Below, piece after piece: positions 1 through 64,000 of a stretch of DNA of 64,000 bases. A program made the position numbers and the translations under genes. The number at the start of each line of letters is the position of its first letter. Position 1 is the stretch's first letter. The DNA is from Bacteroidia bacterium (GTDB taxonomy: Bacteria > Bacteroidota > Bacteroidia > Palsa-965), in the NCBI GenBank assembly GCA_023151315.1, contig JAKLJE010000012.1, positions 27,584 through 91,583 on the forward strand, in the 5' to 3' direction. The notes under the pieces were generated by a model. The model was not told the origin of the DNA, did not search any database, and saw only the letters and a program-made list of their open reading frames with translations.

Positions 1-41
1 CTATTTATTTCTAAACGCAGGATCAACCTAGGTATTATTCA

Positions 42-899
42 TTAATTGGACCTGGTTACATTTTTAGTTCCGCCTTTACCAATCGGGAATTGAAAACCTG
101 CATCCAGTAGCACCATACCATCCCAGAATCTGTGACTGATCAGAAAATCATTTATCGCAAGTACCTTATTGAAGTTCGCGTATACGCCTTTCACACTTGC
201 TTCAATGAAAAAGAATCGAAACAACTCTGTCCGTACTCCCGCTTCAAATCCTGCAATCTGTCCCGCAACATGAAAGCAGTGGTTCCACCGTTGACCAAAT
301 AATGTAACATCAGACCTGGGAACTACTATTCCGGCTCCGAATTTTCCTACACCTGCAACAGTGATAAACCGTCGTGAAATGAAATTGTGACGGTACATGA
401 AATTGAACATCAGAAAATTTGCTCCGTCGGTATGTTCAAGTAACAGAAAGTCCTCATTTACCAATGTGTCTTTATCTAGATACTCGCCGTTAATACTTCC
501 TTTCACACGCACCGTTTGATCATTGTAAACAATGTATTTGGCGTGATCGAATTTCAATTCTATACCCAGTTTGCTCTTCGGAAGCCAGTATCCGATTCGG
601 TAGCCGTATTGCGGAATCGTTAATGCAACTTTGAACAGTTCACCGATGTGAGTACGGTCATGTGCTTTCATACCATACAAGGTGAAATTGTAGGCGCCGG
701 ATTCGTCAAACACATTTACATTGCTCTTGGAGTACCAGTTTTTATTATAGCCCCAGGCGAAGTAGAACTTACCGCGTTCATCATTGAGAATGCAATTGCC
801 ATTCGGCTTGAAATAATCGCGGCTGATTGAATCCTGTTGTGCCGAAACACGCAGTGTGATCAGCATAAGTTGAATTGCAATTAATGAGATTCTGAGCAT
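42..899 (-). CDS. Secreted hypothetical protein with predicted beta-rich fold. The first 24 codons of the 310-aa track ORF (TTG start) are trimmed so the CDS begins at the first ATG, MLRISLIAIQLMLITLRVSAQQ.
   Basis: ORF 42..974. The internal ATG at 897-899 is followed by a clear signal peptide. I recognise no family. Confidence 0.5.
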   Translation of the reverse strand: MLRISLIAIQLMLITLRVSAQQDSISRDYFKPNGNCILNDERGKFYFAWGYNKNWYSKSNVNVFDESGAYNFTLYGMKAHDRTHIGELFKVALTIPQYGYRIGYWLPKSKLGIELKFDHAKYIVYNDQTVRVKGSINGEYLDKDTLVNEDFLLLEHTDGANFLMFNFMYRHNFISRRFITVAGVGKFGAGIVVPRSDVTLFGQRWNHCFHVAGQIAGFEAGVRTELFRFFFIEASVKGVYANFNKVLAINDFLISHRFWDGMVLLDAGFQFPIGKGGTKNVTRSN

Positions 900-1090
900 G
901 TTATTATTGCTTCTTCTTTCTTGAAATATCAATGAGCAGCAACATTGCAAACGGCAATGCGTGCACCGCAGCAATTCCGGCGAAGTAACCGTTGAGAACC
1001 AGAACAGTTGTTACAATCGCAACTGCTATCAATCCGCCAATAGCGATTTTTCTCATTTTACTCATGTGCGTAAAGATACGATGGATGCCA

Positions 1091-1135
1091 AATAAAAAAC
1101 CCGGAAATCATCAGATGAAATCCGGGTTTTATTTT
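1091..1135. terminator. Bidirectional intrinsic terminator downstream of groEL.
   Basis: AACCCGGA (1098-1105) and TCCGGGTT (1121-1128) form a perfect 8-bp stem. It is flanked by an A-run upstream and TTTTATTTT downstream. Confidence 0.6.
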
Positions 1136-1149
1136 CAGGAAGGGATGAT

Positions 1150-2784
<1,635 letters not shown>

Positions 2785-2804
2785 TCAAGTAGATTAATTA
2801 CAGA

Positions 2805-3083
2805 TTAAACAATAGCGAAAATGTCTGATTCTCTCATGATCAGGAAATCTTTACCGTCGATCTGAATTTCAGTTCCGGCATACTTGCCGTAAAGAACGGT
2901 ATCACCAACTTTCACAGTCATCGGTTCGTCTTTTTTACCTGCACCAACTGCAATCACAGTTCCACGCTGTGGTTTCTCTTTTGCGGTATCAGGAATGATA
3001 ATTCCTCCTGCTGTTTTTTCTTCCGCAGCTGCAGCCTGAATCACAACACGATCGGCGAGTGGGTTGATTTTTACTTTGCTCAT
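2805..3083 (-). CDS. groS: Co-chaperonin GroES, 92 aa.
   Basis: Sequence [47 protein letters not shown]. It lies immediately upstream of groEL. Confidence 0.95.
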
Positions 3084-3193
3084 TGCTGAATTGATTTAAT
3101 CGGTTAAACAAATTTAAGTTTCCAAATTCTTGGCGTTTCCTCTGATCAAATGGTTTGCCATCGGCTTAATCCCGCCATTTTTTCGCACTCAAA

Positions 3194-3235
3194 TAAAAAA
3201 TGTCAGGCTCATAAGACAACCTGACATTTTTTTTC
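3194..3235 (-). terminator. Intrinsic terminator of secG that also works in the other direction.
   Basis: ATGTCAGG (3200-3207) and CCTGACAT (3220-3227) form the stem. A6 precedes it and T8 follows. Confidence 0.6.
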
Positions 3236-3252
3236 GAAATGATAAGTGAAAA

Positions 3253-3606
3253 TTACTGTCCTGCTGGTGGGGTTGGAGCTCCACCGCCCGGCATTGCTTG
3301 TGGTCCCGGTGCAGCTGGCTGCTCGGTGCCCATTTCACTTGCTTTATCTTTTGTTGCAGATGAACTTCCTTCTGAACTTCCTGTGCCGTCTGACAAGCTG
3401 GTTGCAAGAATGCTGAGTACCAGAATCAGAATTGCCAGAAACCATGTTGCTTTCTCAAGGAAATCTGCTGTACGACGCACGCCCATAACCTGAGCGCCCG
3501 ACTGAAAGCCTGACGCAAGTCCGCCTCCTTTTGGATTCTGGATCAATACTGCTACAACAAGCAGTATGCACGAAAGGAAAATGATAATTGAAATTGCAGT
3601 AACCAT
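3253..3606 (-). CDS. secG: Preprotein translocase subunit SecG.
   Basis: Motif LIQNPKGGGL. Two TM segments and a Gly/Pro-rich C-tail. Confidence 0.85.
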   Translation of the reverse strand: MVTAISIIIFLSCILLVVAVLIQNPKGGGLASGFQSGAQVMGVRRTADFLEKATWFLAILILVLSILATSLSDGTGSSEGSSSATKDKASEMGTEQPAAPGPQAMPGGGAPTPPAGQ

Positions 3607-3614
3607 TGTAAGTA

Positions 3615-4886
3615 TTATTTATTCGGTGTTCGTTTCAGTTCTTCAATAAGGGCTGCAAAGTAAGCGGTTTTTTCCGGAAATTTCAAACTGAGTTTCTGGT
3701 AAGCCCGGATAGCCTTCGGAATATTGCCTTGTTTTGCGTAAATCCTTGCTAATGTTTCAGTTATGAACTCGTCCGACTCCTGTACGCTCTTCTTCGCCAT
3801 GTTCACAGGATTGAAAAAACCGGACTTTTTGACCTGAATTCGAGGTTCTTCCTTGATAAAACGTTCAATCAGCTCTTCTCCGTTAGATGAAACAGGTGCC
3901 TTCTGTTCGGCAATTGATTGCTTTTCTGTTTGCTTAACAGGTCCGTTCTGCTTCAACGATGCAACCCAAGTTGCAAATGACATTTCGCCGATGTTGATTT
4001 CCTGTTCTTCTTTTACAGGTTCAAGCGGTTTTTCAATCTCCGAATTGATAGTGTTTTCGGAAACGGTCTTAAGTTCACTTACATCCGGTAACTTATCGTC
4101 TGCTTCAAGTTCAAATACAGAGTGAATTGCCTCTACAAGTATATCCTGTTGAACAGGATCCTGCGGAACTTCAACATGGACTTGAGCCTCTTCTTTTTCT
4201 TCCTTGGAATCTTCAACAGGATGAATTTCCCACTTGGTTTCTGCTGTTGTATTCTCGATTTCAGCAACCGGCTCTTCCGATAACTCTTCGCCGATATCTT
4301 CCGATTGACCGGGTTCTACCAATACATAAAGCAGTGTATTCAGTTCATCTTTGGCATCAGGAATTTCGTGCTTCAGAACTTCGTTCGGAACTTCTTTCTG
4401 TTCTGCAGCCGGTGTGGTGTTTGCAATCGGATGTATTTCTTCCTTCGGCTTAACTTCTTCTTTTTCTTTTCCTCTCCAGTGATGCAACAACTGAAGCTGA
4501 CGCAACATTCCTGCTTCCCATTCATCGGGATTGGAAACGAATCGCTTCTCCGGAAATTTAGGCGGCGCAGATTTTATTTCCTGTTTTTGCTCTTCCACAG
4601 GCAAAGCAATTTCAACCTTCGAAACTGTTGTTTCTTCAACCGGCTCAACGGCGTCCTTACGTTTGATCAGATCATACAACACTTTACGATCAGCAACATA
4701 AATCGCGGCTGATTTAAGCTGATTGTTGTAAAGAAAACTTCCCTGATTGTGAAGATTCTTGATGTATAGCAAATGCGCAGTCTGAAAATACGGATACGAT
4801 TGCAGAAGTGAATCCAGTTGCGCACCGTCTTCTCTTCCGGACATTCCCGGTTTTCTCATCCATTCCAGCAATTGCTTCGCGTTCAT
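3615..4886 (-). CDS. Hypothetical protein with TPR-like termini and an acidic, E/K-rich low-complexity core.
   Basis: The first codon of the track ORF is GTG. ATG at 4884-4886 overlaps the lptE stop by 1 nt. The C-terminus LARIYAKQGNIPKAIRAYQKLSLKFPEK is TPR-like. Confidence 0.5.
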   Translation of the reverse strand: MNAKQLLEWMRKPGMSGREDGAQLDSLLQSYPYFQTAHLLYIKNLHNQGSFLYNNQLKSAAIYVADRKVLYDLIKRKDAVEPVEETTVSKVEIALPVEEQKQEIKSAPPKFPEKRFVSNPDEWEAGMLRQLQLLHHWRGKEKEEVKPKEEIHPIANTTPAAEQKEVPNEVLKHEIPDAKDELNTLLYVLVEPGQSEDIGEELSEEPVAEIENTTAETKWEIHPVEDSKEEKEEAQVHVEVPQDPVQQDILVEAIHSVFELEADDKLPDVSELKTVSENTINSEIEKPLEPVKEEQEINIGEMSFATWVASLKQNGPVKQTEKQSIAEQKAPVSSNGEELIERFIKEEPRIQVKKSGFFNPVNMAKKSVQESDEFITETLARIYAKQGNIPKAIRAYQKLSLKFPEKTAYFAALIEELKRTPNK

Positions 4887-5416
4887 CACCAGGCGTAAAT
4901 TGATCGGTTGATAATGTCCTGAGTGATCTGGTCGGTAATTTCTTTAATCAAAGCATCTTCCACACTCGAAATATCGGTGGTACTCGGGAAATCCGCAAAT
5001 CGGCTGAAGTTTCCGTCGAAACTGTAACGATCTTCAATGTCGTCGGTGTACTTCACTTTCACAGTGATGGTAAGTCGGTTTAATGAAGCCTGATCAGTGG
5101 CACCTCCTGTAATCGCAACCGGCGCAACGGAATATCCCGTGATTTCACCTTCGTAATTCAAATCTCCGCCTGAAGGCAGCAGCGTGAAACGCGTTTGTCT
5201 CTGGATGAAATCTCGCAAAGATTCAGTCATCGTCTGCGCTAAAGAAGGCTTTGCTAGTGGTGCTGAGTTCGTAAACAGCAACACAGATACCGTTACTGAA
5301 TCATCCAGCGTTCTACCACCAGCTCCGGTTTGGTTGTACTGAATATGCTTGCATGAGAAAATACTCAGAGCAAACAGAGTGATTACAACAGCGAAGTATG
5401 TCAGTTTTCTGCTCAT
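4886..5416 (-). CDS. lptE: LptE-family lipoprotein (LPS assembly).
   Basis: Lipobox signal peptide MSRKLTYFAVVITLFALSIFSC. About 175 aa. Sits in the conserved miaB-EBP-lptE-secG context. Confidence 0.6.
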   Translation of the reverse strand: MSRKLTYFAVVITLFALSIFSCKHIQYNQTGAGGRTLDDSVTVSVLLFTNSAPLAKPSLAQTMTESLRDFIQRQTRFTLLPSGGDLNYEGEITGYSVAPVAITGGATDQASLNRLTITVKVKYTDDIEDRYSFDGNFSRFADFPSTTDISSVEDALIKEITDQITQDIINRSIYAW

Positions 5417-6669
5417 CCCTTGATGTTGTATTCGTTGATCTTTCTGTACAATGTACGTTCTGAAATACCAAGTTCTTTTGCCGCATTCTTCCGTTTGCCG
5501 CGATGCTTGTCAAGCGCTTTCGTGATCAGCTCGATTTCTTTGTCCTGCAGGCTCAAGGAATCTTCAACAACTTCTTCCGGTGCAAGAATTTCTTCATGCG
5601 GATTATTCCATGTCGGTTGGTGAATTACAACGGCATCATCGCTGTTGCGTACTGCCGTTTGCTGATTCTGATAATCGGAAAAATGTTTCTGTATTACAGG
5701 CCCGCTTTGCTGAAGCACCTCCGGCGTAATGCGCCCTCCGTTCTGAATCAGTTGCATCGTCAGTGCTTTCAGATCGTTCAGCTCCGTGCGCATTTGCTGA
5801 AGCAATTGAAAAAGAAAATCTCTTTCCTGCGCTTCGTTGCCGGTTTGTTGTGCACGTGCCAGTACCGGAACTCCGGTCATGGCCGATTGATGATCCGGAA
5901 GATATTTCTTCAATGTTTCCGCATCTATCTCACGTGCTTTCTCAATGATGGAAAGTTGTTCAGTTACATTTTTCAGTTGACGGATATTCCCGTGCCAATA
6001 GTAATTCACAAGAAGTTTCTCGGCATCCGGCATCAGTTTAATCACCGGCATTCTGTACTTCGCTGCAAAATCAGCAGCAAATTTCCGGAACAGCAAATGA
6101 ATATCCTGACGACGATCACGCAGCGGTGGCAAGAGAATCGGAACGGTGTTCAGTCGGTAATAAAGATCTTCTCTGAATTTTCCTCTGCCGATGGCTTCAG
6201 GAATATTTACGTTGGTCGCTGCAACCACCCGCACGTTGGTCTTCTGAACTTTTGAGGATCCTACGCGGATGAATTCTCCTGTTTCCAAAACACGAAGCAA
6301 ACGCGCCTGCGTGGCCATAGGCATTTCAGCAACTTCATCAAGGAAAATAGTTCCTCCGTCAGCAACTTCAAAATATCCTTTGCGCGCTTCTGTTGCGCCT
6401 GTGAACGATCCTTTCTCGTGACCGAAAAGTTCGGAGTCAATCGTTCCTTCCGGAATCGCTCCGCAGTTCACCGCAATATAAGCACCGTGTTTTCGCGCCG
6501 ACATCTGATGAATGATCTGCGGGAAAACTTCCTTACCTGTTCCGCTTTCTCCATTGATAAGTACAGCCAGATCTGTTGGCGCCACTTGCACAGCAATATC
6601 AATCGCACGATCCAGTTGAGGTGTCGTACCGATAATGCCGAAGCGTTGTTTTATATCTTGTATTGTCAT
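5413..6669 (-). CDS. Sigma-54-dependent Fis-family transcriptional activator (AAA+ plus HTH, no receiver or sensor domain).
   Basis: Walker A motif GESGTGKE. The GAFTGA-like loop reads GSFTGA. C-terminal HTH RKNAAKELGISERTLYRKINEY. Start placed at ATG 6667-6669 (MTIQDIK) because the first track codon is TTG. Confidence 0.85.
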   Translation of the reverse strand: MTIQDIKQRFGIIGTTPQLDRAIDIAVQVAPTDLAVLINGESGTGKEVFPQIIHQMSARKHGAYIAVNCGAIPEGTIDSELFGHEKGSFTGATEARKGYFEVADGGTIFLDEVAEMPMATQARLLRVLETGEFIRVGSSKVQKTNVRVVAATNVNIPEAIGRGKFREDLYYRLNTVPILLPPLRDRRQDIHLLFRKFAADFAAKYRMPVIKLMPDAEKLLVNYYWHGNIRQLKNVTEQLSIIEKAREIDAETLKKYLPDHQSAMTGVPVLARAQQTGNEAQERDFLFQLLQQMRTELNDLKALTMQLIQNGGRITPEVLQQSGPVIQKHFSDYQNQQTAVRNSDDAVVIHQPTWNNPHEEILAPEEVVEDSLSLQDKEIELITKALDKHRGKRKNAAKELGISERTLYRKINEYNIKG

Positions 6670-6689
6670 TAAATATTCAATCAATAGAA

Positions 6690-8117
6690 TTAATCAATCG
6701 CTTTGCCGATCAGCGTTGTCGCCGTACACTTCTCTACAAGCACGTTCACGTATTCACCTTTCTTGTAATTTCCTTTAGGGAATACAACAACTGTGTTCTG
6801 TGTGTTTCTTCCCATCCACATATCTGCTGACTTCTTCGACTCATGTTCGATTAACACGCGATGAACTTTCCCTACCTGAGCTTTCGTTTTCTTCTCTGAA
6901 AGCTTCTGCTGCAGAGCAATTACTTCAGTTAATCTACGCTTCTTAACTTCTTCAGGAATATCGTCTTTGTACTGACGCTCCGCCAAGGTTTTCGGACGTT
7001 CAGAATAGGCGAACATATACGAGAAGTCATATTCCACCCATTCCATCAACGATAATGTTTCCTGATGTTCTTCTTCTGTCTCTGTACAGAATCCGGTAAT
7101 AATATCCGAGGAAATTGCACAGTCAGGCATGATCCGTTTGATGGCGTTAATACGATCCATGTATTGTTCCCGCGTGTATCCGCGATTCATCACTTCGAGC
7201 ACACGCGTGCTTCCGCTTTGCACCGGAAGATGAATGTACTTGCAGATGTTGTCGTACTTCGCCATTACATGTAATACTTCATCTGTCATATCACGCGGAT
7301 TCGATGTGCTGTAACGTATGCGAAGATCCGGATGAATTTGTGCAACCATTTCCAGCAGTTGTGCGAATGTGGTCGCATTGGCTTTTTGCTCTTCTGTGAG
7401 AATCTCTTTCTTCAGTCCGCCACCTGCAAAAATGTATGAATCCACATTCTGTCCCAGCAAAGTTACCTCGCGGTATCCCTGATCAAACAGTTCTTTTGCT
7501 TCTTTAACAATACTTTCAGGATCGCGTGAGCGTTCGCGTCCGCGCGTGAAAGGCACAACACAGAACGAACACATGTTATCACATCCTCGCATGATGCTGA
7601 TGAACGCACTGACACCATTGGAATCTAAACGTACCGGTGTGATGTCTGCATACGTTTCTTCCTTAGAAAGAATCACGTTCACCGCTTTCTGCCCGCCTTC
7701 AACTTTACCAATGAGATTCGGTAAATCACGGTATGCGTCAGGACCTACAACGATATCAACGATTTTTTCTTCGTCCAGAAATTTTTCTTTCAATCGCTCT
7801 GCCATGCAACCCAGAACACCTACAATCATTTCAGGTTTCTTCTTCTTTGCATGTTTGAATTCCACCAAGCGATTTCGCACACGCTGTTCTGCGCCTTCGC
7901 GTATCGCACATGTATTTACAAATATCACGTCCGCCTCAGTGTAATCCTGAGTCGTTGAAAATCCTTCATTCTTCAGAATGGATGCAACAATTTCACTGTC
8001 CGAGAAATTCATTTGACATCCGTAACTCTCCAGAAAAAGTTTGCGCTTGCCTTGATTATTGTCTTGCAACATCAGCGCTTCACCTTGTCTGCTTTCATCG
8101 ATCACTTTTTCTTCCAT
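6690..8117 (-). CDS. miaB: tRNA-i6A37 methylthiotransferase MiaB.
   Basis: N-terminal cysteine triad region [14 protein letters not shown]. Radical-SAM motif [15 protein letters not shown] domain. Start at the first ATG (MEEKV). Confidence 0.9.
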
Positions 8118-8223
8118 CGGTTCCTTTTTTCGGCTTCCCCGGTTTTTCGGGGACACAAAGTTACCAAAATTTACACCCACTGACAAAATGACAGATTTGT
8201 AAATCAAAAAACAGAAAAAAATC

Positions 8224-8243
8224 TACCTATATATATATAGGTA
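8224..8243. promoter_or_regulatory. Perfect 20-bp palindrome TACCTATATATATATAGGTA in the miaB/topA divergent intergenic region.
   Basis: The sequence equals its own reverse complement. Position is 8224-8243. Confidence 0.4.
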
Positions 8244-8360
8244 AGGCCCCTTCGCCCGGTCCCGGATTTGGAAAATTGAAGTTCTCTTCTTTTTCTTTGC
8301 AGCCTCCGGAACCGAAAAATCCGGCAAAATTCAAGTGTTGTAATAAAAAGTAAAGAGCTG

Positions 8361-11006
8361 ATGGCAAAGAATTTAGTGATCGTAGAGTCGCCTGCAAAGG
8401 CAAAAACAATTGAGAATTTTCTCGGTAAAGACTTTACCGTGAAATCGAGTTTTGGTCATGTGCGGGACCTCGTTAAAAAAGGACTCGCTGTAGATACAGA
8501 AAAGGGATTCACTCCCAATTACGAAATCTCTCCGGATAAGGAGAAAGTGATTGCCGAACTGAAGAGATTGGCAAAGGACGCAGACATCGTCTGGCTCGCA
8601 ACGGATGAGGACCGCGAAGGAGAAGCCATTTCGTGGCACTTGTCGGAAGCGCTGAAACTTGACGACAAGAAAACACGTCGTATTGTGTTCCACGAGATCA
8701 CGAAACCGGCAATCATGAAAGCGATTGAATCGCCGAGAAAGATTGATCGTCACTTGGTAGATGCACAGCAGGCGAGACGTATTCTCGATCGTCTCGTTGG
8801 TTTTGAATTGTCTCCGATTTTATGGAAGAAAGTAAAACCATCTCTTTCTGCGGGTCGTGTACAGAGTGTAACCGTTCGTCTTATCGTTGAACGCGAGCGA
8901 GAAATTGCTGCATTCAAATCAACTTCTTCTTACAAAGTTTCAGCGGTTTTCATCAGCAACGGACAGAAGTTCAAAGCGGAATTGCGCTCTAATTTCAAAA
9001 CGATTGAAGAAGCACGCAAATTCCTGCATGTGTGTTCCAAGTCAACGTTCACAGTTTCTTCTCTCGAAACAAAACCATCACGTAAATCTCCTTCTGCACC
9101 GTTCACAACATCAACGTTACAGCAGGAAGCTTCTCGTAAACTTGGTTTTTCTCCGAAGAGAACAATGGTTGTGGCGCAGCGACTTTACGAAAGCGGTAAG
9201 ATCACATACATGCGAACTGACTCCGTGAACCTCTCTGAACTCGCTCTTGGTAAAGCCAAAGAAGTGGTAACTAAGAGTTACGGTGCAAAGTACGTTCACA
9301 CACGTCAGTATAAAACGAAAAACAAAGGCGCACAGGAAGCCCACGAAGCAATTCGTCCGACTTACCTCGAGCGCAATATGGTCGAAGGTGAACGTGACGA
9401 ACAACGCCTTTACGATCTGATCTGGAAGCGCACAATCGCTTCTCAAATGGCGGAAGCGGAACTCGAAAAAACAACTGCAGTTATTGCGGTGTCCGGTGCT
9501 TCAGAAACTTTCGTTGCGCAGGGAGAAGTAATCAAGTTCGACGGTTTCCTTGCTGTGTACATGGAGTCATCTGATGATGATAACGAAGATGACGACAGCG
9601 AGAACTCAGAAGCAATGCTTCCTCCTCTGAAAACAGGACAGGCATTGAATTCACACGCAATCACGGCAACACAACGTTTCACACATCATCCTCCGCGTTA
9701 TACAGAAGCTGCGTTGGTGAAAAAGCTTGAAGAGCTCGGAATCGGTCGACCTTCAACTTACGCTCCGACAATTTCTACAGTACAGGAACGCGGTTACGTT
9801 GTGAAGGAAGAACGTGAAGGAAAGCAAAGATCTTACGATGTTCTCACGCTCTCCAACGGAACAATCAATGAAGAAAAGCGCACGGAGAATACCGGCGCAG
9901 AAAAAAATAAATTGTTCCCGACGGATATCGGAACAGTTGTAACCGATTTTCTCAGTCAGTACTTCCCGAAAATCATGGACTACGGTTTCACGGCAAACGT
10001 GGAAGAAGAGTTTGATGAAATTGCCGAAGGAAAAATTGATTGGAGAAAAATGCTCGAGCAGTTCTACCGTCCGTTTCACAAAGACGTGGAGAAAACGGAA
10101 GAAACTTCTGAGCGAGCAAGCGGTGAACGTTTGCTCGGAAAAGATCCGCTTACGAAAAAGAACGTTTACGTTCGTATCGGTCGTTTCGGTCCATTGGTAC
10201 AGATCGGTGAAAGTGATGATCCGGAAAAGAAATTTGCAAGTCTGCGCAAAGACATGCGTCTCGAAACAGTGACTTTCGAAGATGCAATGGAATTGTTCAA
10301 ACTTCCTAAGACAGTTGGAAGTTATAAAGGCAAGGAACTCGTGATTGGAATCGGTCGTTTCGGTCCTTACGTGAAATGGGGCGATCAGTATGTTTCAATC
10401 CCACGCGGTGAGGATCCGATGAAAGTGGAAGAGGAGCGCGCTGTTGAGTTGGTGAAACAGAAAGAAGCTGCGGATGCTCCGATCGCGCAATACAAAGGAA
10501 CTCCGGTTACAAAAGGAAAAGGTCGTTTCGGACCGTTCATTAAGTTCGGTGATATATTCATCAACGTTCCGCGTGCATATGATTTCGATAATCTTTCGCA
10601 GAATGATATCGCAGAACTGATCGAAAAGAAACTCGAGAAGGAAGCGAATCGTTACATCAGGCAGTGGCCGGAAGAAAAAATTTCATTGGAGAACGGCCGT
10701 TGGGGTCCTTTCATTCGTTTCGGAAAAGCCATGTTGAAAATCACACGCAGTGATAAGCAGGAAAAACTTTCGCCGGAAGAAGTTGCTGAACTTTCACTCG
10801 AACAAGTGAAAGCCATGATCGAAGCTCAGGTTCCGGGTGCTTTTGACAAAAAAGGTTCTAAAGCTCCTGCGAAAAAGTCCAAAGCTCCGGCCAAAGCAAC
10901 GAAGGCTCCGGCGAAGAAAACAAAGGCGCCTGCAGTAAAAAAAGCTCCGGCAAAAAAAGCTCCGGCAAAGAAAGCAGCTAAGAAGGCGGCAAAAAAACGC
11001 AAGTAG
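8361..11006 (+). CDS. topA: DNA topoisomerase I (type IA) with a lysine/alanine-rich basic C-terminal tail.
   Basis: Toprim N-terminus MAKNLVIVESPAKAKTIENFLG. Several Zn-ribbon-like repeats of the form GRFGPY. Tail KAPAKKSKAPAKATKAPAKKTKAPAVKKAPAKKAPAKKAAKKAAKKRK. Confidence 0.93.
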   Translation: MAKNLVIVESPAKAKTIENFLGKDFTVKSSFGHVRDLVKKGLAVDTEKGFTPNYEISPDKEKVIAELKRLAKDADIVWLATDEDREGEAISWHLSEALKLDDKKTRRIVFHEITKPAIMKAIESPRKIDRHLVDAQQARRILDRLVGFELSPILWKKVKPSLSAGRVQSVTVRLIVEREREIAAFKSTSSYKVSAVFISNGQKFKAELRSNFKTIEEARKFLHVCSKSTFTVSSLETKPSRKSPSAPFTTSTLQQEASRKLGFSPKRTMVVAQRLYESGKITYMRTDSVNLSELALGKAKEVVTKSYGAKYVHTRQYKTKNKGAQEAHEAIRPTYLERNMVEGERDEQRLYDLIWKRTIASQMAEAELEKTTAVIAVSGASETFVAQGEVIKFDGFLAVYMESSDDDNEDDDSENSEAMLPPLKTGQALNSHAITATQRFTHHPPRYTEAALVKKLEELGIGRPSTYAPTISTVQERGYVVKEEREGKQRSYDVLTLSNGTINEEKRTENTGAEKNKLFPTDIGTVVTDFLSQYFPKIMDYGFTANVEEEFDEIAEGKIDWRKMLEQFYRPFHKDVEKTEETSERASGERLLGKDPLTKKNVYVRIGRFGPLVQIGESDDPEKKFASLRKDMRLETVTFEDAMELFKLPKTVGSYKGKELVIGIGRFGPYVKWGDQYVSIPRGEDPMKVEEERAVELVKQKEAADAPIAQYKGTPVTKGKGRFGPFIKFGDIFINVPRAYDFDNLSQNDIAELIEKKLEKEANRYIRQWPEEKISLENGRWGPFIRFGKAMLKITRSDKQEKLSPEEVAELSLEQVKAMIEAQVPGAFDKKGSKAPAKKSKAPAKATKAPAKKTKAPAVKKAPAKKAPAKKAAKKAAKKRK
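10850..10995 (+). repeat. Coding low-complexity AAAGCTCCGGC(A/G)AAG-type repeats encoding the KAPAKK tail of TopA.
   Basis: Repeated 'aaagctccggc' units are visible in the DNA. Confidence 0.6.
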
Positions 11007-11014
11007 TACTCAAG

Positions 11015-11052
11015 AAAGTCTCTCCAATCAACGGAGAGACTTTCTTGTTTTA
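11015..11052 (+). terminator. Intrinsic terminator of topA.
   Basis: AAAGTCTCTCC and GGAGAGACTTT form a perfect 11-bp stem with loop AATCAAC, followed by CTTGTTTT. Confidence 0.7.
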
Positions 11053-11129
11053 CAATACTCACATCTCGCTATTGACAACTTTTCCCGTCCACGCAAGCGC
11101 TATTGAATCGGTGTTGGTAATATTGGATC

Positions 11130-12320
11130 ATGGCGAACACCAATCTCGATTATTCTGATTTCTTCAAACCGCTTGATCTGAATTCCATCGCAGGCGGTAA
11201 TCAATATCTGGCTACGCAACTCGGTAACCTTGCCGCAATTCATACTTCTGCATCCGGTTGGCCTGATCTTTCTGAATGTCACTTCGCAATTATCGGTGTG
11301 AACGAAGATCGTCCTGCTGTTAGCAATATCGGCGCTGCTGATGCTCCTGATGAAGTGAGAAAGTATCTGTACAGATTGTTCCAGGGAAATTGGAATGTGA
11401 AACTTGCCGACTTAGGAAATATTGCTGCCGGCGCAACACCGCAGGATACCGACTTTGCAATCAAAACCGTGATGGGTGGATTGCTTCGCAAGAATATCAT
11501 TCCGATCATCATCGGAGGAAGTCATCATCTTACATACGCGCAGTATCTCGCTTATGAAGCTATTGAGCAAACAGTAAACCTGGTTGCAATCGATCCTCGT
11601 TTCGATATTGGTGTGGGTTCAGATGAATACACCAGCCAGTCATGGGTAAGTAAAATCATTCTGCATCAACCGAATTTCCTTTTCAATTTTTCAAACGTTG
11701 GTTATCAGACATATTTCGTGGAGCAATCTGCGGTGGAACTGATGAGCAAATTGAATTTCGATATTCATCGTCTAGGAGTTTGTCGCGATAAGATTGCAGA
11801 CATAGAACCGGTAATCCGCAACGCAGATCTCGTGAGTTTTGATATTTCATGCGTGCGTCGCGCAGATGCGCCCGGTTGCGGATTTGCATCACCGAATGGT
11901 TTCTCCGGCGACGAAGCTTGTCAACTCGCTCGTTACGCAGGTATCAGTGATAAATGCACTTCATTCGGAATCTTTGAAGTGAATCCGTTGAAAGATCCGG
12001 AAGGTCATACATCACATCTTGCTGCGCAAATGATCTGGTGTTTCGTTGACGGATACTATAACAGAAAAAAAGATTTTCCTTTCGGAACGAAAGACGATTA
12101 CACGCGTTACCGCGTGTTCCTCAAAGATCAGAATCACGAAATTATTTTCTTCAAGAGCAATCGCAGCGACAGATGGTGGATGGAAGTTCCTTATCCGCCG
12201 AATCAGAAAATACGCTTCGAACGTCACGCACTTGTTCCATGCACATATTCAGATTATGAACTCGCGTGTGCAGAAGAAATGCCGGATCGTTGGTGGCAGA
12301 CGTTTCAGAAACTTTCTTAG
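11130..12320 (+). CDS. Arginase or formimidoylglutamase family protein (ureohydrolase fold).
   Basis: Motifs IIGVNEDR and IIIGGSHHLTY. 396 aa. Confidence 0.6.
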   Translation: MANTNLDYSDFFKPLDLNSIAGGNQYLATQLGNLAAIHTSASGWPDLSECHFAIIGVNEDRPAVSNIGAADAPDEVRKYLYRLFQGNWNVKLADLGNIAAGATPQDTDFAIKTVMGGLLRKNIIPIIIGGSHHLTYAQYLAYEAIEQTVNLVAIDPRFDIGVGSDEYTSQSWVSKIILHQPNFLFNFSNVGYQTYFVEQSAVELMSKLNFDIHRLGVCRDKIADIEPVIRNADLVSFDISCVRRADAPGCGFASPNGFSGDEACQLARYAGISDKCTSFGIFEVNPLKDPEGHTSHLAAQMIWCFVDGYYNRKKDFPFGTKDDYTRYRVFLKDQNHEIIFFKSNRSDRWWMEVPYPPNQKIRFERHALVPCTYSDYELACAEEMPDRWWQTFQKLS

Positions 12321-12437
12321 TGCGAATGAAATAACTGCAACTTGAATTGCTCACTTGCAGTTGTATCTTTTTTTCTCTCGTCGGTTATACTTTCAAACTC
12401 CCCTGAACGGCAAACTCAGGGCTCAAACTCCGACGGT

Positions 12438-13472
12438 ATGAAACGCATGTTTACTTACATGGCATTGCTATGCCTTGCAGCGAACGGATTTTCTCAGCAG
12501 GATCCGCAGTTCACAAACTTCAATTTCAACAGAACATTTTTCAATCCTGCTCACACAGGTGTTAAACGTGCACTGTGTTTTACGGCGCTTGCGCGTAATC
12601 AGTGGAGCGGATTTGATGGCGCACCGAAAACTGCAACACTGACCGGCGAATACTGGATGGAAAATCTCTCCAGCGGTATAGGAGGATCTGTGATGATTGA
12701 TGAACTCGGTTTCGAAAAGAACATGAGCTACAGAATCAACTACGCATTTCACATGACTGAAGTTGCCGGAGGAAATCTCTCATTCGGTATTGATGCAGGT
12801 ATAACATCGAAAGTACTTGGACCTACAGGATCACAATCATGGATATCATCTTCATCATGGCAGAATGATCCTTCCATTCCTCCGCAAATCAAAAAATCAT
12901 CTCCGGATTTCGGTGCAGGAATCTGGTATCAACATACGAAATTCTGGGCGGGCGCATCCGCTTCTCACATTGGTACGCCGTCTATGAATCAGGGGAATGT
13001 TATTGTCAACACCAGTCCGCCCACTGTGCATTCCAGAATTTTTCAGGTAGCGCGACATTATTGGTTGACGGGAGGAGTCAATCTTCAGAAGCGAAACTGG
13101 TTGTTTCAGCCTTCGTTTCTGGTGAAATCAGATGCAGTTATTACATCATTCGATTTAAATTGTATCGCCACCTACAACAATGTTTTCTGGTTCGGAGCTA
13201 CATACCGTTATCAGGATGCGCTTTGTCCTCAACTCGGTTTTACGTGGCAAACAGGAGGAGTGAAAGGTAAACCAGGAACTGAAGAAACCGCGCCTGCTGA
13301 TCCGCGAAACAGAAAAAAGCCTGTTGCCACATGGAAAATCGGATTTGCGTATGATTACACAACTTCCAAACTGAATGACTACAACAACGGCACATTCGAA
13401 GTTTTCGTGAATTATTGCATTCCGATTACGCCATGGATTCAACGCCAAGGCTGTTCCAGACTGTTTGAATGA
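12438..13472 (+). CDS. PorP/SprF-family T9SS outer-membrane protein, copy 1.
   Basis: Signal peptide followed by QQDPQFTNFNFN and NPAHTG motifs. Lies directly upstream of gldK in a porP-porK-like arrangement. Confidence 0.8.
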   Translation: MKRMFTYMALLCLAANGFSQQDPQFTNFNFNRTFFNPAHTGVKRALCFTALARNQWSGFDGAPKTATLTGEYWMENLSSGIGGSVMIDELGFEKNMSYRINYAFHMTEVAGGNLSFGIDAGITSKVLGPTGSQSWISSSSWQNDPSIPPQIKKSSPDFGAGIWYQHTKFWAGASASHIGTPSMNQGNVIVNTSPPTVHSRIFQVARHYWLTGGVNLQKRNWLFQPSFLVKSDAVITSFDLNCIATYNNVFWFGATYRYQDALCPQLGFTWQTGGVKGKPGTEETAPADPRNRKKPVATWKIGFAYDYTTSKLNDYNNGTFEVFVNYCIPITPWIQRQGCSRLFE

Positions 13473-13781
13473 TCGATTTTTTATGGCGTTTTCTGCCTGA
13501 ATTGATCGATTTTCTTATGTTCCACGCTAAATTTTAAGTACTGATTATCAGTGGTATAGCTTTTATTCACAGGGTGTGTATCTTTTCCTGTTTCCTTGGT
13601 TATATATCTCAGAAACAGGTTAAAAAGCCCCAATCTGAACGAAATTCGGCTAAAGCCAGGTGTCGAGGTTTTGAACAGATTGGGGTTAAAAAAGATTTGG
13701 CATTAAAAAATGTTTACATATCTTAGCGACCTAGTGTACCGACCGTAAAGAGGAAGACGGGCGTGTAAACACCTTTTAACT

Positions 13782-14759
13782 ATGAAGAAAAGCTTTACAA
13801 TTATTGCTTTTGTATTGGGCAGCACGGCGGTTTTTGCTCAGCAGGATCCGCAATTCTCACAATACATGCACAACAAAATGTTCATGAACCCAGCTTACGC
13901 CGGCATGCGTCAGGCTCTGTGCGGAACATTAATCGCTCGCCAGCAATGGTCAGGATTTGAAGGTGCTCCACAAAGTGGTGTTCTTTCAGTTGACATGTTC
14001 ACCCCGCAACTTCATGGTGGTGTAGGTCTCAACGTAATGTATGATAAGCTCGGTTTCGAACAAACAATGGCTTATCGTCTTGCGTATTCATTCCATTTGC
14101 CACTCGCAGGCGGTACTCTCGGTATCGGTGTTGAGGGCGGTGCTGCATCAAAAACTCTCGGACCAACAGGTTCTCAGTCTTGGATCGCTACTACCAACTG
14201 GCAGAATGACCCTTCTGTTCCGCCTCAACTGAAGAAAACTACTTTCGACGTAGGTTTCGGTCTTTGGTACCAGCGTCAGAACATGTGGTTCGGTATTTCT
14301 TCAACTCACCTCGCTGCAAATAAATTCGACGACGGAACAACGAGCGTCAACCTGATCAACCACAATCTTGTTTACCAGATGGCACGCCATTACTGGGTAA
14401 CCGGTGGTGTTACTTTGATGCAGGGAAATACTTGGGAGGTTCGTCCTTCTTTCCTTGTTAAGTCTGACGCAACGGTAACTTCGTTCGATATCAACTGTAT
14501 CGCGATGTTTAATCAGCGTTTCTGGTTCGGTGCTTCTTATCGTTATCAGGATGCGATTATTCCAATGTTGGGCTTCCAGATTCCTCACGCTGTAACTGGC
14601 GAGAATGGCGGTCTTAAAGTTGGTTTCGCATACGACTACACAACTTCGAACCTTGGTGATTACAACAACGGTTCATTCGAGTTGTTCCTGAACTACTGCG
14701 TTCCAATCAAGTTTGTACAGAAAACTGAGCGTCACGGAGACGTACGTTTGTTCGACTAA
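13782..14759 (+). CDS. PorP/SprF-family T9SS outer-membrane protein, copy 2.
   Basis: N-terminus MKKSFTIIAFVLGSTAVFAQQDPQFSQYMHNKMFMNPAYAG. It shares a conserved C-terminal half with copy 1 (GFAYDYTTS.L.DYNNGSFE). Confidence 0.85.
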   Translation: MKKSFTIIAFVLGSTAVFAQQDPQFSQYMHNKMFMNPAYAGMRQALCGTLIARQQWSGFEGAPQSGVLSVDMFTPQLHGGVGLNVMYDKLGFEQTMAYRLAYSFHLPLAGGTLGIGVEGGAASKTLGPTGSQSWIATTNWQNDPSVPPQLKKTTFDVGFGLWYQRQNMWFGISSTHLAANKFDDGTTSVNLINHNLVYQMARHYWVTGGVTLMQGNTWEVRPSFLVKSDATVTSFDINCIAMFNQRFWFGASYRYQDAIIPMLGFQIPHAVTGENGGLKVGFAYDYTTSNLGDYNNGSFELFLNYCVPIKFVQKTERHGDVRLFD

Positions 14760-14954
14760 TTCTTTAACCAACAATATCAATTGAAACTTTAAAAGTCCAG
14801 TTGACGTTAAATACAGTCCTGATTTGACGAACCGCCCGGAAACGCGGTAAATATCTTCAGGAGGGGACAATTTCGGGAAAGATTGTTCCGTTATTTGATA
14901 GAACCTGGCACAGAAAACAACTACTACAACCAAGGGAAACCAAAGGAGGCTAAA

Positions 14955-16388
14955 ATGAAAAGATTGTTGTTCGCAGGCGTTGTTGCCATGTTATTGTTCA
15001 CTTCCTGCTCACAGGAAAATGGACAATTGATTGGCGTTCAAAACCGACCGGCATGGTATCCGTTCGATCCGTACGGAATGCTGTACTGTCCAATGGGCAG
15101 CTACAACATGGGACCGTCAGATGAGGATATTCCTTATGCCCACACAACGAAAGCTAAAACAGTTTCGGTACAGGCGTTTTACATGGACCAAACGGAAATC
15201 TCAAACAATGAGTACCGTCAGTTCGTGTATGATGTGCGTGACTCTATCGCACGTCGACTCCTCTCCGAAGAATACGAGGAAGAATACCTGATTCCGGAAG
15301 AAGAATGGATCGGATACGAAGACAATGGTCCTTTGTACATCGATGTTGACTATCCTCAGGATCCTTATCGTCCGTTGAATCGTTTGGAGAAAATCCGTTG
15401 GGACGAAACAGATCCTGACTACAAAGCTGCGTTGAACGACCTTTATCTTCCTATCGAAGAGCGTTTCTACAGCCGTAAAGACGTTGATACCCGCAAACTG
15501 ATTTTCGAATACTATCGTATCGACCTTCGTCTTGCTGCGTCAAAGTCTAACCGTTACAAGCCAAAAACAACTCCAGGCCCTGAAGGTCGTCAGTTCCCTA
15601 CACGTGAACAGGGAACCTATGACGTAACTAAGAAAGAAGGACAGCGTAACGGAGTAAACCGAAGCATCTTCATCATTAAAGATGTGATCAACGTTTACCC
15701 TGATACTTTGGCTTGGATTCATGACTTTACGTATTCATTCAACGAGCCAATGACCAATATGTATTTCTGGCATCCGGCTTATGATGATTATCCGGTGGTA
15801 GGTGTAACCTGGAAGCAGGCTCGTGCATTTTGTGTATGGCGCACAATGTTGCTGAACAACTTCCTGCGTTCAAACGATGAAGCAACTGTTCAGGATTTCC
15901 GTCTCCCAACGGAGTCTGAGTGGGAATACGCTGCTCGTGCCGGTCTGCAATTGTCTCCGTTCCCTTGGGGCGGTCCGTATATCCGTAACGCACGCGGATG
16001 TTTCTTAGGAAACTTCAAGCCAATGCGCGGTTCATACATCGATGATGGCGGATTCCACACGGTTAAGATTTTCTCTTATAACCCTAACGACTGGGGCTTC
16101 TATTGCATGGCTGGTAACGCAGCTGAGTGGACGAACAACGCGTTCGATGAATCAGCTTATGACTTCATGCATGACCTCAACCCTGATTACCAGTACGAGA
16201 CTACAGTTGCAGATGAGCAGATCCCTGTTCTGTGCCGCAAAGTAATCCGTGGCGGTTCGTGGAAAGATGTAGGTTTCTACCTGCAGAACTCTTCACGTAC
16301 TTATGAGTATCAGGATACAGCTAAGTGTTATGTCGGATTCCGTTGCGTAATGACCTTCCTCGGTCGTTCGAAGGATGATGATCTATAG
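14955..16388 (+). CDS. gldK: Gliding motility/T9SS lipoprotein GldK (PorK ortholog, FGE-sulfatase fold).
   Basis: Lipobox MKRLLFAGVVAMLLFTSC. An FGE/SUMF1-like domain carrying GGSWKD. AGGAGG lies 5 nt before the ATG. Confidence 0.88.
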   Translation: MKRLLFAGVVAMLLFTSCSQENGQLIGVQNRPAWYPFDPYGMLYCPMGSYNMGPSDEDIPYAHTTKAKTVSVQAFYMDQTEISNNEYRQFVYDVRDSIARRLLSEEYEEEYLIPEEEWIGYEDNGPLYIDVDYPQDPYRPLNRLEKIRWDETDPDYKAALNDLYLPIEERFYSRKDVDTRKLIFEYYRIDLRLAASKSNRYKPKTTPGPEGRQFPTREQGTYDVTKKEGQRNGVNRSIFIIKDVINVYPDTLAWIHDFTYSFNEPMTNMYFWHPAYDDYPVVGVTWKQARAFCVWRTMLLNNFLRSNDEATVQDFRLPTESEWEYAARAGLQLSPFPWGGPYIRNARGCFLGNFKPMRGSYIDDGGFHTVKIFSYNPNDWGFYCMAGNAAEWTNNAFDESAYDFMHDLNPDYQYETTVADEQIPVLCRKVIRGGSWKDVGFYLQNSSRTYEYQDTAKCYVGFRCVMTFLGRSKDDDL

Positions 16389-16451
16389 TAGTAATCCCAA
16401 AACCAAACATAATTTAATTCCTGTTTCTTAACCAACAAACAAGCACAAACA

Positions 16452-17324
16452 ATGAGCGGTAAAAGTTTATTTGAAACCAAGAAGTGGAAGATGTTTATGG
16501 CGAAGCTTTACGGCTTCGGAGCGGCGGTTGTAATCGTCGGTGCACTCTTCAAAATTCAGCACTGGCCAGGGGCTAGTCTTATGCTTATCGTAGGTCTGGG
16601 TACTGAGGCCGTAATCTTTATCTTCTCGGCTTTCGAACCGATTCACGAAGATCTGGATTGGACATTGGTTTACCCTGAACTTGCAGGAATGAGTGACGAA
16701 GAAGGAAAGCGTGGTCGTGAACTTGGCGGTGGCGGTGCAGTAGGTGATCCGCTTACTAATCAGCTCGACAAAATGCTTGAAGAAGCTAAGATCGGACCGG
16801 AACTTCTTGAAAGTTTGGGTCAGGGAATGCGTAACCTCTCCGACAGCGTTTCTAAAATGGGCGAAATTGCTGACGCGAGCGTAGCATCTAAAGAATTCTC
16901 TGATAACCTCAACAAGGCAACTTCTAAAGTTGACAACCTTGCTCAGGCATATGATCGTGCTAACGAAAGCGTTAGTTCATCTGTTGATCAGTTGGCAAGC
17001 GCATACACTCGTGCGTCACGTACGCTTGAGTCGTTCACTGTTGCTAATGATGAGGCTTCTAATTACAGCGAACAGCTTGGCAAGGTTTCTAAAAACCTCG
17101 CTGCACTCAATGCTGCTTACGAGCTTCAGCTTCAGGGTTCAAACGAACACCTCAAGGCTACAAACACGCTTTACGAAGGAATCCAGCAGATCCTTGGAAA
17201 CCTCAACGAGTCTATGGACGACACCCGTAGATATCGCTCTGAGATTTCTAATCTCGCGTCTAACCTCGAACAACTCAACACGGTGTACGGCAACATGCTG
17301 ACCGCTATGAACGTTCGTCGCTAA
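16452..17324 (+). CDS. gldL: Gliding motility/T9SS protein GldL (PorL).
   Basis: Motif YGFGAAVVIVGALFKIQHWPGASLMLIVGLGTEAVIFIFSAFEP. Two TM helices plus a cytoplasmic coiled-coil region. Confidence 0.9.
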   Translation: MSGKSLFETKKWKMFMAKLYGFGAAVVIVGALFKIQHWPGASLMLIVGLGTEAVIFIFSAFEPIHEDLDWTLVYPELAGMSDEEGKRGRELGGGGAVGDPLTNQLDKMLEEAKIGPELLESLGQGMRNLSDSVSKMGEIADASVASKEFSDNLNKATSKVDNLAQAYDRANESVSSSVDQLASAYTRASRTLESFTVANDEASNYSEQLGKVSKNLAALNAAYELQLQGSNEHLKATNTLYEGIQQILGNLNESMDDTRRYRSEISNLASNLEQLNTVYGNMLTAMNVRR

Positions 17325-17370
17325 TAATTCTGGTATTGCCTAACAAAAATTAAAAGGAGGATACTCGAAA

Positions 17371-19005
17371 ATGGCAGGTGGAAAACAGTCTCCGCGTCAG
17401 AAGATGATTGGTATGATGTACCTCGTACTTACCGCTCTTCTTGCGCTGAACGTATCAAAAGAAATCATCAACTCGTTCATGGTAATTGAAACGGGTCTGA
17501 TCAGCACTAACAACGGTATCGACAACAAAAACGGCATTCTTTACAGCCAGTTCGAGTTGGCGTTGCTGAACGATGAGAAGAAAGCAAAACCTTTCTACGA
17601 CAAAGCGATGGAAATCCGTAAAAAGTCGGATGAACTCGTGAAGTTTATTCAGGAACTTAAGTCTGAAATCAAAACTGAAACTCAGTTTGGTGTCAACTAC
17701 TCTCCTGAACAAAAGAAGATCGGTGATACTTTGAGCTCACGTCTCATAGACAAACCGGATGATTACGATACTCCGACTCACTACATGATTGGTGAAGACC
17801 CGGCGAACGTAACCGGAAAGGCTGCTGAATTGAAGAAGAAACTGAACGAACATCACAAATTCCTGATGTCTCAGTTGGCTCCTGATCAGCAGAAAGAACT
17901 TGAGAACAACCTCAAGACTCTTGAAACCAAAGAACAGTGGAACCAGTCTGAAGAGAAGACTGTAAGCTGGGAGTGGTACAACTTCTACCATATGCCTGTT
18001 ACGGCTATGCTTGCAAACCTTACCCGTATGCAGGTTGACGTAAAGAATGCAGAAGGTGACGTTGTAAACGAGCTTCTGGGTTCAGTTTCCAAGAACGACT
18101 TTAAGTTCGATACGCTTGCTGCGAAAGTAGTTGCTCCTACGAGCTACGTTCTTTCGGGTGATAAGTATGTAGCGAACCTTTTCGTTGCGGCATTCAGCAC
18201 TACGCAGGATCCTTCAATCTGGCTTTGCGATTACGATTCAGTAACCAAACAGCCAAAAGGACCGATCGACTCAACTTCAGTTAAAGTTGCTCGTGGTATC
18301 GGAACTTACGAAGTTGCTGCTAACGCAGTTGGTCTTCAGACTTGGAAAGGTTTGATCCGCGTTAAGAAGCCGGACAATTCATGGGAAGCATATCCATTCA
18401 AATCGGAGTACATCGTTGCTACACCATCTGCAGCTGTGTTCCTCGAGAAGATGAACGTGTTCTACATCGGTGTTGACAATCCTATCACAATTTCTGCAGC
18501 AGGTGTTGCTCCTGGAGATCTTCAGCCTTCAATCACTGGCGGAACTATGCGTCCTGCCGGTAAGCCGGGATCTTACATTGTATCTGTTTCTCAGGGAACC
18601 AAAGCTACAATCAACGTAGGTGCAAAACTGAACGGAGTACAGAAATCAATGGGATCATTCGATTTCCGTATCAAGCGTGTACCGGATCCGGTAGCTTACG
18701 TAGGAAACATCAAGGGTGACGGACAGATGACGAAAGCCGAACTCAATGCAGCAAGCGGTGTGTTTGCTCGTATGGAAGGCTTCGACTTCGATCTCTCATT
18801 CTCAGTTGTATCTTTCGTAATGTCAATGAACGTTAACGGTGTATTCGTGGAGAAGAAAGGAAACGGCCCTGCGATTACAGCGGAAATGAAGTCACTGCTC
18901 GCAGGAGCTAAGCCTGGAAACAAAGTCTTCTTTGAGCAGATTACAGTTAAAGGTCCTGATGGATCATTACGTAAAATACCTGGCGTAAACATCAAGGTGA
19001 AGTAA
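17371..19005 (+). CDS. gldM: Gliding motility/T9SS protein GldM (PorM).
   Basis: N-terminus MAGGKQSPRQKMIGMMYLVLTALLALNVSKE. AGGAGG lies 10 nt upstream. Confidence 0.92.
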   Translation: MAGGKQSPRQKMIGMMYLVLTALLALNVSKEIINSFMVIETGLISTNNGIDNKNGILYSQFELALLNDEKKAKPFYDKAMEIRKKSDELVKFIQELKSEIKTETQFGVNYSPEQKKIGDTLSSRLIDKPDDYDTPTHYMIGEDPANVTGKAAELKKKLNEHHKFLMSQLAPDQQKELENNLKTLETKEQWNQSEEKTVSWEWYNFYHMPVTAMLANLTRMQVDVKNAEGDVVNELLGSVSKNDFKFDTLAAKVVAPTSYVLSGDKYVANLFVAAFSTTQDPSIWLCDYDSVTKQPKGPIDSTSVKVARGIGTYEVAANAVGLQTWKGLIRVKKPDNSWEAYPFKSEYIVATPSAAVFLEKMNVFYIGVDNPITISAAGVAPGDLQPSITGGTMRPAGKPGSYIVSVSQGTKATINVGAKLNGVQKSMGSFDFRIKRVPDPVAYVGNIKGDGQMTKAELNAASGVFARMEGFDFDLSFSVVSFVMSMNVNGVFVEKKGNGPAITAEMKSLLAGAKPGNKVFFEQITVKGPDGSLRKIPGVNIKVK

Positions 19006-19032
19006 TCACCAACTATAAGGGAGGAAATAAAA

Positions 19033-19893
19033 ATGAAAAGGTTCAGATTCTTACTGGTAGCGGTCATTACCATTCTGTCCATCAGTACTACTGATGCGCA
19101 GGTACTCGATCCGAATTTTCCTGACCAGGTTTACCTGAAGGAAAATACGAGAACGCGTCGCCCGATCCCGTACACATATCTGCGTGAAGCAGATGTGATG
19201 TGGTCAAAGCGAGTGTGGAGAACAATTGACCTCCGCGAGAAATTCAACCATCCGTTGTATTATCCGGAAACCAGAATTCAGGACCGTCGCAGTCTGTTCG
19301 ACGTTTTGAAAGATGCTTTGATGGCTGGTTCTATCACTGCATTTGACAATCCTGCAATGGATGACGAGTTCAAGGTAAAAATGTCCAAAGCGGCTATTGA
19401 AGGTCTCTTCGTACAGTGGGATTCCACCAATCAGGTGGAAGATCCGAATAACCCCGGAACTTTCATTCTTGCTCCGATCAAAACTGAGCTTTTGTCAAAC
19501 AACGTGAAAGCGTACTGGATGAAAGAAGACTGGTTCTTTGATAAGCAGCGTTCTGTAATGGATGTGCGCATTCTCGGATTGTGCCCGATGAAAGAAAAAC
19601 AGGATCCGTCAACCGGTGAGGTTGTGGGTTACCTGCCGCTCTTCTGGGTGTATTTCCCGCAGTGCCGTCCGGTTTTCGCAACAGCTGAAGTTTACAACCT
19701 GAAAACAGATGCAGAGCGTCGTTCACTCGACGACATTTTCTGGAAGCGCATGTTCCAGAGCTATGTTCACAAAGAAACCAACGTTTACGACCGTAACATT
19801 CAGTCGTACTACACAGGTCTCGACGCTCTTCTGGAGTCAGATCGTATCAAGAACGACATTTTTGTTTACGAACACGATTTGTGGCACTTCTAA
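19033..19893 (+). CDS. gldN: Gliding motility/T9SS protein GldN (PorN).
   Basis: Motifs EADVMWSKRVWRTIDLREKFNHPLYYPE and KEDWFFDKQRSVMDVRILGLCP. GGGAGG lies 8 nt upstream. Confidence 0.9.
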   Translation: MKRFRFLLVAVITILSISTTDAQVLDPNFPDQVYLKENTRTRRPIPYTYLREADVMWSKRVWRTIDLREKFNHPLYYPETRIQDRRSLFDVLKDALMAGSITAFDNPAMDDEFKVKMSKAAIEGLFVQWDSTNQVEDPNNPGTFILAPIKTELLSNNVKAYWMKEDWFFDKQRSVMDVRILGLCPMKEKQDPSTGEVVGYLPLFWVYFPQCRPVFATAEVYNLKTDAERRSLDDIFWKRMFQSYVHKETNVYDRNIQSYYTGLDALLESDRIKNDIFVYEHDLWHF

Positions 19894-19912
19894 GACACGA
19901 ATTCAATAAAAA

Positions 19913-19943
19913 GGTCCCTCGGTAACCCCGGGGGATTTTTTTT
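19913..19943 (+). terminator. Intrinsic terminator after gldN.
   Basis: CCCTCGG and CCGGGGG form a 7-bp stem (one G-U pair) with loop TAACC, followed by T8. Confidence 0.55.
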
Positions 19944-20051
19944 GCCCTTGTGCGTCATAATGCGTTCCTGAAGATTTTTTTTAATGTCGAGTGACTTTCG
20001 TCCGGCAGCTGCTTTATGCTTCTGAATCCACAAACAAGAAAGGAGCATAAA

Positions 20052-20921
20052 ATGAAAAAGCAGATCATCATTATTCCACGTCCCGGCAGTTTTGTATTTG
20101 TTGTACTAATCGCTGTTCTGATGGCTTTACCGTCAATTCTGTCAGCGCAGATTCCATCAACATTTTACGTCAAGGAAAATACCCGTAACCGCAAGCCGGT
20201 AAGTTACAATCACGAGCGTGAAACGGATATCATGTGGTCGAAACGTGTTTGGCGCACTCTCGATCTGCGAGAAAAGTTTAATCATCCTTTGTACTATCCG
20301 GAGAATCCGATCAACGACAGAAAGAGTTTGTTTGACGTGATCAAGCAGGGAATTATGGACGGAGAGATTTGGGCTTATGATAACCCTGTGTTCGACGATG
20401 AGTTCAAAGTGAAAATGAGTAAGATTCAATTTGATTCTATGGTAGCCTGGGTTGATTCTGTTGACGTTGAGGATCCGTTTAATCCGGGTACTTACATCAG
20501 AGTGGCCGTGCCGGGATTTCTGGAGTCGCGTTCGGTGAAGCAATACTGGGTGAAAGAAGATTGGTTTTTCGATCGTCAACGTTCTGTGATGGATGTACGC
20601 ATTCTGGGATTATGTCCGCTGCAGGAAAAGACAGATGCGAATGGCGAGATCATTGGATACAAACCTTTGTTCTGGGTGTATTTTCCTCAGTGTCGCGAAG
20701 TGTTTGCACGCAATGAAGTATTCAACACGCACAATGATGCGCAACGACTTTCGGTTGATGACGTTTTCTTCAAACGCATGTTCTCCAGTTACGTGCATAA
20801 GGAAAGTAACGTGTACGACAGAAGCATTAACAGTTATGCAAGCGGATTGGATGCATTGCTTGAAGCGGACCGCGTGAAGGATGATATATCGAAGACTGAG
20901 CACGATGTGTGGCATTTTTAG
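20052..20921 (+). CDS. GldN paralog 2 (GldO-like).
   Basis: Motifs ETDIMWSKRVWRTLDLREKFNHPLYYPE and KEDWFFDRQRSVMDVRILGLCP. AGGAG lies 6 nt upstream. Confidence 0.88.
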   Translation: MKKQIIIIPRPGSFVFVVLIAVLMALPSILSAQIPSTFYVKENTRNRKPVSYNHERETDIMWSKRVWRTLDLREKFNHPLYYPENPINDRKSLFDVIKQGIMDGEIWAYDNPVFDDEFKVKMSKIQFDSMVAWVDSVDVEDPFNPGTYIRVAVPGFLESRSVKQYWVKEDWFFDRQRSVMDVRILGLCPLQEKTDANGEIIGYKPLFWVYFPQCREVFARNEVFNTHNDAQRLSVDDVFFKRMFSSYVHKESNVYDRSINSYASGLDALLEADRVKDDISKTEHDVWHF

Positions 20922-20941
20922 TCACGGGTGCTTTTTGCGGG

Positions 20942-20981
20942 GCGGCATTCTCTCTTCGGAGCGGATGCCGCTGTTTTTTTT
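20942..20981 (+). terminator. Intrinsic terminator after the second gldN paralog.
   Basis: Outer stem GCGGCAT/ATGCCGC with inner CTC-TTCG-GAG, followed by TGTTTTTTTT. Confidence 0.65.
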
Positions 20982-21091
20982 AGCATTCCTTCACACTAAG
21001 CGGCATGGTGTTTCGTTATTAATAGAACAAAGCATCAACTCATGCAAACCGATACACGAGCGTATTGTATCCATTTAGAAAGGAGGAACCT

Positions 21092-22030
21092 ATGTATTCT
21101 TCATTGCATGAGAAACGCGAACAGCCGGGAACCGCAAAGGTTGTGTTTCGCGAAGTGATTACATTCATCCGCATTTTTGTTTTTTTCGGTTTACTGTTTC
21201 TGTTTACGCAGGCGTGTGCACAGACTCAAACTGCAACACGTTATCCTGAATCGCATGTGATGATCTCTCCGGAATCGCACGGTGCTACTCTTCAGCGAAA
21301 AGCAGTTCCATATCCGTATGTACGTGAAGCTGATGTAATGTGGGCGAAACGTATCTGGAGAACGATTGATTTGCGGGAGAAAATGAATCACCCGTATTAT
21401 TATCCCGAAACACCGCATAACGGATTGATGAGTTTGTTTGACATTGTTAAGGAAGCTGTGTTGACAGGACAGGCAACTGCATTTGATAATCCGGCGATGG
21501 ATGATGAATTCAAAGTGAAGATGAACGCGGAAGCTGTAGCCGCATTGTTGCAGAGTAAAGAACTTGTAGAAGTGGAAGATCCGTACAACCCCGGAACTTA
21601 CATTCTCGATACAGTTGTTAACGAAGTAATGAGTTCTGATGTAATGGCTTGGTGGGTAAAAGAGGATTGGTTCTTCGATAAGCAACGTTCGGTGATGGAC
21701 GTTCGTATAGTCGGAATTTGTCCGCTGATGCAGAAGAAGGATCCTAACTCAGGAGATCCGATAGGAATGAAACCTTTGTTCTGGTGCTACTTTCCTCAGT
21801 TGCGACCGATATTGGTTAAGCATGAGATTTATCTCGGGCAAAACAACGGTCAACGATTAACCTACGATGATATTTTTCAGAAACGTTTTTTCGGAAGTTA
21901 TATTCACAAGGAATCCAATGTTTATGATCGTCCTATCCCGGAATACCTCAAAGGATTGGATGCGTTGCTGGAATCCGAAAGTGTGAAAGAAGGAATAATG
22001 AACTTCGAAAGTGACCTGTGGCACTATTAG
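21092..22030 (+). CDS. GldN paralog 3.
   Basis: Motifs EADVMWAKRIWRTIDLREKMNHPYYYPE and KEDWFFDKQRSVMDVRIVGICP. AGGAGG lies 5 nt before ATG 21092. Confidence 0.88.
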   Translation: MYSSLHEKREQPGTAKVVFREVITFIRIFVFFGLLFLFTQACAQTQTATRYPESHVMISPESHGATLQRKAVPYPYVREADVMWAKRIWRTIDLREKMNHPYYYPETPHNGLMSLFDIVKEAVLTGQATAFDNPAMDDEFKVKMNAEAVAALLQSKELVEVEDPYNPGTYILDTVVNEVMSSDVMAWWVKEDWFFDKQRSVMDVRIVGICPLMQKKDPNSGDPIGMKPLFWCYFPQLRPILVKHEIYLGQNNGQRLTYDDIFQKRFFGSYIHKESNVYDRPIPEYLKGLDALLESESVKEGIMNFESDLWHY

Positions 22031-22056
22031 CAGTTCGCGGTGAGCAGTTGTCGGTA

Positions 22057-22719
22057 TTAATCAATAGCACGTTGGAGAAAATCGTTCAAAGGTTTCATCG
22101 CCTTGAAGATTTTCTCCGCTGTTTTCGCGAAGTCTTTCGAAAGCAATTCTTTGTCAGATAATTCTGCGACAGCAACAAAGCTTTTCAGTTTCAGAATATC
22201 AATTGCTTCATGATCTTTCGGATATCCTTTCGGAGCAGTTGCCAGTTTATCTTCCTGATCGAGATCTCCGAAACAATCTTTAAATGATTTCGCTTTCAGA
22301 ATCTTTCTGAATTCATCCAGATTGTAATCGATTTCCTGGCGGATCTTCGCCAACTCAGGAGCTGGTGGCATCCACATTCCGCCGGCTAAAAATGCTTTGC
22401 CGGGTTCGATATGAATGTAATAACCCGGAGCAATGGTTTTCTTTCCGCCCGGACTGATATAAGCCCCCATGTTTGTTTTGTATGGACGTTTATCACCTGA
22501 GAAACGCACATCGCGATAAATGCGGAATAAACTTTTCTTCGCGGTGATTTCATCACCAATGCGCTTATCGAATTTCTTCACCGCTGCGATGATTTTTTCT
22601 ACACTCGCCTCCACATCCGATTTGGCTGCTTCATATTGCGCACGGTTTTTTTCAAACCATTCACGGTTGTTGTTTTTACTCAGACGGGTCAGAAAGTCAA
22701 GTGTGGATTTGCTGATCAT
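22057..22719 (-). CDS. DUF2461 (TIGR02453) family protein.
   Basis: RIYRDVRFSGDKRPYKTN motif. Start at the first ATG (MISKS); the first codon of the track ORF is TTG. Confidence 0.65.
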   Translation of the reverse strand: MISKSTLDFLTRLSKNNNREWFEKNRAQYEAAKSDVEASVEKIIAAVKKFDKRIGDEITAKKSLFRIYRDVRFSGDKRPYKTNMGAYISPGGKKTIAPGYYIHIEPGKAFLAGGMWMPPAPELAKIRQEIDYNLDEFRKILKAKSFKDCFGDLDQEDKLATAPKGYPKDHEAIDILKLKSFVAVAELSDKELLSKDFAKTAEKIFKAMKPLNDFLQRAID

Positions 22720-22733
22720 GGCTACTGAAATTT

Positions 22734-23852
22734 TCAATCATCCGGCGTTACTTCGTCGAGTTCGTCGGTGAGTTTTTTTACAAAGCGGGATTGCGTTACG
22801 AATTCACGCAGGATAATACGGAACACCGTGTAAACAGGTACAGCTGCCACCATTCCGCCGATCCCAGCAAGCGATCCTGCGACGAGAATTACAGTGAATA
22901 TTTCCAGTGGATGTGCCTTTACACGGCTGCTGAAAATGAAAGGTTGTACCAGGAAAGCATCAGTCAGATTCATTGCAACAAAGACAAGGAAAATTTTCAG
23001 TGCAAGAGGGAGCATACCATCGTAGAAATCGAGAGTGAGGTTAGTGGAAATGGCCACAACAATTGCAAATGAACCGCCGATGAGCGGACCGACATAGGGA
23101 ATGATGTTCATGATTCCGGCAAAAATTCCTATGATGAGCGCGTTTTTAACCCCGAGTATCATCATACCAATCGTGATGAATGCAGAAACGAAGAGCACAT
23201 CAATTAATACACCTGTGAAATACTTCGACAACATGAGTTGCGTATCCCGGATAACATTCCGGATACGTTTTACCTGCCGTGATGGAATAAGCAGGAGCAA
23301 CATGTGCAGAATCACATCACCATCCTTAATGAAGAAGAATGTGAAAAAGGAGATACAGAAGAACGCAACGAGAGTTCCGCTCAGAATGGAAACAATTCCG
23401 TTTGCCACTGAAGTCACCTGCGCTGCACTCATGAATGAAGCTAAATGCTGTTGCATATACTGTTCCAGTGTGACTTGATTGGGCTGATTCTGCTGAAACT
23501 GGGCGAATAAGGCTTCCAGTTGAGAAATCGGCTCATGTAAAGCCTGTGTAACCTGTTTCTGATCTACACTGCTGATGATTTTTATTTCGTTTGCAATAAG
23601 CGGGATAAAAATCGAGATGAACGCAAAAATGAACACATAAACCATCAGCAATAAGGAGATGGCGCGCAATGCACGTGGGATTTTCCACTTCTTGATACGG
23701 ACTTTTTCAAGTTTTTTATCAAGCGGGCGCAAAATCATTGTGATGATCGCTGCGACTGTGATGTACAGCAGAATGGAACGGATGAACCAAGCCACTACCA
23801 GAAAAAGGGCAATTCCACCAATCCACCACCAGCGATTCGATTTCATAGGCAT
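22734..23852 (-). CDS. AI-2E family transporter (UPF0118, PerM/TqsA-like).
   Basis: Eight TM helices. Motif MNIIPYVGPLIGGSFAIVVAI. Confidence 0.8.
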   Translation of the reverse strand: MPMKSNRWWWIGGIALFLVVAWFIRSILLYITVAAIITMILRPLDKKLEKVRIKKWKIPRALRAISLLLMVYVFIFAFISIFIPLIANEIKIISSVDQKQVTQALHEPISQLEALFAQFQQNQPNQVTLEQYMQQHLASFMSAAQVTSVANGIVSILSGTLVAFFCISFFTFFFIKDGDVILHMLLLLIPSRQVKRIRNVIRDTQLMLSKYFTGVLIDVLFVSAFITIGMMILGVKNALIIGIFAGIMNIIPYVGPLIGGSFAIVVAISTNLTLDFYDGMLPLALKIFLVFVAMNLTDAFLVQPFIFSSRVKAHPLEIFTVILVAGSLAGIGGMVAAVPVYTVFRIILREFVTQSRFVKKLTDELDEVTPDD

Positions 23853-23936
23853 AAAGATAATGAATTCGTTTATGGGTTACAGTTCCGAGACAAGCCGCAT
23901 ACTTACGGATCGCTGAATTGCTTACCTTTGCACCCC

Positions 23937-25859
23937 ATGATTTCAGTGAGTAATTTAACAGTGGAATTCGGCGGTTTTACGCTGTATGATAACATTTCGT
24001 TCATGATCAATGCGCGGGATCGAATTGGTCTTGCGGGAAAGAACGGTGCCGGTAAATCTACGCTTCTAAAAATTATTGCAGGGTTGCAGAAATGCGATAC
24101 CGGAGACATCGGCATGCCCAATGGCTGCACTGTTGGATACCTTGCTCAGGATATGCAGCACAACATGGGTAAAACCGTGTATGATGAAGCAGCATCAGCA
24201 TTCAAAGAACTGCGTGAGATGGAAGAGAAGGTGGCTCGTATCACCAAGGAGCTTGAAACACGCACGGATTATGAATCGGATGAATACATGAATCTGATTA
24301 CAGAGCTGACGGAAGCAAGCGAACGCTCGCATGTACTCGGGGGCAGCTCATTGGAAGGGCAGATTGAACAAACATTAAAGGGACTTGGATTCAAGCATGA
24401 AGACATGCATCGGTTGATGGATGAGTTCAGCGGTGGATGGAGAATGCGTGTTGAGCTTGCGAAGCTATTGTTGCGTCGTCCGGATGTTTTGCTGCTTGAC
24501 GAACCAACGAACCACCTCGATATTGAATCTATTTTGTGGTTGGAGGAATTTCTGACAACATATGAAGGGTCTGTTGTGTTGGTGTCGCACGATAAATCAT
24601 TCCTTGACAACGTAACGAATCGTACTGTGGAAATTTCCATGGGCAAGATTCATGATTACAAAGCGAATTACTCAAAATATCTCGTGCTTCGTAAAGAGCG
24701 TCGCGAAACGCAGCTTGCTGCTGCAAAGAACCAACAGCGTGAGATTGAGAAAACGGAGAAGTTGATTGATCAGTTCCGTGCGAAAGCGAGCAAGGCTTCA
24801 TTCGCGCAATCGTTGATCAAGAAGCTGGATCGCATGGAGATTATTGAAATTGACGATGAGGACAATTCCACATTGCGATTCAAATTTCCACCGGCACCTC
24901 GTTCAGGTAAAGTTGTTGTGGAAGCAAACGACGTGACAAAAGTTTACGACGATAAAACAATTCTGAGTCGTGTGGATTTTCACATTGAACGCGAAGACAA
25001 AGTTGCATTCGTCGGAAAGAACGGAGAAGGAAAGTCGACAATGGTTCGTATGATCATGGGGGAGAAAACCACGAGCGGAACTGTTGGTCCGGGCTTCAGT
25101 GTTGAAGTCGGGTATTTCGCGCAGGACGATGCAGACAATCTTGATGGAAACAAAACCGTTTTCGAAACGATTGATGAGTTGGCAATCGGAGATGTGCGCA
25201 AACAGGTGCGCGGCATCCTTGGATCGTTCCTTTTTTCCGGTGATTCAATCGATAAAAAAGTGAAAGTATTGTCAGGCGGAGAGAGAACTCGTTTAGCACT
25301 GTGTCGTCTGCTGTTAAAGCCGCACAATTTGCTGATTCTCGACGAGCCTACCAACCACCTCGATCTTCGTTCGAAAGACGTATTGAAGCAAGCGCTGTCG
25401 AATTTTGACGGTACATTGATTGTGGTTTCACACGATCGCGATTTCCTTTCCGGACTGACAACAAAAACTTTCGAGTTCAAGGATAAACGCGTGAAGCAAT
25501 ACATCGGAGATGTGAACGAATTTCTTCTCGCTAAGAAAGCTGAAGATTTCCGCGCGATTGAACAGGCGGCAGCTTCAAATGTTTCCACGACCAATCAGGA
25601 CAAGAAACAGGAATCCGGCGATACACGAGATAAAGAGTCGCGTACATTGAAATCGCAGCTCAATACAGTGGAGAAGAAAATCGCAGAACTCGAGAAGAGG
25701 ATTGCGGATTTTGACGCGATTCTGAACGACGCGAACCGTTATCAGGAGTTGGTGAACGACCGCAAGAAGTTTGATGAATACGAGGCGATGAAGAAAGAGT
25801 TGGAGTCGAAAATGGAAGAATGGGAACGTATTCAGATGGAAATCGACAAATTGAAATAA
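23937..25859 (+). CDS. ABC-F family ATPase (tandem ABC domains plus C-terminal coiled coil, EttA/Uup/YheS-like).
   Basis: Two Walker A motifs (GKNGAGKST, GKNGEGKST). Two LSGG signatures. A K/E-rich C-terminal arm. Start at ATG 23937 because the first track codon is TTG. Confidence 0.85.
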   Translation: MISVSNLTVEFGGFTLYDNISFMINARDRIGLAGKNGAGKSTLLKIIAGLQKCDTGDIGMPNGCTVGYLAQDMQHNMGKTVYDEAASAFKELREMEEKVARITKELETRTDYESDEYMNLITELTEASERSHVLGGSSLEGQIEQTLKGLGFKHEDMHRLMDEFSGGWRMRVELAKLLLRRPDVLLLDEPTNHLDIESILWLEEFLTTYEGSVVLVSHDKSFLDNVTNRTVEISMGKIHDYKANYSKYLVLRKERRETQLAAAKNQQREIEKTEKLIDQFRAKASKASFAQSLIKKLDRMEIIEIDDEDNSTLRFKFPPAPRSGKVVVEANDVTKVYDDKTILSRVDFHIEREDKVAFVGKNGEGKSTMVRMIMGEKTTSGTVGPGFSVEVGYFAQDDADNLDGNKTVFETIDELAIGDVRKQVRGILGSFLFSGDSIDKKVKVLSGGERTRLALCRLLLKPHNLLILDEPTNHLDLRSKDVLKQALSNFDGTLIVVSHDRDFLSGLTTKTFEFKDKRVKQYIGDVNEFLLAKKAEDFRAIEQAAASNVSTTNQDKKQESGDTRDKESRTLKSQLNTVEKKIAELEKRIADFDAILNDANRYQELVNDRKKFDEYEAMKKELESKMEEWERIQMEIDKLK

Positions 25860-25885
25860 TCAGGTTGCGGGAATACTGTTTTTTA

Positions 25886-25893
25886 TATATTTG
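25886..25893 (+). promoter_or_regulatory. Candidate Bacteroidota sigma-A -7 box TATATTTG upstream of the hisG leader.
   Basis: It matches the TAnnTTTG consensus. A TTG sits at 25865-25867, about 18 nt upstream. The motif ends 4 nt before the leader ATG. Confidence 0.45.
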
Positions 25894-25897
25894 CCAC

Positions 25898-25954
25898 ATG
25901 AAAATGAACAACACAATGAAACATCACCATCAGTTTGCAGGGCGCAAGCTGTGA
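25898..25954 (+). CDS. Putative his leader peptide MKMNNTMKHHHQFAGRKL.
   Basis: An 18-codon ORF with CAT CAC CAT at 25922-25930. It lies between the promoter box and a terminator hairpin upstream of hisG. Confidence 0.5.
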   Translation: MKMNNTMKHHHQFAGRKL

Positions 25955-25979
25955 TTTTTCATTTGAGAAATATTTCACG

Positions 25980-26010
25980 AGGCTTGCTGTAAAGGCAAGC
26001 CTTTTTTATT
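25980..26010 (+). terminator. Attenuator/terminator hairpin upstream of hisG.
   Basis: AGGCTTGC (25980-87) and GCAAGCCT (25995-26002) form a perfect 8-bp stem with loop TGTAAAG, followed by TTTTTTATTT. A leader segment GCGCAAGCT (25943-51) can alternatively pair with the 5' arm. Confidence 0.7.
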
Positions 26011-26020
26011 TGTTAACGGT

Positions 26021-26887
26021 ATGAAAACAGAAACGAAACTCAGAATTGCAATTCAGAAGTCGGGACGGCTGAACGACGATTCCATCCGGATGCTGAAAGA
26101 ATGCGGAATTGAATTCGACAACGGCTTGAACAAACTGAAAGCATCCGCATTTAACTTTCCACTCGAAGTTCTTTTTCTTCGCGATGATGATATTCCGGAG
26201 TACGTTGAACAAGGTGTAGCGGATATCGGAATTGTTGGTGAGAATGTTCTTGTAGAATCAGGAGCCAAAGTGAAACTTATTGAGAAACTGGGTTACGGAA
26301 AATGCCGTTTGAGTATTGCGGTTCCGAAGGATGTTAAGTATTCCGGGATAAAAGATTTGAACGGAAAGCGTATCGCTACAACTTACAGTCGAGTGTTGCA
26401 GAAATATCTCGCGAAGAATAAAGTGAAAGCAGAGATACACGAAATCAGCGGATCAGTGGAGATTGCAACAGGAATCGGACTTGCGGAAGCAATCTGTGAT
26501 ATTGTAAGTTCCGGCAGCACACTGTTTACAAACGGTCTCAAAGAGGTGGAAACCGTGATGAAATCTGAAGCTGTTCTGATCGGTAACAATAAACTGAATG
26601 CAGCTCAACTGCGTATAGTTGAACGCTTGTTGTTCCGCATCCGTGCATCGAGAACTGCGAAGCGCAACAAGTATTTGCTTCTGAATGCGCCGGACAATAA
26701 ACTTGACACTATCTGCAAATTGATTCCGGGAATGAAAAGTCCGACTGTACTTCCTTTAAAGCAAAAGGGATGGAGCTCTGTTCATTCAGTTATTGATGAG
26801 GAAAAATTCTGGGACATCATTGAGCAGCTTCGTGACGCCGGAGCTGAAGGAATACTTGTAGTGCCAATCGAAAAAATGGTAGTGTGA
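26021..26887 (+). CDS. hisG: ATP phosphoribosyltransferase HisG (long form).
   Basis: N-terminus MKTETKLRIAIQKSGRLNDDS. 288 aa including the C-terminal regulatory domain. Confidence 0.9.
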   Translation: MKTETKLRIAIQKSGRLNDDSIRMLKECGIEFDNGLNKLKASAFNFPLEVLFLRDDDIPEYVEQGVADIGIVGENVLVESGAKVKLIEKLGYGKCRLSIAVPKDVKYSGIKDLNGKRIATTYSRVLQKYLAKNKVKAEIHEISGSVEIATGIGLAEAICDIVSSGSTLFTNGLKEVETVMKSEAVLIGNNKLNAAQLRIVERLLFRIRASRTAKRNKYLLLNAPDNKLDTICKLIPGMKSPTVLPLKQKGWSSVHSVIDEEKFWDIIEQLRDAGAEGILVVPIEKMVV

Positions 26888-28167
26888 TGATAAAGTACAT
26901 TGAATATCCGGATGCGGAGATGTTGAAGTTGCTTCTGCAACGTCCCGTGAACAACAATTCCGCTGACGAATCTGTAGTTGCTTCAATACTTGAAGATGTT
27001 CGTGCGAATGGAGACGCAGCAGTGCGACAATACACCGAGAAGTTCGATCACTGCACAATTGGTGAAATGCTGGTCAGTGAACAGGAAATTTTCAATGCCT
27101 ATCAGGCGGTTTCCATTGAATTGAAAGAGGCGATTGAGACAGCAAAAGCAAATATTGAACGTTTTCACCGAACGCAACACGTAGGCAGTGCACCGATAGA
27201 AACCATGCCGGGTGTTCGATGCTGGAGAAAATCGGTTCCAATTGAAACTGTCGGACTTTATATTCCCGGTGGTTCAGCTCCTCTGTTTTCTACTGTGCTC
27301 ATGCTTGCTGTTCCTGCAGTGATTGCAGGCTGCGGAAGAATCGTGTTGTGTACTCCGCCGGATAAGAACGGGAATATCAATCCTGCGATATTATATGCCG
27401 CGAGTACTTGCGGTGTTTCTGAAATTTATAAAGTGGGAGGAGTGCAGGCAATTGCAGCAATGTATTTCGGAACGGAGTCTGTTCCGCAGGTTTCAAAAAT
27501 CTGCGGCCCGGGAAACAGTTGGGTGACTATGGCGAAGCAACTCATCGCAAAAAACGGATTTCCTATTGACATTCCTGCCGGACCTTCAGAGTTGGCTGTG
27601 TATTGCGATAACACTGTTCCAGCAGAGTTCGTTGCAGCGGATTTATTGTCACAAGCTGAACACGGTGCCGACAGTCAGGTTCTTGTACTTTCAGAAGACA
27701 AAGGAATACTTCAGGAGATAATTGAAGCAATCAAAGTTCAGGTTGATGTTTTGCCTCGCAAGGAGATTGCGATGAAAGCGTTGGCGAACAGTGCAGCAGT
27801 TCTTGTAAAGAATCAGAATGATGCAATGGAAATCTTCAATAAGTATGCACCTGAGCATTTGATTCTCGCATGTGATTCCGCGGAGATACTGGCGCAGCAA
27901 GTAGTGAACGCAGGAAGTGTTTTCATTGGCGCATGGTCTCCGGAGAGCGCGGGAGATTACGCATCGGGAACGAATCATACATTGCCAACCAATGGAAATG
28001 CAAGAGGGTGGAGTGGCGTTTCTGTGGATACATTCGTTCGGAAGATAACTTTTCAGCACCTGAGTAAAGAAGGATTGCAACGAATCGGGAAGACGGTTGA
28101 AGTGATGGCGGAAGCAGAAGGCTTACAAGCGCACAGGAATGCAGTAACAATTCGTTTAGGAAAATAA
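26887..28167 (+). CDS. hisD: Histidinol dehydrogenase HisD.
   Basis: ATG at 26887 overlaps the hisG stop (TGATG). Roughly 426 aa with conserved HisD motifs. Confidence 0.9.
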   Translation: MIKYIEYPDAEMLKLLLQRPVNNNSADESVVASILEDVRANGDAAVRQYTEKFDHCTIGEMLVSEQEIFNAYQAVSIELKEAIETAKANIERFHRTQHVGSAPIETMPGVRCWRKSVPIETVGLYIPGGSAPLFSTVLMLAVPAVIAGCGRIVLCTPPDKNGNINPAILYAASTCGVSEIYKVGGVQAIAAMYFGTESVPQVSKICGPGNSWVTMAKQLIAKNGFPIDIPAGPSELAVYCDNTVPAEFVAADLLSQAEHGADSQVLVLSEDKGILQEIIEAIKVQVDVLPRKEIAMKALANSAAVLVKNQNDAMEIFNKYAPEHLILACDSAEILAQQVVNAGSVFIGAWSPESAGDYASGTNHTLPTNGNARGWSGVSVDTFVRKITFQHLSKEGLQRIGKTVEVMAEAEGLQAHRNAVTIRLGK

Positions 28168-28177
28168 AAGGAAGATA

Positions 28178-29245
28178 ATGTTCAATTTAGAGAAACTGAT
28201 CAGAGCTAACATTCTTGCACTGACACCTTACTCCTCTGCACGCGATGAGTTTAAAGGCGAAGCAAAAGTATTTCTTGACGCGAATGAGAATAGTTTCGGT
28301 TCTCCGGCTGGAGATTCGCATAATCGATATCCGGATCCGATGCAGAAGAATCTGAAGGATCGCTTGTCGGCAATTAAAGGCGTGCCGGCGGGAAATATTT
28401 TTCTCGGCAATGGAAGTGATGAAGTAATCGATATTCTGTTCCGCGTATTCTGCGAGCCGGGACGCGATAATGTGATTATTGTTCCACCCACGTACGGAAT
28501 GTATGAAGTGAGTGCCAACATTAATGCAGTTGAGGTGAGAAAAGTTCCGCTGACGGCAGAGTTTCAGCTGAACGTTGAAGGTATTTCCGAATCGGTTGAT
28601 GAAAATACCAAGTTGATTTTCATTTGCTCTCCGAATAATCCAACCGGAAACAGTATTGACCGAGATGATGTTGAATTCGTGCTCAATAACTTCAATGGCA
28701 TTGTCGCAGTGGATGAAGCGTACATCAATTATTCAAGGCAGAAGTCGTTTATAGCGGAGCTGACAGAATATCCGAACCTGGTTGTGATGCAGACGTTGTC
28801 TAAAGCATGGGGGCTTGCCGGTGTACGCATAGGAATGTTGTTTGCGTCAGATGAGATTATTGCCGTGATGAATAAGGTGAAGCCACCGTACAATATCGGC
28901 ACTCCGGCACAGGAGCTCGCACTAAATGCGTTAAACCGTATTCAGGAAGTAAATGAATGGATTCGCAGTACGGTGAGTGAAAGAGACAGGTTGGTACGTC
29001 AGTTGGCGCACAATCTGTTGATTCGAAAAATATATCCTTCAGATGCTAATTTTCTATTGGTAAAAGTTGATGAACCGAAGAAGGTATATAATTACCTTGT
29101 TGATAAAGGTATTATTATACGAGATCGTTCAGGGGTAACGTTATGCGAAGGATGTTTGCGAATTACCGTTGGTACTCCTGCAGAGAACGAAATGTTGATT
29201 ACCGAGTTGAATAACTATTCGAAACAGTTTTCATTTAATCAATAA
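28178..29245 (+). CDS. hisC: Histidinol-phosphate aminotransferase HisC.
   Basis: 355-aa class-II aminotransferase with the PLP lysine region TLSKAWGLAGVRIG. Confidence 0.88.
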   Translation: MFNLEKLIRANILALTPYSSARDEFKGEAKVFLDANENSFGSPAGDSHNRYPDPMQKNLKDRLSAIKGVPAGNIFLGNGSDEVIDILFRVFCEPGRDNVIIVPPTYGMYEVSANINAVEVRKVPLTAEFQLNVEGISESVDENTKLIFICSPNNPTGNSIDRDDVEFVLNNFNGIVAVDEAYINYSRQKSFIAELTEYPNLVVMQTLSKAWGLAGVRIGMLFASDEIIAVMNKVKPPYNIGTPAQELALNALNRIQEVNEWIRSTVSERDRLVRQLAHNLLIRKIYPSDANFLLVKVDEPKKVYNYLVDKGIIIRDRSGVTLCEGCLRITVGTPAENEMLITELNNYSKQFSFNQ

Positions 29246-29251
29246 AGCGCA

Positions 29252-30364
29252 ATGAAACAGAAACTGCTTTTCATCGACAGAGACGGAACACTAATTTGGG
29301 AGCCGCCGGATACTTTTCAGATTGACTCGTTCAGCAAGTTGAAATTTCTGCCGGGTGTTTTTTACTGGTTGAGAAAAATCGCCGAAGAACTGGATTATGA
29401 ATTGGTGATGGTCACGAATCAGGACGGTCTTGGCACGGCTTCTTTTCCTGAGGATACATTCTGGCCGGTGCAGAATTTCATTGTGCAATCAATGAAGAAT
29501 GAAAACATAATTTTCTCTGAAGTTTGCATCGACAGAAGTTTTCCTGCGGATAGTCTTCCGACGCGTAAACCAGGAACAGGAATGCTGACGAAGTATTTTG
29601 CTCCTGAGTACGATCTGCAAAATTCATTTGTGATCGGAGACCGTTTGACAGACGTGAAACTGGCGAAGAATCTCGGGGCAAAATCAATTTTCATCCGTAA
29701 CTATGATGAAGCGGGAGAATACGCTGCTTCAATAGATCTCATCGCCGAAGATTGGTCGCAAATCTATCAGTTTCTGAAACTTCCTCCTCGCAGAGTTTCT
29801 CATTCACGCAACACCAACGAAACCAGAATAAGCATTGATTTGAATCTGGATGGAAGTGGAAAAGGTAAGATACGAACGGGTCTTTCATTCTTTGATCACA
29901 TGCTGGAGCAACTGGTTCGTCACGGAAATATTGATCTTGATTTGGTAGCAGAAGGAGATCTTCACATTGATGAACATCACACAATTGAAGATACGGGAAT
30001 TGCGTTGGGAGAAGCGTTCACCGCCGCATTGAAAGAGAAGCGTGGAATTAATCGTTACGGATTTCTTTTACCCATGGACGATTGTTTGGCGCAAGTAGCA
30101 GTTGATTTCGGAGGAAGACCATGGATTGAATGGAATGCCGAGTTTAAACGGGAAAAAGTCGGAGACATGCCAACAGAAATGTTTTTTCACTTTTTCAAAT
30201 CATTCAGTGATGCGGCGCGATGCAATCTGAATATTAAAGCAGAAGGTGATAACGAGCATCACAAAATAGAAAGCATTTTCAAGGCCTTTGCGAAAGCGAT
30301 CAGAATCGCAGTGAAGCGGAATCCGGATGATAATTCATTGCCGACAACAAAAGGGATAATCTGA
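29252..30364 (+). CDS. hisB: Bifunctional histidinol-phosphatase / imidazoleglycerol-phosphate dehydratase HisB.
   Basis: N-terminal HAD motif [10 protein letters not shown]-terminal IGPD domain with [14 protein letters not shown]. Confidence 0.9.
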
Positions 30365-30371
30365 TTGACGA

Positions 30372-31481
30372 CTATTTCTGTTCTGGTGATTTAATCGGAT
30401 AATACGTGTTCAGAAGATTGTAGTACGGACCGAAATAGTGATGTGTGAAAATACTTTTACCGTTATCCGGAAAAAGTTTGTGATAGTTTTCGTCCGGCTG
30501 GAGAATAATAGGAATGCCGCATGGATAATAAGCCATGCTCTTTACGTATTTCTGTTTAGGCATACCCGGAATTCGCTTACGCACCAGTTTTCCTGTTTTG
30601 TGAGCGAGATATTTTCGGAATCTTCGTTCCGCTCTTTTTGCTCCGCGGTTCATTTTTTTAATCACGTGATTTCCGATGAGTTTGGCGGGGAATCCAATTC
30701 GCACGCGTTTATCAAATTCCGAAAAAGGATTTCCGGGGCTAAGATCATTTATGGTTTGTACACTGAATGGAACTTCCGGGACCCAATCAGCTGTGTTCAC
30801 TATTCTGAATGCCCATCCGCCCCGCGAAATAAAATCGAAGTCGTATGAATACTTCAGATTTCCGGGTTTTGGTGCAGCACTTCCGTAAACTTTTAATCTG
30901 ATATCTGCAGGAATCGTTACTCCTCGTTTGTAATGAAGATACGAGTACAGCAGAAACGAAATTGCTGCACCTTGTGAATGACCGACGATTATAAAATCGC
31001 GAATACCGTTTTTGTACTGTTCATTGATTTTATCAGTCACGTTTTTAGCAATGCTCGCGAGTCCGATTGTCCATCCGATATGCACATAAGCCAGTGAATC
31101 CTGCGCAAGTTTATAATCGAATAATATTCCGTTTCCCAAGTTCAGCTTTCCGGTTGCGGGAATCATTCCGGCATAGAAATTCTCCAACCAAGAATCATTA
31201 GAAGCAGTAGTTCCCCGCACGCTGATTACTGCCACTGAATCGTTGCTCAGCCACATGTCCCAGCGGTTGTCAAGTCCGCCAACGGTAGAGCGATGAATCA
31301 TATTATATCCGGCAGGATAAGGAACCCGCATTTTATTCCAAGGCGTGTCAATCTGATGAGCACTGATCTGAAACATTTTTCTGAATTCAGCACCGTCAAA
31401 ACCCGGTTGAATACGACGGGCTTCAGCCGCAGCATCAAACTGCAGCAGAAATAGTAGCGTTAAGACGAGAGCTCTGCCCAT
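30372..31481 (-). CDS. Secreted class-3 lipase-like alpha/beta hydrolase.
   Basis: Signal peptide MGRALVLTLLFLLQFDAAAEA. Nucleophile elbow IVGHSQGAAISFL. Encoded on the opposite strand between the two his sub-operons. Confidence 0.7.
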   Translation of the reverse strand: MGRALVLTLLFLLQFDAAAEARRIQPGFDGAEFRKMFQISAHQIDTPWNKMRVPYPAGYNMIHRSTVGGLDNRWDMWLSNDSVAVISVRGTTASNDSWLENFYAGMIPATGKLNLGNGILFDYKLAQDSLAYVHIGWTIGLASIAKNVTDKINEQYKNGIRDFIIVGHSQGAAISFLLYSYLHYKRGVTIPADIRLKVYGSAAPKPGNLKYSYDFDFISRGGWAFRIVNTADWVPEVPFSVQTINDLSPGNPFSEFDKRVRIGFPAKLIGNHVIKKMNRGAKRAERRFRKYLAHKTGKLVRKRIPGMPKQKYVKSMAYYPCGIPIILQPDENYHKLFPDNGKSIFTHHYFGPYYNLLNTYYPIKSPEQK

Positions 31482-31570
31482 GACGTGAAATTACGCTATT
31501 CCATGTAAGATTATTCTCATTTTGCCTGTGAAAATATTAAGGCTGGTATCATTTACGTGTGATCTACGAT

Positions 31571-31578
31571 TATATTTG
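31571..31578 (+). promoter_or_regulatory. Candidate -7 box TATATTTG upstream of the second his leader.
   Basis: TATATTTGCC occurs 4 nt before leader ATG 31583, identical to the hisG arrangement. Confidence 0.45.
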
Positions 31579-31582
31579 CCTT

Positions 31583-31630
31583 ATGATTCTTAAACACATC
31601 TCAGTACATCATCATTTCTTATCGTTTTAA
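31583..31630 (+). CDS. Putative second his leader peptide MILKHISVHHHFLSF.
   Basis: A 15-codon ORF with CAT CAT CAT at 31607-31615. It is followed by a terminator hairpin before the PabA/TrpG-type gene and hisH. Confidence 0.5.
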   Translation: MILKHISVHHHFLSF

Positions 31631-31664
31631 GGAAGCGATGGTAACTCTGTTGATATAAATCAGA

Positions 31665-31690
31665 ACCCGCTTCCAAAGCGGGTTTTTTAT
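31665..31690 (+). terminator. Attenuator/terminator hairpin upstream of the PabA/TrpG-hisH-hisA-hisF-hisIE genes.
   Basis: ACCCGCTT (31665-72) and AAGCGGGT (31676-83) form a perfect 8-bp stem with loop CCA, followed by TTTTTATTAT. GGAAGCG (31631-37), just after the leader stop, is perfectly complementary to CGCTTCC (31668-74) and can form an antiterminator. Confidence 0.7.
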
Positions 31691-31702
31691 TATCTTGAAA
31701 CT

Positions 31703-32287
31703 ATGCCTGATTTCAGAATCTTGATTATTGACAACTACGATTCGTTCACCTACAATTTGGTGCACGAAATCGGGCGAGTGTGTCCTGAGGCATATATACA
31801 CGTTGTGCAAAATGATGTTGTAGATCCGTCGGATTGTTTCAACTACAATTGCATTGTGCTTTCTCCGGGCCCGGGTATTCCTGAAGAGTCCGGAAAATTG
31901 CTGGATGTGATTCGGGTGGCGGCAGGAAAGATTCCTATTCTCGGAGTGTGCCTTGGTCACCAAGCTTTGAATGTTGCATGCGGAGGTCAATTGAAAAATC
32001 TCAGTAAGGTTTTTCACGGCGTGAGTACGCCGATCGTTGTTACCGACAAAGACTCTGTTTTATTCCAAGGTTTTGGAACACAGTTTAACGCAGGTCGCTA
32101 TCATTCCTGGGTGATCGATGAAGAAACGCTGCCGGAGTCATTTACGATTACAGCGCAGGATGAATCAGGTAATGTGATGGCCATCGAAAACAAAGAGAAA
32201 AAAATGTTTGGAATACAATTTCATCCGGAGTCAATCATGACACCTGAAGGCAAACGTATCATACGTAATTTTTTATCCGTTGTATGA
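31703..32287 (+). CDS. Class-I glutamine amidotransferase of the PabA/TrpG type (aminodeoxychorismate or anthranilate synthase component II).
   Basis: The hallmark IIDNYDSFTYNLV is present, with catalytic GVCLGHQ and a His at the expected position in FHPES. Distinct from the HisH gene that follows. Confidence 0.8.
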   Translation: MPDFRILIIDNYDSFTYNLVHEIGRVCPEAYIHVVQNDVVDPSDCFNYNCIVLSPGPGIPEESGKLLDVIRVAAGKIPILGVCLGHQALNVACGGQLKNLSKVFHGVSTPIVVTDKDSVLFQGFGTQFNAGRYHSWVIDEETLPESFTITAQDESGNVMAIENKEKKMFGIQFHPESIMTPEGKRIIRNFLSVV

Positions 32288-32868
32288 AGATCGTAATTGT
32301 TAAATATAACGCTGGCAATGCAACGTCTGTTCGATTTGCGCTGCAACGTTTGGGAGCAGACGCTGTAGTCTCCAATGAACCGGAGATTATCAAGAGTGCA
32401 GATCGTGTGATTTTTCCCGGAGTTGGCGAAGCGTCTTCTGCAATGCAGTTTTTACGCAAAGCCGGACTTGATAATGTGATAAAGGAACTGCGTCAACCGG
32501 TTCTGGGTATTTGCCTTGGAATGCAGTTGATGTGTTCCCAAAGTGAAGAAGGTAATACCGAAGCGCTTGGAATATTTCCTGTTCAGGTGAAGAAATTTCC
32601 TGAAGCTGAATTCAAAGTTCCGCATATGGGATGGAACACGCTGTCCAATCTTAAAGGACCATTGTTTGCAGGCGTTCCCGATCAGGCATTTATGTATTAC
32701 GTACATAGTTTCTATGCCGAACAATGTGCGTATACTATTGCAAGCACTGAATACATTCTGAATTATTCTGCTGCGTTGCAAAAAGACAATTACTTCGGTG
32801 TGCAATTTCACCCTGAGAAAAGCGGCGCTGAGGGAGAACGTATTATCAAAAACTTTCTGGAAGTATGA
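32284..32868 (+). CDS. hisH: Imidazole glycerol phosphate synthase glutamine amidotransferase subunit HisH.
   Basis: N-terminus MKIVIVKYNAGN. GICLGMQ motif. FHPEKSG motif. ATGA overlap with the upstream gene. Confidence 0.88.
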   Translation: MKIVIVKYNAGNATSVRFALQRLGADAVVSNEPEIIKSADRVIFPGVGEASSAMQFLRKAGLDNVIKELRQPVLGICLGMQLMCSQSEEGNTEALGIFPVQVKKFPEAEFKVPHMGWNTLSNLKGPLFAGVPDQAFMYYVHSFYAEQCAYTIASTEYILNYSAALQKDNYFGVQFHPEKSGAEGERIIKNFLEV

Positions 32869-33596
32869 TTGAGATTATTCCTGCAATAGACATTATTGAC
32901 GGCAAGTGCGTGCGACTTACCGAGGGGGATTACCAACGCATGACCGTTTACAATAGCGATCCGGTTGCGGTTGCGTCTCAGTTTGAACAGGCGGGTGTAC
33001 GCCGACTGCATCTCGTGGATCTGGATGGAGCGAAAGCGGGAACAGTGAAGAATCTTGCGGTACTGGAACGCATTGCTGCAGCTACTAAACTTATAATTGA
33101 TTTTGGTGGCGGAGTAAAAACAGAGACAGAAATGAATTCTGTTTTATCTGCCGGAGCTTCTTTTGTAACGGTTGGTAGTCTGGCTGCTAAATCGCCTGAA
33201 GTATTTGAAATGTGGTTGGCAAATTCCGGAGCGGATAATTTTTTCATCGGTGCGGATGTCAGAGCGGGAAAGATCGCAGTGAGTGGTTGGTTGGAGCAAA
33301 CAGATATCGAAGTGGTTGAGTTTATTCGCGATCTGATGAATAAACGGGTGCATTATTTTTTCTGTACGGATATTTCAAAAGATGGTAAACTGGAAGGGCC
33401 TTCGGAAGAGCTTTACAGAATGATCATCGCTCGCTGTCCGGGAATACGTTTGGTGGCGAGTGGAGGTATCAGTAATTGGGAAGATATTTATTGCATGGAG
33501 AAGCTGGGCTGTGAAGGTGTGATAATTGGTAAAGCATTTTATGAAAATCGTATTTCTATCAAGGAAATCGAAAAGTTTAATCTGAACGCTTTGTGA
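32865..33596 (+). CDS. hisA: ProFAR isomerase HisA.
   Basis: N-terminus [18 protein letters not shown]. (beta/alpha)8 fold. Overlaps the hisH stop. Confidence 0.88.
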
Positions 33597-33597
33597 A

Positions 33598-34353
33598 ATG
33601 CTGACGAAAAGAATTATTCCATGCCTTGATGTGAAGAATGGTCGCACCGTTAAAGGTGTCAACTTTGTAAATCTGCGTGACGCAGGTGATGCAGTTGAAC
33701 TGGCTTCGCGTTATGCGGAAGAAGGGGCTGACGAGTTGGTGCTTCTGGATATCTCTGCAACCGATGAAAAACGGAAAACATTAGCAGAACTCGTTAGGAA
33801 TGTAGCAGCAGCGGTGAATATTCCATTCACTGTTGGAGGCGGTATTGTCGGGATAGAAGATGTGCGTTCAATACTTGAAAACGGTGCGGATAAGGTTTCC
33901 GTGAATTCAGCCGCAGTGCGGGATCATCTGTTGATTGATGCGTTGGCGCGCGAGTTCGGAAGTCAATGCGTGGTTGTGGCGGTAGATACGCGTCGCACTG
34001 CTCAAGGGAATCGCGTATTTCTGAATGGAGGAAAGGTTGCAACCGAGCTTGATACTTTGGAATGGATCAAAGAAGCAGAACAACGCGGTGCAGGAGAAAT
34101 TCTTCTGACTTCCATGGATCATGACGGAACGAAGAACGGTTTTGATGTGGAATTTCTGAAAGAGGTTTCCTCATCCGTACGGATACCGGTTATCGCGTCA
34201 GGAGGAGCGGGCACAATGGAACATTTCGCAGAAGCATTTCTTAAATCGGGAGCTGATGCAGCACTGGCAGCGAGTATTTTTCATTTCGGTGAAATCCGCA
34301 TCAAGGACCTGAAGGATTATCTTTACAAGCAAGGAATTCAGATTCGCTTATGA
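33598..34353 (+). CDS. hisF: Imidazole glycerol phosphate synthase cyclase subunit HisF.
   Basis: N-terminus [23 protein letters not shown]. Confidence 0.9.
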
Positions 34354-35003
34354 GAACATTTACTATTGCAGCACTTCTGATTGTATTGATATCAGGATGT
34401 TCGCATTCCAGATTTGTGAAGCCGCTCAATCCGGGGCAACATGCAGTTACTGCTTCGTTCGGCGGACCATTGATAAAGTTCAGCGGTGCGGTAATTCCGA
34501 TTCCGCTTACTTCGATAGGTTACGGGTACGGAGTGGATACAAATCTTACGTTGTTCGGGAATCTGCACACTACTTCATTGTTGTACGGTACAGGACAAGT
34601 TGATGCCGGTGTGTGTTGGAATGTGTTTACCGTAAATCGTTTCGGTTTAAATGCTGCTGTGTCCGCGAATATGACCATGGATAAGTGGGAGAAGAATTTC
34701 AGAGCGTGGCCGGTAGTTGATTTGAATCTCACTTTCGACAGAAAGCAAGGCGGCTATTGGTATCTGGGATGCAATAACTGGATTGAGTTTACAAAGCAGC
34801 GCTCTCATGGCGTGAATCAGGAGCGACAATTGATATTCTCTCCGCAAATCGGGCATATGTTCCTGAAGGAAAAGTGGCGTTTCCAGATTGAAGCAAAATA
34901 CATTTTACCATACGTGAAGAACCAACCCAATGCAGTGGATTACATCGGGTTGAATCACTACGGAGCAACAGGAGTTTATTTCGGACTTTACAGAACATTC
35001 TGA
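34350..35003 (+). CDS. Hypothetical lipoprotein translationally coupled to hisF.
   Basis: Lipobox [10 protein letters not shown]. The ATGA overlap with the hisF stop, the beta-rich sequence and the C-terminal Phe suggest an outer-membrane protein. Confidence 0.5.
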
Positions 35004-35902
35004 TGAGAAATCTGATCATAGCATTCTTAAGCGCAGCGTTGATATTTACTGCCTGTCAGCGCCTTGATACCAATCTGTACAACAGAACTGATAAATTGAC
35101 GCAGTATGAACTGGATGATTACACAGGCGAACAGGATTTCAAACTGGATGCGTCTTACGATATTCCGGATTCGCTTGTTCATGTTTTCTCATTGCAGAGT
35201 CAGGCTGACGGAGAAGGCAGTTCGACCACGATTTATGCAATTTACATTGGTGAAATTTCCAACATAGCAACAGATACAGTGATTCTGTATTGTCATGGCA
35301 ACAAGTGGCATATGGATTTTTACTGGCAACGTGCGAAGTTGCTGGCTCATTGCGGAGGAAAGAATCGCTTTGGTGTGTTGATGATTGATTACCGCGGATA
35401 TGGAATGTCTGATGGAGATCCTACCGAAGAAGGTTTGTATGCCGATGTTGATGCTGCAATGAAATGGTTGCAACAAAACGGGATGAACAATGATCGTTTA
35501 GCGATCTATGGTTTCAGTATGGGAAGTGCCCCTGCAACTGAACTTTGTTCAAAGCCAAGAACATTAACTCCGGGCTGGTTGCTGCTCGAAGCACCGTTTG
35601 CGTCAGCTGCTGTTATGGTGGAAGACGGTACACAACTGGCAATGCCTTCTTCGTATTTCACCAATCTCGAGATTGACTGTGCTGAAGAAATTAAACGTTG
35701 CAATCAGCCATTGTTCTGGACGCACGGGCTAGCGGATATGTTTCTCGGATACAACACGCACGGTCAGGTTGTATATGATAACCATCGCGGTGTGTACAAA
35801 GAATCTCATCCGGTTGACAATGCCGATCACGGAGAAGTGCCTGCGAAAACAGGATTCACAACATATTGCAACAACATCAGCAACTTCATAACACAACATT
35901 AA
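35003..35902 (+). CDS. Alpha/beta hydrolase lipoprotein.
   Basis: Lipobox FTAC. Nucleophile elbow GFSMGS. TGATG overlap upstream and TAATG overlap with hisIE downstream. Confidence 0.6.
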   Translation: MRNLIIAFLSAALIFTACQRLDTNLYNRTDKLTQYELDDYTGEQDFKLDASYDIPDSLVHVFSLQSQADGEGSSTTIYAIYIGEISNIATDTVILYCHGNKWHMDFYWQRAKLLAHCGGKNRFGVLMIDYRGYGMSDGDPTEEGLYADVDAAMKWLQQNGMNNDRLAIYGFSMGSAPATELCSKPRTLTPGWLLLEAPFASAAVMVEDGTQLAMPSSYFTNLEIDCAEEIKRCNQPLFWTHGLADMFLGYNTHGQVVYDNHRGVYKESHPVDNADHGEVPAKTGFTTYCNNISNFITQH

Positions 35903-36495
35903 TGAAACCGGATTATTCCAAATATTCAGACGGACTTGTTCCCGCTGTAATTCAGGACGCAGCTACAGGAGTTGTGTTAATGCTTGGCTTTATGAATGAA
36001 GATGCATTGCAAGCAACTCATTCTTCGGGGAACGTTACGTTCTGGTCGCGCAGTAAAAATCGCTTGTGGACAAAAGGAGAAGAGAGCGGTAATTTCCTCA
36101 GAGTTGTCGATGTTCGTATTGATTGCGATAATGATACGTTGCTCGTTAAAGCAAATCCTGTTGGGCCGGTGTGTCATACGGGTGCTGATACATGCTGGAA
36201 TGAATTGAACACGGGAGATTTTCTCCGTCAGATGGAAAGAGTAATTCAATCGCGAAAAGGCGCTGATCCTTCCACTTCATATACAGCACAATTGTATTTC
36301 AAAGGAATCAACAAGATTGCTCAAAAAGTAGGAGAGGAGGCGGTTGAATTGGTGATTGAAGCGAAGGACGATGACAAAGAAAAGTTTTTGGGAGAAGCAG
36401 CAGATCTGCTGTTTCATTACACTGTTTTACTTTCTGCTAAAGGATTTGCAATTAAAGATGTGGAAGAAGTGCTGAAAGCACGTCACAAGAAATAA
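35902..36495 (+). CDS. hisI: Bifunctional phosphoribosyl-AMP cyclohydrolase / phosphoribosyl-ATP pyrophosphatase HisIE.
   Basis: HisI motif CHTGADTCW followed by the HisE helical domain. Start ATG overlaps the upstream TAA. Confidence 0.85.
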   Translation: MKPDYSKYSDGLVPAVIQDAATGVVLMLGFMNEDALQATHSSGNVTFWSRSKNRLWTKGEESGNFLRVVDVRIDCDNDTLLVKANPVGPVCHTGADTCWNELNTGDFLRQMERVIQSRKGADPSTSYTAQLYFKGINKIAQKVGEEAVELVIEAKDDDKEKFLGEAADLLFHYTVLLSAKGFAIKDVEEVLKARHKK

Positions 36496-36497
36496 CC

Positions 36498-37241
36498 CTA
36501 CATTTTTTTCTCTTCCACCATCTGTCCGCGAACGTACTCCTGTACTGCGATCAGTTTACCGGTTTCGTCGTACACATTCCACTTGCCTTCTTTCAGAAAG
36601 TTATCCAGTTCTTCATAATACTGCATCGTGCCTTCGGTTTGCATTTTGCCGTTTTCGAAATATTCCTTGTGTGAATACCTTTTCTTTTTCTTGTCGAGCA
36701 ACTGCATGTCGGATTGCAGATTTCCGTTTTCGTAATAAAACTGACGGAACTTCAGATAGTCACATTTATCAGCAAACTCTTCCATGAATTCCGGTTTACC
36801 ATTGGAATAATATTCCATGGTAATCATTTCCGCACCTTGATAATATGTGATGTTTGATCGAATCTGTCCGTTGTCGTAGTACAGAATCATTTGATAACGG
36901 AAATAGTCAAGCGACTTGAACTCGCGCTCCATCTGTCCGTTCTCATAATAGTTTTTGTAAGTGGTGAGCATTCCATCCTGATAATATCCGGAATGCATCA
37001 GCGTGCCGTTTTTGTAGTAATCTTCCCACCAACCTTGAGACGCGTATCCTTTTGGGTTATAGCGAACGGAATCACCGCCCATTAAACGGTTCAGCTTTTC
37101 ATAAATATCTATTCCCGAAGCGGAATCATAAATAGCTGCGAATTCATAATACTTCCGCGTGTCTTTCTGTTTACCGAACTGGGCAAAAGAAGGAACCGAA
37201 ATGAACAGTGCCAGAAATAAAATTGAAATCCGCAGAATCAT
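36498..37241 (-). CDS. MORN-repeat-variant (YwqK-like) secreted protein.
   Basis: Signal peptide followed by repeated YYENG/YYDNG/YYSNG units. Confidence 0.65.
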   Translation of the reverse strand: MILRISILFLALFISVPSFAQFGKQKDTRKYYEFAAIYDSASGIDIYEKLNRLMGGDSVRYNPKGYASQGWWEDYYKNGTLMHSGYYQDGMLTTYKNYYENGQMEREFKSLDYFRYQMILYYDNGQIRSNITYYQGAEMITMEYYSNGKPEFMEEFADKCDYLKFRQFYYENGNLQSDMQLLDKKKKRYSHKEYFENGKMQTEGTMQYYEELDNFLKEGKWNVYDETGKLIAVQEYVRGQMVEEKKM

Positions 37242-37277
37242 GGTGTTCCGCGAAGATACAAAATCGCGCTTACAGGA

Positions 37278-38225
37278 TTAGTGTCCTTTGGCTGCTAAAT
37301 AACGTTCAGCATCCAAAGCACCCATACATCCGCTTCCTGCAGCAGTTACAGCCTGACGGTAAACTTTGTCCTGAGCATCACCAACTGCGAATACACCTTC
37401 GATATTGGTTTTGCTTGTGCCCGGAATAGTTTTGATATAACCGGATTCATCCATATCCAGCCATCCTTTGAAGATGTCCGTATTCGGTTTGTGTCCGATC
37501 GCCACGAAGAAACCGTAAATATCTATTGTACGATCCTGACCTGTCTTGGAATTGTGAATGATTGCCCCGGTTACACCGGTATCATTTCCGAGAACTTCTT
37601 TCGTCTCAGAATCGAAAAGCACTTCAATGTTCGGTGTATTGAGTACACGATGTTGCATTGCTTTAGAGGCACGCATCTCGCCTTTGCGAACAATCATGTA
37701 AACCTTATTGCAAAGTTTAGCCAGATAAGTAGCTTCTTCAGCCGCAGTATCTCCTGCACCAACAATAGCTACATCTTTACCGCGATAGAAAAATCCGTCA
37801 CAAACTGCGCACGCAGAAACGCCACCGACTGAACGATATTTTTGTTCTGATTCAAGTCCTAGCCACTTCGCAGAAGCACCTGTAGCAACAATTACCGTAT
37901 CAGCATGAATTTCGATTTTGTCGTCAATCCACACTTTGTGAACCGGTCCGGAAAAATCCACTTTAGTTGCCCATCCGAAGCGAATGTCAGTCTTGAAACG
38001 CTCCGCCTGCGCTTTGAAAAGTTCCATCATCTCAGGACCCTGTACTCCGTGAGGAAATCCCGGATAGTTTTCCACTTCAGTTGTTGTGGTCAACTGGCCG
38101 CCTGGCTCAGGACCCATGTACATCATTGGTTTCAGATCTGCACGAGCGGCATAAATTGCAGCAGTATATCCGGCAGGACCTGATCCTATGATCAGGCAGC
38201 TAACTTTTTCAGGTGATTGGCTCAT
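37278..38225 (-). CDS. trxB: Thioredoxin-disulfide reductase.
   Basis: FAD motif IIGSGPAGYTAA. Redox CAVCDG. NAD(P) motif GAGDTA. Start at ATG (MSQSPEK). Confidence 0.9.
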   Translation of the reverse strand: MSQSPEKVSCLIIGSGPAGYTAAIYAARADLKPMMYMGPEPGGQLTTTTEVENYPGFPHGVQGPEMMELFKAQAERFKTDIRFGWATKVDFSGPVHKVWIDDKIEIHADTVIVATGASAKWLGLESEQKYRSVGGVSACAVCDGFFYRGKDVAIVGAGDTAAEEATYLAKLCNKVYMIVRKGEMRASKAMQHRVLNTPNIEVLFDSETKEVLGNDTGVTGAIIHNSKTGQDRTIDIYGFFVAIGHKPNTDIFKGWLDMDESGYIKTIPGTSKTNIEGVFAVGDAQDKVYRQAVTAAGSGCMGALDAERYLAAKGH

Positions 38226-38346
38226 AGTGCGTGTTGTATTTTTTGTGTTGAGTGCGGACAAAAATAGCAACTATCCTGAACCTTGCACATTCGATTCGGC
38301 TGATACCCCGATTGTTTTTGTCTATCCGGGCTGATTCATGTCATTT

Positions 38347-39207
38347 CTACTGACAAATCAGCGTATCATAGGTTGGCGCGTAACCGCAGAAAATACCAAG
38401 ACCGCCGGTTACATTATGCTCGATAACGCCTGGTGCTGCAAACGGATTGCCGTTGTTGCTGACCTCAATTTCATAAGTACGGAAAAAGTCAGCTTCTGCC
38501 TGGCCAATCGCACAGAACTTCACAACAACAACGTCGCCTGTGATGAAGTATCCTCTGCGGAAGTCGTTGTCTTCAGGCAAAGTTGAACCGGGTGCTGCCG
38601 GACGGTTGTAAGCAAAATCGAAACTCTTGCCTTCAATGAAATTATCGTCGAACGTAGAGCCGAACGGAGCAAGAAATGCATCATCTTCTCCAATGCGTTT
38701 TGTGAACCAACGATAACCGTTACCCATACCAACAGGTTCCGTCATATGTGCCCATACGAATCCTAAACTGTCGCCAGGGATTTCCGGTTTGAACCATACA
38801 CTGTCCAGCGGAACAGGTTGAGGAATTGTTGTGGTTGCAGTTGCGCTGTGATCAGTGGTGCTGACATTCAATGTGTAGGTTCTTCCTGCTTGACCAATAA
38901 TATTGCTGCCACGATACACAAACGGAATAGGTCGTGAGAAGTCCACTGTAAGGTTAAGTGTGTCCGTTGTGATTCCGTCAGTAACTGTTACTGTTGCGTT
39001 CGTTATAACGTAGTTCGCAATGGAAGCAGAATCGATAGGATCGAAGTAACCCGCACTCCAGGTCAATGTTACTTCTGCAGGCTCACCTGTTGTAATACCA
39101 CCGTCAACAACGATGAGTTGTTCCGGTTGCGGAAGATCAACGGAAATTTCCTTTTCACATGAAAAGAGTGCAAAGCTCAGAACGAAAAATGCGATTGTTT
39201 TTTTCAT
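38347..39207 (-). CDS. DUF4249-family lipoprotein (TonB-receptor-associated).
   Basis: Lipobox MKKTIAFFVLSFALFSC. Adjacent to a TonB-dependent receptor as is typical for this family. Confidence 0.55.
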   Translation of the reverse strand: MKKTIAFFVLSFALFSCEKEISVDLPQPEQLIVVDGGITTGEPAEVTLTWSAGYFDPIDSASIANYVITNATVTVTDGITTDTLNLTVDFSRPIPFVYRGSNIIGQAGRTYTLNVSTTDHSATATTTIPQPVPLDSVWFKPEIPGDSLGFVWAHMTEPVGMGNGYRWFTKRIGEDDAFLAPFGSTFDDNFIEGKSFDFAYNRPAAPGSTLPEDNDFRRGYFITGDVVVVKFCAIGQAEADFFRTYEIEVSNNGNPFAAPGVIEHNVTGGLGIFCGYAPTYDTLICQ

Positions 39208-39212
39208 GATTC

Positions 39213-41594
39213 TCAGAATGAAAAGTTCCACGTTACAGAAGGAAGAATAGGGAAGAGCGAAACCTGCTTCGCGGTTACGCGGAGATTTCCTTCCTGAATG
39301 CTTCCTTCGTTATCGAAATAAATGAAATACGGATTCATGCGGTTGTAGATGTTGTACACCGAGAAGTTCCAACTGCTGCTGTAAGGTACACGGCGGAAAA
39401 GTTTTTTCGGTTTGCATGTATATGTTACCGAAATATCCGCACGGTGATAAGCCGGCATACGGAAACTGTTTCTGTCACCGTATTCCGGAACAATCTGTCC
39501 TTCGATGATGTAACGTGATTCCGGCAAAGTGATCGCGTTACCAGTTCCGTAAACAAATACAAAACTGAATGTCCAGCGTTCATTCAACTCGTAAACATTT
39601 ACAAAGCTCACATCATGACGACGGTCGTAGCGTGCATAAAAAACTCTTCCGTCTTCAATGTCCGGGAATGATCTTGTAGTCCATGATAAAGTATAACCGA
39701 TCCAGCCTGTGTACTGACCTTTTCTCTTCTTGAAGAAAAATTCCGCGCCGTATGATTCGCCGGTTCCGAAAACGAAATTATTATCAGTGTTGTTGTTTAC
39801 ATTGTCTTCTGGCAATGCACCAGGTGTGAATTCAACCTGGTTGAGCATTTTCTTGTAGTAGATTTCCACTGACGATTCGTACTGATTGTCGAAGAGATTC
39901 TTGAAGTAACCCAATGCATATTGCGTTCCGATCTGCGGTTTAACAACATCTGAACATGGAACCCAGATGTCTGTAGGAAGCGAAATAGGGGACAACGTGG
40001 CCAGATGCACATATTGGTAATTGTGTGTATAAGCTGCTTTGATAGATGAGGTTTTGTCAATCTGGAAGCGCACTGTAAGTCGCGGTTCTATTCCGTAATA
40101 GTCCTGAACTTTATCAAACTTTCCGTAGGAGACCGTGTCAACAGTCCGGCCGGTTACATCTTTCACGTAACGATCGAATGGACCAACCTGCATGAAGTAA
40201 GAAAAACGCATTCCACCTGAAACTCTCCAGCGTTCACTGATGTCCCAATCATCGTTGATGTAAACACCGGCTTCATGTGCGTATTGCTTTACGAGTCCGC
40301 CAAGGTCAAATACAGTTTCACCTGATTTCGCAGAGACGTTGTTCGGGGTGAAAATATGCCATGTGTACGCACTGCCGAAACGGATGTTGTGTTTCGTGTT
40401 TGGCTGATAATAGAAATCGGTTTTCACATTGAAATCTCGGATGCCTGAAAACAGTTTAAACTCGAAACCATCCTGCTCTGCAGCAAACTCAAATTGATAA
40501 TCGCTGAACACCGCTGTTGTATTCATAAACAGCTTCGGACCGAAAAGATGGTTCCATCGTATAGAAGTGGTCGCATTTCCCCAAGGAATACTCACATTGA
40601 AATCCGCTTCCGAATTTTTGTAAGTAAACACATCTCGTCCGAAATATCCGCTGGCAAAAACACGGTTACGGTCATTGATCCTCCAGTTTACTTTAGCGTT
40701 CATGTCGTAGAAGTAGTATCCGCTGCCGTTGAAGCGCGATGTTTCCTTAATGAACGGTTTCATTAAAATATCGATATAAGTTCTTCTGGCTGACACAATG
40801 AAAGAGGCTGTATCCTTCTTGATCGGACCTTGTACCGTGAGTCGAGAAGCAATTACTCCGATTCCTCCATCTGCCTGAAAGCGTTGATCATTTCCTTCTT
40901 TCATGGTGATATCCAAAACGGATGAAAGTCTTCCTCCGTACTGTGCAGGCATACCTCCTTTGATCAGATTGATATCTTTCACAGCGTCACCGTTGAACAC
41001 AGAGAAAAATCCGAATAAGTGTCCCGCATTGTATACGGTTGCTTCATCCAGCAGAATCAGATTCTGATCCGGTCCGCCTCCTCGTACATAAAATCCGGAA
41101 TTTCCCTCCGCTCCGCCTTTCACACCCGGAAGAAGCTGAATTGTTTTTAATACATCCACTTCACCCATGAATGCAGGAATTACCTTCACCTGCTTCATGT
41201 CCAGTTTCATCTTTCCCATCTGAGGATCCTGCACGTTACCATCAGCTTTATCTGAGGTAATTAATACAGTCTGCATTTGTTTCGATTTCAATCTGATCTC
41301 GAAAAATGTATCTTTCTGCAGCTTGATGTGTGTATTGAAAGGTTCAAGACCGATATACGAAACCGTCATGTCATATTCTCCTGCTTCAGCAGTAAGAGAG
41401 AAAAATCCGTAAACATTGGTTGCTGTTCCTTTGATAGGATCTTTAATCATCACCGATGCACCAATGAGTGCTTCACCGTTTGATTCATCACGGACATATC
41501 CGCTGATGGTGAATTTTTGCGTTTGCGCTTCTGCATTAAGTCTGAGGAAAAACATCATCAGAAACAGAATGAAACGGGAGTGCTGCTTTAACAT
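39213..41594 (-). CDS. TonB-dependent receptor with an N-terminal carboxypeptidase-regulatory-like domain.
   Basis: Signal peptide, CarbopepD_reg-like FTISGYVRDESNGEALIGASV, a plug domain, a roughly 600-aa barrel and C-terminal Phe. Confidence 0.85.
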   Translation of the reverse strand: MLKQHSRFILFLMMFFLRLNAEAQTQKFTISGYVRDESNGEALIGASVMIKDPIKGTATNVYGFFSLTAEAGEYDMTVSYIGLEPFNTHIKLQKDTFFEIRLKSKQMQTVLITSDKADGNVQDPQMGKMKLDMKQVKVIPAFMGEVDVLKTIQLLPGVKGGAEGNSGFYVRGGGPDQNLILLDEATVYNAGHLFGFFSVFNGDAVKDINLIKGGMPAQYGGRLSSVLDITMKEGNDQRFQADGGIGVIASRLTVQGPIKKDTASFIVSARRTYIDILMKPFIKETSRFNGSGYYFYDMNAKVNWRINDRNRVFASGYFGRDVFTYKNSEADFNVSIPWGNATTSIRWNHLFGPKLFMNTTAVFSDYQFEFAAEQDGFEFKLFSGIRDFNVKTDFYYQPNTKHNIRFGSAYTWHIFTPNNVSAKSGETVFDLGGLVKQYAHEAGVYINDDWDISERWRVSGGMRFSYFMQVGPFDRYVKDVTGRTVDTVSYGKFDKVQDYYGIEPRLTVRFQIDKTSSIKAAYTHNYQYVHLATLSPISLPTDIWVPCSDVVKPQIGTQYALGYFKNLFDNQYESSVEIYYKKMLNQVEFTPGALPEDNVNNNTDNNFVFGTGESYGAEFFFKKRKGQYTGWIGYTLSWTTRSFPDIEDGRVFYARYDRRHDVSFVNVYELNERWTFSFVFVYGTGNAITLPESRYIIEGQIVPEYGDRNSFRMPAYHRADISVTYTCKPKKLFRRVPYSSSWNFSVYNIYNRMNPYFIYFDNEGSIQEGNLRVTAKQVSLFPILPSVTWNFSF

Positions 41595-41737
41595 CTTGAG
41601 TTGGAGTGCTGCTGGGTGGCAAAATTAGTCATATTGCTTTGCGGGTTTATCCGTATTTGCCCGTTTCTTGATGGTAATTGAAGCTTTTTTAACAAACGCG
41701 ACGGTATTCTGCTAATGTTATCTATCCATAGACGTGC

Positions 41738-41781
41738 GTCTGGTCTGAAAGTTACTTGCCATCTGAAAAGTCTGGTCTGAA
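41738..41781. promoter_or_regulatory. Direct repeat GTCTGGTCTGAA twice, 32 bp apart, in a divergent intergenic region.
   Basis: Copies at 41738-41749 and 41770-41781. TCTGAAA occurs three times. Confidence 0.35.
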
Positions 41782-41873
41782 TTTTCCACTTTGTCGACCG
41801 GTGCTCATTATGTCACGACGAGTTAAGTGCATTTTGCATTCCCATTAAATTTTTGTAAAGTTGTTAAGGCAAT

Positions 41874-42263
41874 ATGAAATCACTTTTACCATCACTTTTT
41901 ATCGGCATTTCTTCACTGTTTCTCATCTCGTGTGAGGAAGCGCAGAAAGTTCCTGTCGTGTCAGCAGATCCCGTTCCTCAAACTATCCAGCCCGAAGCCT
42001 ATTCAGCTTCTGCTTTTGAGGTTGTGGACAGTACCGGGAAATTTCTCGGATTCGGTTATGACATTTACAATGGTTCAAAGAAAATGATTCATCAATCCAC
42101 TATTCCGGGAGAACCTGGTGTCAATGGATTCGTAAGCGCTGAAGAGGCAGAACGTGTTGCCAAACTGGTAATTCATAAGCTGGAAAGTAATGCGGGGTTT
42201 CCGACAATTAACAGGGCGGAGCTGGACAGTTTGAAAATAACATTGCAAACAATTACTCAATGA
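41874..42263 (+). CDS. Small hypothetical lipoprotein.
   Basis: Lipobox SSLFLISC. Stop overlaps the start of the first Kelch-like gene. Confidence 0.5.
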   Translation: MKSLLPSLFIGISSLFLISCEEAQKVPVVSADPVPQTIQPEAYSASAFEVVDSTGKFLGFGYDIYNGSKKMIHQSTIPGEPGVNGFVSAEEAERVAKLVIHKLESNAGFPTINRAELDSLKITLQTITQ

Positions 42264-43450
42264 AGAACATTATTACGCTAACCTTATTGTGCATTGTGTT
42301 GGTTGCGGAGGCGCAAACACAATACGGTTGGGTGCAGAAAGCGTCCATCCCGGCAACAGGCAGACATAGATCTACAGCATTGTCTTGCGGCAATCGTGGT
42401 TATGTTGGATTGGGACACATCAATTCCATTGTAGATGTGTTATTCGATGACTGGTGGGAATATGATCCCGGTTCTGATACCTGGTCGCAGAAGGCAAACT
42501 TTGCAGGTGGGTTGCGCTATCATGCAGCAGGATTTACAATAGGAAATGAAATATTCGTTGGAACCGGACGCGCACCAAGTTCTGTTTTGATGAATGATTT
42601 TTACAAATACAGTCCTGCAACAAACACATGGACACCTGTGGCAAGTTTTCCCGGAACAGCACGTCGCGGTGCAGTGTCGTTTGAAATAAATGGCGCCGGT
42701 TATGTAGGTACCGGATCGTACTATGGTGATTGGTACAAATACAATCCTGTTACCAACAGTTGGAGCGGAATTGCATCAGGACCGCCCGCTCGTATTTCAG
42801 GTGTGGGAATGTCGGTGAACGGAAAAGGTTATTGTGGTACGGGTGATGTTGGCGGAAATACAGGAGACTGGTGGGAATACAATCCTGTAACCAATCAATG
42901 GACACAGAAAGCAACATTGACCGGACTTCCGAGAATGGAAGCATGTGGTTTTGCATATGATGGAAAATGTTTTGTGGGCACGGGTGATGATTATTCCAGC
43001 GGAACAAACTATCAGGATTTCTGGTGCTGGAATCCGGTAACGAATGCATGGACACAGGTTACTGATTTCGGTGGTGCTGCGCGCCGTTATCTTGTTGCAT
43101 TAACTATCGGACAGCGCGTCTATGCCGGTACAGGAACCAGCGGAATGAATTACAATGATTGGTGGGAATATGGTTCTATCTCCTCGATTGATGAGCAGCA
43201 GGTGAATGCAGAAGTAGTTGCATTTCCTTCTCCGGCAGTAGAGTCGGTTACGTTGCGATCCGATGTTTTTCCATTGCAGAACATGACTTGTGTTCTCTAT
43301 GACGTGAACGGAAAAGCAGTTCGAATTGAGAATTTCTCCAATGAAGCAATGCCTGTCATTCAGCGCAATGATTTGCCGGCAGGTGTTTACACATTCGTGT
43401 GTACGGCGAATTCTCAATTTGTTTCAACCGGTAAATTTATTTTCCAATGA
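42260..43450 (+). CDS. Kelch/galactose-oxidase-like beta-propeller protein with a T9SS C-terminal sorting domain, paralog 1.
   Basis: Repeats of roughly 45 aa DWWEY(D/N)P.TN.WT.KA.F.G..R (seven to eight copies). C-terminal roughly 80-aa T9SS tail (AFPSPAVESVTL...GVYTFVCTANSQFVSTGKFIFQ). Confidence 0.75.
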   Translation: MKNIITLTLLCIVLVAEAQTQYGWVQKASIPATGRHRSTALSCGNRGYVGLGHINSIVDVLFDDWWEYDPGSDTWSQKANFAGGLRYHAAGFTIGNEIFVGTGRAPSSVLMNDFYKYSPATNTWTPVASFPGTARRGAVSFEINGAGYVGTGSYYGDWYKYNPVTNSWSGIASGPPARISGVGMSVNGKGYCGTGDVGGNTGDWWEYNPVTNQWTQKATLTGLPRMEACGFAYDGKCFVGTGDDYSSGTNYQDFWCWNPVTNAWTQVTDFGGAARRYLVALTIGQRVYAGTGTSGMNYNDWWEYGSISSIDEQQVNAEVVAFPSPAVESVTLRSDVFPLQNMTCVLYDVNGKAVRIENFSNEAMPVIQRNDLPAGVYTFVCTANSQFVSTGKFIFQ

Positions 43451-44658
43451 GAACGCTGCTGTTCATTATTGCGACATTGATTGTAACGAACATTGGTGCG
43501 CAGAATTCGTGGGAGAAGAAAGAAGCGTTCGGCAGCGACAAACGTTCGCGAGGAATAGCATTCGCTATCGGTAATCGCGGTTACTATGGGATGGGTGAGG
43601 ATACTGCCGATATGGTGCGCAATGACTTGTGGGAATATGACCCGGGAACAGATTCTTGGATGCAGAGAGCAACGCTTCCTGCACCGGGAAGAAGAGATGC
43701 CGTTGGTTTTGCGATTGGAAACAAAGGTTATGTAGGTACCGGAATTGATGCTGCTGAATCTTTGTTTGGAAATAACCTTAACGATTGGTGGGAATATAAT
43801 CCTGCAACAAACACTTGGACTCAGAAAGCAACTTATCCTGGAAGTTCTTCATGGGGAGGTATTTATTTCGGTTGCGGATTCACCGTGAACGGGATGGGTT
43901 ATATTGTTGGAGGCAAGCAGGGCAACTCTCAATATGTTGCCGGATTATGGCAGTACAATCCAGCAACTAATTCATGGTTGCAAAGAGCAACTTTCCCCGG
44001 AGGAACGCGCTACGCGATGAGTGCATTCACGATTAATGGTAAAGCTTATGCCGGCTGCGGTACAGATGAAAATATTCTTCAGAACGACTGGTGGCAATAC
44101 GATCCGGTAACGAATATCTGGACCCAGAAGAATAATTTTCCGGGAACAGGCAGATTCGCTGCCGCAGGATTTGCAATCGGACAATACGGTTATCTGTTGG
44201 GTGGATCAGACGGCGGTTACAAAGATGAATTATGGCAATATGATTACACGTCGGATTCCTGGTATCCGAAAGCACCTTATGGTGGCGGAGAACGTCGTTC
44301 GTTGGGTGTATTCGTAATTGCAAACGCGGCTTACGGATGTTGCGGAAGCGGTTTCTCGGGTAAACGCCGCGACGTGTGGCAATACGAACAGTTCCTCACT
44401 GACATCGAGACACGTGACGTGCATACAATTTCAGTTTACCCTAATCCTGCGTCTGATCGCATTACAATCGCAGGTGGTAATACTTCAGCTAGATATTCGG
44501 TTGAGATAATATCAGCGTTTGGAGAAATTGTAAGCATTGAAAATTACAATGGTGTGCAAAACGCAACCATTGATATCGCTGATCTCACTCCCGGATATTA
44601 CATCATCCGCATGACGTCAAACGGCGTTGCAACCAACAGCTCATTCGTAAAACACTGA
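43447..44658 (+). CDS. Kelch-like T9SS-CTD protein, paralog 2.
   Basis: Same repeat architecture. C-terminal tail ISVYPNPASDRITI...GYYIIRMTSNGVATNSSFVKH. ATGA overlap with paralog 1. Confidence 0.75.
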   Translation: MRTLLFIIATLIVTNIGAQNSWEKKEAFGSDKRSRGIAFAIGNRGYYGMGEDTADMVRNDLWEYDPGTDSWMQRATLPAPGRRDAVGFAIGNKGYVGTGIDAAESLFGNNLNDWWEYNPATNTWTQKATYPGSSSWGGIYFGCGFTVNGMGYIVGGKQGNSQYVAGLWQYNPATNSWLQRATFPGGTRYAMSAFTINGKAYAGCGTDENILQNDWWQYDPVTNIWTQKNNFPGTGRFAAAGFAIGQYGYLLGGSDGGYKDELWQYDYTSDSWYPKAPYGGGERRSLGVFVIANAAYGCCGSGFSGKRRDVWQYEQFLTDIETRDVHTISVYPNPASDRITIAGGNTSARYSVEIISAFGEIVSIENYNGVQNATIDIADLTPGYYIIRMTSNGVATNSSFVKH

Positions 44659-44667
44659 TTCATCATT

Positions 44668-45885
44668 ATGAGAAAATATATATTTCTATCCGCCTGTTCG
44701 CTGTTGTTCACCGCGTTCTCTGCAAAAGCCTGGATACAGCGCGATACGATAGGTGGAGGTGCAAGATCTTCTGCGTGCAGTTTCAGCATTGGCAGTGCTG
44801 CCTTCGTCGCTACTGGACTTGATAGCAATTCATTCAAGCGGAGCATGTGGATGTACAATCCGGCTACAGACATCTGGACACAAATGACCAGTCTGGGAAA
44901 TTCCACAGGACAAGGTCTGGAGCGTAACGTGGCAATGAGTTTTTCTATCGGGAATAAAGGTTATGTCGTTGGCGGACAAGGTTCCAACCCTTATTTCAGT
45001 GATACGTGGGAATGGGATTTTGCAACTGACACCTGGTCGCAGAAACAGACTTTTACGGGCGGCGGTCGTCGCGCCGGAGTGGGATTTGCTATCAATGGAA
45101 AAGGATATGTTGGATTGGGGCAATCTTCAACAGGTTTGCGTAACGACATGTGGGAGTACAATCCAACTACCAATCAGTGGACCGCAAAAGCGAATTTCCC
45201 GGGAACAGCAAGAAGATTTCCCGCATGCTTTATCATTGCGAATGTCGCGTACATCGGAACAGGAGATGACGGAGCATTCAAGTCGGATATGTTTGCATTC
45301 GATCCTGCTTCCAATTCATGGACTGCCAAAGCTTCTTTTACAGGAACACCGCGTTATTCAACCGTGAGTTTTTCACTCTTCGGTAAAGGTTATATCGGAC
45401 TCGGTTACGACAATACGTTGCAGAATACCGATGATATATGGGAATACGATCCTGTTGGCAACAACTGGATTTTCAAAGACAATTTCCCGGGATCAAAACG
45501 TGCCAATGCAAGTGCCGTTACAACATCAAACAACAAATGTTACATCGGTTTGGGATATGATTCACTGCTGCGTGATGACTGGTGGGAGTTTGATCCGCTC
45601 GTTGACGGAATCAATGACAACAACGGCCTTGCTTCGCGTGTTGAAGTTTATCCGAACCCTGCTCAGGAATTTGTTACGATCAGTATACCATCAACCGCTG
45701 TTCCGTTCAATTCAGATTATGCAATCCGTATTTATGATGCTGCAGGAAGAACCGTGTACTGCAGTAATGCATTCGGCACCGGCCCGGTGAACGTCAGTCT
45801 GGCAAACTTCAGCAGCGGCTCATATCAGATTGTTCTGGAGAACGAACATTTCGGTCGTGTTACCAAACCTCTGATTGTTCAGTAA
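44668..45885 (+). CDS. Kelch-like T9SS-CTD protein, paralog 3.
   Basis: Same architecture. C-terminal tail VEVYPNPAQEFVTI...SYQIVLENEHFGRVTKPLIVQ. Confidence 0.75.
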   Translation: MRKYIFLSACSLLFTAFSAKAWIQRDTIGGGARSSACSFSIGSAAFVATGLDSNSFKRSMWMYNPATDIWTQMTSLGNSTGQGLERNVAMSFSIGNKGYVVGGQGSNPYFSDTWEWDFATDTWSQKQTFTGGGRRAGVGFAINGKGYVGLGQSSTGLRNDMWEYNPTTNQWTAKANFPGTARRFPACFIIANVAYIGTGDDGAFKSDMFAFDPASNSWTAKASFTGTPRYSTVSFSLFGKGYIGLGYDNTLQNTDDIWEYDPVGNNWIFKDNFPGSKRANASAVTTSNNKCYIGLGYDSLLRDDWWEFDPLVDGINDNNGLASRVEVYPNPAQEFVTISIPSTAVPFNSDYAIRIYDAAGRTVYCSNAFGTGPVNVSLANFSSGSYQIVLENEHFGRVTKPLIVQ

Positions 45886-46118
45886 TGGAACAGATTGTTC
45901 GCGGACGTTACCTTCATTATAAAGGCAACGAATACGAAGTATTAGGAACCGCCCGTCACAGCGAAACCGAAGAAGTTTTTGTTTTGTATCGCCCGCTGTA
46001 TAACACGAAAGAAAAAGGTGAACACCAATATTGGATTCGTCCAATAGCGATGTTCACCGAAAATGTTTTGGTTGAAGGTAAATTACAACCTCGATTCGCT
46101 TTAATTGAAGCGTACTAG
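45885..46118 (+). CDS. DUF1653-family small protein.
   Basis: 77 aa, RYLHYKGNEYEVLG...YRPLY pattern. TAATG overlap with Kelch paralog 3. Confidence 0.55.
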   Translation: MEQIVRGRYLHYKGNEYEVLGTARHSETEEVFVLYRPLYNTKEKGEHQYWIRPIAMFTENVLVEGKLQPRFALIEAY

Positions 46119-46577
46119 TTACGCACGTCCGCCTTCAGTATTTACAGGAGGAGCCGGATCCCAGCAGCCTTGATATTTGAATGAAAGTTTGGAATAGTAG
46201 TCGGTGCTGTAAAACGCAACGCGATCCAGCGATGCATCAATTTCGCTTTGATCAATATTCGCAGTTTCACGCAATGTCAAAACATAAATCCATCCGTCTT
46301 TCTTACACATCCATGATCCGTACATCTGATAGTTGATTTCGAGAAGATCCTGGTAGAATTCTGCCGTTTTACGAGCAGGCAGAGCGCAGAGCGGACTCAT
46401 TACCTGAAAATACCATTTACCTTGATTGGCGTCTGAACTGAAGACATCGATCCAAACATTCGCGTCTTTCAATTTGTATGACCATTGTCCGGGTTTCTGA
46501 CCTCTGCACAATGCAGGATCCACTTTCAAACCGGCAAGACTGTTTTCGATGAGCGGTGTGATTTCCTGAAGATTCAT
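46119..46577 (-). CDS. YbjN-domain protein (putative sensory-transduction regulator or chaperone-like).
   Basis: About 150 aa starting MNLQEITPLIE. YbjN-like alpha/beta pattern. Confidence 0.5.
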   Translation of the reverse strand: MNLQEITPLIENSLAGLKVDPALCRGQKPGQWSYKLKDANVWIDVFSSDANQGKWYFQVMSPLCALPARKTAEFYQDLLEINYQMYGSWMCKKDGWIYVLTLRETANIDQSEIDASLDRVAFYSTDYYSKLSFKYQGCWDPAPPVNTEGGRA

Positions 46578-46767
46578 AATGATTTGTTGTTTAGGGTTTG
46601 TGATTGTTTCAAATGTGAAGTTAGAAGACAAATTACCAATCACAAGCGGAGAAAGCGATTTTATTTTGTGCATTGACAAAGATCATTTGCGACAAACGTC
46701 AATTCTTTGCGGGTAAACACAGCATGTTTTAACACGGGTTGTGACTTCAGGCGATTATCTTTGCCCG

Positions 46768-49638
46768 ATGATCACCGCGAAACGGTTTATTCTTGCGACA
46801 CTGTTGCTTCTTGCGGCTTCTTGCGGTTTGAACGCGCAGGTAACTGTAAGCGGACAGCTTGTTAGTACGCGAGACACTACAGCACTCTACGGGGCCGTGA
46901 TTGTGATGCGGAGTTTCCCGGATTCCACATTGATCGGAACAACAGCTGATACTGCCGGCAAGTTTGAACTGAGCAACGTTAAAGACGGTCGTTACCGTAT
47001 GACGATTCGATATTCCAGTTTTCTACCGGTTGTTAAGATGATTCGTGTGGAAGGAAAAGCAATTGATCTCGGAGTGATTCCAATGTATCCGGATTCCTCT
47101 TATCTGAAGACAGTTGTTATAGGCAGTACAATGATTCGTGTTGTACAGAAGAACGATACAACGGAAATGAACGCAGCGGCATTTAAAACAAATCCAGATG
47201 CAACTGCAGAAGATCTTGTGGGTAAAATGCCCGGTATTCAAGTGCAGAACGGCGAAGTAAAAGCTCAGGGTGAAACTGTGCAGAAAGTACTCGTTGATGG
47301 CAAAGAGTATTTCGGCGATGATGCGTCTTCGGTATTGCGGAATATGCCTGCCGATATGGTTGATAAAGTCCAGATTTTCGATCAGCGCAGCGACATGGCA
47401 ATATTTACAGGCGTTGATGACGGGAACACGAAAAAAACACTGAACATCATTACTAAGAATCAATATTCCAATGCAACATTCGGAAAAGTGTACGCAGGTT
47501 ACGGTACCGATAATCGTTATCAGGCAGGTTTCGTGCTGAACGATTTCAGAAAGGATCAGAAAATCACGCTGCTTGGAAATTTCAATAACATCAATCAGGT
47601 CAATTTTTCCATGCAGGACATGAGCGGAATATCAGGGAATAATTCCGGCGGCTCACGCGGAGGAGGAATGATGGGCAGAGGCGGAATGGGCCGTGGAGGC
47701 GATAACAGTTTCATGGTTGGACAACAGAAGGGAATAACTCAAGTGAGTTCATTCGGTATGAATTATGCCAATAAGTGGGGAACGAAGACACAGTTGTCCG
47801 GAAGTTATTTCTTCAACGCAACAGACAATACCAATCAGTCGTTGACTGCGCGTACGTTTTATGCGCCTGCATCAGGAACATTCTATTATCAGGATAATTC
47901 AACTTCTTCGTACAACCTCGGACATCGTGCCAATTTGCGCCTCGAATACAATCCGGATTCAGTGAACAGTTTCACATTTGCACCTCGTTACAGTTATCAG
48001 TATACGGACTATCGTAATCTGATTTCCGGAGCCAATTACACAACGGAAGATACGTTGAACTCAACTTCTACTGATAACGCGTCATTGAACACATCCAACA
48101 GCATCAGCGGAAATCTCAGTTACAGACATCGCTTTAAGAAAGCGGGACGCACTTTCTCGGCTGAAGTCAGCGGCAGTTTTCTCAGCAGAGACGGAAGCGG
48201 AGATTTGTTTTCTCTGAACAAATGGTTTTCAGGCGGTGATTCAAGTGTAGTTGTTGATCAGAACTCCGATTTGAATTCCGTAAGCTGGAGTGTTGCACCG
48301 ACCCTTACCTGGACTGAAAAAGCCGGTAAAGCAGGAATATTGTCATTCAGTTACAGTCCGTCCTACTCATTGAATGCATCAACGAAGATGGCACTCAGCT
48401 TTGATTCAACCTACAGTGATTACATTCTCGTTGATACTACAGTCAGCAATGATTACGACAACTATGTTGTGGTGAACAAAGCCGGAGTGAATTACAGAAC
48501 AGGCGGTAAGGGAAATATGTTCTCTTTCGGATTGGATGCGCAGCGCACTGACTTAATCGGTTATCGGTATTTTCCTTCCGAGGTAAATACAGAAGAACAG
48601 TTTTATAATCTGCTCCCGAGTTTTACCGCACACATTAAAAAAGGGAAGAAGATTTCCGCACGTATCAATTACCGTACTTCAGCAAATGCTCCTTCACTAT
48701 CCCAATTGCAGAACGTAATTGATAACTCGAATCCGCTTTCATTGTCTGCAGGTAATCCGTTTCTTAAACAGAGTTATTCGCACACTTTGTTCTCACGCTA
48801 TTCGTATAACAATACTGATAAAGCACGAAATCTTTTCCTCTTTGTAACTGCAACGTTGACGAACAATTACATTGGTTCATCATTACTTCTTGCGGGTGCG
48901 GATACTGTTCTCGGCAACGGTGTGGTACTTGGAAAAGGAGCACAGTACTCGCAGCCGGAAAATCTCTCGGGTTACTACTCAGCCAGTACATTTGGTGCAT
49001 ACAGTTTTCCATTGCTGAAACTTAAATCGAATTTCAGTTTTAACTGGATGTACAGTTTGCTCTCTTCGCCGGGATTAATCAACGGAGTAAAGAATATTGC
49101 CTTGAGCAATACTGTTGGTGGCGGATTTACTTTAAGCTCCAATATCAGTCAGCGAATAGATTTTTCTGCAGGATGGAATGCTAACTATGTGGTTGTGGCG
49201 AATTCAGTGAATGAATCTTCCGACAACAGTTACTATTATCATACTCCGAACGCACGACTTAATCTTCTTCTTGGAAAAGGATTTGTATTGAGCAGCGATG
49301 TAAACTTTACAAGTTATCGTGGATTAGGAGATGGCTTCAATCAGGATTTTCTGTTGTGGAATGCCTCATTCGGATACAAGTTTGCAAAGAATCGTCAGTG
49401 TGAATTCCGTATTACAGCGTTTGATATCCTCAAACAGAATCAGAGTTTATCGCGTACTATCGGAGAAACTTACATTGAAGACCAGCGCACGCAAGTATTG
49501 CAGCAATATCTGATGTTTACGTTCACCTGGAACTTCAAAAAGTTCAGAGGTGGCGGCGAGCCTACCGAAAATCAGACTCCTGCGGAAGGTCCTCGTCCGC
49601 AATTTCCTCCGGGACCACCTCCCGGACACATGCATTAA
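46768..49638 (+). CDS. Large outer-membrane beta-barrel / TonB-dependent-receptor-like protein with a CarbopepD_reg domain.
   Basis: Signal peptide MITAKRFILATLLLLAASCGLNAQ. Plug-like region. Internal Gly/Arg-rich segment GGSRGGGMMGRGGMGRGG. The barrel ends FTWNF and is followed by a Pro-rich tail. Confidence 0.7.
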   Translation: MITAKRFILATLLLLAASCGLNAQVTVSGQLVSTRDTTALYGAVIVMRSFPDSTLIGTTADTAGKFELSNVKDGRYRMTIRYSSFLPVVKMIRVEGKAIDLGVIPMYPDSSYLKTVVIGSTMIRVVQKNDTTEMNAAAFKTNPDATAEDLVGKMPGIQVQNGEVKAQGETVQKVLVDGKEYFGDDASSVLRNMPADMVDKVQIFDQRSDMAIFTGVDDGNTKKTLNIITKNQYSNATFGKVYAGYGTDNRYQAGFVLNDFRKDQKITLLGNFNNINQVNFSMQDMSGISGNNSGGSRGGGMMGRGGMGRGGDNSFMVGQQKGITQVSSFGMNYANKWGTKTQLSGSYFFNATDNTNQSLTARTFYAPASGTFYYQDNSTSSYNLGHRANLRLEYNPDSVNSFTFAPRYSYQYTDYRNLISGANYTTEDTLNSTSTDNASLNTSNSISGNLSYRHRFKKAGRTFSAEVSGSFLSRDGSGDLFSLNKWFSGGDSSVVVDQNSDLNSVSWSVAPTLTWTEKAGKAGILSFSYSPSYSLNASTKMALSFDSTYSDYILVDTTVSNDYDNYVVVNKAGVNYRTGGKGNMFSFGLDAQRTDLIGYRYFPSEVNTEEQFYNLLPSFTAHIKKGKKISARINYRTSANAPSLSQLQNVIDNSNPLSLSAGNPFLKQSYSHTLFSRYSYNNTDKARNLFLFVTATLTNNYIGSSLLLAGADTVLGNGVVLGKGAQYSQPENLSGYYSASTFGAYSFPLLKLKSNFSFNWMYSLLSSPGLINGVKNIALSNTVGGGFTLSSNISQRIDFSAGWNANYVVVANSVNESSDNSYYYHTPNARLNLLLGKGFVLSSDVNFTSYRGLGDGFNQDFLLWNASFGYKFAKNRQCEFRITAFDILKQNQSLSRTIGETYIEDQRTQVLQQYLMFTFTWNFKKFRGGGEPTENQTPAEGPRPQFPPGPPPGHMH

Positions 49639-51846
49639 TTATTTAAGAGCCTGTGCTGCGGCGAGATTGTTTTTCGCCAATTCCCATTCAGGATTCAATT
49701 CAACAGCCTTCGTGCCTGCATCAATAGCGCATTGCTTGTCTTTAAGTTGCGTACACGCTGCACAGATATTGTTGTAACCTGCTGCGCTTTTCGGATCGAT
49801 CTTTACTGCCTCCTGTGCTGCATCTCGGCTCGCTGCATAATTTCCTACGTTGTAATAACCTAAACTCAGGTTGAGCCATGTGTCATGTGTAGGTGTTGCA
49901 TCTACTGCAGCCTTCAGCGACTCAATCTGCGCTTTCTGACGCTGCGCTTCCGCAAGGTTATTGCGACTCATTTCATCGGTTGGTAACAATTGCACGGCTT
50001 TTTGTCCGGCTTCAATTGCTTTGTCAAATTGTCCGAGTTTATTGTAAGCTGCGCAAATATTATTGTACGCCAATCCGTAATCGGATTTCATCTCTGCAGC
50101 TTTTTCCGCTGCCAATGCGCTCTCCATATATTGACCATCAAGATAATATTGCAGAGAGAGATTAACGTAGTTTTCCGGAGTAGGTTTTTCCGTAGCCGCC
50201 TTCTTGGCTAAGTCCAACGCGGAAACAAAATTCGGAGTGTCGTAGAATGCCAGGTAATTGTTGATTCCCTGATGTCCCGGTGATTTCTCATGTCCTGTTC
50301 TCAGGAAAGGGATTGCTTCTTTTTCGCGATGTGTGCGAATCAGGAAATCTGCGTAATAATAGTAAGGCTCCGGATTTCCGGGATCAACAGCCAGAGCTTC
50401 CTTATAATAACGCTCCGCTTCCGCATTCATATTCTTTCTGGAAAGCGCAACTCCCATGTTGATTTTCGCATAAGCGTAGCCCGGAGCGAGATCAAGTGCT
50501 TTCTGGAATACAATAATTGCGCTGTCAACATTTCCACGTGCCATCAAAGCGTTACCGTAGTTCATCCAGCCACGTCCGTTTTCAGGACTCTTAATGGTTA
50601 CATCTTTCCAAAGAGATTCACCGCTGCCCCAAACTTCACAACGTTCTCTTGTTCCGATCATATGAGCAGTCAGAAGGAATCCCGTAAATCCGAGAGCAAC
50701 CATTTTGTGCAAGCTGAATCCGGATTCTGTATTAATGCGTCTCCAGCCAATCACAGCGAAATTCGCAACTACCAGAATCAATCCGATATAAGGGAAAAAG
50801 ACACGGTGATCGTTCATCACTTCCGCAAACGAGAATATACTGCTTGTAGGTGCAAGTGCTATGAAGAACCACGCAATGCCGAATGCCGCTGCCTTTGTTT
50901 CTTCTTTGAATGACCAGCGTATACCTGCAACAATCAGTGTTCCCAGAATAAATGCCCCTGCAAAAACACGCGTATCAAACAGATTGGAGAAATATGCCCA
51001 ATCTGTATCAGCGCTCAGATTAACAGGAAGTATGAACGTGTACAGATAATGGACGATCACGAACGATTGCGTGAACAAGTAATGTAAAGGGTCTGCTCCT
51101 CCGCTGGTCCAGGTTGACAGTGTCATTTTTCTCGAAATCAGAAATAACACGGCAGCAAGTATGAATGAGACAATTATTCCCGGGGATACAAGATTGCGAT
51201 TGGATTCATTTCGTACAAAGAGCAAGTGGTATACGAGCAACATTGGAGCGAACATGATGGCTGTTTCTTTAATCAGGAATCCATAAGCTATCGGTAACAG
51301 ATAGATGTAATATTTTCTTCCTTTTTCCCAATAGAAATACAGGTTGAAGGCCAGAATGATAAATAACGTGGATTGTGAATCAGATCGTGCCGAGATATAA
51401 TTAATGGTTTCCGCATTGGCGGTATGCAGCATATAAAACCCGGTTGAGAGAAGAGCAATCCAATTTGTCCACTCAATGGAAGGGAAGCATTTTTTCAGCA
51501 AGTGCAGAATGAAAAAATAGAGCAGCACTCCAAGTATCAGATACAGAATAAAGATGTGAATGTGAAACACTACCGGATCAGGTGTGCCATCAGATAAAAT
51601 AGTGTCAATACTATTGGTAATTGTCATCCCGGGTCGCCAAGCCTGATTGGCAGGAAGTGTGCTGAACGCTGTCGGATCAGTCAGAAATCTTCCGATATCA
51701 AGAGTGTCGAGAGAACTGTTTTTGACAATAGTGTGGTCATCGTCAAAGTGAAAAGGATTGTCGAAATGATTCTGGTAGGCTAGAAACACCATGAGGAGCA
51801 GTGCCAGGGCCACGCCGAAGAATGGAATAGAGTAGGGTTTTTTCAT
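49639..51846 (-). CDS. Polytopic membrane protein with C-terminal TPR repeats (PMT/TMTC-like, possible GT39-type glycosyltransferase).
   Basis: N-terminal roughly 400-aa multi-TM domain with FHFDDDHTIV, followed by at least eight TPR motifs. Confidence 0.5.
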   Translation of the reverse strand: MKKPYSIPFFGVALALLLMVFLAYQNHFDNPFHFDDDHTIVKNSSLDTLDIGRFLTDPTAFSTLPANQAWRPGMTITNSIDTILSDGTPDPVVFHIHIFILYLILGVLLYFFILHLLKKCFPSIEWTNWIALLSTGFYMLHTANAETINYISARSDSQSTLFIILAFNLYFYWEKGRKYYIYLLPIAYGFLIKETAIMFAPMLLVYHLLFVRNESNRNLVSPGIIVSFILAAVLFLISRKMTLSTWTSGGADPLHYLFTQSFVIVHYLYTFILPVNLSADTDWAYFSNLFDTRVFAGAFILGTLIVAGIRWSFKEETKAAAFGIAWFFIALAPTSSIFSFAEVMNDHRVFFPYIGLILVVANFAVIGWRRINTESGFSLHKMVALGFTGFLLTAHMIGTRERCEVWGSGESLWKDVTIKSPENGRGWMNYGNALMARGNVDSAIIVFQKALDLAPGYAYAKINMGVALSRKNMNAEAERYYKEALAVDPGNPEPYYYYADFLIRTHREKEAIPFLRTGHEKSPGHQGINNYLAFYDTPNFVSALDLAKKAATEKPTPENYVNLSLQYYLDGQYMESALAAEKAAEMKSDYGLAYNNICAAYNKLGQFDKAIEAGQKAVQLLPTDEMSRNNLAEAQRQKAQIESLKAAVDATPTHDTWLNLSLGYYNVGNYAASRDAAQEAVKIDPKSAAGYNNICAACTQLKDKQCAIDAGTKAVELNPEWELAKNNLAAAQALK

Positions 51847-52013
51847 ACTGGAGGAAGTCCGGAATACGGATTCTGCAATGGTTCCGAAGATAAGAAAAGT
51901 TCTACCTGCAAGTGCTTTATCGTGCCGGTATTCATACCTGTATCCGCATTGTAATTGTATCTTTGCGCCCTGTGGGACTTTTTACAAAACGAAGCGATAA
52001 GAAAGAAGGCGAA

Positions 52014-52799
52014 ATGTCTTTCCTAAGCCACATCGAAGCATTACGATGGCATTTGGTGCGTTCCGTTATTGTAATTCTGATTCTTGCCGGCGTAGCATTC
52101 GGCTTCCCGGAAATATTATTCGGCAAAATAATACTCGGTCCTTCAAAACCTGAATTCGGTACTTATCAGGTGTTGTGTTCACTATCAAACAGCTGGGGCA
52201 TGGGCGACGCTTTGTGCTTCAAAACATTTGAGTTTACTTTTCAGAATACCGCTGTAACCGGCCAGTTTACTTTGCACATGTGGGCGGCGTTCGTAGCCGG
52301 CCTCATTGCCGGATTTCCTTACCTGTTGTGGGAGTTATGGAGATTTGTGAAACCGGCATTGCAAATCAAGGAAATCAAAGCTGCCCGCGGATTTATTTTT
52401 TACGCTTCTGTACTCTTTCTCATGGGCGTTGCTTTTGCCTATTGGATCGTTTCGCCGATGGCCATCTACTTTCTCGGTAACTACAAGGTGGATCCTACGA
52501 TTCAGAACGATTTTGCCATCGACTCCTATATTTCTGTAGTTACCACTCTGGTGCTGCTGATGGGTTTGGTGTTTGAGTTGCCTATCATCATGTATTTTCT
52601 CGCACGTTTCGGAATCATCACTGCCGAATTCCTTCGCAAATACCGAAAGCACGCGTTGGTTGTGATCCTTATTGTTTCTGCTGTTATTACTCCGACTACC
52701 GATGTGTTCACGCAGGCTTTGGTGGCAGTTCCGCTCTGGATTCTTTTCGAAGCCAGCATCATCGTCGTGGCACGCACGCAGAAGCGGAGCGAAGTCTGA
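52014..52799 (+). CDS. tatC: Twin-arginine translocase subunit TatC.
   Basis: N-terminus MSFLSHIEALRWHLVRSVIV. Six TM helices. Start at the first ATG. Confidence 0.88.
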   Translation: MSFLSHIEALRWHLVRSVIVILILAGVAFGFPEILFGKIILGPSKPEFGTYQVLCSLSNSWGMGDALCFKTFEFTFQNTAVTGQFTLHMWAAFVAGLIAGFPYLLWELWRFVKPALQIKEIKAARGFIFYASVLFLMGVAFAYWIVSPMAIYFLGNYKVDPTIQNDFAIDSYISVVTTLVLLMGLVFELPIIMYFLARFGIITAEFLRKYRKHALVVILIVSAVITPTTDVFTQALVAVPLWILFEASIIVVARTQKRSEV

Positions 52800-52864
52800 T
52801 CTTCATGCATTGGTTTTTTACCGATGCGAATTCCTATTTTTAACATCCTAAAATTCTACCGACC

Positions 52865-53212
52865 ATGACACTGGTAAATGAGTTCAATGCATACAGAGAG
52901 AAGATGAATGCGAAAATTCTGGACGCAGACAATCTTGTTCTTAAACGACTTTTCAATCTCGACACCAATACGTATCAGGACGGAGCATTGCCTGCGAAAA
53001 CGAAAGAGCTGTTGGGCCTTGTAGCATCAATGGTGCTGCGTTGTGATGACTGTATTAAGTACCATTTGGGCAAATGCTATGAACTGGGTGTTACTAAAGA
53101 GGAAATATTTGAAACATTCGCTGTGGCTAATATCGTAGGCGGTACGATTGTCATCCCCCATACACGCCGTGCTGTGGAGTATTGGGACGCATTGAGCGAA
53201 AACGCAGACTGA
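52865..53212 (+). CDS. Carboxymuconolactone decarboxylase (CMD)/AhpD-like family protein.
   Basis: CxxxH-type motif LRCDDCIKYHL. 115 aa. Confidence 0.75.
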   Translation: MTLVNEFNAYREKMNAKILDADNLVLKRLFNLDTNTYQDGALPAKTKELLGLVASMVLRCDDCIKYHLGKCYELGVTKEEIFETFAVANIVGGTIVIPHTRRAVEYWDALSENAD

Positions 53213-53252
53213 TTGTGCCGTTTTCCCATTGTCAATTCTTATATTCGTAGGG

Positions 53253-55718
53253 ATGATGCGCCCCGTATTTTCGCTTCTGATATTTATACTGTGTTTTGCA
53301 CCTTCCGGTGTATTCGCGCAGGCGCAGACCATCATCACCGGTACTGTTTACGATTCATTGACAAACGAACCAATGCCGTTCGTCAATATTATTCTTCCCG
53401 GAACGAAAGCCGGTGCTGTTTCCGATATCGAAGGAAAGTTTACAATCGTTACAACTGTGCATGCAGATTCCATTCGTGCACAGTACATCGGTTACAAACC
53501 AACAACACTTCCAATTCGTAACGGGGTTAAACAGAATATCAATATTCCCCTAAGTAAAAATACGGTTGCACTCGGTGAGATTATAGTTTATGCAGGAGAG
53601 AATCCCGCTCACATTCTGCTTCGAAAAGTTTGGGCGAAGAAGCCGGACAACAATAAAGAGAAACTGGATTGCTACCAATACGAAGCATACAATAAACTGG
53701 AATTCGATCTGAATAATATTTCCGAAGATTTCCAGAAGCGTAAAGTGATGAAACCGGTAAGTTTCATTTTCGATCGTATCGACAGTACAAATCCAACTGA
53801 GAAACCGCATCTTCCGATGTTTTTCTCTGAATCCATCTCGGATTTTTATTATCGCAAGGATCCGAAAACAAAAAAGGAGATCATCAAAGGCTCGAAGGTT
53901 TCCGGCGTTGAAGATGCTTCCATCTCTCAGTTCACCGGCGAGATGTACCAGGATGTAAACATCTACGATAACAATATTATTCTTTTCGGTAAGCATTTCG
54001 TCAGCCCCATGAGTACCAACGGCTTGTTGTTCTATAAGTACTTTCTGGTTGATAGTATGAATGTTGACGGACATTGGTGTTATCAGGTACAGTTCAAACC
54101 GAAGCGTAAACAGGAATTACTCTTCGTAGGGAATATGTGGATCGCTGATTCGTCATACGCTGTAAAACGCCTTGAAATGACAATCACTGAGGATGCCAAC
54201 CTTAACTATGTTACTGCGTTTTATGTGATTCAGGATTACGATAATGTTTCAGGAGAATGGATGCTCTCAAAAGAAAAAGTTGTTGCGGATTTCGCTCTCA
54301 CAAAACGACAGATGGGATTGTATGGACGCAAAACAACGTCGTATCGTAATGTCAAAGTGAATCAGTGTAAGGACGATGAGTTTTATACACGCACCGAGAA
54401 TCTGATCGTGGAGGAGGGCGCGGAAAAGAGAGACAGTGTATTCTGGGCTCAGGCACGTCACGATACACTTTCGCGAACTGAACAGGGTATTTATGATATG
54501 GTGGATTCAGTGCAGAATCTTCCCGTATACCGAACGTGGGAGAATATCATGATCACTGCCTATTCCGGTTACAAAATCATCGGTCCGTTTGAATTCGGTC
54601 CTTGGTATAAAACGGTTTCCGGCAACCAGATTGAAGGAGTTCGATTCCGTTTGGGAGGTCGAACGAGTAACGCGTTTTCAAAGTGGGTTGAGTTCAGCGG
54701 TTACGCTGCTTACGGGACGAAGGACGAAGAGTTTAAATACAATTTCGGATTCAAATCATTTATCACGAAGAAACCGCGTCAACTCGTTGGTGTAAACTAC
54801 AAGAACGACTACGAGATTCTCGGCCAAAGTAATAACGCATTCACAAGCGATAACCTCCTGGCTTCCATCTTCCGGAGAAATCCACTGAACAACATGACAA
54901 GAGTTGAGCAGTACGAAGTTTGGTATGAACGTGATTGGTTCACCGGATTCAACATGCGACTTTCATTGGTGAACAGAAACATGTACGCGTTGAACGATAC
55001 TGCTTACTATCATCTCATGCCTTCCGGAGCGCCTGAGTATCACTCTTCAATTCAGACTTCTGAGGTCCGCGCCAATTTCCGTTTTGCGTGGGATGAAAAG
55101 TATATTGAAGGTGTATTCTCCCGTGTAAGTATGGGAACACGTTATCCTGTTGTACAAGTGCAGTATGTTGCAGGATTGAAAGGAGTTTTCAATTCCGATT
55201 ACACTTACCACAGAGTTAGTATTAACGTGGACGACAGAATACGTATCAATCCGATCGGTTATACCAACTACATACTGGAAGCCGGAAAAATTTTCGGAAC
55301 TGTTCCTTATCCATTAATGATCCTGCATCCGGGTAATGAAACCTACGTGTACGATTGGGCGTCATTTAATATGATGAACTACTATGAATTTGCAAGCGAT
55401 CAGTACGCAATGGCAACGCTGATTCATCACTTCGACGGATTCTTCCTCAATAAGATTCCACTGATGCGAAAACTGAAATGGCGTGAAGTGGCATCGTTCC
55501 GTGCAGTATACGGCAGTGTTTCAAATTCAAACAAGGATGCGCTCGTGTTTCCGTCTACTTTGTATTCTCTGAATCGCGGTCCTTATATGGAAGCCGGTGC
55601 AGGAATCGAGAATATATTCCGTTTCTTCAGAGTAGACTGTTTCTGGCGACTGACTTATCTCGATAATCCGCGCGTGAAACCTGTAGGAGTGCGGATTTCA
55701 CTTCAGGTATTGTTCTGA
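53253..55718 (+). CDS. DUF5686-family protein with an N-terminal carboxypeptidase-regulatory-like domain.
   Basis: Signal peptide, IITGTVYDSLTNEPMPFVNIILPGT, roughly 820 aa. Confidence 0.6.
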   Translation: MMRPVFSLLIFILCFAPSGVFAQAQTIITGTVYDSLTNEPMPFVNIILPGTKAGAVSDIEGKFTIVTTVHADSIRAQYIGYKPTTLPIRNGVKQNINIPLSKNTVALGEIIVYAGENPAHILLRKVWAKKPDNNKEKLDCYQYEAYNKLEFDLNNISEDFQKRKVMKPVSFIFDRIDSTNPTEKPHLPMFFSESISDFYYRKDPKTKKEIIKGSKVSGVEDASISQFTGEMYQDVNIYDNNIILFGKHFVSPMSTNGLLFYKYFLVDSMNVDGHWCYQVQFKPKRKQELLFVGNMWIADSSYAVKRLEMTITEDANLNYVTAFYVIQDYDNVSGEWMLSKEKVVADFALTKRQMGLYGRKTTSYRNVKVNQCKDDEFYTRTENLIVEEGAEKRDSVFWAQARHDTLSRTEQGIYDMVDSVQNLPVYRTWENIMITAYSGYKIIGPFEFGPWYKTVSGNQIEGVRFRLGGRTSNAFSKWVEFSGYAAYGTKDEEFKYNFGFKSFITKKPRQLVGVNYKNDYEILGQSNNAFTSDNLLASIFRRNPLNNMTRVEQYEVWYERDWFTGFNMRLSLVNRNMYALNDTAYYHLMPSGAPEYHSSIQTSEVRANFRFAWDEKYIEGVFSRVSMGTRYPVVQVQYVAGLKGVFNSDYTYHRVSINVDDRIRINPIGYTNYILEAGKIFGTVPYPLMILHPGNETYVYDWASFNMMNYYEFASDQYAMATLIHHFDGFFLNKIPLMRKLKWREVASFRAVYGSVSNSNKDALVFPSTLYSLNRGPYMEAGAGIENIFRFFRVDCFWRLTYLDNPRVKPVGVRISLQVLF

Positions 55719-55803
55719 TGCGTTTGTAGCAGATCAAACTGATCGATTTCCCAAAATAATCCAACTGAACTCAACCTGTTCTGCAAATACATAACTTTAC
55801 TTC

Positions 55804-56535
55804 ATGATTCTTGGTGCAGATAATATCATCAAAAAGTACAAGAGCAGAACAGTGGTTCAGGGCGTTTCTATTGAAGTGCGTCAGGGAGAAATCGTGGGTT
55901 TGCTCGGTCCGAACGGTGCAGGAAAAACCACTTCGTTCTACATGATCGTGGGGATGATTCAGCCGAATTCAGGTCGCGTTTATCTTGATGATGTGGATAT
56001 CACCGGAGAACCTATGTATCGCCGTGCGCAGCGCGGAATCGGGTATCTCGCGCAGGAAGCATCAGTGTTTCGTAAACTCAGTGTGGAATCAAACATCAAA
56101 GCGATTCTCGAGATGACGAAACTTACGAAGGGAGAGCAGGAGAAGAAGCTGGAACAACTTCTGGATGAATTCGGCTTGCAACACATACGCAAGAACAATG
56201 GTGATTCTCTTTCCGGCGGTGAGCGTCGCAGAACGGAAATTGCACGTTGTCTGGCAAACGATCCGAAGTTCATTCTATTGGATGAGCCTTTCGCAGGTGT
56301 GGATCCTATTGCCGTGGAAGACATTCAAACTGTAGTATATAGCTTGAAGAAGAAGAACATCGGCATTCTGATTACCGATCACAACGTTCACGAAACGCTT
56401 TCAATTACTGATCGCGCTTATCTGCTTTTCGAAGGACGTATCCTGAAAGCAGGGACCGCTGAAGAACTTGCTGCCGATGAAAAAGTGCGGCGCGTTTATC
56501 TCGGTAAGAATTTCGAACTACGCAAACACGTATAA
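55804..56535 (+). CDS. lptB: LPS export ABC transporter ATPase LptB.
   Basis: Walker [10 protein letters not shown]. Signature LSGGERRR. 243 aa. Confidence 0.88.
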
Positions 56536-56567
56536 AAAAAGGCTCTGATTTCAGAGCCTTTCATTTT
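56536..56567. terminator. Bidirectional intrinsic terminator between the convergent lptB and dsbD genes.
   Basis: AGGCTCTGA and TCAGAGCCT form a perfect 9-bp stem with loop TT. It is flanked by A7 and T-rich runs. Confidence 0.7.
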
Positions 56568-58721
56568 TTACTTTCCGCTTCGTTTCTTGAATTCACTTAC
56601 TCCTGATTTCAGCAGGTTGGAATACTGGGTAACATCAGGTGTGTATGGAATAGGAGGAAGGAGTGTTTTTTCGTTATGATCGAGTAAAACATATAATGGC
56701 TGCGCATTACTTCCGTAACGGTCAATCTGCATCTGACTCCATTTATTTCCCCATGTTTTAATCTTTATTCCGTCAGGAGTTGTGTATTGCAGGTTTTCCG
56801 GCATTGCTTCTTTGTCGTCGCAGTATAATGACACAAGCACGTAATCATCGCTCAACTGACGCAGTACTTCCGGCTGCGGCCACACGTTATCTTCCATACG
56901 ACGGCAATTTGCGCAATTGTATCCTGTGAAATCCACAAACAAAGGCTTGCCTACTTTCTTTGCATAAGCGAGTGCAGCATCGTAATTATGGAAGCAGTTC
57001 AGGTTAAGCGGACAATGCGCAGGATCCACACCTTCCGGCAATGCTTCTCCGTCTGATTTAGCTGTTGTTTTCGATCCGCTGAAAGCTGCGATGTTTTCAC
57101 TGTAATAGGAAGGAGGAAGAATTCCGCTCAGCATACGAACAGGCGCTCCCCACAATCCCGGAATCATATACATCACAAAAGCGAATGTAATGATGGCGAA
57201 AGTGATTCGCGGTACAGAGATAAACGGCAGATCACTGTCGTGTGAGAATTTGAGTTTCCCGAGAAGATAGAATCCGATGAGCGAGAAGCAAACGATCCAC
57301 ACCGCAAGGAAAATTTCACGGGTTACAATTCCCCAGTGGTAAGAAAGGTCAACGTTGGAAAGGAACTTCAAAGCAAGTGCGAATTCCAAAAGTCCCATTA
57401 CCACTTTAACAGAGTTAAGCCAGCCTCCAGATTTCGGAAGTGAATTCAACCATCCCGGGAACATCGCGAACAACGCGAATGGCAATGCAAGTGCAATTGA
57501 GAAACCAAGCATCACGAACAATGGACCTGTAATTCCGGCTTTGGTTGCTTCTACAAGTGCTGTTCCTACTATCGGACCTGTGCATGAGAATGAAACAAGT
57601 GACAGCGTAAACGCCATGAAGAAAATTCCCATCAAACCGCCTTTGTCTGAAGCACGGTCGATCTTATTCACGAATGCTGATGGTAATGTAATTTCAAATG
57701 CTCCGAGGAATGAAACACCGAATACGATGAACACCAGGAAGAAGATCAGGTTGAACCAGATGTTGGCACTGAGCTGATTCAATGTTTGCGGATCTCCTGT
57801 TGCAAGCGTTACAAGCAATCCGAGTGATACATAAATTCCAATGATGGACAACGCATAAATAAGTGCATCGCGGATTCCTTTCTTTCTGTTCTTAGCGCGT
57901 TTCGTGAAGAAACTCACAGTCATCGGAATCATCGGGAATACGCATGGCGTAATCAATGCAAGCAATCCGCCTGCGAATCCGCCGCCGAATGCAGTCCAGA
58001 TGGATTTATCTTTCAACTCACCCGATTGGGGAGCAACCGATGCGGTATCACTGTTCTCCGGAGTAATTGCCGTTGCAACAGAATCTGTATTGTGGTTGCT
58101 TGTGTCCGATGTTGTTGTTCCGCCGGTCAGCGTTGCGATCACCTGATTCAGACTGTCGCAATTACAGCTTCCGCCATTAGTGTTCGCTCCGTTTTCCGGA
58201 TTTACATTTTGCGAAGCGTCACCGGGTTTGCCTTGTACATTAAATGTAAATGCAGGTTGCGGAAAGAAGTTCACACATTGCTGATCGCTGCAAACCATTC
58301 CGTCAATAACACCTGTAATTTTTACCGGCTTGTCTGTTTTTACTTTGATTCGCTGCTTGAAAACGGCTTTGTCTTCAAAGTATTTGATCACCTGATTGTC
58401 AAATACAGGTTCAGCCTTTTCAATTCCTTTCGGCTCGGTTGCTTTACCGACCAAAACGTAATCCGGACTTGGATCAAAAAGGAATGCCGTAGGAAGCGGG
58501 CCGTCTTTTACTTCAACCTGCGAATACAGATGCCAATGTTTATCAATTGTTGCAGTGAAAATCAGATCGAATTCAGAATCATTGATCTGTTTGGTGGAAT
58601 AACTCCATGAACAATGCAGATCCGGTTTTTGCGCATACAGATTGCTGCCGCTGAATAATAAAGTAAGCAACGCAATCATTGCGCTGAATCCAAATGTTCT
58701 TTTCATCACAATTCGCTTCAT
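56568..58721 (-). CDS. dsbD: Thiol:disulfide interchange protein DsbD (alpha domain, CcdA-like TM core, thioredoxin gamma domain).
   Basis: N-terminal alpha domain with CSDQQC. TM core with LITPCVFPMIP. C-terminal thioredoxin domain with YNCANC. The alternative start MKRTFGFS lies 5 codons downstream. Confidence 0.85.
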   Translation of the reverse strand: MKRIVMKRTFGFSAMIALLTLLFSGSNLYAQKPDLHCSWSYSTKQINDSEFDLIFTATIDKHWHLYSQVEVKDGPLPTAFLFDPSPDYVLVGKATEPKGIEKAEPVFDNQVIKYFEDKAVFKQRIKVKTDKPVKITGVIDGMVCSDQQCVNFFPQPAFTFNVQGKPGDASQNVNPENGANTNGGSCNCDSLNQVIATLTGGTTTSDTSNHNTDSVATAITPENSDTASVAPQSGELKDKSIWTAFGGGFAGGLLALITPCVFPMIPMTVSFFTKRAKNRKKGIRDALIYALSIIGIYVSLGLLVTLATGDPQTLNQLSANIWFNLIFFLVFIVFGVSFLGAFEITLPSAFVNKIDRASDKGGLMGIFFMAFTLSLVSFSCTGPIVGTALVEATKAGITGPLFVMLGFSIALALPFALFAMFPGWLNSLPKSGGWLNSVKVVMGLLEFALALKFLSNVDLSYHWGIVTREIFLAVWIVCFSLIGFYLLGKLKFSHDSDLPFISVPRITFAIITFAFVMYMIPGLWGAPVRMLSGILPPSYYSENIAAFSGSKTTAKSDGEALPEGVDPAHCPLNLNCFHNYDAALAYAKKVGKPLFVDFTGYNCANCRRMEDNVWPQPEVLRQLSDDYVLVSLYCDDKEAMPENLQYTTPDGIKIKTWGNKWSQMQIDRYGSNAQPLYVLLDHNEKTLLPPIPYTPDVTQYSNLLKSGVSEFKKRSGK

Positions 58722-58827
58722 ATTTTCTTCGGTTGAAGTATTGATGCGGCTAAGTTAACGGTATTAAACATCTTGCTGATGCGCGGACAGAACATGCAAA
58801 CAATCAGTCAAAATCGCTCAGTTCTGT

Positions 58828-58862
58828 AAAAATAAAAAGAGGCTGTCCCTTAAACAGCCTCT
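58828..58862 (-). terminator. Intrinsic terminator of the DsbD-alpha-like gene.
   Basis: AGAGGCTGT and ACAGCCTCT form a perfect 9-bp stem with loop CCCTTAA. On the minus strand it is followed by TTTTTATTTTT. Confidence 0.7.
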
Positions 58863-58883
58863 TTAACATAGTTTTCAAAACAC

Positions 58884-59369
58884 TTACTGTATGGTAATCT
58901 CAAAATCTTCGTCGTCAGGTGAAAGACTTTCTCCTGTGCGGTTGAGCATGTAGTTTGCAACAGCCTTAATAATGAAGTTGTTTGCGCCGTCTTTAATTTT
59001 AATATGCTGAATGTAATGAACTTGTCCTTCCAGACACGTCACTTCAAAGCCATATTGAGAATCATAGAAATTGGTTGTCTTCCCTGATTCTTTAAGTTCT
59101 CCAACCAATTCATATGAATCTGAAGGATCGAAATCAATCGTTGTTGCCAAAGGACCGTCTTTTCCTACCATTGATTTGGAGTAAATCTTCCATCCGGCAG
59201 GAACTGAACCGATAAAATGTACATCCGCCTCATTATTCTGCTGGTGTACTACATAGCTCGACCATTTAACGCGAACAGCATTGGTTTGCTTAAAACTGCC
59301 CATTAAGATGATTGAGGAAAGGAGAATCGCAACAAGCGAAACTCTTGAAACTAACCCTGATGCCTTCAT
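58884..59369 (-). CDS. Stand-alone DsbD N-terminal (alpha) domain-like secreted protein.
   Basis: Signal peptide followed by VRVKWSSYVVHQ...GWKIYSKSMVGKDGPLATTIDFDPSDSYELVG. This parallels HCSWSYSTKQ...HWHLYSQVEVKDGPLPTAFLFDPSPDYVLVG of the adjacent DsbD. Only one Cys is retained. Confidence 0.55.
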   Translation of the reverse strand: MKASGLVSRVSLVAILLSSIILMGSFKQTNAVRVKWSSYVVHQQNNEADVHFIGSVPAGWKIYSKSMVGKDGPLATTIDFDPSDSYELVGELKESGKTTNFYDSQYGFEVTCLEGQVHYIQHIKIKDGANNFIIKAVANYMLNRTGESLSPDDEDFEITIQ

Positions 59370-59499
59370 TTTCAGCTTTTTAGTTAAAATAAAGGGCAGA
59401 TATTGTGCCTCCTGCCTTAAAACAAAGGTAAGAAACAAAAAGTTATTAACAAAATAATGTTGAAGGGAATAATCGGCGATTTTAAGCTAAAATCGCAGG

Positions 59500-59793
59500 T
59501 TAGGTAATAATCTGATGAATACGACGAATCGGAATCACCATTCCGCTCTTAAGAATGATACGTTCCTCTGTTACTGCCCAAATGGTGGTTTCCACCTGCT
59601 TCATTCCTGTCATATCTGAGAATATGATTTTCACTTTGGAATGATCCACGTTGCCCAATATAAGCGCACGATCCAGCTCATTTCTCCTCTGTCGGCGTTC
59701 GTCCGCGTTGGATAAAACATCTTCTTTAGGAAAGCTCATTTCGCTGATAGTTTCCTTTTCGATTTTCTGGATGTTGGTAGCTGAGAACGACAT
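59500..59793 (-). CDS. Small hypothetical protein, 97 aa.
   Basis: Complete ORF with no signal peptide. I recognise no family. Confidence 0.4.
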   Translation of the reverse strand: MSFSATNIQKIEKETISEMSFPKEDVLSNADERRQRRNELDRALILGNVDHSKVKIIFSDMTGMKQVETTIWAVTEERIILKSGMVIPIRRIHQIIT

Positions 59794-59922
59794 GGGAGTG
59801 TGTTTTGATGCGTGTGTATACGTTTTACGTAAAATTGCGATAAGAGTTCAGCGACTCCCGCATGTAAATAGGGACGAGTTATACCCAACTTTCACAATTA
59901 ATAGAAAATCCTCTAAATCTTA

Positions 59923-60471
59923 TCAATTTTCAGGGTTTTGACGTTGTGTGTGCAACAGGCTTCTCAGTATTTGAACCAATTCACCCGATTTCTGCGTGCC
60001 GATTCTGTAAATCTCTCCGGCGTTATCACGGATTTCAACGAATTCGTTGCCCCAGGTATAAAACCTGATCTTGCCCTTAATTTTCAAATTGAAAACCGGT
60101 CGCGCAAAAATTGTAGGTCGTACCGTCACTTTTCTGACTTGAACAATCGATTGAATCGGGATCTCAACTATTCTTCCCGCAAGCTTCCCTTTAATTCTGA
60201 TGATTCGATTGTCCACTTTGATTTTCATGTGAGGAACAAACAACAGAATCACCGACAATGCAACTAACGCTAATCCCAGTACGAAAAAGAGTTCACCGTA
60301 TCTCACATCACCCGGATATTCACCAATGTGAATCATCGCCACGTCAACCGGTTTCGGGTTTTCAGACCAGTAATAAGCAACGAAGCAAAATACACTCAGA
60401 AGCAATCGCCTGATCATGGAGTGTTTGTTGAGACCATGATATTGCTGTTCTTCAAAAATCAGTTTTTCCAT
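59923..60471 (-). CDS. Membrane protein with a bacterial PH (bPH_2/YdbS-like) domain.
   Basis: Two TM helices followed by a beta-rich PH-like domain. Start at ATG (MEKLIF), which overlaps the 3' end of tilS by 13 nt. Confidence 0.5.
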   Translation of the reverse strand: MEKLIFEEQQYHGLNKHSMIRRLLLSVFCFVAYYWSENPKPVDVAMIHIGEYPGDVRYGELFFVLGLALVALSVILLFVPHMKIKVDNRIIRIKGKLAGRIVEIPIQSIVQVRKVTVRPTIFARPVFNLKIKGKIRFYTWGNEFVEIRDNAGEIYRIGTQKSGELVQILRSLLHTQRQNPEN

Positions 60472-61775
60472 GATAAATGAATTACTGTTGTTGAAGAAGG
60501 TGTGACTTTGTATTTGTCGGCAATTCTGTATCCCGGCACCCAAACAATTTCATTATTGAAAACCACAACAGGATAATTTCTTTTAAGATGCGACGGAACC
60601 TGAATTTCATTCAGCACATCACTGATTTTTTTTGTGCCTGAAAATCCGAAAGGAACAAATGCATCTCCGGTTTCCCATTGTCGTACTTCAAGTTCTCCCG
60701 CGCCCGGATCAATACTCAGGAGTGCATCATATCCGCGAAATTCTCGAGGATCTGCTCCACTGATAATGCGACAGCTCCAACCATTATGTGTAACTGAGTC
60801 GGGCTGCAGGCGGAATGAAATAAATTCATCACTGTTTTCCTGTTTCAGAATAAAATCTTCGCGATCCACATGCAGCGACATTCTATTGGAGAGGAATTTC
60901 TTACCGGTTTGCAGTTCGAAAAGTGAGTCGAATGTTGCTTCGTCGAAGTAAAAATCAAATCCTTCCTCTCTCAGCAAATGATTGAACAGCAATCTCGGTT
61001 CCGGACTATGCCGCAGTGAACTTTTCCTGAAGTGTATTCCGTCTTTATGCGGTGTTGCAATTTGTTCTGCAAATGAATCGGCAAGAGCATTCAACAATGC
61101 ACTTTCATCCGCAAGGTTGTCAATTGAATTTTTCCAACCTTCTCCGTTCCGTTCATCACATTCATTAAGCACCGGAATCAGGTGGTGACGGATTCTGTTG
61201 CGGAGGTACGCATCAGAGCTGTTGGAAGAATCTTCTCTCCAGCTGATATTTTTCTGTGTGAGATAATTTCTCAGTTCAGTGCCTGAAACATTCAGAAACG
61301 GGCGAACAACTTTTCCTTCGTGAAATTTCATTCCGCTCATTCCGTTAATTCCGGATCCACGCAGAAAATTCATGAGCACCGTTTCCAGTTGATCGTCGGC
61401 ATGATGGGCAGTAGCGATGAAATTGATTTGTTCCGTTTCAATTATAGTGTGAAAGAAATCGTAACGGATTTTCCGTGCCGCATTCTGAAGATTAGAAGAA
61501 ATGGAATCAAGCTCGGCCTGCGATGTTTGCCGGATGTACAACGGAACGTTAAGTGTTGTGCACAAATCAGAAACGAACTTTTCATCTCCGCCGGATTCGA
61601 CACCACGCAAATTGTAATTCACATGAGCAACGCAAAACGGGATTTCGCATTCCCGTAATGCATGAACGAGAGCAACCGAATCAGCACCTCCTGAACATGC
61701 GGCAAGAACGGTTTGCCCCGAATGGAAACCGCAACGCGTTAATAAACTATTCCGAAGATGATCCGCAATATTCAT
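60459..61775 (-). CDS. tilS: tRNA(Ile)-lysidine synthetase TilS.
   Basis: PP-loop LAACSGGADSVAL. About 439 aa from ATG (MNIADHL). Confidence 0.85.
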   Translation of the reverse strand: MNIADHLRNSLLTRCGFHSGQTVLAACSGGADSVALVHALRECEIPFCVAHVNYNLRGVESGGDEKFVSDLCTTLNVPLYIRQTSQAELDSISSNLQNAARKIRYDFFHTIIETEQINFIATAHHADDQLETVLMNFLRGSGINGMSGMKFHEGKVVRPFLNVSGTELRNYLTQKNISWREDSSNSSDAYLRNRIRHHLIPVLNECDERNGEGWKNSIDNLADESALLNALADSFAEQIATPHKDGIHFRKSSLRHSPEPRLLFNHLLREEGFDFYFDEATFDSLFELQTGKKFLSNRMSLHVDREDFILKQENSDEFISFRLQPDSVTHNGWSCRIISGADPREFRGYDALLSIDPGAGELEVRQWETGDAFVPFGFSGTKKISDVLNEIQVPSHLKRNYPVVVFNNEIVWVPGYRIADKYKVTPSSTTVIHLSWKN

Positions 61776-61789
61776 TTCCCTGTTCTTGA

Positions 61790-63055
61790 TCAGGCATTTT
61801 CGATTACTCGTTTCATCGCTTCCATTTTCAGCATGCACTCTTCATATTCGAGGTCAGGATCTGAAAGTGATGTTATGGCACTCCCGGCCATTACTGAAAG
61901 ATAACCCGTTTTTGCATTCCAAGTGATGCTTCTGATCACAACGTTGAAATCAAAATCGCCATTTGGACTGATTACACCTACGGTTCCGGAATAGATTCCT
62001 CTGGATTGCGTTTCAAATTCTTCAGCAAGTTGGAGTGCACGTCGTTTCGGCGCTCCTGTCATTGATCCCATTGGAAATGTGTTCCTGATGATTTCTGAAG
62101 TTGTAACGTTGCTGTTAACGCTGCAACGCACGGTTGAAATCATCTGATGAACAGTTTTGAAAGTATAAATTCCAAACAGCTCTGCAACCTCCACCGTTCC
62201 TCGTTCAGCAATTCTGGACAAATCATTTCTGACGAGATCAACGATCATCACATTTTCCGCGCGTTCTTTTGCATCATTCCGGAGTTCATCTTTCAGTCGC
62301 GCATCTTCAATCGTATCGTTGCTCCGTTTGCGCGTACCTTTTATCGGCTGCGAAATAAGCGTTGACCCTGTTCTGTTCATATATCGTTCCGGACTTCCGC
62401 AAATGAGCCAGGAGTTGTTGAATTTATATAACGCACCGAAAGGCGCATCCGTCAATTCCATCAGACTTAGAAAGGCATTAGCCGGATTGAATTCAGTATT
62501 CATTGCGCTGAAGCCCTGACAAAAATTTACCTCGTAAATGTCGCCACGCTGAATATGCCTTAGCAACGATTGCACTCTTGAAATGTATTCTTTTCTGGTG
62601 AGATGTGGTTGTAATTCGACTGAATTCCCGGAAGCTGTTCTCTTTCGGATGTGAGCCAGTCTGTACATGAATGTATTCAGATGAAATTCGCTTTGGTATC
62701 CGATTTCAACGTTGTTGCTTTCGCTGTGGCGAATTACAATTTCCGCATTGAAAAAACCATAATCAGGAAATCCATCAACGTTTGGGAATTGGCAGCGAAC
62801 ATCTGCAGTAGCGGATTTAAAGTTGTACCCGACGTGTCCGAAAACGTACTCATTCCTAGTAGGGTTTTTCAGATCAAGTGCAGCTTCAAAAGTTGCATTT
62901 GTTTCAGAATCGGAAAACGCTGCGATCACGCCGGTTTTCCACCCGTTCGCAGATTTGTTGAAGAATATCGCGTGTTTGTATGCAGAAGTTGCATCGGTCA
63001 GGTTTTCATTTGTGAATAGTCCGGCCATTTCCGGTGCAACCAGTTCGAACTTCAT
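61790..63055 (-). CDS. pabB: Aminodeoxychorismate synthase component I / anthranilate-synthase component I family (chorismate-binding) protein.
   Basis: Chorismate-binding motifs PMGSMTGAPKRRALQL and RGIYSGTVG. Start at ATG (MKFEL) with GGAGA 8 nt upstream; the first track codon is TTG. Confidence 0.75.
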   Translation of the reverse strand: MKFELVAPEMAGLFTNENLTDATSAYKHAIFFNKSANGWKTGVIAAFSDSETNATFEAALDLKNPTRNEYVFGHVGYNFKSATADVRCQFPNVDGFPDYGFFNAEIVIRHSESNNVEIGYQSEFHLNTFMYRLAHIRKRTASGNSVELQPHLTRKEYISRVQSLLRHIQRGDIYEVNFCQGFSAMNTEFNPANAFLSLMELTDAPFGALYKFNNSWLICGSPERYMNRTGSTLISQPIKGTRKRSNDTIEDARLKDELRNDAKERAENVMIVDLVRNDLSRIAERGTVEVAELFGIYTFKTVHQMISTVRCSVNSNVTTSEIIRNTFPMGSMTGAPKRRALQLAEEFETQSRGIYSGTVGVISPNGDFDFNVVIRSITWNAKTGYLSVMAGSAITSLSDPDLEYEECMLKMEAMKRVIENA

Positions 63056-63212
63056 TGGGTAAATCTCCGAAAAAAAAGCGATTTTCAACGAATAACGCGA
63101 TATTAACAGGAGTGAGGCCGTTGTTAATTTTCACTGACTATTTTCGCTTCCAAAAATTGGAAAGATCGGTGTGTTTTTACGTAACTTGCGTACCTGAATA
63201 ACCTCCTACCCA

Positions 63213-64000
63213 ATGAAGAAAATTTACGTTTTGGCTGTTACAGCCTGTTCTATTCTTGCGTCAGAAGTAAGTGGACAAAATGTAGCAATTAACGCTACCG
63301 GAGCAGCTCCAGCGGCTTCCGCGATGCTTGATGTCGCATCTACAACCACCGGTATTTTGATTCCCCGAATGACATCGGCGCAAAGAACTGCAATTGCCGC
63401 TCCTGCAACCGGCCTGCAGGTGTATGACACAACTACAGGAACTTTCTGGTATTATGATGGTACACAGTGGTTGGAAATGCTCAATGGCAGTATCGGATGG
63501 AGGCTCACAGGAAATTCTATCGCTGCTGCAAATTTCATTGGTACAACCAACGCGCAGCCGTTCCGCTTCTACGCAAATAACGTTGAACGTATGCGTATCA
63601 ACCCAACAGATGGAGAAGTCGTGGCAGGAGCTACCGCATCACCGTATGCGGGAGATATGATCGCGGCAGTCGGTTCGGCCGCACTTCCATTCGCTGTGAA
63701 TGGTTACAGCGCACAAAACGGTTCCGGCACTTGGGGTGAGATTCTTGCTGCTGGTACAACAGCATTTTCTGCCGTTCAAGGTGTATACGGTGGTAGCGGT
63801 GCAGGAGCCGGCTCACTTGGAAACTATAATGGAACGAATACATCAAATGTGCGTGCCGGAGTGTATGGTGTAGCAAGTACACCTGCTGCCAGTGCTGGAG
63901 GAGCCGGTGTTTACGGATACAGCGCAATGACAAGTGGAAATGCGCACATGGGTGTTTTAGGATTTTACAATGGATCTTCATTCGGGCTTGGTGTTGTTGG
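63213..64000 (+). CDS. 5' portion of a large secreted protein; the ORF continues beyond the window.
   Basis: ATG at 63213, then signal peptide MKKIYVLAVTACSILASEVSGQ, then ...GILIPRMTSAQRTAIAAPATGLQVYDTTTGTFWYYDGTQW and Gly/Ala/Thr-rich repeats. No stop before 64000. It is absent from the ORF track because it is incomplete. Confidence 0.6.
   Translation, partial: MKKIYVLAVTACSILASEVSGQNVAINATGAAPAASAMLDVASTTTGILIPRMTSAQRTAIAAPATGLQVYDTTTGTFWYYDGTQWLEMLNGSIGWRLTGNSIAAANFIGTTNAQPFRFYANNVERMRINPTDGEVVAGATASPYAGDMIAAVGSAALPFAVNGYSAQNGSGTWGEILAAGTTAFSAVQGVYGGSGAGAGSLGNYNGTNTSNVRAGVYGVASTPAASAGGAGVYGYSAMTSGNAHMGVLGFYNGSSFGLGVV

Follow-up and report, generated by a model that had tools for sequence, protein, structure and literature searches.

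The gene directly upstream of dsbD in the window analyzed here (the whole 64-kb stretch of DNA) encodes a stand-alone protein of 161 residues, hereafter the orphan (58884..59369, minus strand), which has the Ig-like fold of the DsbD alpha domain (nDsbD) and lacks its Cys pair. We regard it as probably derived from a known domain and non-catalytic, rather than as a new system; from comparative analysis we give about an even chance to its being a pseudo-oxidoreductase, an nDsbD derivative whose mode of action is binding independent of thiols. DsbD is the main entry route of reducing power into the oxidizing cell envelope, with the alpha domain as distributor; the redox-active Cys pair of nDsbD sits on opposite strands of the active-site hairpin (C103/C109 in E. 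coli).

The transporter in the window is a DsbD of 717 aa with a single alpha domain (56568-58721, minus strand), recognized from Pfam, NCBIfam and its Cys positions. On the same strand lie its alpha domain (58227-58631, with CSDQQC at 58275-58292), its TM domain (57354-57995, Pfam/NCBIfam) and its gamma thioredoxin domain (56667-56987, with CANC at 56904-56915). Pfam matches are DsbD_TM (E=1e-23) and Thioredoxin_7 (E=4e-11), with DsbD_N at a sub-threshold E=2.4e-4, and the Cys set is complete: C144/C149 (CSDQQC) in alpha, C260 and C380 in TM, C603/C606 (CANC) in gamma. Every element listed in the first-pass annotation of this DNA was found, coordinates included, and the 64-kb window holds no further alpha-like domains beyond the orphan and the DsbD alpha. 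The gene directly upstream of the orphan, p97 (97 aa; 59500..59793, minus strand), is conserved by tblastn synteny in L001-L019, L025 and L027 among the loci inspected, and has no significant match in Pfam or NCBIfam; Rfam gives no match over the entire window.

By BLASTP the orphan and DsbD share 30% identity over 128 aa (E=4e-13), and the similarity spans the mature domain, beyond the signal peptide to which the first-pass annotation had allowed that it might be limited. The same annotation had described a secreted, stand-alone paralog of DsbD alpha, and this match, together with the retained cap-loop architecture, bears it out, the fold included. The orphan itself is below Pfam detection (no match in Pfam or NCBIfam). 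Its homology to the DsbD_N family (PF11412) is established through BLASTP, through hhalign of the orphan family (A1) against Cys-bearing stand-alone proteins (A4; 99.94% probability, E=3e-37), and through the A4 proteins, 20 of 21 of which match PF11412 at E<=0.001 (one member reaches 47.6 bits, the cut-off being 25). Neither the orphan profile nor the DsbD alpha domain found anything meaningful when searched by sequence against the PDB, and both are linked to nDsbD structures by fold comparison only. The orphan has the Ig-like beta-sandwich with the cap-loop hairpin (FYDSQYGF; AF2 strands 86-103 and 108-125), one of five AF2 models being confident (83) and the other four scoring 56-69. Spatial statements made here come from coevolution, by a mean-field analysis that covers 303 domains with Neff of about 263, in which the couplings 106-148, 106-143 and 60-147 fit the published picture of a cap loop shielding Cys on opposite hairpin strands.

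The catalytic Cys pair is gone, as the first-pass annotation had it. DsbD GMVCSDQQCV aligns with orphan YMLNRTGESL, so that N143 and S148 fill both Cys columns, and the former active-site hairpin (codons N143-S148, NRTGES; 58926..58943, minus strand) stands in place of CxxxxC. Cys occupies both of these columns in 236 of 303 related domains, and columns 143-148 are strongly coupled. Lacking both catalytic Cys, the orphan is incapable of dithiol-disulfide relay; because the pair is absent, a role as a dithiol relay that takes electrons from DsbD-gamma and reduces DsbC/DsbG/CcmG-type partners is chemically excluded. The annotation had also placed a single Cys at the CSDQQC site. There is indeed one Cys, Cys112 (59034..59036, minus strand), but it lies in FEVTCLEG and aligns with the Tyr of DsbD IKYFED; judged from alignment and couplings (to 61, 76, 63 and 106), it is a second-shell position and no active-site remnant. 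It is clade-specific: every clade member has it (49/49) and no Cys-pair domain does (0/236), K, Y, F or W standing in its place in redox-active relatives.

A sister lineage of the orphan clade has kept the Cys pair. Locus L017 (protein P0047) has the same pabB-tilS-p206-p97-X-dsbD synteny as the orphan locus, and its X protein keeps CNENEC and matches PF11412. The Cys-less proteins form a monophyletic clade in a NJ tree (100% bootstrap), with L017 as its sister (99%). The orphan is a true paralog of DsbD alpha, as first annotated, but tree and synteny make it an orthologue of a redox-active stand-alone protein, not a local duplicate. A recent tandem duplication of the neighboring alpha domain was rejected, as the tree groups the orphan with stand-alone orthologues, and fission of a two-alpha DsbD is not favored, since the Cys-bearing orthologue of L017 is already stand-alone beside a single-alpha DsbD. 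In several Bacteroidota lineages DsbD contains alpha modules in tandem or is accompanied by additional stand-alone ones. Flavobacteriales, Chitinophagales, Chitinophaga and one unclassified Bacteroidetes MAG carry Cys-bearing stand-alone alpha-like genes just before dsbD, and in L017, L018/19, L020, L022 and L024 the alpha-like gene is likewise directly 5' of dsbD. Members of the Cys-less clade come from uncultured Bacteroidia/Flavobacteriales MAGs. The constant dsbD neighborhood that the first-pass annotation had asked about holds inside this clade, where all 12 loci with enough flank encode a protein of ~150-165 aa with a signal peptide directly 5' of dsbD, but not at the locus of P0052, an earlier-branching sister orthologue of the clade with no Cys at all and Ser at position 112, where the next gene is not dsbD. 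In the open-access literature searched, no paper was found on the extra alpha modules of Bacteroidota, nor on alpha proteins that are stand-alone or Cys-less.

Among known systems, nDsbD (PF11412; PDB 1JPE, 1L6P, 1VRS, 6DPS) has the Ig-like beta-sandwich, cap-loop and active-site hairpins in common with the orphan, with homology shown by sequence and profile, and is periplasmic, a location predicted for the orphan too; the orphan differs in having N143/S148 for the catalytic Cys and no fusion to the DsbD membrane domain. The Bacteroidota stand-alone DsbD_N proteins (P0047/L017, L018-L024), annotated by domain only, resemble the orphan in size, signal peptide and gene position, and are its orthologues by synteny and tree; unlike the orphan, they keep CxxxxC, and they are without the clade signature Y39, H42, H51, P57, M67, F101, C112, Y119, H122, L142, G146, E147. 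The alpha region of ScsB consists of two tandem Ig domains with the redox site on alpha-A only; for the Cys-less alpha-B, a role in modulating the interaction with partners has been proposed (PMC10907172). The orphan shares with alpha-B (alpha region PDB 6C29) a DsbD-alpha-like Ig fold without redox motif, its model aligning with one of the Ig subdomains of 6C29. Alpha-B is fused in tandem, C-terminal to redox-active alpha-A in the ScsB transporter, whereas the orphan is a separate secreted protein with a promoter-like element and terminator.

The length of 161 aa assumes translation from the ATG used by nearly all 161-aa homologues. A 184-aa form with a TTG start was rejected, since nearly all other homologues begin at ATG and the extension would cover the -7 box. 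Residues 1-31 (MKASGLVSRVSLVAILLSSIILMGSFKQTNA; 59277..59369, minus strand) read as a signal peptide without a lipobox Cys, probably cleaved after TNA; AF2 places a helix at residues 9-22, preceding the beta domain. A pattern search finds the promoter-like element TTTG-N19-TACCTTTG (59423..59453, minus strand) 53 nt upstream of the ATG, where it fits the Bacteroidota -33/-7 consensus (TTTG / TAnnTTTG). On the other side, an intrinsic-terminator-like hairpin with a T-run (58826..58864, minus strand; hairpin at 58864-58836 with 13-bp stem and 3-nt loop) begins 20 nt past the stop codon, and terminator scan and sequence agree on it as the orphan's own terminator, reported in the first-pass annotation. 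Of the related loci examined, most have a hairpin and T-run in this spacer between orphan and dsbD too (L010 is without), and the conserved hairpin of the relatives shows no enrichment as a window-wide repeat. With its own stop codon, this hairpin and a 162-nt spacer to dsbD, the orphan is a separate ORF and not the N-terminal domain of the DsbD polypeptide. A pattern search recognizes no TAnnTTTG box in the spacer, and dsbD may therefore depend on read-through.

Substitution rates indicate that the Cys-less clade is under strong purifying selection (dN 0.15-0.20, dS saturated). At least 34 homologues and 11 species-level genomes retain an intact reading frame, mean column identity is 81% (23 homologues), and YMLNRTGESLSPDDEDFEITIQ is almost invariant. 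Mature-region identity among six subclade-A orthologues, including that of the window, is 76-89%; the catalytic alpha domain of the DsbD that these genomes encode shows 60-84%. Clade-specific residues are H42, H51, M67, F101, C112, H122, L142, G146 and E147; a second Cys occurs at position 136, weakly coupled to 148 and 106, in subclade B, L004, P0035 and P0036. The DsbD TM+gamma module comes in two types that follow neither the orphan split nor the species split, and there is therefore no sign of orphan-gamma co-evolution.

In the explanation we prefer, the orphan descends from a redox-active stand-alone alpha-like protein of the kind encoded just upstream of dsbD in several Bacteroidota lineages, an ancestor that presumably served DsbD in trans as an alpha module and was reduced by its gamma domain. 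Both catalytic Cys were lost, and in the clade lineage the protein was kept under strong purifying selection and remodeled, at M67, F101, C112, L142, G146 and E147 in the area of the former active-site hairpin and cap loop, and by new His (H42, H51, H122). The old partner-docking end may now bind a thioredoxin-fold protein or other periplasmic ligand independently of thiols, with the Cys-less alpha-B subdomain of ScsB as an analogue. The lack of any Cys in P0052 counts toward thiol independence; the clade-wide invariance of C112 could point to thiol chemistry instead. Decoy, adaptor and scaffold roles are plausible. There is a fairly slim chance that the orphan gates periplasmic reducing power as a natural pseudo-oxidoreductase: it would dock without reacting on DsbD gamma or a thioredoxin-fold client via its cap-loop end, its own promoter would set its level and terminator read-through the orphan:DsbD ratio, and the gained His/Cys patch might serve as a sensor (e.g. 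of metal or pH).

The rival that survives best, although rather unlikely, holds that the function of the orphan is unrelated to DsbD and that an independent monocistronic unit adjoins dsbD by inherited synteny. The orphan's own promoter-like element and strong terminator fit this, as do the DsbD modules, which are mosaic relative to the orphan, and the P0052 locus without adjacent dsbD; since the entire pabB...DUF5686 neighborhood is syntenic in the clade, the 12/12 adjacency is not independent evidence. However, the ancestors of the orphan are bona fide DsbD_N proteins, such genes adjoin dsbD in unrelated genomic contexts (L020, L022, L024), and the spacer without a TAnnTTTG box may leave dsbD in need of read-through. 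It is unlikely that C112 is a relocated reactive thiol (for instance one that forms mixed disulfides with DsbD-gamma or a substrate, or that carries a sulfenate or persulfide). Its strict distribution would suit such chemistry, the neighbors that coevolution assigns to it (61, 63, 76, 106) are also those of positions 143 and 148 of the former active site, and some members carry a Cys136 weakly coupled to 148 and 106; but the orphan of the window has no Cys136, the sister orthologue P0052 has Ser at 112, and this position, K or aromatic in redox-active relatives, pairs with 61 on the neighboring strand, so that a packing residue fits better than an exposed nucleophile. We see a slim chance that the orphan is a periplasmic Ig-fold binder of a new ligand such as a metal, through a His/Cys/Met site with no mechanistic tie to DsbD. 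The clade-specific gains H42, H51, H122, C112 and M67 point this way, and coevolution ladders put 41/43-49-122 on adjacent strands A-B-F (the 49-122 pair ranks second), so that H42, D49, H51 and H122 could lie together on a single exposed face. A tie of the fold family to copper stress comes from the related Scs system (PMC10907172). Against this, no metal-binding family was matched in Pfam or NCBIfam, H118 is not conserved in subclade B, and 49-122 in relatives resembles a salt bridge (E/K,R), which a plain exchange of residues could have turned into D49-H122. That both catalytic residues are lost might suggest a functionless, decaying relic of a duplicated alpha domain, but the intact frames, the mature-region identity set against that of DsbD alpha and the low dN effectively refute a pseudogene, and we give it next to no chance.

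The impact of the finding is limited, the clade being one of uncultured MAGs and the role a proposed one. To our knowledge, redox-inactive relatives of the alpha domain are known solely as a fused subdomain, ScsB alpha-B. The orphan locus presents an evolutionary series at one orthologous position, from a Cys-pair form through a Cys-free form to one bearing C112 and His, and a redox-dead protein that is free and strongly conserved would make a tractable case for the role of a non-catalytic nDsbD fold.

The gene at 58884-59369 (minus strand) is an open reading frame of its own upstream of dsbD, encoding 161 aa from a conserved ATG. The product, here called the orphan, begins with a typical Sec signal peptide, lacks a lipobox, and shows 30% identity to the DsbD N-terminus across 128 residues (E=4e-13), with the identities mostly in the mature part and not in the signal peptide alone. 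Searches of the orphan against Pfam and NCBIfam, and a sequence search of the PDB, gave no match. Of five AF2 models made from an alignment of 23 close homologues, the only one to reach pLDDT 83 (pTM 0.72) has as its top Foldseek matches nDsbD, the N-terminal alpha domain of DsbD, from E. coli and Neisseria, and the N-terminal region of ScsB. The fold is backed independently by a profile-profile comparison, in which the orphan family matched 21 Cys-bearing stand-alone relatives at 99.94% probability (E=3e-37); all but one of the 21 match Pfam PF11412 (DsbD_N) at E<=0.001. The orphan really does belong to the DsbD-alpha fold family, as a conserved stand-alone protein that is redox-dead, much as the first-pass annotation had read it.

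The DsbD segment GMVCSDQQCV becomes YMLNRTGESL in the orphan in all alignments, both catalytic cysteines being substituted (N143, S148). Because the pair is missing, the orphan cannot run the dithiol-disulfide relay of nDsbD. The modelled fold is common to both, but the orphan lacks the defining catalytic feature of nDsbD, and for that reason "thiol:disulfide interchange protein", as in one JGI record, should not be used as its annotation. The orphan does have just one Cys, Cys112 (FEVTCLEG), but the suggestion that it stands in for CSDQQC does not hold, as that site aligns to NRTGES. Cys112 aligns instead with the Tyr of DsbD IKYFED; when we align the orphan with E. coli DsbD it falls at about Tyr77, four residues past the cap loop F70-Y71-G72 (orphan Q105-Y106-G107), and so is not a leftover of the active site. 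One member of the Cys-less clade (the orphan and its orthologues without CxxxxC), L013:2231-2719, has a Cys at the first catalytic position and not the second (YMLCRDGEIL), either an intermediate or a reversion.

What the orphan would most likely do instead is bind, independently of thiols, at the former partner-docking end of the domain. In favor of this reading, the sequence is strongly constrained, the cap-loop hairpin and the residues around the former catalytic site are kept, and a sister orthologue, P0052, is wholly Cys-free. [quoted passage not shown] It may be an adaptor or a decoy, or its role may have nothing to do with DsbD.

The neighboring dsbD (56568-58721, minus strand; 717 aa) is full length, as first described. 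It matches DsbD_TM (E=1e-23), Thioredoxin_7 and Thioredoxin_2 in Pfam, with DsbD_N sub-threshold (E=2.4e-4), and every relay cysteine is present: alpha C144/C149 (CSDQQC), TM C260 and C380, gamma C603/C606 (CANC). A further Cys pair, absent from the classical relay, occurs as a conserved CxC/CxxC motif in the low-complexity alpha-TM1 linker (residues 186-188; 58158-58166, minus strand), with a helix-like EI.KAV stretch after it; the linker reads GGSCNCDSLNQVIATL in the window, SCNCTAEIQKAVADAM in L010, GNCNCTDEIEKAV in L014 and GGCTGCAAEIEKAVAKAL in L017. Among the window and related loci L001-L017, the TM+gamma module is of two types (identity about 80% within, about 60% between), while alpha domain, TM+gamma module and neighboring orphan each split the same genomes differently; in L010, L014 and L016 the alpha domain has C-x7-C in place of C-x4-C. 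Such comparisons suggest a mosaic dsbD with module exchange through recombination. A 10-bp hairpin at 56538-56561, in the 32-nt gap between convergent lptB (end 56535) and dsbD (end 56568), looks like a bidirectional terminator common to the two.

Loci of the Cys-less clade share the order pabB-tilS-p206-p97-orphan-dsbD / lptB-DUF5686, and dsbD lies directly 3' of the orphan in 12 of 12 distinct loci with sufficient downstream sequence. Since the loci have the entire neighborhood in common, adjacency by itself is weak evidence of a functional link. More telling are distant genomes in which a Cys-bearing stand-alone alpha-like gene sits immediately upstream of dsbD (Flavobacteriales L018 and L019, Chitinophagales L020, unclassified Bacteroidetes MAG L022, Chitinophaga L024), the tilS/p97 context being missing in L020, L022 and L024. 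The orthologue P0052 does not neighbor dsbD, however: the next gene at its locus encodes a small non-DsbD protein, where the contig stops. That locus, and TM+gamma types that follow neither the orphan nor the species split, speak against close co-evolution of orphan and DsbD; a function independent of DsbD is still unlikely, though it is the rival that survives best. The gene p97 (59500-59793, minus strand) directly precedes the alpha-like gene in L001-L019, L025 and L027; its identity across loci is 41-91%, including L018, L019 and the P0052 locus, and it has no significant family match, only a weak PuhB/bPH-like one (E=0.014). It is preceded by p206 (59923-60543, minus strand), a membrane protein gene overlapping the tilS 3' end.

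A promoter-like element, TTTG-N19-TACCTTTG (59453-59423, minus strand), 53 nt upstream of the orphan ATG, fits the Bacteroidota -33/-7 consensus. Its -7 box falls within a mechanical TTG extension (59370-59438, minus strand; 184 aa) seen likewise in one database homologue, P0001, which favors the ATG at 59369, the start in nearly all other homologues; the TTG start is probably an over-extension. The claim of an own terminator was borne out by a 13-bp hairpin and T-run starting 20 nt past the stop codon. The 162-nt spacer ahead of dsbD (58722-58883) holds no TTTG/-7-type box, so dsbD may be transcribed partly by read-through. Most related spacers also carry hairpin and T-run, the short one of L010 having none. 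In the relatives (L001, L004-L007, L009, L011-L014, L016, L017) a strong hairpin and T-run end a few nt short of the dsbD start codon, with a stem conserved across species (ACGTGTTGAG...CTCAACACGT or GGTCGTGA...TCACGACC); the window differs, with an unrelated hairpin just past the orphan stop and then 110 nt to dsbD. Instead of simply terminating transcription, such a hairpin could serve as an attenuator or as an element of the 5' UTR. The relatives' stem motif shows no enrichment in the window, and Rfam gave no family at gathering score over 1-64000.

Mean-field coevolution analysis of 303 domains, from which our spatial statements derive rather than from coordinates, recovers the E/F cap-loop and G/H hairpins, a strongly coupled 143-148 pair, and contacts 106-148, 106-143 and 60-147, in agreement with the published nDsbD arrangement of cysteines on opposite hairpin strands shielded by the cap loop. 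Position 112 couples most strongly with 61, then 76, 63 and 106, and so belongs to the second shell around the former catalytic site. Cys112 is among the clade-defining residues (at least 90% conserved inside the clade, at most 10% frequency in 236 Cys-pair domains: Y39, H42, H51, P57, M67, F101, C112, Y119, H122, L142, G146, E147), and thiol chemistry based on it has a small chance of being right, somewhat below that of a DsbD-independent function. A His/Cys/Met metal site is more improbable again; H42, D49, H51 and H122 would, judging from coevolution, lie on adjacent strands A-B-F at the domain end opposite the old active site. Mean column identity is 81% among 23 homologues, YMLNRTGESLSPDDEDFEITIQ, the segment replacing the active site, is almost invariant among them, dN to orthologues is 0.15-0.20 with dS saturated, and within subclade A, which includes the window, mature-region identity is 76-89% for the orphan vs 60-84% for the DsbD alpha domain of the same genomes; a decaying relic is the only rival effectively excluded.

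In a word-indexed search 34 close homologues turned up (62-94% identity), all lacking Pfam annotation, and an exhaustive profile search gave 1821 relatives at E<=1e-3. Among the best 150 of these are many DsbD proteins of 800-950 aa in which two alpha-like domains stand in tandem, usually each with its CxxxxC, and many stand-alone CxxxxC proteins about 150 aa long; Cys-less domains are a minority, stand-alone or second in tandem. In a few Bacteroidota-type tandems within P0037-P0184 the second domain lacks Cys (P0043, P0084, P0147, P0176), resembling alpha-A/alpha-B of ScsB, and stand-alone P0119, P0170 and P0179 lost one or both Cys independently.

By neighbor-joining, the Cys-less proteins form one clade (100% bootstrap), sister (99%) to the 161-aa protein P0047 of L017, a PF11412 member with CNENEC in the window's synteny, and apart from every DsbD-borne alpha domain in the tree, that of the neighboring dsbD included. 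With more taxa, P0052, which occupies the orphan's locus and reads YMLSNGNEML at the active-site segment, falls between the clade and the L017 protein (60% support). We infer that a redox-active stand-alone alpha protein lost its pair and then gained C112 and other residues. Among GTDB species genomes, the Cys-less form occurs in eleven MAGs, which are assigned to Bacteroidia, Flavobacteriales or Bacteroidota, some bearing the doubtful label "uncultured Chryseobacterium". The orphan represents a pseudo-enzyme with a traceable origin, confined to uncultured Bacteroidota.
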